Source: a virus | Lineage: Duplodnaviria > Heunggongvirae > Uroviricota > Caudoviricetes | Strand: one strand, 5' to 3' | Length of the DNA: 7,676 nt | IMG/VR virus record: IMGVR_UViG_2623620491_000013 | Span: 1 to 7,676 of that record | Part shown: positions 1 through 7,676 of the stretch, one piece after another | Layout: the number at the start of each line of letters is the position of its first letter | Numbering within the stretch: position 1 is the stretch's first letter | Program-made: the position numbers and the translations under genes | Notes under the pieces: generated by a model | Told to the model about the DNA's origin: nothing | What the model saw: the letters and a program-made list of their open reading frames with translations, nothing else | Database searches by the model: none

Positions 1-261
1 AAGCGTGCGTATTGCCTGAAAACACAACCCGCTACGGGGGAGACTTACCCGAAATCTGATTTATTCAACAAAGCCCGTCAGTGTGTGACCCCTGGCGATT
101 ATGTTCTTTATGAAGGTCGGACATATATCGCCTCGGCAAACAATATTAAAAAGAGAAAACTTTATATTCGTAGCCTGACTACAAAAACATGCATTTCTGA
201 CTGCATGATTAAAGTCTTCCTCGGTCGTGATGGTTTACCTGTAAAGGCGGAGTCATGGTAA
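1..261 (+). CDS. 3' end of an upstream prophage ORF, truncated by the window edge; product unknown
   Basis: Frame 1 is open from position 1 to TAA at 259-261 (86 sense codons, only in-frame ATG near the end), so an ATG-anchored ORF track misses it. Its stop overlaps the next start (TAATG). In the Rac gene order this slot is a kil-type gene, but I cannot confirm that from sequence. Confidence 0.4.
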
Positions 262-431
262 TGACTAAGAAAATAAAATGTGCTTATCACCTTTGCAATA
301 AAGAAATTGAAGAAAGCAAAATCATTACAAGACCACTTCATTTCATGCGTGGAGTTATACCAACGACGGAAATGAAAAAATATTGTAGTGAAATCTGTGC
401 CGAAAAAGACCAGATGGCACACGAACTTTAA
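261..431 (+). CDS. Small Cys4 zinc-ribbon protein, 56 aa (ydaE-like by position and length)
   Basis: ATG at 261 overlaps the upstream stop (TAATG); GGAG at 249-252 with 8-nt spacing; stop TAA at 429-431. Four Cys arranged C-x4-C ... C-x3-C (KCAYHLC ... YCSEIC). Not in the supplied ORF track (below size cut-off); the antisense 86-aa track ORF 162-422 is the less plausible reading. Confidence 0.55.
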   Translation: MTKKIKCAYHLCNKEIEESKIITRPLHFMRGVIPTTEMKKYCSEICAEKDQMAHEL

Positions 432-505
432 TTAACTGACTATCCGAAACTGAATTTATGCCAGCAATGGCAGGGATTCGCTCAACCTTAATTAAGGAGA
501 AAAAC

Positions 506-781
506 ATGATTACCAGTTATGAAGCCACTGTTGTTACTACTGATGACATTGTTCACGAAGTCAGCCTGGAAGGAAAGCGTATTGGCTACGTGATTAAAAC
601 AGAAAATAAAGAAGCCCCTTTCACTGTGGTTGATATCGACGGTCCATCAGGCAACGTTAAAACACTTAACGAAGGCGTCAAAAAAATGTGCCTAGTGCAT
701 ATCGGAAAGAATCTGCCCGCAGAAAAAAAAGCCGAATTTCTGGCAACTCTGATTGCAATGAAATTAAAAGGTGAAATCTGA
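506..781 (+). CDS. RacC-like small prophage protein, 91 aa
   Basis: ATG at 506 preceded by AAGGAG (494-499, 6-nt spacer); internal start of track ORF 458-781. Size and position immediately upstream of recE match racC of Rac-type prophages; assigned by synteny, not sequence recognition. Confidence 0.55.
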   Translation: MITSYEATVVTTDDIVHEVSLEGKRIGYVIKTENKEAPFTVVDIDGPSGNVKTLNEGVKKMCLVHIGKNLPAEKKAEFLATLIAMKLKGEI

Positions 782-787
782 AGAAAT

Positions 788-808
788 AGCCTGCGTATGA
801 CGCAGGCT
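788..808 (+). other. Perfect hairpin (9-bp stem AGCCTGCGT / ACGCAGGCT, 3-nt loop) in the racC-recE spacer, no U-tract
   Basis: Inverted repeat read directly from the sequence. Not followed by a T-run, so not a canonical intrinsic terminator; possibly an RNA processing/stability element or a protein-binding palindrome. Confidence 0.4.
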
Positions 809-880
809 ATGAACAGTGTGTATCCGGCAAGATTATTCACTGAACAAACGAATTTTAATCTGAGTTGAGGTTAAAAAACA

Positions 881-3800
881 ATGAGCACCGATAAACAAGT
901 TTACCCACTGTATTACGAAGCAAAAAATGACAAAGTAAGAAAACGTCTCGGTATTAAAGGCGGTTTTTACTGGGCTGAAGCGAAAAAATTATCCATTGCC
1001 ATCTCCCGTGGTGCTGTTGCGATTGACGATGCTGGCTACGATGAAGATGACTTCAAAAAACCTGTTCGCGTCAATTTGCCCGTTGTTGATGACCTCCCGC
1101 CAGAAGGCGTATTTGATACGGAATTCTGCAACCGTTACGAAAAAGGCGGGGAAGATGGCATCACAATGGTATTTATCGCGCCCTCACCCTCTGCGCAGGG
1201 CAAACCAGCCAGCACTGACAACACCAATGTTAATGGCGAAGACATGACGGAGATTGAGGAGAATATGCTACTCCCGATTTCTGGCCAGGAGCTGCCCATT
1301 CGCTGGCTTGCTCAACACGGCAGCGAAAAACCGGTAACGCACGTTTCACGCGACGAACTCCAGGCATTACACATTGCACGGGCTGAGGAACTACCAGCTG
1401 TTACTGCCCTGGCTGTTTCCCACAAAACCAGCCTGCTCGATCCGCTGGAAATTCGCGATCTCCACAAACTGGTGCGTGATACTGACAGAGTTTTCCCTAA
1501 TCCAGGCAATTCAAGCCTGGGGCTGATGACTGCTTTTTTCGAAGCATACATGGACGCAGACTACACCGATCGCGGTCTGCTGACAAAAGAGTGGATGAAA
1601 GGAAATCGTGTTTCACGCATCACGCGCACGGCTTCCGGCGCTAATGCTGGCGGCGGGAACCTCACCGATCGCGGCGAAGGTTTCGTTCACGATCTGACGT
1701 CACTGGCGCGCGACGTAGCCACTGGCGTACTGGCCCGTTCAATGGACGTGGACATTTATAACCTTCATCCGGCACACGCTAAACGTGTCGAGGAAATTAT
1801 CGCTGAAAATAAACCGCCCTTTTCTGTTTTCCGCGACAAATTCATCACCATGCCTGGCGGGCTGGATTATTCCCGTGCCATCGTGGTTGCGTCCGTAAAA
1901 GAAGCACCAATTGGGATCGAGGTTATCCCCGCACACGTCACTGAATATCTGAACAAAGTACTGACTGAAACTGATCATGCCAACCCTGATCCAGAAATCG
2001 TGGATATTGCCTGCGGTCGTTCCTCTGCCCCGATGCCGCAGCGTGTAACAGAAGAAGAAAAACAGGATGATGAAGAAAAACTGCAACCATCTTGCGCAAT
2101 GGCAGATGAACAGGCAACGGCTGAAACAGTGGAACCGGATGCAACTGAACATCATCAGGACACGCAGCCGCTGGATGCTCAGTCACAGGTAAATTCTGTT
2201 GATGCGAAATATCAGAAACTGCGGGCAGAACTCCATGAAGCCCGGAAAAACATTCCGCCCAAAAATCCTGTCGATGCAGACAAATTACTGGCTGCCTCTC
2301 GCGGAGAATTTGTTGAAGGGATTAGCGACCCGAATGATCCGAAATGGGTTAAGGGGATCCAGACCCGCGACTCTGTGTATCAGAATCAGCCAGAAACGGA
2401 ACAGAACGACCCAAATACGCAACAAAACGAGCCAGAAACGAAACAGCCTGAGCCAGTAGTGCAACAACAGGAAACGGAGAAAGTTTGCACCGCCTGCGGT
2501 AAGGCTGGCGGCGGCAACTGTCCTGACTGTGGCGCGGTGATGGGCGACGCAACGTATCAGAAAACCTTTAATGAAGAAAATCAGAATGAATATCAGGAAA
2601 AAGGTCTGGAGGAAATGGAAGGTGCTGAACATCCGCACAAGGAGAACGCTGGCAGCAATCCGCATTGCGATTGCAGTGATGAAGCTGGTGAAGCGACAGC
2701 ACCTGTAGTAACTGAAATCATGTGGCCGTCATATTTCGAGCCTGGCCGCTATGAAAACCTCCCGAACGAGGTTTATCACTCCGCCAACGGAATAAGCAGC
2801 ACAATGCTGAAGGATGCCCGCATCAGCCTGATGTATTACCACGGACGGCACATTGCCGGAACTATTCTGGGCGAGGAAAGTGATGCATTGCTGCGTGGGC
2901 GGATTATTCACAGCTATGTTCTGGAAACGGATAAATTCGCTGATGAGTATGCCATTCCGGTACCGGTTCCTGAATATGTGGTTACTACTTCTAACGAACT
3001 GATCGCCATCATTAAAAAACACAATGCCAGTCTGCCAGCACTGATGACACCAGAGCAGATGAAAGAGTGGATCGAAAGCTACAACAGCACTCTTATACAG
3101 CCACTGTCGGTAAGTGCCGGGGCCGAAGAAACAGGCATCCTTTACGGTTCGCTTCCGGAGGAATTCCGGCGTATTCCTGAGGGGGAAAAACACACAGCAT
3201 CAGCAATGAAAGCCTGTATTAAAGAATACAACGCAAGCCTCCCTCCTCTGCTGAAAGCCAGTGGAACACGGGAGCAGCTCCTGGAGCAAATTGAAACTGT
3301 AGATCCAGAACTGGCAAAAAAAGAACGTGCTAAATCTTTGCCTTACAACATCAGTGGCACAAAAGAGCAATTAACCGAAATCGCCCGGAAAATTCGCCCG
3401 GAACTGGTGACACTGGAGGACTGGCAAAAACGCCAGCAAGAAGAAAACGCCGGGAAAATGTTTATCAGTCCGGATATGTATGAACAGGCAAAAAATATTC
3501 ACGCAGCACTGCAAAACAATACTGATGCAGCAAGGCTACTCAACCACCCGGATCGCAAATCTGAAATCAGCTATTTCGGGTTTGATGAAGAAACCGGGCT
3601 GGAAATCAGGGTCCGTCCTGATATCGAAATCCGGCTGCCATACGAAAGCATTTGCGCCGACGTGAAGTCAGTCAGCCTCGGTTATGTGCGACAGGAACGA
3701 CTGAAAGATCGCCTGCACCGTGAAATTATTGAGCGTGATTATCACCTCAGCGCAGCAATGTATTGCGATGTGGCAAACCTGGACAAATTTTTCTGGATCT

Positions 3801-4009
3801 TCGTCAACAAAGATGCTGGCTATCACTGGGTGGCCGTCGTGGAAGCCTCGCAGGAACTCCTGGAACTTGGTCGACAGGAATATCGCCGGACGCTACGACA
3901 GATAAACGAAGCTCTGGAGACAAACAACTGGCCAGCACCGATTACCGAAAGTTATACCGACGAATTAAACGACTTTGATCTTCGTCGTTTTGAAGCACTG
4001 AGCATCTGA
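881..4009 (+). CDS. recE: Exodeoxyribonuclease VIII (RecE), 1042 aa, with C-terminal PD-(D/E)xK nuclease domain
   Basis: ATG at 881 with GAGG at 867-870. Protein contains segments I recognise as RecE-like ([43 protein letters not shown]...). C-terminal nuclease motif P913-D914 ... D927-V-K929 ([19 protein letters not shown]). Followed by a coupled annealing-protein gene and ralR, the Rac recET-lar arrangement. Confidence 0.82.
2486..2533 (+). other. Cys4 zinc-ribbon/knuckle motif inside RecE (C536-x2-C539-x7-C547-x2-C550)
   Basis: [16 protein letters not shown] read from the recE translation; sits just downstream of a Q/E/P/T-rich low-complexity linker. Confidence 0.5.
3005..3410 (+). repeat. 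Three imperfect tandem coding repeats (about 35-40 aa each) within the RecE C-terminal region
   Basis: Protein copies [23 protein letters not shown] / [27 protein letters not shown] / [21 protein letters not shown]. Nucleotide copies attaaaaaacacaatgccagtctgccagcactg (about 3011) and attaaagaatacaacgcaagcctccctcctctg (about 3218). Confidence 0.55.
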
Positions 4010-4020
4010 GGAAGGACACA

Positions 4021-5073
4021 ATGAACGAATTAACTCAACAAGAAAATATTAACTCTAATGTTGCGGTTTTCAGCCCTCAGTCCCTGGCTGCAATTCAGAC
4101 ATTTTCCCAGGTAATGGCTTCCGGCATGGCTACTGTACCGGAACACCTCCGGGGAAATCCATCAGACTGCATGGCCATCACCATGCAGGCGATGCAGTGG
4201 CAAATGAACCCTTACGCAGTAGCTCAGAAAACTTTCGTTGTGAATGGTGTGCTCGGATATGAAGCGCAACTGGTTAATGCCGTAATCAGTACTCGTGGGC
4301 CGCTAACCGGGCGTATTGAATATGACTGGTTCGGGCCGTGGGAAAAAATTATCGGGAAATTTGAAATTAGGAAGAACGACAAGGGGAAAGAATATCGTGT
4401 ACCTGGCTGGAAGCTGGCCGATGAAAACGGGATCGGAGTTCGCGTCCAGGCAACACTACGCGGAGAGAGCAAGCCACGCGTACTGGAGTTACTTCTGGCG
4501 CAGGCCAGAACACGTAACTCAACGTTATGGGCCGATGATCCTCGCCAGCAGCTTGCCTATCTGGCACTGAAACGCTGGGCGCGCCTTTATTGCCCTGAAG
4601 TGATTCTTGGAGTGTACACCCGGGACGAACTGGACGAACCACAGGAAAAAATCATTAATCCGGTTCAGGAACATAAAAATACATCCGCCTGCCGTGCGGA
4701 ACGTGAAACAACAATTATTGAGCAGGATGCCGGGGAAAACTGGATCAGTGCTTTCCGTGAACGTATTGAGCAGGCACAAAGCACCGGAGAAACAACATCA
4801 CTTCGCCAGGAAGTGGAAGATCATAAAAATACACTTGGCGCTCTCTACACAGAACTTAAAGGAAAAGTGGTTCAGCGTCATCACCGTCTCAATGCTATTG
4901 CCCGTATTGAGACGATGATAAATGACCTGCCTTCATCAGGTGATCCAGAAGCAGAACAAAAATTTATTGCTCTGGAAAATACGCTGAATGCTGCACGACC
5001 ACATCTGGGAGAATTATATGAGGCGTATAAAACGACACTGACAGATATGAAACCAGAATATATCGGCTCCTGA
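4021..5073 (+). CDS. RecT/Red-beta-family single-strand annealing protein, 350 aa, with a long C-terminal helical extension
   Basis: ATG at 4021; RBS GAGGAAGG (4008-4015) overlaps the recE stop (TGA 4007-4009), indicating translational coupling. N-terminal half has a Bet/RecT-like pattern (GNPSDCMAI...QWQMNPYAVAQK...GVLGYEAQ; LWADDPRQQLAYLALKRWARLY). I did not recognise the canonical K-12 RecT sequence, so the family assignment is by motif and position. Confidence 0.7.
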   Translation: MNELTQQENINSNVAVFSPQSLAAIQTFSQVMASGMATVPEHLRGNPSDCMAITMQAMQWQMNPYAVAQKTFVVNGVLGYEAQLVNAVISTRGPLTGRIEYDWFGPWEKIIGKFEIRKNDKGKEYRVPGWKLADENGIGVRVQATLRGESKPRVLELLLAQARTRNSTLWADDPRQQLAYLALKRWARLYCPEVILGVYTRDELDEPQEKIINPVQEHKNTSACRAERETTIIEQDAGENWISAFRERIEQAQSTGETTSLRQEVEDHKNTLGALYTELKGKVVQRHHRLNAIARIETMINDLPSSGDPEAEQKFIALENTLNAARPHLGELYEAYKTTLTDMKPEYIGS

Positions 5074-5080
5074 TATTTAC

Positions 5081-5106
5081 TATGGCGGTGTAGCCTCACC
5101 GCCATA
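5081..5106 (+). other. Perfect 10-bp stem hairpin (TATGGCGGTG / CACCGCCATA, 6-nt loop) between the annealing-protein stop and ralR
   Basis: Read directly from the sequence. Followed after 8 nt by a T-rich stretch (ACAAAACTTTATTTTA), so a weak terminator or leader structure for ralR. Overlaps the direct-repeat copy at 5074-5090. Confidence 0.45.
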
Positions 5107-5136
5107 ACAAAACTTTATTTTATGAGAGAAAAGACA

Positions 5137-5331
5137 ATGCGGTATGAAAAAGTCAAACCATGTCCGTTTTGTGGTTGTCCATCAGTAACGGTGAAAGCCA
5201 TTTCAGGATATTACCGCGCAAAGTGTAACGGATGCGAATCCCGAACCGGCTATAGTGGAAGTGAAAAAGAAGCACTCGAAAGATGGAATAAACGAACTAC
5301 TGGAAATAATAATGGAGGTGTTCATGTATAA
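5137..5331 (+). CDS. ralR: RalR (Lar): restriction-alleviation protein, reported to be the DNase toxin of a type I toxin-antitoxin pair in Rac
   Basis: 64 aa from ATG 5137 (purine-rich RBS GAGAGAAAAG at 5124-5133). Sequence MRYEKVKPCPFCGCPSVTVKAISGYYRAKCNGCESRTGYSGSEKEALERWNKR is recognised as Lar/RalR, with a C-x2-C ... C-x2-C zinc ribbon. The track ORF 5122-5331 is a 5-codon upstream extension. Confidence 0.85.
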   Translation: MRYEKVKPCPFCGCPSVTVKAISGYYRAKCNGCESRTGYSGSEKEALERWNKRTTGNNNGGVHV

Positions 5332-5512
5332 AATTACTACCACTATTGAAAAGGAAGGTGGCACTCCTACTAACTGGACAAGATATTCAAAATCTAAATT
5401 AACGAAATCAGAATGCGAAAAAATGCTCTCAGGGAAAAAAGAAGCAGGCGTTTCCAGAGAGCAGAAAGTAAAGCTGATAAATTTTAATTGCGAGAAACTT
5501 CTGTCCTCGTGA
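5324..5512 (+). CDS. YdaC-like small protein, 62 aa, overlapping the ralR 3' end
   Basis: ATG at 5324 with GGAGG at 5314-5318 (5-nt spacer); out-of-frame 8-nt overlap with the ralR stop (ATGTATAA). The track ORF 5255-5512 gives a longer N-terminus that lies inside ralR. Assigned by position in the Rac-type order. Confidence 0.5.
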   Translation: MYKITTTIEKEGGTPTNWTRYSKSKLTKSECEKMLSGKKEAGVSREQKVKLINFNCEKLLSS

Positions 5513-5567
5513 GTTGCATTATATACAAATTAGAACTTCATAGCTGATTATTAAAAATCAACCACAT

Positions 5568-5596
5568 CCGCCAGTATTCTGTATATTTACTGGCGG
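5568..5596 (+). other. Hairpin (9-bp stem CCGCCAGTA / TACTGGCGG, 11-nt loop) in the ydaC-xis spacer
   Basis: Read directly from the sequence; carries the second copy of the direct repeat ATATTTACT..GGCGGT also found at 5074-5090. Confidence 0.45.
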
Positions 5597-5618
5597 TCAT
5601 ATCGTAAGAGGTATGGCA

Positions 5619-5900
5619 ATGAATCTTGTGACACTCAAAACGTGGGGAAAACTCAGATATCCGGATAACCCACCATCAATATCAACGCTGAGACGATGGG
5701 CAAGGAATGGAAACATTTATCCTGCACCTGAACTACACGGGAGGAGTTACAGGGTGGTTCCGGAGGCTTTCTATATCAACCCAAATAAGGTTGATACCGA
5801 TATAACACACCATCAGCCTAATGGGCGACAAGGGAGAGACAGTCCGTTACTGGAGAAGTTAAAACATGCAGCGGAAAAAATACGATCCCAATTTGCCTAA
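5619..5900 (+). CDS. xis: Excisionase (Xis-like DNA-binding protein)
   Basis: Preferred start ATG 5619 (AAGAGG at 5606-5611, 7-nt spacer); the track start 5613 sits too close to the RBS. Overlaps the int start by 35 nt, as in lambda xis-int. Basic N-terminus with TLRRWARNG resembles the lambda Xis RRW region. Confidence 0.7.
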   Translation: MNLVTLKTWGKLRYPDNPPSISTLRRWARNGNIYPAPELHGRSYRVVPEAFYINPNKVDTDITHHQPNGRQGRDSPLLEKLKHAAEKIRSQFA

Positions 5901-6942
5901 AAACTTAACATATCGAAGGAGGGACAAAGCATATTACTGGCGCAACCCTCTGACGAAAGAAGAATTTACACTAGGTAAAATTTCAAGAAGAGATGCAGTA
6001 GCGCAGGCAATTGAAGCAAATCATTATATATACAAAAACTACTCTCCTGCTGCCTTAATTGAAAAGCTTAAAGGGTTCGACTCATTTACTATGGCAGACT
6101 GGATTGAACGTTACAAAACGATTCTTATAAGGAGAAAAGTGTCCAGAAATACTTATAAAATTCGGGTAAATCAACTGGAGACAATAAAAGAAAAATTGGG
6201 AGAGATTTTACTGACAGAAATAACCACTCGCCATATTGCCGAGTTTCTTGATTTGTGGATTGAAGGAGGGAAAAACACAATGGCAGGATCAATGCGTTCT
6301 GTGTTGTCTGATATGTTTCGTGAGGCCATTGTTGAAGGACGTATATCTCAAAATCCAGTAACGCCAACAAGAGCACCGAAAATAGTAGTTACAAGAGAAC
6401 GACTGAAACTAAAGACATACAACTGCATCAGGGAGGCAGCAGATCAACTTCCGGCATGGTTCCCATTAGCTATGGATTTAGCCCTTGTAACAGGACAACG
6501 TCGCGAAGACATAACGAATATGCGGTTTAGTGATATTTATGATGATCGTCTCCACATCAGGCAAATTAAGACAGGAATGATGATTGCTATCCCCCTGTCA
6601 CTCAGCCTTCCTGTCGCTGGTCTACGGCTTGGTACAGTAGTTGAACAGTGCCGCCTGGTAAGCCGGGGAGATTATCTAATCAGTGCCGGGATTAGAAAAA
6701 ACAGCCCTGACGGCAGCATTCACCCGGATGGCCTGACAAAAAAATTTGTCGCAGCCAGAAAATTAACAGGTATCCAGTTCAGTGAAAACCCACCAACTTT
6801 TCACGAGATCAGAAGTCTGGCTGGACGATTGTACAAAGAAACATGTGGAGAAGAATTTGCTCAGCGTCTACTTGGCCACACATCGGAGAAGACAACAAAA
6901 ATGTACCTTGATGAGAGAGAAAAAACGTACTTACTGCTCTGA
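5866..6942 (+). CDS. int: Lambda-family tyrosine integrase with N-terminal arm-binding domain
   Basis: 358 aa, colinear with lambda Int. N-terminus [22 protein letters not shown] matches lambda NLYIRNNGYYCYRDPRTGKEF; catalytic-region motifs [35 protein letters not shown] and [13 protein letters not shown] include the catalytic Tyr. GGAG at 5852-5855. Confidence 0.93.
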
Positions 6943-7008
6943 TTTTAACGTAAATGGATTGTTAAATGTATTTTGGTTGTGATATAACCAAAAAAGACTG
7001 GAATACAG

Positions 7009-7039
7009 AAATTCGAGTAAATTTCGGGGAATTTCGGGG
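7009..7039 (+). repeat. Tandem direct repeats: exact 10-bp AATTTCGGGG twice (7020-7039) plus a degenerate adjacent copy (7009-7019); candidate arm-type Int binding sites
   Basis: Repeats read directly. Three tandem short direct repeats between the int stop and the putative core mirror the P'1-P'3 arrangement of lambda attP. Function is inferred. Confidence 0.45.
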
Positions 7040-7048
7040 AGACGTTTG

Positions 7049-7061
7049 CAACTGATTGATT
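7049..7061 (-). promoter_or_regulatory. IHF consensus site (AATCAATCAGTTG = WATCAANNNNTTR) on the - strand
   Basis: Exact match to the IHF consensus, lying between the tandem repeats and the sdsR terminator palindrome, analogous to the H' site of lambda attP. Confidence 0.4.
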
Positions 7062-7073
7062 TTAAATACAATT

Positions 7074-7176
7074 AAAAAAAGACCGAATACGATTCCTGTA
7101 TTCGGTCCAGGGAAATGGCTCTTGGGAGAGAGCCGTGCGCTAAAAGTTGGCATTAATGCAGGCTTAGTTGCCTTGC
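7074..7176 (-). ncRNA. sdsR: SdsR (RyeB) small RNA
   Basis: The - strand reads GCAAGGCAACTAAGCCTGCATTAATGCCAACTTTTAGCGCACGGCTCTCTCCCAAGAGCCATTTCCCTGGACCGAATACAGGAATCGTATTCGGTC followed by T7, which I recognise as SdsR with its intrinsic terminator. A sigma-S type -10 lies immediately upstream. Confidence 0.8.
7081..7107. other. Candidate att core: perfect inverted repeat GACCGAATAC / GTATTCGGTC around a 7-bp spacer (GATTCCT), coincident with the sdsR terminator stem-loop
   Basis: Two inverted 10-bp half-sites around a 7-bp spacer resemble a C-overlap-C' core. Distances to the IHF site (about 35 bp) and tandem repeats (about 55-75 bp) approximate the lambda P' arm geometry. Inference only; the junction could lie further left (6943-7045). 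Confidence 0.35.
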
Positions 7177-7215
7177 CCTTTAAGAATAGATGACGACGCC
7201 AGGTTTTCCAGTTTG
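7177..7215 (-). promoter_or_regulatory. sdsR promoter with sigma-S type extended -10 (TCTATTCTTAA)
   Basis: On the - strand TCTATTCTTAAAGG immediately precedes the SdsR 5' end (plus coordinates 7177-7190); this is a near match to the sigma-S -10 consensus TCTATACTTAA including the -13 C. SdsR is a known RpoS-dependent sRNA. Confidence 0.55.
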
Positions 7216-7263
7216 CGTGCAAAATGGTCAATAAAAAGCGTGGTGGTCATCAGCTGAAATGTT

Positions 7264-7305
7264 AAAAACCGCCCGTTCTGGTGAAAGAACTGAGGCGGTT
7301 TTTTT
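7264..7305. terminator. Bidirectional intrinsic terminator between ryeA (+) and yebY (-)
   Basis: A5 (7264-7268), imperfect stem CCGCC-C-GTTCT ... AGAAC-TGA-GGCGG (7269-7298), T7 (7299-7305). U-tract on both strands: 7 U for the + strand transcript, 5 U for the - strand. Confidence 0.7.
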
Positions 7306-7334
7306 ATTGGAAATCAAAAGGCTATTTTAGGTAA

Positions 7335-7676
7335 TTAACAGAGTTTTTCAGCTCGTTCTATAAACGGTGCCAGACTCATTTTTTCGCCGGGATTGTTAGG
7401 ATCATCAATCTGAATCACCGAAATGGGTTGGGCATTGGTCTTCCCACTGGCAACTTCCTTTTGTGCGATATCGTTTAAAGGATACTGCACGAGGGTACTC
7501 GGATTAATAACATACAAAGCATTACCCGGTCGGCAAGTCAGCATCACCTCTTCGCGATTAAACGCCCATTTGTCTTTACCCACTTCAAAACGACTGACGG
7601 TAATCACCTGCGGTGCAGCCAGCGCCGCTGCAGAACTGGTGAGTAACAGAAACGCCAGAATACTTTTTTTCATCAT
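7335..7676 (-). CDS. yebY: YebY (DUF2511-type secreted protein) with Sec signal peptide
   Basis: 113 aa ORF; N-terminus [23 protein letters not shown] is a typical signal peptide with an AxA cleavage site. Length and position next to sdsR match yebY of E. coli. The start codon is at the window edge, so start choice (7676 or 7673) and RBS cannot be checked. Confidence 0.7.

Follow-up and report, generated by a model that had tools for sequence, protein, structure and literature searches.

The window, by which we mean the whole stretch of 7,676 nucleotides analysed here, holds a single prophage end and runs into host DNA on its right side, with its features collected in Table 1. The phage genes follow the order of the early region of the Rac prophage in Escherichia coli K-12 (kilR-ydaE-racC-recE-recT-family gene-ralR-rcbA/ydaC), and are succeeded by an excisionase gene, an integrase gene and an attachment site that overlaps the small RNA gene sdsR. 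An earlier reading of the bases without database searches (the sequence-only reading) had named this gene order and had placed the prophage at the sdsR/yebY locus. The comparison with K-12 upheld the first claim, and Rfam matches to SdsR and SraC/RyeA, with yebY alongside, settled the second. These results support a reading of the window as one end, that next to the integrase, of an E. coli prophage of the Rac family which carries a lambda-type integration cassette in place of its own.

Table 1. Features of the window, with coordinates in window bases (a dot marks features given without a strand).
Feature	Position	Strand	Basis or remark
IS903B (IS5-family) insertion sequence, terminal 75 bases	1-75	.	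inserted in kilR
kilR, 5′-truncated	76-261	+	K-12 KilR residues 16-73, 90% aa identity
ydaE (zinc-binding protein of Rac)	261-431	+	73% aa identity to K-12 YdaE; annotation
racC	506-781	+	96% aa identity to K-12 RacC over 91 residues
recE (exonuclease VIII), mosaic, 1042 aa	881-4009	+	
Second exchanged module: RecE nuclease-domain coding part and recT-family gene	2694-5115	+	
RecT-family single-strand annealing protein, 350 aa	4021-5073	+	Pfam PF03837
ralR (type I toxin and restriction alleviation protein, Lar family)	5137-5331	+	95% aa identity; PF14354
rcbA/ydaC (DUF1187)	5324-5512	+	97% aa identity; PF06688, E = 5.6e-37
RalA antitoxin sRNA, antisense to rcbA	5330-5508	-	Rfam RF02694
Mosaic joint, Rac early block/integration cassette	5562-5563	.	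rcbA-xis intergenic, 50 bp past rcbA stop codon
Excisionase, lambda Xis family	5619-5900	+	PF07825 Exc, E = 6.5e-14; annotation
Lambda-family tyrosine integrase, 358 aa; arm-binding, central and catalytic domains	5866-6942	+	PF09003, PF22022, PF00589
Int-proximal attachment arm (P′ arm in lambda terms)	6943-7072	.	
ryeA (sraC) body	7070-7214	+	Rfam RF00101, 179 bits
att core, 32 bp	7073-7104	.	final 31 nt of sdsR, which form its terminator hairpin and U-tail, and 1 further nt
sdsR (ryeB) sRNA gene	7074-7173	-	Rfam RF00111, 118.1 bits, model positions 1-100
yebY, host gene	7335-7676	-	

The left edge of the window belongs to an insertion sequence. The inverted-repeat end of IS903B, GGCTTTGTTGAATAAATC, reads on the reverse strand with its terminus at base 75; bases 1–80 have matches of 98.8–100% in 1365 genomes, annotated ‘IS5-like element IS903B family transposase’, and all prophage matches begin at base 76. 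The early open reading frames that had been taken to run from base 1 are accordingly prophage genes from base 76 on, with bases 1–75 being the IS903B end. The first 12 codons of kilR were lost to this element; were the gene whole, its start would fall at window base 40, and the intact kilR of the relative LWY24 maps to bases 40–261. The kilR product is the FtsZ inhibitor of Rac, and in the window's strain the gene would have been inactivated by the insertion. Given the interruption at base 75, the prophage may be defective or rearranged upstream. Two points had escaped the sequence-only reading, namely this IS903B end truncating kilR and, as described below, the RecE nuclease domain with RecT as a second swapped module.

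At the DNA level the early block matches K-12 Rac in three segments, 76–888 (91.7%), 1219–2693 (89.8%) and 5116–5562 (93.5%), with recE bases 889–1218 also diverged. The colinear order and this homology identify a Rac-family early region, as does the presence of the RalR toxin gene with its cis-antisense RalA sRNA, which is full length and scores 219.7 bits against a gathering score of 170. The early gene order and the RalR/RalA pair are common to the window, to K-12 Rac, which is a cryptic prophage, and to the inducible Rac-family phages Rac-SA53 (KU052037), Sp10 and CP-933R; the window's relatives also have the Rac-type immunity and replication genes (ydaS/T/V) in common with Rac. Measured against K-12 Rac in the strict sense, however, the window has neither the IntR/XisR module with insertion at ttcA nor the K-12-type RecE nuclease domain with a RecT orthologue, and its kilR is cut by IS903B.

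Homology to K-12 recE DNA is confined to bases 1219–2693, ending at codon 605, and the last ∼437 residues are non-homologous to K-12 at the DNA level, as is the whole of 2694–5115 to K-12 Rac. BLASTP aligns RecE residues 58–755 with K-12 RecE at 70% identity, while the C-terminal PDDEXK nuclease domain is of a different allele, with 29% identity over the last ∼130 residues. The nuclease domain contains an insertion of ∼150 residues, for which relaxed Pfam thresholds gave sub-threshold SAP and HeH-like matches only and no domain was called; a PDB search with RecE matched a single entry, the RecE structure 3H4R (E = 8.7e-7). This PDDEXK exonuclease (PF12684, E = 4.9e-13) adjoins the RecT-family annealase (E = 3.5e-43), so that the two form a RecET-type pair. 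The ‘annealing protein’ of the sequence-only reading is therefore sound as a family assignment, but not as a likeness to K-12 RecT (269 residues), to which the 350-residue protein has no significant BLASTP match; a PDB sequence search with it returned no relative. The window's 2694–5115 allele occurs in 159 of 5426 complete E. coli genomes, at ttcA as well as at yebY sites, and the variant recET allele is also present in Rac prophages at ttcA. The integration cassette is not the sole exchanged module in the window. Exchanged together at RecE codon ∼605, the nuclease domain and RecT could conceivably serve as an orthogonal RecET pair for recombineering.

Turning to the cassette, the integrase is colinear with lambda Int, as had been proposed, with 347 of 358 residues aligned at 38.6% identity (E = 2.6e-83). 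Its residues R212, K235, H313, R316, H338 and Y347 align with the lambda RKHRHY catalytic set, and matches to PF09003 (28.1 bits, cut-off 22) and PF22022 (41.3 bits, cut-off 27) identify the arm- and core-binding domains. A lambda-type partner excisionase gene, whose product has 29% identity to lambda Xis (E = 2e-7), lies just upstream and overlaps int by 35 bases. The modules of lambda and HK022 share with this cassette the three-domain Int with six catalytic residues, the Xis family, the xis-int overlap and an int gene adjoining att; candidate arm-type repeats may likewise flank the present core on both sides. The window's Int differs in being only 39–41% identical to theirs, in a core and target formed by the sdsR terminator where the lambda attB lies between gal and bio, and in a candidate arm motif, AATTTCGGGR, that is unrelated to that of lambda. 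Int and Xis are probably active.

None of this resembles the module of K-12 Rac. There, a 411-residue IntR (Arm-DNA-bind_2) and XisR (DUF1233) serve a ttcA target, whereas the window has the 358-residue Int and the Exc-family Xis (Arm-DNA-bind_1 and Exc in Pfam, as in lambda) and an sdsR target. Int found no BLASTP match to K-12 IntR even at E ≤ 10, and the cassette had no BLASTP similarity to K-12 XisR. The sequence-only reading had put K-12 Rac at another site, and had allowed that a close relationship between the two integrases at a shared locus would overturn its case; in K-12, Rac occupies ttcA and carries intR and xisR, and its IntR is without BLASTP similarity to the window's Int.

Bases 7073–7676 are identical to the empty pphA-sdsR-yebY site of K-12 at 602 of 604 positions. 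The att core was defined by comparison with the K-12 attB, the far junction of LWY24 and the attP of PP818812, and phage homology ends at 7104, in agreement with the right boundary of 7107 given before these comparisons. Within the core, bases 7079 and 7088 are phage-type and base 7100 is host-type, which places strand exchange within 7089–7099. Between pphA and sdsR, LWY24 carries a single 43-kb prophage; the 32-bp repeat stands at either end of it, and phage and host variants are distributed reciprocally over the two junctions, an indirect sign of site-specific integration and excision. The gene sdsR retains its full length, as its 3′ end is replaced by a nearly identical one from the phage. 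For ryeA, the body is severed from its native promoter and first ∼53–63 nt; in K-12 ryeA starts 37 nt upstream of the core, and since strands are exchanged downstream of the promoter and 5′ end, these are carried to the other end of the prophage. Two tandem copies of AATTTCGGGG, at 7020–7029 and 7030–7039, are candidate arm-type Int sites. The 47.5-kb phage record contains three exact copies of the motif AATTTCGGGR and no more, all of them in attP, two in tandem in the arm next to int and a third in the distal arm; from this short motif we infer that the tandem copies may be arm-type sites.

The 3′ end of sdsR/ryeB is a documented phage attachment site (PMC7380047, PMC3603311, PMC3333887, PMC5913331), and the sdsR site has been described as a hot spot for foreign DNA. 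In Salmonella phage PhiW104 the att site falls inside the final 23 bp of ryeB (Balbontin 2008, as relayed in PMC7380047). PhiW104 and other elements of the ryeA/ryeB hot spot have att in the last ∼23–31 bp of sdsR/ryeB, internal to ryeA, and integration of the PhiW104 type leaves sdsR intact while giving ryeA a different 5′ part. The same is seen here, with a core that coincides with the sdsR terminator and a phage copy that restores the gene. The hosts differ (Salmonella for PhiW104, E. coli here), and the likeness is one of att site. A partial Int in a Salmonella prophage record is 72.6% identical to the window's Int, and a Yersinia prophage adjoins yebY. In the literature we found no named E. 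coli prophage at yebY and no specific description of Rac-like mosaics.

The joint between the two lineages of sequence falls at 5562/5563, and in every ttcA-type Rac the homology to the window stops at 5562. Among the 5426 complete E. coli genomes, the ralR-rcbA block is present in 1922 and the window's xis-int in 233 (about 4%), almost always joined to ralR-rcbA; 228 genomes matched over at least 80% of 5116–7072, a span from ralR to int that includes the joint. The same mosaic is found in these 228 genomes (for example LWY24, O26 RM8426 and O55:H7 DEC5A) and in the phage record PP818812.1 (‘Actinobacillus phage vB_Apl-pPE4’), which differ from the window only in allelic details, namely in their late genes, in the 5′ region of recE and in which recET allele they have, and in which the IS903B insertion in kilR is absent. 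PP818812.1 has the same int (97.8% aa identity), xis and attP as the window, and ∼69% of it aligns at 93% identity with Rac-SA53, a ttcA/intR phage, with the unaligned parts including the whole xis-int-attP segment.

Two genomes display the exchange from opposite sides. In O145:H28 RM12581, a Rac prophage at ttcA with xisR-intR is colinear with bases 76–5562 of the window (95.4%) and breaks off exactly at 5562, and in O26 RM8426 the window's xis-int-att at yebY (97.3% over 5118–7676) is joined to a K-12-type recE/recT. This pair is the cleanest evidence for a swap, and among the complete genomes each recET allele is seen with each int type, in four combinations. The modular exchange of the integration cassette that had been suggested at the outset is thus borne out by genome, phage-record and Pfam comparisons.

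A one-genome-per-species scan with the Int protein returned only two close relatives, in Shigella flexneri and E. coli, both with homology beginning at 5546. At first sight these suggested a fusion of the cassette with an early region foreign to Rac, a reading that we rejected: in the E. coli relative, open reading frames and Pfam place an IS3-family transposase just upstream of 5546, which makes this an IS insertion and no independent joint, and the S. flexneri relative breaks at the same position.

Taken together, we consider it very probable that the window is the end of a lambdoid Rac-family prophage at the 3′ end of sdsR, with an early block allelic with that of Rac at ttcA and an integration module of a different lineage. 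The prophage would be integrated between pphA and yebY, the junction in the window being attL in lambda nomenclature, read in reverse. The left-operon block from kilR to rcbA is allelic with that of the ttcA Rac prophages, and the integration module would consist of the lambda-type Xis, an Int of the heterobivalent lambda type and an attP in which the SdsR terminator is duplicated as the 32-bp core. Recombination between lambdoid phages would have created the intergenic joint, after which the cassette would redirect the phage from ttcA to sdsR. Integration would proceed as in lambda, with Int binding arm and core sites and strands being exchanged within the 11 identical bases 7089–7099; the phage-borne 3′ end would keep sdsR intact, and the ryeA promoter and 5′ end would be displaced to the far prophage end. 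The lineage also goes on swapping internal modules with ttcA-type Rac, of which 2694–5115 is the clearest case.

The direction of the original swap, from a ttcA to an sdsR cassette, we infer. The reverse polarity, with the sdsR-targeting lambda-type cassette ancestral and the ttcA-type intR/xisR of K-12 Rac swapped in, we regard as rather improbable. The data themselves give no polarity, and conservation of the Int clade and of the sdsR site extends over several genera (PhiW104, the Salmonella record and the Yersinia prophage). Against this, ttcA/intR with ralR-rcbA is ∼7 times commoner (∼1690 versus 228 genomes), although frequency is weak evidence of ancestry, and one paper considers the Rac prophage at ttcA to be ancient (PMC4632033).

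It is very unlikely that two adjacent elements, a Rac-like remnant without an integrase and an unrelated integrase-only remnant at sdsR, lie side by side and were never one phage. Tandem or decayed elements are frequent at prophage hot spots, as sdsR is described to be, and the window's prophage is interrupted by an IS, yet the joint recurs in 228 genomes with nearly every int copy linked to ralR-rcbA, LWY24 has a single prophage with one int bounded by att repeats, and the 47.5-kb phage genome record unites the two parts and has just one integrase. A chimeric assembly, or an IS-driven rearrangement peculiar to the strain, as might be thought from the IS903B end at the left edge of the window and from the IS3-family element at ∼5546 in the E. 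coli relative and the S. flexneri break there, has a negligible chance of mimicking the mosaic, with IS903B 5.5 kb from the joint and the same joint recurring at 96–99.8% identity in hundreds of independently finished genomes; the presence of the joint in 228 complete genomes excludes an assembly artefact in practice.

The swap of the cassette is a phenomenon that is common and of a textbook kind, and its importance beyond annotation is small. As a clean example of lambdoid modular evolution, it sets one conserved early block beside two unrelated integration cassettes that dictate two sites, ttcA and sdsR, with a partner-specific exonuclease-annealase unit reassorting independently within that block. 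It also makes recE, ralR and kilR unsuitable as markers of the ttcA locus. Genomes with both types of prophage have several kilobases repeated at 90–95% identity, which could mediate rearrangements.

The part of experimental interest, and the only one, would be a possible effect on the SdsR and RyeA sRNAs in E. coli lysogens. Lysogeny by PhiW104 lowers RyeA and raises SdsR, as reported in Salmonella only (Balbontin 2008, as relayed in PMC7380047), and expression of both may be altered in E. coli lysogens too. In the window, a promoter-like TTTGCA-16-TACAAT at 7045–7072 points into ryeA and is conserved in PP818812. A promoter scan gave fewer sites than shuffled controls, and the promoter call, like that of the arm sites, rests on short motifs. 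It is conceivable, though doubtful, that the int-proximal arm supplies a surrogate promoter here which drives a 5′-altered RyeA; lysogeny would then reset the balance of SdsR toxin and RyeA antitoxin, and downstream pphA expression, in E. coli. If so, the lineage affected would amount to ∼4% of complete E. coli genomes, many STEC included.

Nine genes, all on the plus strand, take up positions 76–6942 of the window (table below). As far as rcbA, their order equals that of Rac in E. coli K-12 (ttcA, intR, xisR, rcbA, ralR, recT, recE, racC, ydaE, kilR), in agreement with the Rac-type early region proposed by the sequence-only reading. Amino acid identities to the K-12 proteins are 90% for KilR, 73% for YdaE, 96% for RacC, 95% for RalR and 97% for RcbA. 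Comparing the DNA with BLASTN, we found three segments homologous to K-12 Rac: 76–888 (91.7% identity), 1219–2693 (89.8%) and 5116–5562 (93.5%). K-12 Rac DNA gave no BLASTN match to 889–1218, 2694–5115 or the sequence past 5562. The racC gene is intact here and frameshifted in the prophage of LWY24, a 98.9% identical relative.

Features of the window with coordinates and strand
Feature	Position	Strand	Remarks
kilR	76–261	+	5'-truncated
ydaE	261–431	+	
racC	506–781	+	
recE	881–4009	+	1042 aa
recT-family gene	4021–5073	+	350 aa
ralR	5137–5331	+	
rcbA/ydaC	5324–5512	+	DUF1187
RalA antitoxin sRNA	5330–5508	−	antisense to rcbA; Rfam, 219.7 bits
Excisionase gene	5619–5900	+	
Integrase gene	5866–6942	+	358 aa
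SraC/RyeA sRNA	7070–7214	+	overlaps SdsR; Rfam, 179 bits
SdsR sRNA	7074–7173	−	overlaps SraC/RyeA; Rfam, 118 bits
yebY	7335–7676	−	host gene at window's right end

The integrase is of the lambda type, aligning with lambda Int over 347 residues (38.6% identity, E = 2.6e-83) with all six catalytic residues conserved, and the excisionase is 29% identical to lambda Xis (E = 2e-7). K-12 IntR gave no BLASTP match to the window integrase, even at E ≤ 10. The two cassettes fall cleanly into separate Pfam families, with Arm-DNA-bind_1 (PF09003) and Exc (PF07825) in the window, both as in lambda, and Arm-DNA-bind_2 (PF12167) and DUF1233 (PF06806) in K-12 Rac. The locations also differ, K-12 Rac lying at ttcA and this prophage at sdsR/yebY: from 7073 on, 602 of 604 window bases agree with the empty K-12 pphA-ryeA/sdsR-yebY site. 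The K-12 Rac integrase is therefore neither related to this one by BLASTP nor at the same locus, and the earlier observation of a lambda-type cassette at a non-Rac site stands.

Lambdoid phages that are otherwise alike swap integration cassettes, a textbook process, and the modular exchange suggested for this prophage is supported by direct comparative evidence from four sources. The Rac prophage of O145:H28 RM12581, at ttcA with xisR-intR, is colinear with window 76–5562 at 95.4%, variant recE/recT included, and diverges from 5562/5563, a joint 50 bp past the rcbA stop codon. In O26 RM8426 the window's xis-int-att adjoins yebY (97.3% over 5118–7676), and recE (2652 bp) and recT (810 bp) are of the K-12 type. 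With a query across both joints, each of the four possible pairings of a recT allele with an xis type was found among complete genomes. Finally, PP818812.1 aligns with Rac-SA53, an inducible phage of the ttcA/intR type (KU052037), over 32.8 of its 47.5 kb (69% of its length, 93% identity), and the unaligned parts include the entire ~1.75 kb holding xis, int and attP. Under its label, PP818812.1 is Actinobacillus phage vB_Apl-pPE4 with A. pleuropneumoniae as host; the phage is of enterobacterial lambdoid type, the E. coli sdsR terminator forms the core of its attP, and the host label looks doubtful.

Directly after the joint and upstream of xis lies a perfect 9-bp inverted repeat, CCGCCAGTA…TACTGGCGG (5569–5597), which is conserved in all aligned sdsR-type relatives and at which ttcA-type Rac diverges; it may form a hairpin with a regulatory or processing role.

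Among 5426 complete E. coli genomes, the ralR-rcbA block occurs in 1922 and the window-type xis-int in 233 (nearly full length in 226). The stretch from ralR to int, with the joint, is covered to 80% or more in 228 genomes; variant recT accompanies window-type xis-int in 57, and 48 match the window over 80% or more of its full length. In E. coli the cassette is practically always joined to a Rac-type early block, and this combination represents an established sub-lineage of the Rac family rather than an isolated case; the mosaic prophage is ordinary, with many instances already in public genomes. An IS3-family element lies just upstream of xis in E. coli ECMA0423 (about window 5546), and thus separates the cassette from its former early region; homology breaks at the same position in Shigella flexneri SFBU1023. 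Only early and regulatory segments of the 43-kb LWY24 prophage are shared with Rac-SA53 and K-12 Rac; neither of these aligns with its late region (baseplate J/gp47-type tail genes), so the late genes of the sdsR-type lineage are mosaic too. Some genomes hold two or three ralR-rcbA copies, representing ttcA-type and sdsR-type prophages together. These share kilobases at 90–95% identity ~0.5 Mb apart, which could support inter-prophage recombination.

On sequence comparison, segment 2694–5115, overlooked earlier, is a second mosaic module, exchanged as one unit relative to K-12. On the left it joins at codon 605 of RecE, where the coding part for the C-terminal PDDEXK nuclease domain begins, and on the right between recT and ralR. 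RecE is 70% identical to K-12 RecE over residues 58–755, and only 29% in the last ~130 residues. The nuclease domain matches Pfam DUF3799 at residues 639–703 and 855–1019, with RecE structure 3H4R as its sole PDB match. BLASTP found no match between the annealing protein (350 aa) and K-12 RecT (269 aa); Pfam firmly assigns the protein to the RecT family (E = 3.5e-43). The variant nuclease domain and RecT occur in 159 of the 5426 genomes, at ttcA and sdsR sites alike. In RecET/Red systems the exonuclease–annealase interaction is partner-specific, which would explain their joint transfer. Rac-SA53 recE (3147 bp) and recT (1104 bp) differ in length from the window's and share only partial DNA homology with them, which suggests a third allele. 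The PDDEXK domain is split by a ~150-residue insertion (residues ~705–855, window ~2990–3445) containing three similar motifs, one with KKHNASLP; its Pfam matches to SAP, HeH and Ish1 were all sub-threshold.

LWY24 carries a single prophage between pphA and sdsR, and a 32-bp sequence equivalent to window 7073–7104 is repeated at its far junction. The PP818812 attP includes the same 32 bp, and its homology to the window stops exactly at 7104. The three variable core positions read G, C, A in attB (K-12), A, T, T in attP, A (7079), T (7088), A (7100) at the window junction and G, C, T at the LWY24 far junction, the pattern expected of reciprocal exchange inside the 11 identical bases 7089–7099. 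Because this core serves as the Rho-independent SdsR terminator, the phage restores the sdsR 3' end. The lysogen's terminator stem (7080–7108) is a host/phage hybrid: T at 7088 comes from the phage, and where the K-12 stem has a U·G wobble it gives a U-A pair. K-12 ryeA starts 37 nt upstream of the core, so its promoter and 5' end have moved to the other prophage end. A promoter-like TTTGCA-16-TACAAT (7045–7072), kept in PP818812, lies in the phage arm directly upstream of the core and is directed into the 5'-truncated ryeA; it is a consensus match that could drive a chimeric RyeA. Two tandem copies of AATTTCGGGG occupy 7020–7039. AATTTCGGGR has just three exact copies in the 47.5-kb PP818812, all within attP (two int-proximal, one distal), and we infer only that these are candidate arm-type Int sites.

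The sdsR/ryeB 3' end is already published as a phage attachment site (PMC7380047, PMC3603311, PMC3333887, PMC5913331). In Salmonella DT104, phage PhiW104 attaches at the final 23 bp of ryeB, and in its lysogens transcription of ryeA falls and that of ryeB increases (reviewed in PMC7380047, from Balbontin et al. 2008). In Yersinia, a prophage is flanked by an integrase gene on one side and a yebY-family gene on the other (PMC12653942). A description of Rac at ttcA also reports that strain CFT073 has a recE-carrying relative elsewhere, at potB (PMC4632033).

The prophage does not include bases 1–75, which are one end of an IS903B (IS5-family) element inserted in kilR; the terminal inverted repeat of the element has its last base at 75. 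This end sequence is present in 1365 of the 5426 genomes, frequently on plasmids. The insertion in kilR is absent from the RefSeq complete E. coli genomes, in which all prophage matches begin at base 76. The intact kilR of a close relative corresponds to window 40–261, so the first 12 codons were lost to IS903B. KilR is a toxic FtsZ inhibitor, and its loss may be selectively favoured.

Follow-up and report, generated by a model that had tools for sequence, protein, structure and literature searches.

RecET is among the main tools of recombineering. To our knowledge, structural study of RecE has covered the K-12 nuclease domain only, and the DNA-capture loops of that domain have never been resolved.

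K-12 Rac RecE (exonuclease VIII) has a PD-(D/E)XK core, represented by the structure 3H4R and by DUF3799, and its gene precedes recT. His-652 is an active-site residue of this enzyme, and its loop 665-698, on the rim of the channel, is thought to capture double-stranded DNA (dsDNA): it shows disorder in the absence of DNA and gains partial order when DNA is present (reviewed in PMC11611040). The 3H4R entry holds 265 residues in sequence and 219 in the model, a shortfall consistent with the reported loop disorder.

Gifsy-type RecE is common in prophages of E. coli, Salmonella, and Klebsiella, Gifsy-1 and Gifsy-2 included. Here, we describe a repeat module in a RecE of this type, encoded in a 7,676-nt stretch of DNA (the window) from a virus of the Caudoviricetes (IMG/VR record IMGVR_UViG_2623620491_000013, positions 1 to 7,676). 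Precomputed domain lists for Gifsy-type RecE proteins carry no Pfam annotation for the module, and no description of it appears in the papers reached by full-text literature searches.

A RecE-type nuclease domain interrupted by a repeat module

The window has the PD-(D/E)XK core and the recE-recT gene order in common with K-12. Its recE-like gene contains the following features:

881-4009, + strand, recE-like gene, 1042 aa (open reading frame list, Pfam, and BLASTP against K-12 RecE)
2750-2950, + strand, N-terminal nuclease segment, residues 624-690 (from alignments with 3H4R and K-12 RecE and from motif positions)
2972-3430, + strand, repeat module, residues 698-850 (153 aa), a predicted all-alpha insertion domain of four helix/extended-loop/helix units
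3452-4006, + strand, C-terminal nuclease core segment, residues 858-1042, with P913-D914, D927, and K929

RefSeq annotates the product as recE, exodeoxyribonuclease VIII. Its N-terminal region of ~600 aa is nearly the same as that of K-12 Rac RecE, whereas a PD-(D/E)XK nuclease domain of Gifsy type makes up the C-terminal part, with only about 29% local identity to its K-12 counterpart. Pfam matches Exonuc_VIII at residues 52-189 (128 bits) and DUF3799 (PF12684; 49.8 bits, cut-off 26). The latter match falls into two stretches split by the module, the better of them at residues 855-1019, and the module is an insertion between profile positions ~53-64. The catalytic His...PD...DxK set is present: H677 (nt 2909-2911), P913-D914, and D927-V-K929 align with K-12 H652, RPD 746-748, and D759-V-K761. 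A phmmer match to 3H4R extends over residues 894-1023, and a Foldseek search with the predicted nuclease fold finds 3H4R as its best PDB match (E = 3.4e-7), with Cas4, MGME1, and AddAB nucleases next; pLDDT of the core is moderate (55-78) in the whole-domain AF2 model. Profile, catalytic residues, and predicted fold together identify the product as a RecE-type PD-(D/E)XK nuclease. As a member of the RecE type, it would be expected to degrade dsDNA processively from 5' to 3' and to assemble into a toroidal tetramer.

The product exceeds K-12 RecE by 176 aa, about 19 aa of them upstream of the nuclease domain and about 157 inside it. A preliminary description of this DNA had suggested that a three-unit module may account for part of the length difference. 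By alignment with K-12 RecE and other homologues, the module makes up most of that difference and is absent from K-12, where about 34 residues (665-698) at the equivalent site form a disordered loop. Both hhalign and global alignments with K-12 are unreliable inside the insertion, and only two flanking anchors were used: H677 opposite K-12 H652, and G858-K859 opposite K-12 G693-K694. Because these anchors align on both sides, the module replaces K-12 residues 665-692, which face window residues 691-857. A helical module had indeed been placed between the N-terminal nuclease segment, with its 12-aa motif at residue 632 and 10-aa motif at 673, and the catalytic P913-D914, D927, and K929; the positions of the flanking motifs bear out this arrangement.

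Four units in one predicted domain

We find that the imperfect protein repeat noticed earlier at nt 3005-3410 (residues 709-844) is genuine. Copies were compared by local BLOSUM62 alignment, with significance judged against 2000 shuffles. Copy A (703-742) aligns with copy B (772-811) at a score of 64 (z = 11.0), and copy B with copy C (813-843) at 53 (z = 8.1); none of the 2000 shuffles scored as high in either case. Direct local alignment of copies A and C is not significant (z = 0.6). A fourth, degenerate copy lies within residues 724-756, where a 24-aa stretch (727-750) matches copy B (z = 5.0, P about 0.001). Unit profiles built from 21 homologues and compared by hhalign match with a probability of 95.7% for unit 3 against unit 4 (E = 1e-8) and 97.3% for unit 3 against unit 1 (E = 2e-11). 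At the level of family profiles, the mutual homology of the units is confirmed.

The preliminary description had counted three units of ~35 aa. The repetition holds, but four units fit the module better, with two periods of about 20 and 31 aa. Likewise, its location was correct, and its extent is slightly wider than had been given. The units are arranged as follows:

2987-3088, + strand, unit 1, residues 703-736, with a short loop of 6 residues and no Gly-Lys signature
3050-3148, + strand, unit 2, degenerate, residues 724-756 (z = 5.0 against unit 3, and model helices)
3149-3193, + strand, connector, residues 757-771, conserved in the 21-sequence alignment
3194-3304, + strand, unit 3, residues 772-808 (37 aa), the best SAP-like unit
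3305-3400, + strand, unit 4, residues 809-840, with SAP matches of the unit profile and of homologues

Unit 2 comprises the helix 724-736, common to unit 1, then a 13-aa loop and the helix AEETGILYG; like unit 1, it has no Gly-Lys signature. In the 21-sequence alignment, L758 and P759 of the connector are nearly invariant, as is Y755 just before it in unit 2. K792, G795, and R797 of unit 3 are each conserved in at least 90% of the 21 homologues, while unit 4 has an invariant G826 and keeps K828 in 95% of them. Ten basic positions of the module are retained by 70% or more of these homologues. The module is nonetheless acidic in all 21, with a net charge of -2 to -10 and a pI of 4.6-5.7.

Modeled alone with AF2, the module reaches a pLDDT of 91.4 and a pTM of 0.71, with helices at 704-717, 724-736, 748-756, 773-786, 797-807, 809-816, and 828-838. 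These helices recur in the whole-domain model, where pLDDT is 85-92 across the module. Structure prediction, which had been proposed as a check, thus yields a repeated helix/extended-loop/helix fold over residues 698-850, in which the four units would pack into a single compact all-alpha domain.

Resemblance to SAP and HeH folds

SAP (PF02037) and HeH folds occur in MKL1, hnRNPUL1 (E1B-AP5), DEK, PIAS1, Ydc2, and the Rho N-terminal domain. The units of the module have the form of a SAP motif, a helix/extended-loop/helix of about 35 residues. The SAP glycine and the basic start of helix 2 are present in unit 3 (G795, R797) and unit 4 (G826, K828), not in units 1 and 2. Pfam SAP matches 11 of the 21 homologous modules, the best at 25.8 and 26.4 bits (cut-off 23.9), with best stretches that fall on unit 4 and are confined to the second half of the SAP profile (positions 19-35 of 37). 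PF02037 is not reported for the window's own module, which scores 13.6-13.7 bits against SAP_new25 (cut-off 26.3), a weak match that falls on unit 3. The unit-4 profile finds the MKL1 SAP domain in the PDB (2kvu, E = 0.0046). Because the cut-off is missed and the profile is half covered, we speak of SAP-like units and do not class them with SAP itself. The earlier idea of a DNA- or protein-binding insertion keeps its functional class and is sharpened to SAP-like helix/extended-loop/helix repeats.

The module also differs from SAP in its architecture. The usual SAP is a single free-standing motif, whereas four units are here fused into one compact domain inserted within a phage nuclease; the loops of units 1 and 2 are shortened or degenerate, and the module is net acidic and misses the Pfam cut-off. 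A precedent is found in FAN1 (SAP plus VRR-nuc PD-(D/E)XK nuclease), whose accessory SAP domain grips duplex phosphates away from the active site, through three lysines (PMC4201288). FAN1, however, has a single SAP, N-terminal to the nuclease, and is a structure-specific endo/exonuclease acting as monomer or dimer, whereas RecE forms a ring. No sequence relationship between FAN1 and the module was detected.

Other candidate folds were considered. The unit profiles match the WH2 motif of N-WASP (summed E = 2.5e-7), but over only 11-13 residues each (SGxKxxLLxxIR), no single stretch having E below 1 and no LKKV coming after the helix; we regard this as convergence of a short helix and reject it. 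Pfam matches to Ish1, DUF7668, Thymopoietin, and Seryl_tRNA_N are below threshold. Ish1 and Thymopoietin (LEM-like) are HeH-type folds and so agree with a SAP-like reading, although they are not independent evidence for it. The whole-module profile gave only noise against PDB sequences (Cas1, SMC5, YnjE).

Partner RecT proteins

The gene downstream of recE encodes a long RecT:

4021-5073, + strand, RecT-family annealase, 350 aa, with Pfam RecT at residues 30-209
4729-5070, + strand, RecT C-terminal domain of ~115 aa, missing from K-12 RecT and co-occurring with the module

BLASTP detects no similarity between this protein and K-12 RecT (269 aa), which lacks the extra domain. All five annotated module-bearing phage loci encode a long RecT (350-373 aa) with the conserved C-terminal domain. 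In Aeromonas phage pAEv1818, the domain is kept on a RecT core that is only 24% identical, which points to linkage at the level of the domain. In samples skewed to close relatives, mostly Enterobacterales, the C-terminal domain is encoded in 70/70 module loci with sufficient downstream DNA, and the module in 78/80 loci carrying the C-terminal domain; of the remaining two, one is a deletion fusion and the other lacks RecE altogether. The profile of the C-terminal domain has no match among the RecT tails of six distant module-bearing systems (best 8.4 bits), one of which (L156) has a low-complexity acidic tail in its place, so the co-occurrence can be stated for Enterobacterales and Aeromonas only. 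The same profile has no meaningful match in the PDB.

Possible roles of the module

We propose that the module is a folded accessory domain for dsDNA capture at the mouth of the RecE ring, a reading to which we give about an even chance. The analysis shows the repeat with its predicted fold, its place of insertion, its conservation, and its confinement to one RecE subfamily; DNA binding is inferred from that place and from the conserved basic positions, and the geometry in the ring is likewise inferred. The four SAP-like repeats take the position of the disordered K-12 loop 665-698, and the four module copies of a ring would grip the incoming duplex. Conserved Lys/Arg residues at the junctions between loop and helix 2 (K792, R797, K828, and their neighbors) may contact the backbone. 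Such a grip could aid end capture and processive resection, during which the PD...DxK core would degrade the 5' strand and RecT would be loaded on the 3' strand.

Counted in favor of DNA capture were the established repeat, the confident compact fold, the unit-level SAP/HeH resemblance, the insertion at the K-12 loop site, the ten conserved basic positions, purifying selection, and the precedent of the FAN1 SAP domain (PMC4201288). Counted against it were net acidity in all 21 homologues, an uncommon trait in a general DNA-binding domain; the sub-cut-off SAP score of the window sequence, the half-profile matches, and the missing Gly-Lys of units 1 and 2; and the co-occurrence with the RecT C-terminal domain, which fits protein docking equally well.

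The main rival, which we consider somewhat unlikely, holds that the module is a docking platform for the C-terminal domain of the downstream long RecT and couples resection to RecT loading. In its favor are the presence of that domain in 5/5 annotated phage loci and its lack in K-12 RecT, its retention in pAEv1818, and the co-occurrence in 70/70 and 78/80 loci. SAP/HeH folds also serve protein contacts, and the module is acidic. RecE-RecT pairs were reportedly found to be partner-specific by Muyrers et al. in 2000, which counts for docking. However, the module and the rest of the Gifsy-type nuclease domain are always inherited together, so co-occurrence cannot single out the module; the samples are mostly enterobacterial, and the tails of the six distant RecTs miss the profile. 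The geometry also speaks against docking. The Red-beta C-terminal domain, which offers an analogy, binds lambda Exo at the exit face of the 3' strand (PMC11611040), whereas the K-12 loop at the module site is on the rim of the presumed DNA entry.

A more ambitious form of this idea is that the module and the RecT C-terminal domain are a co-evolving docking pair, an exonuclease-annealase interface unlike that of lambda Exo and Red-beta, in which a capture loop became a dedicated domain holding both duplex and annealase. We think this unlikely. If true, it would point to compact multi-SAP arrays in phage recombination enzymes and would bear on the prokaryotic or viral ancestry of the largely eukaryotic SAP motif.

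Quite improbable, in our judgment, is a structural or regulatory role without ligand binding, whether as an oligomerization or lid domain with an effect on ring assembly or channel gating, or as an acidic DNA mimic that shields the enzyme or contacts host factors. The confident compact fold, fixed length, and acidic net charge would suit such a role. So would the expanded modules of 204 aa, in which one 20-aa unit and one 31-aa unit are always gained together, suggesting that N- and C-terminal units pack together as a rigid body. We found no evidence for a specific partner or assembly effect, however, and units 3 and 4 conserve the Gly-Lys/Arg signatures with which SAP domains contact nucleic acid. 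Moreover, DNA is reported to order the homologous loop of K-12 (PMC11611040).

A predicted well-folded module in place of a floppy loop offers a tractable way to study the engagement of DNA ends by the ring, and perhaps also the recruitment by RecE of its own RecT. Gifsy-type RecE may further supply genome-engineering variants that differ in processivity or partner specificity.

Age and distribution of the repeat

The preliminary description had also reported nucleotide-level similarity of the first two copies and, from it, recent duplication; our results correct this. Codon-aligned nucleotide identity is 56% between copies A and B and 46% between B and C. Identical residues share a codon in 9/17 cases (A/B) and 8/15 (B/C), against 7.4 and 6.6 expected from codon usage (P = 0.29 and 0.31). 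Within the module DNA, TRF finds no tandem repeat and a repeat search finds none longer than 27 nt at 70% identity, the latter returning a short similarity between 3059-3085 and 3206-3232 (unit 2 against the unit 3 region). The nucleotide likeness between copies is thus no greater than their protein similarity implies.

We also find the four units collinear, in a module of 153 aa, in homologues down to 28% identity. Its bearers include Salmonella, Klebsiella, Serratia, Proteus, and Aeromonas phages, together with more distant metagenomic proteins. The module is therefore long established in RecE of the Gifsy type. Recent and largely neutral duplication within the gene, in an E. coli prophage lineage, is refuted for this DNA: the copies are genuinely similar as proteins and units can duplicate, as the near-identical (protein) extra units of L070 Silvania and L140/L146 illustrate, but nucleotide signal beyond protein similarity, codon sharing above chance, and neutral dN/dS are all lacking.

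Selection on the module is purifying, with dN/dS of about 0.10-0.17, an estimate limited by saturated dS, and a length of 153-154 aa in about 135/148 loci, a sample drawn with a 6-sequence alignment and biased to close relatives. By sequence, the module is restricted to the Gifsy-type subfamily. Gifsy-1 and Gifsy-2 RecE of Salmonella, mEp237, HK225, SPN3UB, Rac-SA53, Klebsiella prophages, and Aeromonas pAEv1818 belong to the same nuclease subfamily, have the module with all four units (40-97% identity), and share the long RecT partner; the window is the E. coli member and shows no essential difference from them. Its form of recE occurs in 192 of 5426 complete E. coli genomes.

Genomic context and mosaic structure of recE

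The window derives from a Rac-like prophage located beside yebY, of which it forms the early-left region. In addition to an excisionase and small genes, it encodes:

881-4009, RecE-like ORF, 1042 aa
4021-5073, RecT-family protein, 350 aa
5866-6942, integrase

From residue 58 to ~600, this RecE is Rac/K-12-like, with long stretches that are mostly 85-95% identical to the K-12 Rac protein. At ~residue 605 this similarity collapses, which places a mosaic junction inside recE, near nt 2690 (within 881-5073). Downstream of it, the nuclease domain and the entire RecT are of the Gifsy type. Since both lie past the junction, nuclease domain and annealase travel as one cassette. Just 5' of the nuclease domain (2486-2536; RecE residues 536-552) lies a Cys-x2-Cys...Cys-x2-Cys cluster, common to K-12 RecE, which may be a zinc ribbon.

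The gene itself is of an already-known kind, Gifsy-type RecE. Its nuclease-domain DNA is present in 192 of 5426 complete E. coli genomes at 95-99.8% identity, annotated there as recE or as a "PD-(D/E)XK nuclease-like domain-containing protein". The new aspect is a multi-SAP-like insertion domain within the RecE nuclease (residues 698-850, nt 2972-3430; hereafter the module). Precomputed domain lists place no Pfam annotation on it, and no paper within reach of our literature searches describes it. It would be relevant mainly for researchers of phage recombination and recombineering.

Repeat structure and age of the module

The preliminary description proposed a triplicated ~35-aa repeat at nt 3005-3410 (RecE residues 709-844), with a recent duplication of the first two copies. 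Its flanking motifs and catalytic residues lie where it placed them, and its copies do repeat at the protein level. In local alignments with 2000 shuffles, copies A (703-742) and B (772-811) score 64 (z = 11), and B and C (813-843) score 53 (z = 8). A and C are tied together only via B, as their direct alignment is not significant (2000 shuffles). The number of copies needs correction: a fourth, degenerate copy at residues 727-750 (z = 5 against B) makes four in all.

An AF2 model of the module alone, based on a 21-sequence alignment of homologues, has pLDDT 91.4 and pTM 0.71, with predicted helices at 704-717, 724-736, 748-756, 773-786, 797-807, 809-816 and 828-838. The same helices recur, at pLDDT 85-92, when the complete nuclease domain is modelled. 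The predicted helices thus divide the module into four helix/extended-loop/helix units.

Predicted units of the module (RecE residues)
U1, 703-736, from AF2 helices
U2, 724-756, one helix in common with U1
Between U2 and U3, conserved connector
U3, 772-808, from AF2 helices
U4, 809-840, from AF2 helices

Unit profiles built from the 21 homologues and compared by hhalign relate U3 to U4 (probability 95.7%, E = 1e-8) and to U1 (97.3%, E = 2e-11). In the homologue alignment, an invariant Asn closes each first helix (N715, N735 and N784) and is followed by x-[ST]-L-P, while helix 2 of U3 and U4 starts with S-G-[TS]-[KR] (G795, R797; G826, K828).

The proposed similarity between copies at the nucleotide level is not borne out. 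Tandem Repeats Finder (TRF) reports no tandem repeats in the module, and a DNA repeat search returned short, weak matches only; the sole noticeable one (3059-3085 against 3206-3232, 70%) is due to the degenerate copy. Codon-aligned identity is 56% for A/B and 46% for B/C. Identical residues share codons in 9 of 17 (A/B) and 8 of 15 (B/C) cases, not significantly more than the 7.4 and 6.6 that follow from the gene's own codon usage (P ~0.3). Salmonella, Citrobacter and further homologues (52-70% identity) contain every unit, in the same order. Judged from these sequences, the module is old and conserved, and a recent duplication in the window can be set aside. Just 3' of the module, recE contains a 24-nt tandem repeat (3488-3532; 1.9 copies, 81% match) that codes for part of a helix.

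Similarity to SAP and HeH folds

The units are SAP-like, that is, of the helix-extended-loop-helix (HeH) type. The window's own module gives sub-threshold Pfam hints only (Ish1, SAP_new25). Among 21 homologous modules, 11 match Pfam SAP and seven match SAP_new25; the scores of two divergent homologues, 25.8 and 26.4 bits, exceed the SAP cut-off of 23.9. The SAP matches listed cover no more of the profile than its loop and helix-2 half. The U4 profile matches the MKL1 SAP domain, LPVSGTKTELIERL, with E = 0.0046.

Superposition onto 48,164 chains places six SAP domains and the Rho N-terminal HeH among the best 50 (1zrj, 8kcy_K, 1kcf_B, 2do5, 2do1, 1v66 and 1a62), the best four at 1.7-2.0 Å over 35-37 residues. 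Such chains make up a very small part of the library, so that, by rough estimate, this share is far above chance. Foldseek found no match for the module in the PDB. We do not file the module as a SAP family member, since the window sequence falls under the curated cut-off and units 1 and 2 lack the signature.

Insertion site and possible function

The K-12 RecE nuclease domain is only weakly similar to that of the window (29% local identity; phmmer E = 8.7e-7 to its PDB entry, 3H4R; hhalign 96%). Two aligned anchors bracket the module: GRIIH677SYVLE...F with K-12 GTAFH652CRVLE...F upstream, and G858-K-M-F-I-S with K-12 G693-K-T-V-I-T downstream. K-12 residues 665-692 are thus the counterpart of residues 691-857 here. 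Compared with the DUF3799 Pfam and PHROG 607 profiles, too, the module is inserted sequence. About 157 of the 176 residues separating the 1042-aa protein from the 866-aa K-12 RecE sit in the nuclease domain, and the module accounts for most of the gap in length.

A review with authors from the laboratory behind the 3H4R structure (PMC11611040) deals with K-12 residues 665-698, a loop on the rim of the channel with a proposed role in dsDNA capture. These residues show no order in the crystal and can be seen in part when DNA is bound. Consistent with this disorder, 219 of 265 residues are modelled in the 3H4R chain. On the best-supported reading, this RecE subfamily has converted a flexible DNA-capture loop at the mouth of the channel into a folded domain built from four SAP-like repeats. 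Each RecE tetramer would carry four such domains, in which conserved basic residues, placed where the loop meets helix 2, would grip the duplex backbone. FAN1, also a PD-(D/E)XK nuclease, offers a precedent: its SAP domain contacts duplex phosphates via three lysines (PMC4201288). What counts against a duplex grip is the net acidic charge that the module has in all 21 homologues.

The main alternative, compatible with a DNA grip, is that the module docks the C-terminal domain of the partner RecT. This ~115-aa, presumably helical domain (4729-5070; RecT residues 237-350) is covered by PHROG 561, has no match in Pfam or the PDB, and is absent from K-12 RecT, to which BLASTP finds no relation of the partner RecT. 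It is conserved in Gifsy-1, mEp237 and Klebsiella, and is kept in Aeromonas pAEv1818, even though the RecT core there is just 24% identical. All 70 module loci with enough DNA encode it, and the module is found in 78 of 80 loci with this domain; of the other two, one (L117) is a RecE-N::RecT-C deletion fusion and one (L126) lacks RecE. Docking fits these data. Against it, the sampling is skewed to close relatives, co-occurrence cannot split the module from the remainder of the Gifsy-type nuclease domain, and, across six distant systems that carry the module, RecT tails show no match to the C-terminal-domain profile. The fusion, in an IMG/VR prophage (L117:4840-6264), is an in-frame deletion product: the RecE N-terminal domain (residues 18-386, at 50% identity) runs straight into that of the RecT C-terminus, and both the nuclease domain and the RecT core are gone.

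Distribution of the module

Searched exhaustively with HMMER, 1.84 billion cluster representatives (50% identity) yielded only 57 proteins with the module, 46 of them at E ≤ 1e-10. Nearly all full-length matches are ~800-1340 aa, and in these the module lies some two-thirds of the way along. All 10 scanned module proteins match the DUF3799 nuclease profile (P0157 below the curated cut-off), and several also have an Exonuc_VIII N-terminus. Species-representative genomes contain 69 module loci, almost all in Enterobacterales. The module also occurs in 20 phage records, invariably within recE; carriers include Rac-SA53, Gifsy-1, Gifsy-2, SPN3UB, FSL SP-016, mEp237, HK225, PHB10, Klebsiella prophages and Aeromonas pAEv1818. 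That of Actinobacillus phage vB_Apl-pPE4 (PP818812.1, match H17) is 96.7% identical to the E. coli module, unexpectedly close for a Pasteurellaceae phage.

Module length is 153-154 aa in ~135 of 148 loci, and dN/dS (~0.10-0.17, with saturated dS) is like that of the nuclease core. A rare 204-aa form has one extra 20-aa and one extra 31-aa unit (P0129, P0150, P0155, L070 and L140/L146). In L070 (L070:3263-6233), the extra units are near-identical to their neighbors at the protein level; units can thus duplicate, though in the window they have not done so. The two units are always gained jointly (+51 aa), in near and distant lineages, a sequence pattern that hints at pairwise packing of N-terminal and C-terminal units.

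The most divergent carrier (L156:2161-4548) is a stand-alone 430-aa DUF3799 nuclease without the RecE N-terminus. Its 360-aa downstream partner has no Pfam match on record; a Pro/Glu-rich linker, followed by an acidic tail (...EEDDLI) that recalls the tails of SSB, makes up its C-terminal end. At two distant loci (L157:3313-3999 and L162:3299-3997), a pentapeptide-repeat protein of 228-232 aa is encoded directly 5' of the module-bearing recE, and could be a DNA mimic with a Gam-like anti-RecBCD function.

What the first reader, a model, noticed from the sequence alone, without database searches (positions are those of the whole stretch)
2380..2700. RecE central linker: Q/E/P/T-rich nucleotide repeats followed by a Cys4 zinc ribbon and a His/Cys cluster
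Nt 2380-2480 contain imperfect tandem units (GCCAGAAACG[G/A]AACAG...) encoding [25 protein letters not shown], a likely flexible linker prone to length variation. This is followed by C-x2-C-x7-C-x2-C (2486-2533) and [19 protein letters not shown] metal-binding module in the poorly understood N-terminal/central part of RecE would be a functional lead.
Basis: seen in the sequence. Interest (0 to 1): 0.45.

Follow-up and report, generated by a model that had tools for sequence, protein, structure and literature searches.

The report
Portable Cys4 mini-domain in RecE linker
The prophage recombination nuclease RecE carries, inside a floppy repeat-containing linker, a small strongly conserved four-cysteine (probably zinc-binding) module that is also found on unrelated phage DNA enzymes, so it looks like a portable accessory module, perhaps a docking tag, rather than part of the nuclease itself.

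Summary
recE (881-4009, 1042 aa) contains three imperfect 21-nt units (2381-2443), C-x2-C-x7-C-x2-C (Cys codons 2486-2530) and [18 protein letters not shown] (2630-2683).

The linker changes length among alleles in 7-aa steps. The four Cys are invariant in 55 distinct DNA alleles despite TGC/TGT changes, and K-12 RecE has them (C517/520/528/531).

The conserved unit is about 28 aa: CxxCGxxGGGxCPDCG[AP]VMGDATYxx[MT]F. The His/Cys cluster is not conserved (C596 is Cys in 3 of 55 alleles).

The module is not RecE-specific:
- It joins the RecE scaffold to three different nuclease domains, or to none.
- It ends the Dam methylases of P2-like phages.
- It occurs in small early proteins of Mu-like phages.
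- It is nearly confined to Enterobacterales.

Functional Gifsy-1-type RecE lacks it, and the K-12 nuclease domain (564-866) works without it.

No Pfam, NCBIfam, PHROG or PDB match covers it. AlphaFold2 confidence is low (pLDDT about 50-60).

Best reading: a metal-stabilised, portable accessory mini-domain on a flexible tether, probably a protein-docking tag. Metal binding and the partner are inferred, not shown.

Interest is moderate. It is an uncurated member of the zinc-knuckle class.

The parts
881..4009 (+). recE (exodeoxyribonuclease VIII), 1042 aa, chimeric allele
   Evidence: ORF. NF007259 equivalog 1569 bits. PF06630 covers aa 52-189 and PF12684 covers aa 855-1019. A 99.1% identical recE is annotated in E. 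coli LWY24.
2270..2371 (+). Conserved block 1 (aa 464-497, [34 protein letters not shown]), part of the RecE scaffold and more widely conserved than the Cys4 module
   Evidence: Invariant columns. Also present in Gifsy-1 and Klebsiella-phage RecE, which lack the Cys4 module. AlphaFold2 pLDDT is about 70-79 here.
2372..2485 (+). Q/E/P/T/N-rich acidic linker (aa 498-535) containing three imperfect 21-nt (7-aa) tandem units at 2381-2443
   Evidence: Net charge is -6. AlphaFold2 pLDDT is 36-39. Allelic lengths are 19/26/33-34/40-41 aa and 32/38-39/45 aa (measured from an anchor two residues further downstream).
2486..2530 (+). Cys4 double knuckle, C536-T-A-C539-G-K-A-G-G-G-N-C547-P-D-C550 (CxxCG ... 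CPxCG)
   Evidence: All four Cys are invariant in 55 distinct DNA alleles, three of them with TGC/TGT synonymous variation. K-12 RecE has them at C517/520/528/531.
2531..2569 (+). Conserved continuation of the module, [13 protein letters not shown] (aa 551-563), as invariant as the Cys
   Evidence: AlphaFold2 places a helix from D556 onward (model residues 29-42, pLDDT about 60).
2570..2701 (+). Acidic tail (aa 564-607, net charge -9) that includes the poorly conserved [18 protein letters not shown] (2630-2683). The recombination breakpoint to the nuclease domain lies at its end.
   Evidence: Identity to K-12 RecE collapses after about aa 606. Different C-terminal domains begin here in relatives.
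2702..4006 (+). Gifsy/Klebsiella-type PD-(D/E)XK nuclease domain with a large insertion; putative catalytic D914 and D927-x-K929
   Evidence: PF12684. Window aa 454-1042, which includes this domain, is 45% identical to Gifsy-1 RecE; the whole protein is 37% identical to Klebsiella-phage RecE. The motifs RVRPD (3608-3622) and ADVKS (3656-3670) align with K-12 RPD / MDVK.
4021..5073 (+). recT partner gene (350 aa), Gifsy/Klebsiella type, co-inherited with the nuclease domain
   Evidence: PF03837. It is 48-53% identical to Gifsy-1 and Klebsiella-phage RecT and has no significant BLAST match to K-12 RecT.

Best explanation
The segment is an inter-domain tether of RecE with three parts. (1) A disordered, acidic Q/E/P/T/N linker built from 7-aa (21-nt) tandem units. 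Their copy number drifts by replication slippage or unequal recombination, so this part acts as a spacer of variable length. (2) An autonomous mini-domain of about 28 aa, CxxCGxxGGGxCPDCG[AP]VMGDATYxx[MT]F. Its four Cys most likely chelate one metal ion, probably Zn2+, and the two knuckles hold the following conserved GDATYxxMF segment in a fixed shape. (3) A poorly conserved acidic tail, where recombination has joined the scaffold to alternative nuclease domains. The mini-domain is not part of the nuclease or annealing machinery. It is a portable accessory module that temperate phages of Enterobacterales append to early DNA-transaction proteins. Its most likely job is to dock those proteins to a common partner protein, host or phage. 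In RecE this would contribute to whatever the N-terminal 600 residues add beyond core exonuclease activity. Shown here: the conservation, the portability, and the absence of the module from some RecE orthologues; that it is dispensable for function rests on cited literature. Inferred: metal binding, the identity of the metal, and the docking function.
For: Conservation. The four Cys are invariant in 55 distinct DNA alleles, three of them with synonymous TGC/TGT changes, and many neighbouring residues (for example G85, D91, G93, V95, T100, T104) are likewise fixed in protein while their codons vary. That allele set was collected with a pattern requiring the Cys; an anchor that does not require them finds only rare Cys3 substitutions. 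Knuckle signatures are CxxCG and CPxCG. Rearranged variants keep at least four possible ligands: C-x6-C-x2-C-x2-C in P0194, P0235 and L106; C-x7-C-x2-C-x2-C in L108; C-x-H-x4-C-x2-C in P0221. Portability. Of 80 IMG/VR loci, 68 are DnaQ-like (PF16473; 66 by motif plus two whose exonuclease motif carries a substitution), 8 are window-type PD-(D/E)XK and 4 are K-12-type. A nuclease-less tail type also exists. The module ends Dam methylases of P2-like phages (L002 in Peduoviridae, P0187 with PF02086, and loci from eight enterobacterial genera). It occurs in 60-79 aa proteins of the Mu-like early region, near Kil, DUF3164 and GemA, and in other small proteins. These small proteins match RecE models only over the module (NF007259 positions about 521-567, E 1e-8 to 1e-10; PHROG exonuclease families). 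Not a DNA binder. The module has net charge -2 and no conserved basic residue, and its flanks carry -6 and -9. Host range. Only 23 loci were found in 185,579 species genomes, nearly all Enterobacterales, whereas 4543 of 5426 complete E. coli genomes carry it, at up to 9 places each. Accessory status. Gifsy-1 and Klebsiella-phage RecE lack it, and Gifsy recET is functional. K-12 residues 564-866 suffice genetically, while full-length RecE improves linear-linear recombination and the N-terminal function is called unknown. Tether. Linker pLDDT is 36-39, and allele lengths differ by 7 aa.
Against: There is no direct evidence that metal is bound. AlphaFold2 gives only pLDDT about 50 (in context) and about 60 (isolated, 20-sequence alignment). 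Foldseek against the PDB gives no match, and a profile search of PDB sequences gives nothing below E = 0.1. The 7-residue Gly-rich spacer is unusually short for a zinc ribbon. No partner is identified, and the docking role rests on negative evidence (no basic residues) plus the pattern of portability. Rare alleles carry Cys3 changed to Tyr or Ser (P0090, P0092, P0093), though they may simply be decaying cryptic prophages. The CxxCxxC variant class resembles Fe-S ligand spacing, so the metal could differ.
Confidence: 0.5

Rival explanations
1. The Cys4 unit is a DNA-binding zinc finger that helps RecE, and Dam, engage DNA ends or single-stranded DNA. That would explain why full-length RecE is better at joining two linear molecules.
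For: All the large carriers are DNA enzymes: RecE, a DnaQ-like exonuclease and Dam. Short-spaced Cys4 fingers occur in DNA repair proteins; RadA chains appear among the weak PDB hits. [quoted passage not shown]
Against: The module has no conserved Lys or Arg, its net charge is -2, and it sits between segments of charge -6 and -9. The RadA similarity is not significant (E = 1.9). The module also occurs alone in 60-190 aa proteins that have no recognisable DNA-binding domain.
Confidence: 0.12
2. The four Cys bind iron, either a rubredoxin-type Fe centre or an Fe-S cluster, and make the module a redox- or iron-sensing switch rather than a structural zinc site.
For: CxxCG and CPxCG are the rubredoxin knuckle signatures, and rubredoxins appear among the weak PDB hits. 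The variant class C-x6-C-x2-C-x2-C (P0194, P0235, L106) contains the CxxCxxC spacing typical of Fe-S ligands.
Against: The 7-residue spacer is far shorter than in rubredoxins, and no rubredoxin or ferredoxin model is matched significantly. Most members have the plain CxxC...CxxC arrangement commonly seen in structural zinc sites (general knowledge). Nothing in the gene neighbourhoods points to redox chemistry.
Confidence: 0.08
3. The module is only a structural staple, or a selfish or neutral passenger, inside a recombination-prone linker. It spreads because the flanking low-complexity DNA promotes domain shuffling, and it has no binding function of its own.
For: It sits exactly at the breakpoints where alternative C-terminal domains are joined. 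Deletions between short direct repeats occur in and around it (P0139 and P0133). It is dispensable in Gifsy-type RecE.
Against: Synonymous variation with invariant protein sequence over about 28 residues indicates purifying selection on the peptide, including non-ligand residues. It is retained in unrelated proteins from three phage lineages at only 45-60% identity to the window's module, and the DNA of distant carriers is not similar enough for recent transfer to explain this. Rearranged variants keep the number of ligands.
Confidence: 0.15
4. One reading: the Cys4 ribbon and the downstream HPH...PHCDC cluster together form a larger, two-site metal-binding module.
For: The window allele does carry H584, H586, H595, C596 and C598 close together. 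EHPH is kept in 53-54 of 55 E. coli-type alleles.
Against: C596 is Cys in 3 of 55 alleles. DnaQ-type proteins have no Cys in this stretch. More distant module carriers replace HPH entirely or end before it. The stretch is predicted as disordered.
Confidence: 0.04

Closest known systems
E. coli K-12 Rac prophage RecE (exonuclease VIII, b1350, 866 aa)
   Same: The N-terminal and central 600 residues are homologous (69% identity overall, about 90% over aa 111-606). This includes block 1, the repeat linker, all four Cys (C517/520/528/531) and the [13 protein letters not shown] segment. Gene order is the same Rac-like series ydaE-racC-recE-recT-lar-xis-int.
   Different: K-12 has two rather than three 7-aa units, and PHRDC instead of PHCDC. 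Its PD-(D/E)XK domain is shorter and of a different type, with only a 29% match over 133 aa. Its RecT is unrelated in sequence.
Gifsy-1 (Salmonella) and Klebsiella phage ST846-OXA48phi9.2 RecE/RecT
   Same: They share the nuclease domain type with the large insertion, the RecT type, and block 1.
   Different: There is no Cys anywhere between block 1 and the nuclease domain, so the Cys4 module is absent and an unrelated acidic linker takes its place.
Lambdoid 'exonuclease' proteins with a C-terminal DnaQ-like 3'-5' exonuclease (PF16473), described as DnaQ-like Rec-module nucleases in PMC12315714
   Same: They share the central scaffold (NF007259 positions 271-602), the linker repeats, the Cys4 module and the acidic tail.
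   Different: The C-terminal catalytic domain is a DnaQ-like 3'-5' exonuclease, not PD-(D/E)XK. This is the most common carrier: 68 of 80 IMG/VR loci.
Classical zinc ribbons and rubredoxin-type zinc knuckles (for example TFIIB-type PF08271, double zinc ribbon PF12773, rubredoxin)
   Same: Two CxxC knuckles with the CxxCG / CPxCG signature, and a small size.
   Different: The spacer is only 7 Gly-rich residues, against about 10-30. No model reaches threshold (E 0.07-0.1, far below gathering scores), and PDB profile hits are E >= 0.1. A conserved non-ligand segment GxVMGDATYxxMF defines this family.
D12-class Dam methyltransferases of P2-like (Peduoviridae) prophages
   Same: They carry the same mini-domain, for example [23 protein letters not shown] in phiT5282H, at 79% identity over 24 aa to the window.
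   Different: The module is at the extreme C-terminus of a methyltransferase and is followed by a short acidic tail ending in Phe. There is no RecE scaffold.

Membership tests
RecE / exodeoxyribonuclease VIII (NCBIfam NF007259 equivalog) | The whole-protein score is above the curated equivalog cut-off. | tested here: met
   1569.3 bits against a cut-off of 1269, covering aa 1-1041.
RecE / exodeoxyribonuclease VIII | N-terminal Exonuc_VIII region (PF06630) together with a C-terminal PD-(D/E)XK nuclease domain carrying the PD...(D/E)xK motif. | tested here: met
   PF06630 at E = 5.6e-37 and PF12684 at E = 4.9e-13. RVRPD914 and D927-V-K929 align with K-12 RPD / DVK.
RecE / exodeoxyribonuclease VIII | An adjacent downstream recT partner gene in a Rac-like early-left operon. 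| tested here: met
   A PF03837 RecT gene lies at 4021-5073, followed by lar, xis and int. The K-12 order is the same.
RecE / exodeoxyribonuclease VIII | 5'-3' double-stranded DNA exonuclease activity. | not testable with these tools
   This needs a biochemical assay.
Zinc ribbon (Pfam zinc-ribbon clan, e.g. PF08271, PF12773, PF13240) | Two CxxC knuckles. | tested here: met
   C536-x2-C539 and C547-x2-C550, conserved across alleles.
Zinc ribbon (Pfam zinc-ribbon clan) | A significant match to a curated zinc-ribbon model. | tested here: not met
   No hit for the window protein. In relatives the best matches are PF08271 at E = 0.075-0.1 and PF12773 at E = 0.072, far below gathering scores. The NF049953 ribbon model scores 16 bits against a cut-off of 130.
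Zinc ribbon (Pfam zinc-ribbon clan) | Two beta-hairpins forming a three-stranded sheet around the metal. | tested here: inconclusive
   AlphaFold2 gives pLDDT about 50-60, with only a single beta-bridge and a helix. Foldseek against the PDB gives 0 hits.
Zinc ribbon (Pfam zinc-ribbon clan) | Stoichiometric Zn2+ binding. | not testable with these tools
   This needs metal analysis of purified protein.
Rubredoxin-like fold | CxxCG ... CPxCG knuckles separated by a core of about 25-30 residues containing aromatic residues. | tested here: not met
   The knuckle signatures are present but the spacer is 7 residues. Rubredoxin chains match only the CPxCG knuckle, at E = 1.1-1.5.
RadA/Sms N-terminal C4 zinc finger | Significant sequence similarity to the RadA zinc finger. 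| tested here: not met
   E = 1.9, 11 bits.
Coding variable-number tandem repeat | Head-to-tail units whose copy number differs among alleles in whole units. | tested here: met
   A 21-nt period. Linker lengths are 19/26/33-34/40-41 aa and 32/38-39/45 aa. The alignment shows gaps of whole units.

The most novel reading that the evidence does not exclude
The 28-aa Cys4 + GDATYxxMF module is a shared recruitment tag. Lambdoid, P2-like and Mu-like temperate phages of Enterobacterales would use it to dock their early DNA enzymes (RecE-scaffold nucleases, Dam methylase, small Mu-like early proteins) onto one host hub protein, such as a replisome-, SSB- or repair-associated factor. In RecE it would be the element of the 'unknown-function' N-terminal region responsible for the extra activity of full-length RecE in linear-linear recombination.
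Probability: 0.2. Interest if true: 0.65.

Novelty: new member of a known kind. Interest (0 to 1): 0.4.

Why it matters
RecE/RecT is a workhorse of recombineering. Full-length RecE is used for direct cloning because it greatly improves linear-linear recombination, yet reviews from 2023 still call the N-terminal 560-600 residues 'of unknown function' (PMC11611040, PMC11610958).

A discrete, strongly selected mini-domain inside that region gives a small, mutable target: four Cys, plus D549, M554, D556 and Y559. It is easy to test in existing LLHR assays.

The module also turns up on Dam methylases and on Mu-like early proteins, and it is almost confined to Enterobacterales. If a common partner exists, it would reveal a host hub that several temperate phage lineages exploit. 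It might also explain part of the host specificity of recombineering systems.

The module DNA is present in 84% of complete E. coli genomes, often in several copies, so it is one of the commonest uncurated peptide modules in that species' prophage pool.

Tried and rejected
- AlphaFold2 on aa 421-640 with a 69-sequence, shallow, E. coli-only alignment. The ribbon came out at pLDDT about 50. Only the helices at 434-455 and 466-473 (plus a short one at 487-490) were moderately confident, pLDDT about 70-79.
- AlphaFold2 on the 45-aa module with 20 more diverse sequences. Mean pLDDT was 60, too low to trust the geometry. The Foldseek search of the PDB with that model returned nothing.
- A profile search of PDB sequences gave only knuckle-level matches at E >= 0.1: a designed zinc finger, 9qtr_i, LysW, TFIIB, rubredoxin and RadA. 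All were rejected as not significant.
- Pfam, NCBIfam and PHROG scans for a dedicated family found none. The small proteins hit only the module part of the exonuclease models.
- The profile search of 1.84 billion representatives also returned large proteins with many 'AGWTPEVxxVTGDATYxATF' repeats. I rejected these as convergent similarity to the GDATY strand only, because they have no Cys.
- I checked by eye whether 'YQEMF/YQETF' fits the beta-clamp-binding consensus (QL[SD]LF, or QADMF of Pol III alpha, both from my own knowledge). It is one residue short, so I make no claim.
- I initially recalled that K-12 RecE lacks the first Cys. The K-12 sequence shows this was wrong.
- Fu et al. 2012 (the truncation series of RecE) is not held in the library. 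I therefore could not check whether truncations on either side of residues 517-531 differ in LLHR.
- The first literature search matched 'receptor' instead of RecE and was useless. Searches for RecE or exonuclease VIII together with zinc found no paper describing this site.
Full report
**1. What the window is**

The window is the left arm of a Rac-like prophage:
- ydaE-like gene, 255-431
- racC-like gene, 458-781
- recE, 881-4009, 1042 aa
- recT, 4021-5073
- a Lar-type restriction-alleviation gene, 5122-5331
- a DUF1187 gene, 5255-5512
- xis, 5613-5900
- int, 5866-6942
- a convergent ORF at the right end (7335-7676, minus strand), presumably chromosomal

K-12 Rac has the same order.

The recE product passes the NCBIfam exodeoxyribonuclease VIII equivalog cut-off, 1569 bits against 1269. 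A 99.1% identical recE is annotated in E. coli LWY24. 120 of 5426 complete E. coli genomes carry an allele covering at least 80% of it.

**2. Check of the observation**

- GCCAGAAACGRAACAG occurs twice (2389, 2431), with none expected by chance.
- Tandem Repeats Finder reports a 21-nt period, 2.7 copies, score 65.
- Three in-register units at 2381-2443 encode QNQPETE / QNDPNTQ / QNEPETK.
- C536, C539, C547 and C550 are encoded at 2486-2530.
- [18 protein letters not shown] is aa 584-601, nt 2630-2683.

**3. The linker**

The stretch aa 498-535 is 24% Gln, 18% Glu and 13% Pro, with net charge -6. AlphaFold2 gives it pLDDT 36-39.

Among protein clusters from public E. coli and Shigella sequences, the distance from the conserved VYQ to the first Cys is 19, 26, 33-34 or 40-41 residues. 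In 80 IMG/VR prophage loci the corresponding distances, measured from an anchor two residues further downstream, are 32, 38-39 or 45. These are steps of one 7-aa unit, and the alignment shows whole-unit gaps. K-12 RecE has two units and the window has three.

So the prediction of 'a flexible linker prone to length variation' holds.

**4. The Cys4 motif is conserved, and the conserved unit is larger than the Cys**

K-12 RecE has all four Cys, at C517/520/528/531.

I codon-aligned 55 distinct DNA alleles, taken from the window, K-12, IMG/VR loci and species genomes.
- All four Cys are invariant, three of them while their codons alternate between TGC and TGT.
- The neighbouring residues G-x2[21 protein letters not shown] are almost all fixed, with synonymous variation (for example Gly GGC 28 / GGT 27, Asp GAT 42 / GAC 13).

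That is the signature of purifying selection on a peptide of about 28 residues.

That allele set was collected with a pattern requiring the Cys. An anchor that does not require them found only rare exceptions, with Cys3 changed to Tyr or Ser in three small clusters. The remaining exceptions were frameshifted or truncated fragments.

**5. The His/Cys cluster is not conserved**

- C596 is Cys in 3 of 55 alleles (His 41, Arg 10).
- DnaQ-type relatives read QHHxSDxE, with no Cys.
- More distant relatives replace EHPH by GLPN, ENPR, DIAL or EYIQ.

**6. The module is not specific to RecE**

*(a) Within the RecE scaffold.* The same central segment (block 1, linker, module, acidic tail) is joined to at least four different C-termini:
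- the K-12-type PD-(D/E)XK domain
- the window/Gifsy-type PD-(D/E)XK domain (PF12684 with a large insertion)
- a DnaQ-like 3'-5' exonuclease (PF16473)
- a short tail with no nuclease

Of 80 IMG/VR loci, 68 are DnaQ-type (66 by motif plus two whose exonuclease motif carries a substitution), 8 are window-type and 4 are K-12-type. This fits the recent description of RecE, DnaQ-like and nuclease-less 'RecE-2' proteins in lambdoid Rec modules (PMC12315714).

*(b) Outside the RecE scaffold.* A profile search of 1.84 billion representative proteins, a tblastn search of phage genomes and pattern scans found the same motif in three other settings:
- At the extreme C-terminus of D12-class Dam methylases of P2-like phages and prophages. 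Examples are phiT5282H (Peduoviridae), P0187 (PF02086), and prophages of Citrobacter, Trabulsiella, Yokenella, Hafnia, Salmonella, Enterobacter, Kosakonia and Klebsiella.
- In 60-79 aa proteins of the early region of Mu-like phages, next to Kil, DUF3164 and GemA.
- In several other small proteins of 92-335 aa.

These proteins match RecE models only over the module.

*(c) Rearranged variants keep four potential ligands.* Examples are C-x6-C-x2-C-x2-C, C-x7-C-x2-C-x2-C and C-x-H-x4-C-x2-C. This argues for metal ligation rather than a chance Cys pattern.

*(d) Taxonomic range.* In one genome per species for 185,579 species, only 23 loci carry the motif, nearly all Enterobacterales. The few others are an Oceanisphaera genome, a weak Rhodoferax MAG hit, and three MAGs (Veillonella, Roseburia, an unclassified proteobacterium) whose hits are E. 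coli-type exonuclease genes, two of them K-12-type recE; I suspect bin contamination but did not check. By contrast, 4543 of 5426 complete E. coli genomes carry the module DNA, at up to nine places per genome.

**7. The module is dispensable for core RecE function**

Gifsy-1 RecE (962 aa) and a Klebsiella-phage RecE (1033 aa) share block 1 and the window's nuclease type. Gifsy-1 RecE is 45% identical over window aa 454-1042, and the Klebsiella-phage protein is 37% identical over the whole length. Neither has a single Cys between block 1 and the nuclease domain.

Gifsy recET orthologues suppress recombination defects when activated (PMC3121763). For K-12, residues 564-866 substitute genetically for the full protein, while full-length RecE improves linear-linear recombination. 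Two 2023 reviews call the N-terminal function unknown or unclear (PMC11611040; PMC11610958). Neither mentions zinc, and searches for RecE or exonuclease VIII together with zinc found no description of this site.

**8. Structure**

- No Pfam, NCBIfam or PHROG family covers the module.
- No PDB sequence matches below E = 0.1.
- AlphaFold2 is unconfident: pLDDT about 50 in context and 60 in isolation. The isolated model suggests a knuckle followed by a helix over [14 protein letters not shown].
- Foldseek finds nothing.

The CxxCG / CPxCG signatures are rubredoxin-like knuckles, but the 7-residue Gly-rich spacer is much shorter than in rubredoxins or classical zinc ribbons. I therefore call it a Cys4 double-knuckle mini-domain. 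I do not claim membership of any curated zinc-ribbon family.

**9. Most likely mechanism**

*Shown:*
- strong selection on about 28 residues
- at least four ligands retained in all variants
- portability across unrelated early DNA enzymes of three temperate-phage lineages
- a narrow host clade
- an acidic, disordered, length-variable context
- absence from some RecE orthologues (that those orthologues are functional, and that the K-12 nuclease domain suffices, comes from the cited literature)

*Inferred:*
- The Cys bind one metal ion, probably Zn.
- The metal rigidifies the following GDATYxxMF segment.
- The unit works as a tethered docking module for a common partner protein.

The absence of any conserved basic residue, and a net charge of -2 within flanks of -6 and -9, argue against DNA binding.

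Rivals retained at lower probability:
- a DNA-binding finger
- an iron or Fe-S site
- a functionless structural staple or passenger in a recombination-prone linker

**10. Chimerism of this allele**

The window's RecE is K-12-like up to about aa 606. From there, through recT, it is Gifsy/Klebsiella-like. Its RecT has no significant similarity to K-12 RecT but is 48-53% identical to Gifsy-1 and Klebsiella-phage RecT.

The breakpoint lies at the end of the acidic tail that follows the module. The nuclease domain and its annealase therefore travel together, and the scaffold with the module travels separately.

**11. Verdict**

- Novelty: an uncurated member of the zinc-knuckle/ribbon class, with an unusual distribution.
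- Interest is moderate. It offers a cheap, well-defined handle on the long-standing question of what the RecE N-terminal region does, but it has no demonstrated function yet.

Noticed in passing
window 2702-5073: This recE allele is a chimera. It is K-12-like to about aa 606. After that the nuclease domain and the whole recT are Gifsy/Klebsiella-type. RecT is 48-53% identical to those and has no significant match to K-12 RecT. The nuclease domain and its annealase seem to be exchanged as one unit.
   Followed up: partly
L002 1646-2617; L087, L091, L093, L100-L103, L105, L107, L110-L113, L121 (module ORFs): In Dam methylases of P2-like phages the Cys4 module is followed by a short C-terminal tail. 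In most it is acidic and ends in Phe (...TFDDLEAF*...AFDGSEGF*...ALDAEPF*...ETQEPF*), which resembles the acidic C-terminal tip of E. coli SSB (DFDDDIPF, from my own knowledge). A few end differently. RecE continues with TFDEE after the module. A possible SSB-tail mimic; untested.
   Followed up: no
window 1646-1660 and 2504-2518: Two near-identical 15-nt stretches, GCTGGCGGCGG(G/C)AAC, both encode AGGGN. One lies at aa 256-260 and the other inside the Cys4 loop. Database protein P0139 (756 aa) reads ...[14 protein letters not shown]..., which is an in-frame deletion of about 286 aa between them that removes the first knuckle.
   Followed up: partly
P0133 (703 aa; K-12-type recE): This protein follows K-12 RecE up to ...CNACGQTGGD, inside the Cys4 loop. 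It then continues as ...ALGHAYLLPFGNKNEKSGKKNVQLI, which is K-12 RecT sequence. It looks like a deletion fusing recE to recT in frame.
   Followed up: no
P0090, P0232, P0092, P0093: Rare alleles carry the third Cys changed to Tyr (GGGNYPDCG) or Ser (GGGNSPDCG). They come from small clusters and may be decaying cryptic prophages.
   Followed up: partly
window 255-431 and 5122-5331: Two further small Cys-rich proteins flank the rec genes. One is a YdaE-family protein (NF041288; K-12 ydaE is annotated 'zinc-binding protein'). The other is a Lar-type restriction-alleviation protein (PF14354) with a CPFCG...CNGC pattern. Its ORF overlaps the DUF1187 ORF (5255-5512) by 77 nt.
   Followed up: no
P0147, P0160, P0163, P0179, P0184, P0185, P0196, P0225: Very large proteins (up to 3297 aa) contain many repeats of AGWTPEVxxVTGDATYxATF. 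They hit the module profile at E down to 4e-14 purely through the GDATY segment and have no Cys. This is a trap for profile searches with this module.
   Followed up: partly
P0194, P0197, P0235, L106 4653-5108, L108 4485-5075: A variant class of the module has its Cys arranged C-x6/7-C-x2-C-x2-C (for example CKTMGPTCRGCPDCG). The CxxCxxC part resembles Fe-S cluster ligand spacing, so the bound metal may not be the same in all members.
   Followed up: no

Follow-up and report, generated by a model that had tools for sequence, protein, structure and literature searches.

The attachment site of Salmonella phage PhiW104 consists of the last 23 bp of ryeB, an insertion hot spot (Balbontin et al. 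2008, J Bacteriol 190:4075, as cited in PMC7380047, PMC3333887 and PMC3603311). Lysogeny at this site is described as lowering expression of ryeA and raising that of ryeB (summarized in PMC7380047 and PMC3333887). A Citrobacter freundii prophage named Cfr111.52.RyeB is catalogued (TIGER/Islander-type) in the supplement of PMC10111431. For the host RNAs themselves, SdsR 3' ends have been mapped at +100 to +102 in K-12, where transcription of ryeA impedes both that of sdsR and read-through from sdsR into pphA (PMC6610125).

The window analyzed here is the 7,676-nt stretch at positions 1 to 7,676 of IMG/VR virus record IMGVR_UViG_2623620491_000013. An earlier note on this DNA had placed a prophage-host junction at the sdsR terminator and had named the ryeA/ryeB locus as a Salmonella insertion hot spot, which is correct according to the citations of Balbontin et al. 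2008 in PMC7380047 and PMC3333887. We conclude, with a probability of about 0.9, that 6943–7110 is the int-proximal junction (BOP' type, like lambda attL) of a lambdoid prophage in the 3' end of sdsR (ryeB). The relevant features, in window coordinates, are as follows.

5613–5900, plus strand: xis, excisionase (Pfam Exc PF07825, E 6.5e-14), overlapping the start of int and annotated as excisionase in CFS3292
5866–6942, plus strand: int, a lambda-type heterobivalent tyrosine integrase of 358 aa (Pfam, lambda Int alignment, PDB)
6995–7006, plus strand: core-like box AGACTGGAATAC, resembling the left core half-site GACCGAATAC
7009–7039, plus strand: three tandem arm-type repeats AAATTCGAGT, AATTTCGGGG and AATTTCGGGG, equivalents of P'3, P'2 and P'1 (TRF and pattern search)
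7049–7061, minus strand: IHF consensus site, H' equivalent, exact WATCAANNNNTTR (AATCAATCAGTTG)
7070–7214, plus strand: body of ryeA (sraC), antisense to sdsR (Rfam RF00101, 179 bits)
7073–7104: att common segment, with attP and attB equal at 29 of 32 bases (mismatches at 7079, 7088 and 7100)
7074–7173, minus strand: sdsR (ryeB) sRNA gene (full-length match to the Rfam RF00111 model SdsR_RyeB, 118 bits)
7081–7107: inverted repeat (10+7+10) forming the sdsR intrinsic terminator hairpin, its left arm phage-derived (C-type) and its right arm host (B')
7089–7099: exact identity block ACGATTCCTGT, 11 bp, holding the 7-nt sdsR terminator loop
7091–7097: proposed 7-bp overlap GATTCCT, the sdsR terminator loop, lying inside the 11-bp exchange window

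The int-side boundary was mapped by alignment to K-12, CFS3292 and attP, which showed phage DNA up to 7088 and host DNA from 7100. Against K-12 (strain TG1) there was no relation left of 7073, and from 7089 on the window is the same as K-12. In the intervening 7073–7088 the window departs from the empty K-12 site at two bases, with A in place of G at 7079 and T in place of C at 7088; from 7073 it reads TAAAAAaAGACCGAAtACGATTCCTGTATTCGG... With the sdsR 3' end at 7074 and the exchange in 7089–7099, the junction falls inside the last ~23–28 bp of sdsR. Left of 7073, a few scattered bases match K-12, for example ACA at 7068–7070.

Megablast of 6943–7400 against 5426 complete E. coli genomes found the sequence from 7073 rightwards in every genome, while 6943–7072 was present in only 228 and absent from 5198. 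The pphA-yebY interval, in its K-12 version, was uninterrupted in 5191 of the 5426 and split in 235. The earlier note had left room for a junction further to the left, with 7010–7080, including the repeats and the IHF site, being host DNA. Identity with K-12 starts at 7073 and not left of about 7045, so 7009–7061 is phage DNA. Nothing beyond the scattered matching bases (ACA at 7068–7070) speaks for host origin, and against it stand the unrelated K-12 sequence at this position, the 5198 genomes that lack 6943–7072, the phage genome PP818812.1, where this stretch is flanked by phage DNA on both sides, and the movement of the stretch with the integrase across hosts. The K-12 alignment and the genome survey exclude that alternative, which we regard as vanishingly improbable, and place the junction within sdsR.

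The far prophage end was read in strain CFS3292, which carries the same prophage (~43.5 kb, with window positions 76–7676 aligning at 96–99% identity), and the far end of the window's own prophage was taken from there. The pphA-side junction in CFS3292 is ...GACCGAACACGATTCCTGT|TTTCGTCAAC, with host ...ATAAAAAGAGACCGAACACGATTCCTGT followed by phage TTTCGTCAACAAACG..., and the same junction was seen in 8 IMG/VR loci among the matches listed. A second copy of the entire 7081–7107 core had been anticipated at this boundary. The core is indeed repeated beside pphA in CFS3292, but the repeat comprises 7073–7099 plus a degenerate right arm and not the whole of 7081–7107. Accordingly, the full 27-mer was not found at the far prophage end in CFS3292 when up to 3 mismatches were allowed, because the copy there differs at 5 positions and has only the left arm and loop in common with it. 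The duplicated att segment is best read as 7073–7104, and the right hairpin arm, 7100–7107, is best read as host-only, a B' core-type site rather than part of the repeat.

The attP predicted by joining the phage sides of both junctions is found uninterrupted in phage genome PP818812.1, which encodes an Int 97.8% identical to that of the window. This attP reads ...ACAATTAAAAAAAGACCGAATACGATTCCTGTTTTCGTCAAC..., attB reads ...ACAGATAAAAAGAGACCGAACACGATTCCTGTATTCGGTCCAG..., and the two prophage junctions are reciprocal recombinants of them. When attP (pPE4), attB (K-12) and the junctions on the int side (window) and the pphA side (CFS3292) were aligned together, the int-side junction proved to have the phage allele at 7088 and the host allele at 7100, and the pphA-side junction the other way round. 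These opposite alleles confine strand exchange to ACGATTCCTGT (7089–7099). Both limits recur among the IMG/VR matches listed: base 7088 is T at every int-side junction of this phage and C at every E. coli pphA-side junction, and 42 of 45 distinct non-host right flanks (P arms) leave host sequence exactly at 7100.

The 7089–7099 crossover segment contains the sdsR terminator loop, which bears out the suggestion that the phage target is an sRNA terminator. The inverted repeat around it is perfect, as the earlier note had described: its arms, GACCGAATAC (7081–7090) and GTATTCGGTC (7098–7107), are 100% complementary around the 7-nt GATTCCT. That this hairpin is the sdsR intrinsic terminator was confirmed by the Rfam SdsR_RyeB match, by a terminator scan (an 11-pair stem and 7-nt loop, then TTTTTTT) and by folding (−15.8 kcal/mol, z-score −3.4). 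Without the phage-derived base at 7088 the stem would be imperfect, since C at this position in the empty K-12 site makes a G-U pair.

Inverted core sites with a 7-bp spacer are the canonical core layout of the lambda family. The half-sites beside the loop are CGAATAC (C), CGAAAAC (C', other strand), CGAACAC (B) and CGAATAC (B'), that is, four inverted CGAAnAC sites around the 7-bp spacer GATTCCT. The overlap is most likely this terminator loop, judging by the half-sites, within the 11 bp to which sequence alone confines it. The right half-site of attP, GTTTTCG, mirrors the left one imperfectly (6/7), so use of the hairpin symmetry by the integrase is something we infer.

The lambda-type int had been noted as ending at 6942, and the open reading frame at 5866–6942 has the arm-binding domain and the full set of six catalytic residues expected of such an enzyme. 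Int matches Pfam profiles Arm-DNA-bind_1, Phage_int_M and Phage_integrase (PF00589, E 1e-16). Its arm-binding domain was recognized at residues 3–61 (PF09003 Arm-DNA-bind_1, 28.1 bits with a cutoff of 22), and the N-terminal domain gave a weak match to PDB 1kjk (E 4e-4). Along its full length, Int has 39% identity to lambda Int, with R212, K235, H313, R316, H338 and Y347 aligned to lambda R212, K235, H308, R311, H333 and Y342. The best solved relatives are the lambda Int structures 1z1b and 1z1g (E 2e-72), and identity to HK022 Int is 41.5%. A search of genome contigs with Int returned only two close relatives, from E. coli and Shigella; the wider clade was drawn from IMG/VR. In CFS3292 the early region of the prophage is rac-like (kil, recE, recT, ralR, xis, int), and there is a myovirus-type tail module, with pinE at the far end.

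Between int and the core, AATTTCGGGG occurs twice in exact tandem, at 7020–7029 and 7030–7039 (TRF period 10, 2.1 copies, 100% match). Three tandem repeats had been claimed for 7009–7039. Two of them are exact; the third, AAATTCGAGT (7009–7018), matches at only 7/10 positions and would not stand alone, but is backed by relatives with three clean copies at its position, for example AAATTCGAGG AAATTTCGAGG AATTTCGAGG. The exact IHF consensus reported at 7049–7061 was found again, on the minus strand, and this WATCAANNNNTTR is the sole exact match in the window. Such a match is not unusual by chance, with 0.41 expected in the window and one or more in 64 of 200 shuffles, and the predicted IHF site draws its weight from position and conservation, not from the consensus match alone. 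In relatives with 74–75% Int identity, the consensus positions of the site are kept while its N positions vary.

We compared the arrangement with that of lambda. Lambda coordinates came from a scan of NC_001416 in the int-to-core orientation and were counted from the center of TTTATAC; those of the window were counted from 7094.

H' (IHF): lambda −44 to −32; this phage −45 to −33
P'1: lambda −62 to −53; this phage −64 to −55
P'2: lambda −72 to −63; this phage −74 to −65
P'3: lambda −83 to −74; this phage −85 to −76
P'1–P'3 span: lambda −83 to −53; this phage −85 to −55
H2 (IHF): lambda +36 to +48; this phage +35 to +47, with 1 mismatch to consensus
H1 (IHF): lambda +114 to +126; this phage +102 to +114, with 1 mismatch
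P-arm arm sites: lambda P2 +103 to +112 and P1 +134 to +143; this phage four TTTCRRG units, +122 to +160

The P' arm sites lie on the same strand as in lambda, and the IHF site and repeats lie within 1–2 bp of lambda H' and P'1–P'3. The parallel with the lambda P' arm, drawn earlier from order and spacing, has thus been measured, and the int-side arm is almost superimposable on its lambda counterpart. The fit holds with the center set anywhere in 7092–7094, and exact spacing needs 7092–7093. This last detail bears on the overlap, which could instead be shifted 1–2 bp to the left (e.g., 7089–7095 or 7090–7096), in which case the symmetry of the terminator would be incidental and the target simply a conserved sequence. 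The lambda H' and P' distances fit exactly only with that center and not with 7094, and the 6/7 mirror of the attP right half-site is weaker still in other clade members (GTTTACG, GTTTATG, GTTCTCG). On the other side, all four half-sites beside GATTCCT fit CGAAnAC in inverted orientation, the 7-bp spacer is canonical for the lambda family, and 1–2 bp is normal variation in arm spacing. A shifted overlap is possible but rather doubtful, and we keep the loop GATTCCT as the preferred placement.

An IMG/VR scan with GACCGAAYACGATTCCTGT gave at least 119 loci. Among the matches listed, 69 occurrences have the host sdsR body at right, with 60 distinct left flanks. In these int-side flanks an Int homolog of 49–100% identity lies directly upstream in all save truncated ones, and at least three tandem units are found at −92 to −52 in 58 of the 60 distinct arms; the exact IHF consensus stands at −45/−44 in only 16 of the 60. 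The repeat unit differs by branch, as TTCGGGG, TTCGAGG, TTCGGAA, TTCGGAC, TTCGTG or TTGGTGG, and changes together within an element. Branch-specific units also recur in P arms: there are TTCGGAC-type P arms, and units are shared by the paired ends L140/L149 and by L093. Sites recognized by a protein domain that evolves along with them should co-vary in this way, and the pattern across the clade also validates the window's degenerate third copy. The variety of the P arms (45 distinct, 42 diverging at 7100) points to one integrase clade carried by many phages and using the same crossover segment, a clade dedicated to the sdsR target.

The element in the source genome could be a fixed remnant that is no longer excisable, its att features being fossils. 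Decayed versions do exist: an 85-bp deletion has removed the arm repeats and IHF site from contig L137, one Shigella flexneri copy has a mutated core, and some replication-region genes in CFS3292 are pseudogenes. In the window, by contrast, int, xis, the three repeats, the IHF site and the core are all intact. A deposited phage genome has the 97.8%-identical Int together with an intact attP, and 96% of E. coli genomes have an empty site, a sign that gain has been recent and repeated. We consider a fossil quite improbable.

A mechanism can be proposed along lambda lines. The Int N-domain would bind the three tandem repeats at 7009–7039, IHF would bend the P' arm at 7049–7061, and the two arms of the sdsR hairpin would serve the Int catalytic domains as inverted core-type binding sites (CGAAnAC). 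Strand exchange would then take place within ACGATTCCTGT (7089–7099), most likely across the 7-bp loop GATTCCT. Integration would rebuild a functional sdsR terminator, as tRNA-targeting phages do for their target genes; attP has its own copy of the sdsR 3' end, by which a functional terminator is restored.

In the lysogen the last 15 nt of sdsR (7074–7088) are supplied by the phage, with the two substitutions relative to K-12. In the rebuilt terminator the G-U pair of the native stem is replaced by A-U, and a U-tract UCUUUUUUU stands in place of UCUCUUUUU. We rejected the idea that the perfect stem made by the phage is a stronger terminator, since both versions fold at −15.8 kcal/mol and only the U-tract differs. 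In the MG1655 annotation sdsR occupies 1923104–1923207 and ryeA starts at 1923066, 38 nt past the sdsR 3' end; this start maps to window position 7036, which is phage DNA here. The native promoter of ryeA and its first ~38 nt (~55–60 nt up to the crossover) are displaced to the pphA-side end, and the ~43.5-kb prophage separates pphA from sdsR. A sigma-70-like promoter, TTTGCA-16-TACAAT (7045–7072, plus strand), was considered for a 5'-truncated RyeA and rejected; it matches at 9/12 positions, 1.1 such matches are expected in the region, and its sequence is not kept in the 75% relatives. A scan for a plus-strand terminator between int and the co-oriented ryeA found none, so int read-through transcripts would be antisense to SdsR.

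SdsR is reported to be a toxin-like sRNA that RyeA counters as an antisense antidote, and pphA is fed by read-through from sdsR. By analogy with Salmonella, lower ryeA and higher sdsR (ryeB) expression would be expected in the E. coli lysogen. Lysogeny could go further and rewire the SdsR/RyeA/pphA circuit, through removal of the ryeA promoter, int read-through antisense to SdsR and a U-tail of 7 instead of 5 U. Roughly 4% of the E. coli sequenced so far harbor the prophage and so probably regulate their SdsR, RyeA and pphA RNAs differently; a prophage at sdsR is worth knowing of when E. coli strains are compared.

The core-like box outside the arm repeats, AGACTGGAATAC, is conserved within 2 substitutions in 54 of the 60 distinct int-side arms among the IMG/VR matches listed, over an Int identity range of 49–100%. 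It was also tried as a fourth arm repeat and rejected, there being no convincing similarity to AATTTCGGGG in either orientation. The 85-bp deletion in contig L137 spans exactly from the core-like box to the core. The box (GACnGrATAy, 6995–7006) may be an attP element of the sdsR-targeting integrases that is absent from lambda. It could serve as an extra core-type Int site, for instance in excision control or in Int-mediated locking deletions such as that of L137. A role for the box, or the rewiring of the circuit of SdsR toxin, RyeA antitoxin and pphA, is speculative and in our estimate unlikely.

Besides 39% identity, Int shares the catalytic residues and arm-binding domain of lambda Int, and Xis belongs to the same Pfam family. 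H' and three tandem P' arm sites stand at near-equal distances, and the P arm has an IHF-like site at the H2 position and distal arm-type repeats. The two differ in the core (CGAAnAC and GATTCCT here, CAACTTnnT and TTTATAC in lambda), in the arm sites (AATTTCGGGG here, C/AAGTCACTAT in lambda), in the distance from the int stop to the center (152 bp against 80 bp) and in the number of P-arm repeats (four against two). This phage has in addition the conserved core-like box at −99 to −88, and its target is an sRNA terminator, whereas lambda uses the gal-bio intergenic attB.

The order of the early region, kil, recE, recT, ralR/RalA, xis, int, is that of Rac in E. coli K-12. Rac is integrated in ttcA (ydaO) and has a different integrase. 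The element here uses sdsR and, in a further difference from Rac, has a myovirus-type baseplate and tail module with the pinE invertase.

The Citrobacter prophage Cfr111.52.RyeB, as represented in the supplement of PMC10111431, has an identity block, ACAGGAATCGTATTCGGTCTCTTTTTAT, equal to the reverse complement of the equivalent of window 7072–7099, and it shares the right boundary of the exchange block seen here. Its flank, as given in that supplement, has GTCCGAA repeats and a core-like box, placing it in the TTCGGAC branch of the same attP architecture. It differs in host genus and in integrase branch, with ~59–65% Int identity in comparable IMG/VR loci.

Phages that target the 3' ends of tRNA and tmRNA genes, such as P4, P22 and HP1 (Williams 2002, as cited in PMC3603311), offer the broader precedent. 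They likewise target a conserved RNA gene that has a symmetric stem-loop, cross over in or beside the loop, and bring a replacement 3' end that keeps the gene intact. At sdsR, however, the stem-loop is the Rho-independent terminator of a regulatory sRNA and not an anticodon or T-loop, and the opposite strand encodes RyeA, which the insertion cuts short. The locus is in this sense a textbook case of a regulatory-sRNA terminator hairpin being treated like a tRNA stem-loop, with a spare 3' end that saves the gene.

A close known case is PhiW104, with the ryeA/ryeB (sraC/sdsR) hot spot of Salmonella enterica. The sdsR/ryeB attachment site has been known from Salmonella since 2008, according to the papers that cite that work, and its finding here is a correct rediscovery in E. 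coli. With both the site and the effect on ryeA/ryeB expression published for Salmonella in that year, as those papers relate, no new question is opened. The small additions are the base-level limits of the exchange in E. coli, the near-lambda arm geometry, the clade-wide co-variation of the repeats and the conserved box at 6995–7006. As PhiW104 is described in those papers, both phages use the same target, the final ~23 bp of ryeB/sdsR, which lie within ryeA, and in both ryeB is regenerated while the 5' part of ryeA is replaced; the shared segment in the window, 7074–7099, includes those 23 bp (7074–7096). Set beside that description, the host here is E. coli, whose attB has two bases unlike the phage copy (7079 and 7088), and the prophage has a rac-like recET-ralR early region.

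Immediately beyond the three arm repeats of the int-side arm lies a short box that resembles the left core half-site, GACCGAATAC:

6995-7006: core-like box AGACTGGAATAC

We know of no lambda equivalent of this box, which is present in 54 of 60 related int-side arms compared among loci L081-L199 of the IMG/VR scan. In one contig of the scan, L137, there is an 85-bp deletion whose endpoints are exactly the box and the core; the IHF site has been lost with it, as have the arm repeats.

Lysogeny alters the 3' end of SdsR. Relative to the K-12 empty site (window positions 7079/7088 vs 810/819 of L005), the terminal U-tract goes from 5 to 7 U and one stem pair changes from G-U to A-U. Predicted stability of the hairpin is the same before and after lysogeny; the altered 3' end could influence how SdsR binds Hfq or how efficiently its transcription terminates. 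For the antisense RNA, the 5' end of the Rfam SraC_RyeA consensus, AauUAAAAAaAG, is closer to the phage-derived AATTAAAAAAAG than to the K-12 CAGATAAAAAGAG (window 7070-7081), and the att boundary is also the start of the Rfam model. Judging from this phage-like 5' end and starting point, the SraC seed may have lysogen-type or non-E. coli sequences among its members.

The Int of L004, a genome deposited as 'Actinobacillus phage vB_Apl-pPE4' (GenBank PP818812.1) with Actinobacillus pleuropneumoniae as host, is 97.8% identical to that of the window, and the core of this phage's attP is the 3' end of enterobacterial sdsR. The Actinobacillus assignment looks doubtful; this phage may be derived from an E. 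coli-like lysogen. The same integrase, at 95% identity, occurs in Shigella flexneri SFBU1023 (L006, CP182556.1), where several substitutions and single-base deletions fall in the att core and sdsR body (GACC-AACATGATTCC...GGGTCCA-GGAAATGG, at about 4215-4260 of L006). These changes suggest that both the att site and the sRNA gene are decaying in Shigella. Separately, the contig L093 (IMGVR_UViG_2667528172_000001) contains two core copies 8.3 kb apart; right of one of them, a (GTTTCC)n microsatellite of ~7 units directly adjoins ...CCTGT.

Further from the att site, the window carries a recombination module and a toxin-antitoxin pair:

881-5073: rac-like recombination module (RecE, RecT)
5122-5331 (+) and 5508..5330 (-): RalR/RalA type I toxin-antitoxin pair
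5255-5512: DUF1187 ORF, antisense to and overlapping RalA

The ralR ORF matches the Pfam profile Lar_restr_allev. RalA, the antitoxin sRNA of the pair, has an Rfam match of 219.7 bits. RecE, with Exonuc_VIII and PDDEXK-like DUF3799 domains, is 1042 aa long and RecT 350 aa; the versions in K-12 Rac are shorter, at ~866 aa and ~269 aa, respectively.

Follow-up and report, generated by a model that had tools for sequence, protein, structure and literature searches.

A Rac-Like Lambdoid Prophage Junction within the sdsR Terminator of Escherichia coli and Its Predicted Consequences for the Antisense RNA RyeA

Genes and Features of the Locus

The stretch of DNA considered here (the window, 7,676 nucleotides of IMG/VR record IMGVR_UViG_2623620491_000013) contains one end of a prophage together with its host flank. 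Its gene order, read from the open reading frames (ORFs) and from the annotation of near-identical genomes, includes recE (881-4009) and recT (4021-5073), followed by the ORF of ralR on the plus strand (5122-5331) and, on the minus strand, by the RalA antitoxin sRNA (5330-5508), a full-length match to its Rfam model at 219.7 bits; at 5122-5508 these two make up a RalR/RalA type I toxin-antitoxin pair. The excisionase gene xis (5613-5900, plus strand) is identified by its ORF, by a Pfam Exc domain (PF07825, 52.1 bits) and by the excisionase annotation in the complete lysogen NZ_CP087564. It is followed by int (5866-6942, plus strand), which codes for a lambda-type tyrosine integrase of 358 amino acids with an N-terminal arm-binding domain (Arm-DNA-bind_1, PF09003, 28.1 bits against a cutoff of 22), a central core-binding domain (Phage_int_M, 41.3 bits) and a catalytic domain (Phage_integrase, PF00589, 61.6 bits against a cutoff of 27.1). 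The host flank carries yebY (7335-7676, minus strand; ORF and annotation), and two overlapping sRNA genes, sdsR (also called ryeB) and ryeA (also called sraC), lie between int and yebY on opposite strands. SdsR, a conserved RpoS-dependent regulator whose targets include tolC, mutS, ompD and yhcB, is antagonised by RyeA, which is encoded in cis.

The stretch from 5613 to 7104 is the int-proximal end of a Rac-like lambdoid prophage of approximately 41.6 kb lodged within the sdsR terminator, and xis, int, three arm-type repeats, an IHF site and the core all lie within this stretch. Judged from its sequence features, the attachment site is of the kind used by lambda-type (heterobivalent) tyrosine integrases. 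The likeness to the K-12 Rac prophage resides in kilR, racC, recE, recT, ralR, the RalA sRNA, xis and int, all of which are common to Rac and to the window or its relative, whereas the sdsR-terminator prophage is intact and has another late region. With 1042 aa for recE and 350 aa for recT, these two ORFs of the window appear longer than the Rac versions of K-12, and the attachment site of Rac is presumably different, the sdsR-terminator phage having another integrase specificity.

The Phage-Host Boundary and the Crossover Segment

Alignment of the window with K-12 gives 100% identity from position 7089 rightward (over 7089-7340), partial similarity at 7068-7088 with two mismatches, at 7079 (A in the window vs. 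G in K-12) and 7088 (T vs. C), and no homology to K-12 left of approximately 7068. The stretch from 6943 to 7088 is the phage-derived P' arm of the int-proximal junction, the equivalent of lambda attL, as judged from the lack of K-12 homology left of approximately 7068, from the phage bases at 7079 and 7088 and from its 96.8% identity to the attP region of phage genome PP818812 (compared over window positions 5866-7104). PP818812 unites both arms and has an intact attP, ...TTTGCAACTAATTGATTTTAAATACAATTAAAAAAAGACCGAATACGATTCCTGT|TTTCGTCAACAAAC.... This genome is titled Actinobacillus phage vB_Apl-pPE4 (L003/L004) and also has recE, recT and an attP core that copies the enterobacterial sdsR terminator; Actinobacillus looks doubtful as its host.

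The closest match to the window as a whole is 98.9% identical over positions 76-7676. The far junction was read in NZ_CP087564 (L002), which is 99.9% identical to window positions 6700-7676 and in which pphA and yebY are parted by a 41.6 kb prophage. On the pphA side of this genome, the K-12 sequence runs to ...GACCGAACACGATTCCTGT, retaining the host G and C, and phage sequence TTTCGTCAACAAAC follows. The yebY-side junction has phage A7079 and T7088, and the pphA-side junction has host G/C and then phage TTTCGTC. The core is present at both ends of the prophage (6788 and 48423 of L002), and many IMG/VR prophage contigs likewise show a K-12-type left flank fused to the right arm of the phage.

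Comparison of attB, attP and both junctions delimits an att homology block of 32 bp (7073-7104), and the BLAST pieces of interrupted genomes overlap at the corresponding K-12 positions (L001 1604-1635). The phage attP and the E. coli attB are identical at 29 of these 32 positions, and the three differences confine the crossover to 11 bp, namely the segment ACGATTCCTGT at 7089-7099, which corresponds to the loop and 3' flank of the sdsR terminator. Going by the junction bases, phage-derived sequence extends to at least 7088 and strand exchange falls within 7089-7099. The earlier note on this DNA had started from the supposition of a core at the 3' end of sdsR, which agrees with a crossover inside the sdsR terminator; its assignment, on that supposition, of everything left of about 7080 to the phage is right as to origin and a few bases short as to the boundary, which the K-12 alignment and the PP818812 attP move rightward to 7088/7089-7099.

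The P' arm also holds a degenerate second copy of the core, at 6990-7008 as compared with 7074-7092 (AAAAAAGACTGGAATACAG vs. AAAAAAAGACCGAATACG). In one IMG/VR prophage (L064), an 85-bp deletion between both core copies has removed the arm-type repeats and the IHF site, and this prophage is probably no longer able to excise.

Regeneration of sdsR

Despite the insertion, sdsR is complete in the window (7074-7177, minus strand). The Rfam model RF00111 matches 7074-7173 with 118.1 bits against a gathering score of 38, and the K-12 annotation (L001 1605-1708, offset 5469; NC_000913 1923104-1923207) maps onto the whole gene. Its intrinsic terminator, located by a terminator scan and by comparison with K-12, consists of a hairpin and a run of seven U (7080-7108, minus strand). 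From the 3' end of sdsR (7074-7077) to the crossover (7089-7099) the distance is 13-26 nt. The last 15-26 nt of the gene are phage-derived, and the gene is rebuilt intact with two phage-derived substitutions.

In the mechanism that we propose, the lambda-type Int recombined the attP core with the host sdsR terminator, the exchange taking place in ACGATTCCTGT; the attP core is itself a copy of an sdsR-like terminator. Because the phage carries T at 7088 and the E. coli attB carries C, a G-U pair of the SdsR terminator becomes an A-U pair upon lysogeny and the U tract lengthens, reading UUUUUUU in the lysogen and UCUUUUU in K-12. The T at 7088 is found in nearly all phage attP cores recovered, with C at this position in a few left arms, and is also the Rfam consensus base. 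A more stable terminator of phage origin was considered and rejected: the predicted free energy of the hairpin is -15.8 kcal/mol in both versions, and the U tract is the sole difference.

Displacement of the ryeA Promoter

The antisense gene fares differently, as the locus is bidirectional and the regeneration of sdsR necessarily decapitates ryeA. The host-derived body and 3' end of ryeA occupy 7089-7307 on the plus strand, as indicated by K-12 identity from 7089, by a match to Rfam model RF00101 (179.1 bits at 7070-7214) and by the position of ryeA in K-12 (L001 1567-1838). An inverted-repeat search places its terminator, AAAAACCGCC/GGCGGTTTTT followed by a T run, at 7264-7307 (plus strand), the same as in K-12, where RyeA 3' ends were mapped at +261 to +270 (PMC6610125). 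K-12 ryeA is annotated as a gene of 272 nt (NC_000913 1923066-1923337), and its +1, determined by primer extension and RACE, is 1923066, the transcription being sigma-70 dependent (PMC6610125).

This start lies 38 nt beyond the 3' end of sdsR and corresponds to window position 7036, inside the stretch that the phage has replaced. The alignment with K-12 indicates that the window is without the native ryeA promoter, the +1 (L001 1567) and the first 53-64 nt of RyeA. NZ_CP087564 retains all of these unbroken on the pphA side of the prophage, at a distance of 41.6 kb, where they read into the phage, while the body and terminator of ryeA remain beside yebY. Two further suppositions of the earlier note, that phage DNA precedes the body of ryeA and that the native promoter has moved to the far end of the prophage, are thus confirmed, the first by the P' arm sequence and by the position of the K-12 start in the replaced stretch and the second by the K-12-type promoter found on the pphA side of NZ_CP087564.

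Lambda-Like Layout of the P' Arm

The P' arm contains three tandem 10-bp arm-type repeats, AATTCGAGTA / AATTTCGGGG / AATTTCGGGG, at 7010-7039 on the plus strand. They are kept across about 70 junctions whose integrases are 49-100% identical to the window Int, are the most conserved feature of all sister arms, and are presumed from their sequence to be the binding sites for the arm domain of Int. Between the repeats and the core lies an IHF consensus, AATCAATCAGTTG, at 7049-7061 on the minus strand (an H'-like site), and no other perfect WATCAANNNNTTR occurs in the 7.7 kb window (0.41 expected). Its TGATT element stands at a constant 19 nt from the core amid differing surroundings in at least three distinct arm types with Int at least 68% identical, as compared by eye.

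In lambda, the order of the P' arm is C'-H'-P'1-P'2-P'3-int. The window has the core, the IHF site, three tandem arm-type repeats and int in the same order as lambda attL, with a heterobivalent Int that bears an arm-binding domain and with Xis upstream. On the other hand, the arm repeat (AATTTCGGGG) and the core are unrelated to those of lambda, and the sdsR phage targets an sRNA terminator whereas lambda targets the gal-bio spacer.

Promoter-Like Hexamers on the IHF Site

The same part of the arm displays, at 7045-7072 on the plus strand, the promoter-like hexamers TTTGCA (7045-7050) and TACAAT (7067-7072) with a 16-nt spacer and a predicted start at ~7079-7080. The earlier note had read them as a sigma-70 promoter overlapping an IHF site. 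The sequence and a consensus scan recover hexamers and spacer exactly at these positions, and the overlap is equally real: the candidate -35 shares bases with the TTR end of the perfect IHF consensus and the candidate -10 lies in its A/T-rich flank.

If the arm did hold a functional sigma-70 promoter, it would produce a shortened RyeA of ~228 nt, starting at ~7079 and complementary to almost all of SdsR, and control by the host promoter would be replaced by phage, possibly IHF-modulated, control. The match to the sigma-70 consensus is 9/12 with an acceptable spacer, and the pair is the sole plus-strand match in a consensus scan of 6700-7676, which returned two sites as compared with 1.3 +/- 1.0 in shuffles. 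Its score of 9.9 in a simple, self-made position-weight matrix (PWM) is the second highest in the entire 7.7 kb window and exceeds the 6.2 of the K-12 ryeA promoter, a genuine promoter of the extended -10 type. Moreover, the subfamily to which the window belongs preserves both hexamers in most of its arms, as does the attP of the free phage, and in a related subfamily a perfect TATAAT occurs at a distance of a few bases.

These points are offset by the base composition of the arm (71% A+T), as 515 of 2000 (26%) dinucleotide-preserving shuffles of 6943-7080 score at least as high as observed. The hexamers are also as variable as the rest of the arm or more so: in a comparison of 12 distinct arms from the same subfamily as the window, 3/12 hexamer positions vary and 10/69 of those outside, and two arms (L040 and L079) read TGCAAT and so have lost the key A at position 2 of the -10. 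In 77 distinct P' arms that all adjoin the same core and whose integrases are 49-100% identical to the window Int, the highest promoter-like score per arm lies between 2 and 10 and falls below 6 in about half. Furthermore, the -35 and spacer coincide with the IHF consensus, such that bound IHF would probably occlude RNA polymerase, and lowered ryeA expression is reported for the Salmonella precedent discussed below (PMC7380047).

On balance, a functional promoter in the arm seems unlikely to us. Given the shuffle result, the variability of the hexamers and the low scores in about half of the sister arms, there is no sign in these sequences of selection for a RyeA promoter. The note's plausible sigma-70 promoter is not supported as a working one, since the match does not exceed chance for the composition, is not selectively conserved, is missing in many sister arms and coincides with the IHF site. 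Most simply, the hexamer match would be a by-product of a lambda H'-type IHF site; it may fire weakly, and bound IHF is expected to occlude it.

Predicted Expression of RyeA, SdsR and pphA in Lysogens

The lysogen would not make the full-length 272-nt K-12-type RyeA, because the native promoter has been removed. Any anti-SdsR transcript would come either from the phage arm, as a weak and probably IHF-occluded RNA of ~228 nt starting at ~7079-7080, or from read-through of int. As the native ryeA promoter is gone, convergent transcription into the sdsR promoter would fall and SdsR would be expected to rise, appearing earlier or at a higher level. In K-12, mutation of the ryeA -10 increases read-through from the sdsR promoter about 4-fold via loss of transcriptional interference (PMC6610125). 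The shift of the RyeA:SdsR ratio predicted for lysogens agrees with these promoter-mutant data and with the precedent of phage PhiW104 in Salmonella.

A further consequence concerns pphA, whose transcription is reported to depend mainly on read-through from the sdsR promoter (PMC6610125). In NZ_CP087564, pphA (L002 5990-6646) is parted from the sdsR promoter (sdsR side at 48423) by the 41.6 kb prophage; pphA would thus be uncoupled from this promoter in the lysogen, and sdsR read-through would run antisense into int.

We consider it probable that the account as a whole is correct, that is, a lambdoid prophage junction in the sdsR terminator, hexamers that belong to an IHF site, a displaced ryeA promoter and, by inference, a decrease of RyeA with an increase of SdsR. 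A somewhat different source of anti-SdsR RNA, compatible with the other explanations, would be mainly the read-through of int or xis-int, in which case pairing with SdsR and cleavage by RNase III could act on the int mRNA in the manner of lambda sib. Scanning of 6700-7263 yielded no plus-strand terminator-like site, so that the int stop (6942) is followed by no terminator until that of ryeA (7264-7307), and the arm RNA has no hairpin with a U run and an unremarkable fold (z = -0.61). Int and ryeA are co-oriented, and for want of a terminator after int a prophage-state int transcript would carry a full anti-SdsR 3' UTR. Lambdoid int promoters such as lambda pI and pL are normally nearly silent in stable lysogens, which speaks against int read-through as the main source. 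RNase III is reported to process the RyeA-SdsR duplex (PMC3333887). Taking both sides together, we view predominant read-through as improbable, slightly more so than a functional arm promoter.

Carried one step further, all rightward transcripts of the arm, be they from an IHF-gated arm promoter or from xis-int read-through, would contain the complete anti-SdsR sequence and end at the ryeA terminator, SdsR could come under phage and IHF control, and SdsR together with RNase III could act as a host-supplied, stationary-phase-specific, sib-like retroregulator of int. What recalls lambda is that int has one downstream partner in the phage and another in the prophage; a sib-like role for SdsR is hypothetical. 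We regard this scheme as a long shot.

Known Systems of the Same Kind

The closest known case comes from Salmonella. As summarised in PMC7380047, Balbontin, Figueroa-Bossi, Casadesus and Bossi (J Bacteriol 2008) described an insertion hot spot in the last 23 bp of ryeB, which lie inside ryeA and also serve phage PhiW104 as its attachment site; PMC3333887 notes the insertion finding at Salmonella ryeB too. According to two summaries of that work, PhiW104 lysogeny alters the 5' portion of ryeA, lowers ryeA and raises ryeB (PMC7380047; PMC10969437). RyeB is, besides, a recognised island target in genome-mining work (PMC3603311; PMC10111431).

The E. coli prophage is like PhiW104 in that it is inserted in the last ~23 bp of ryeB/sdsR, internal to ryeA, and in that phage DNA takes the place of the 5' portion of ryeA while ryeB is regenerated; the change of the ryeA/ryeB balance that is reported for Salmonella is predicted for the E. 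coli prophage. It differs by its host, E. coli, and by its Rac-like early region (recET, ralR/RalA) and contractile-tail late region. The phenomenon is therefore already published for Salmonella, and the sdsR-terminator prophage is an E. coli case of the same kind. In the literature searched, no ryeA/sdsR expression study of E. coli lysogens at the sdsR site was found.

More broadly, integration at the 3' end of tRNA and tmRNA genes, as by P4, P22 and HP1, also has the phage bring a replacement 3' end: the attP core repeats the terminal stem-loop of the small structured RNA gene, and the target is left intact. The sdsR/ryeA target differs from these in being bidirectional, so that sdsR is rebuilt and ryeA is decapitated.

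Distribution of the Insertion and Variability of the ryeA 5' End

Among 5426 complete E. coli genomes, 5189 have an uninterrupted K-12-type locus and 237 an interrupted one. An integrase gene of the window type adjoins yebY in 228 of the 5426 (about 4%), with carriers that include O55:H7, O111:H2, O121 and O45:H2 strains. About 9 of the 237 interrupted loci are without a window-type integrase beside yebY, and other elements also use or disrupt the sdsR/ryeA site in E. coli.

A search of the phage collection with a 40-nt core query gave two relevant records, an exact-pattern scan of IMG/VR gave many more, and a protein search of genome contigs with Int gave two near-identical loci, one from Shigella and one from E. 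coli. The sdsR-terminator core is shared by a clade of lambda-type integrases 49-100% identical to the window Int, with at least 77 distinct P' arms (IMG/VR, L008-L126). Across this clade the core and the arm-type repeats are conserved, and the ~40 nt between them are hypervariable.

Frohlich et al. noted that sraC promoters differ between species in position and sequence while sdsR is conserved (PMC3333887). This variation of the sraC/ryeA promoter region could in principle suggest that the left flank of the window is natural host variation of the pphA-sdsR spacer, with RyeA made from a strain-specific native promoter, a reading to which we give practically no credence, as an integrase and an excisionase lie directly upstream, the same arm joins a different right arm in the free phage genome PP818812, pphA and a K-12-type spacer lie at a distance of 41.6 kb in NZ_CP087564 and the core is duplicated at both prophage ends. 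Host polymorphism was accordingly rejected, the far junction of NZ_CP087564 and the attP of PP818812 ruling it out, and no pphA-sdsR spacer matching 6943-7088 was present in the uninterrupted E. coli loci examined. Repeated phage insertion and decay at the core would instead account for the variability of the ryeA/sraC 5' end and promoter among enterobacteria, and an integrase clade that targets the sdsR terminator readily explains why this variability stands beside a conserved sdsR.

Significance

The prophage junction in the sdsR terminator means that about 4% of complete E. coli genomes are without the native RyeA promoter beside sdsR, with pphA no longer coupled to the sdsR promoter. Should the sib-like scheme be true, the capacity of the prophage to excise would be tied to the general stress response via SdsR retroregulation of int. 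If the Salmonella result holds in E. coli, a shifted SdsR/RyeA balance in lysogens would amount to a quiet lysogenic conversion that acts on the control of stress, porins and efflux, and mutagenesis.
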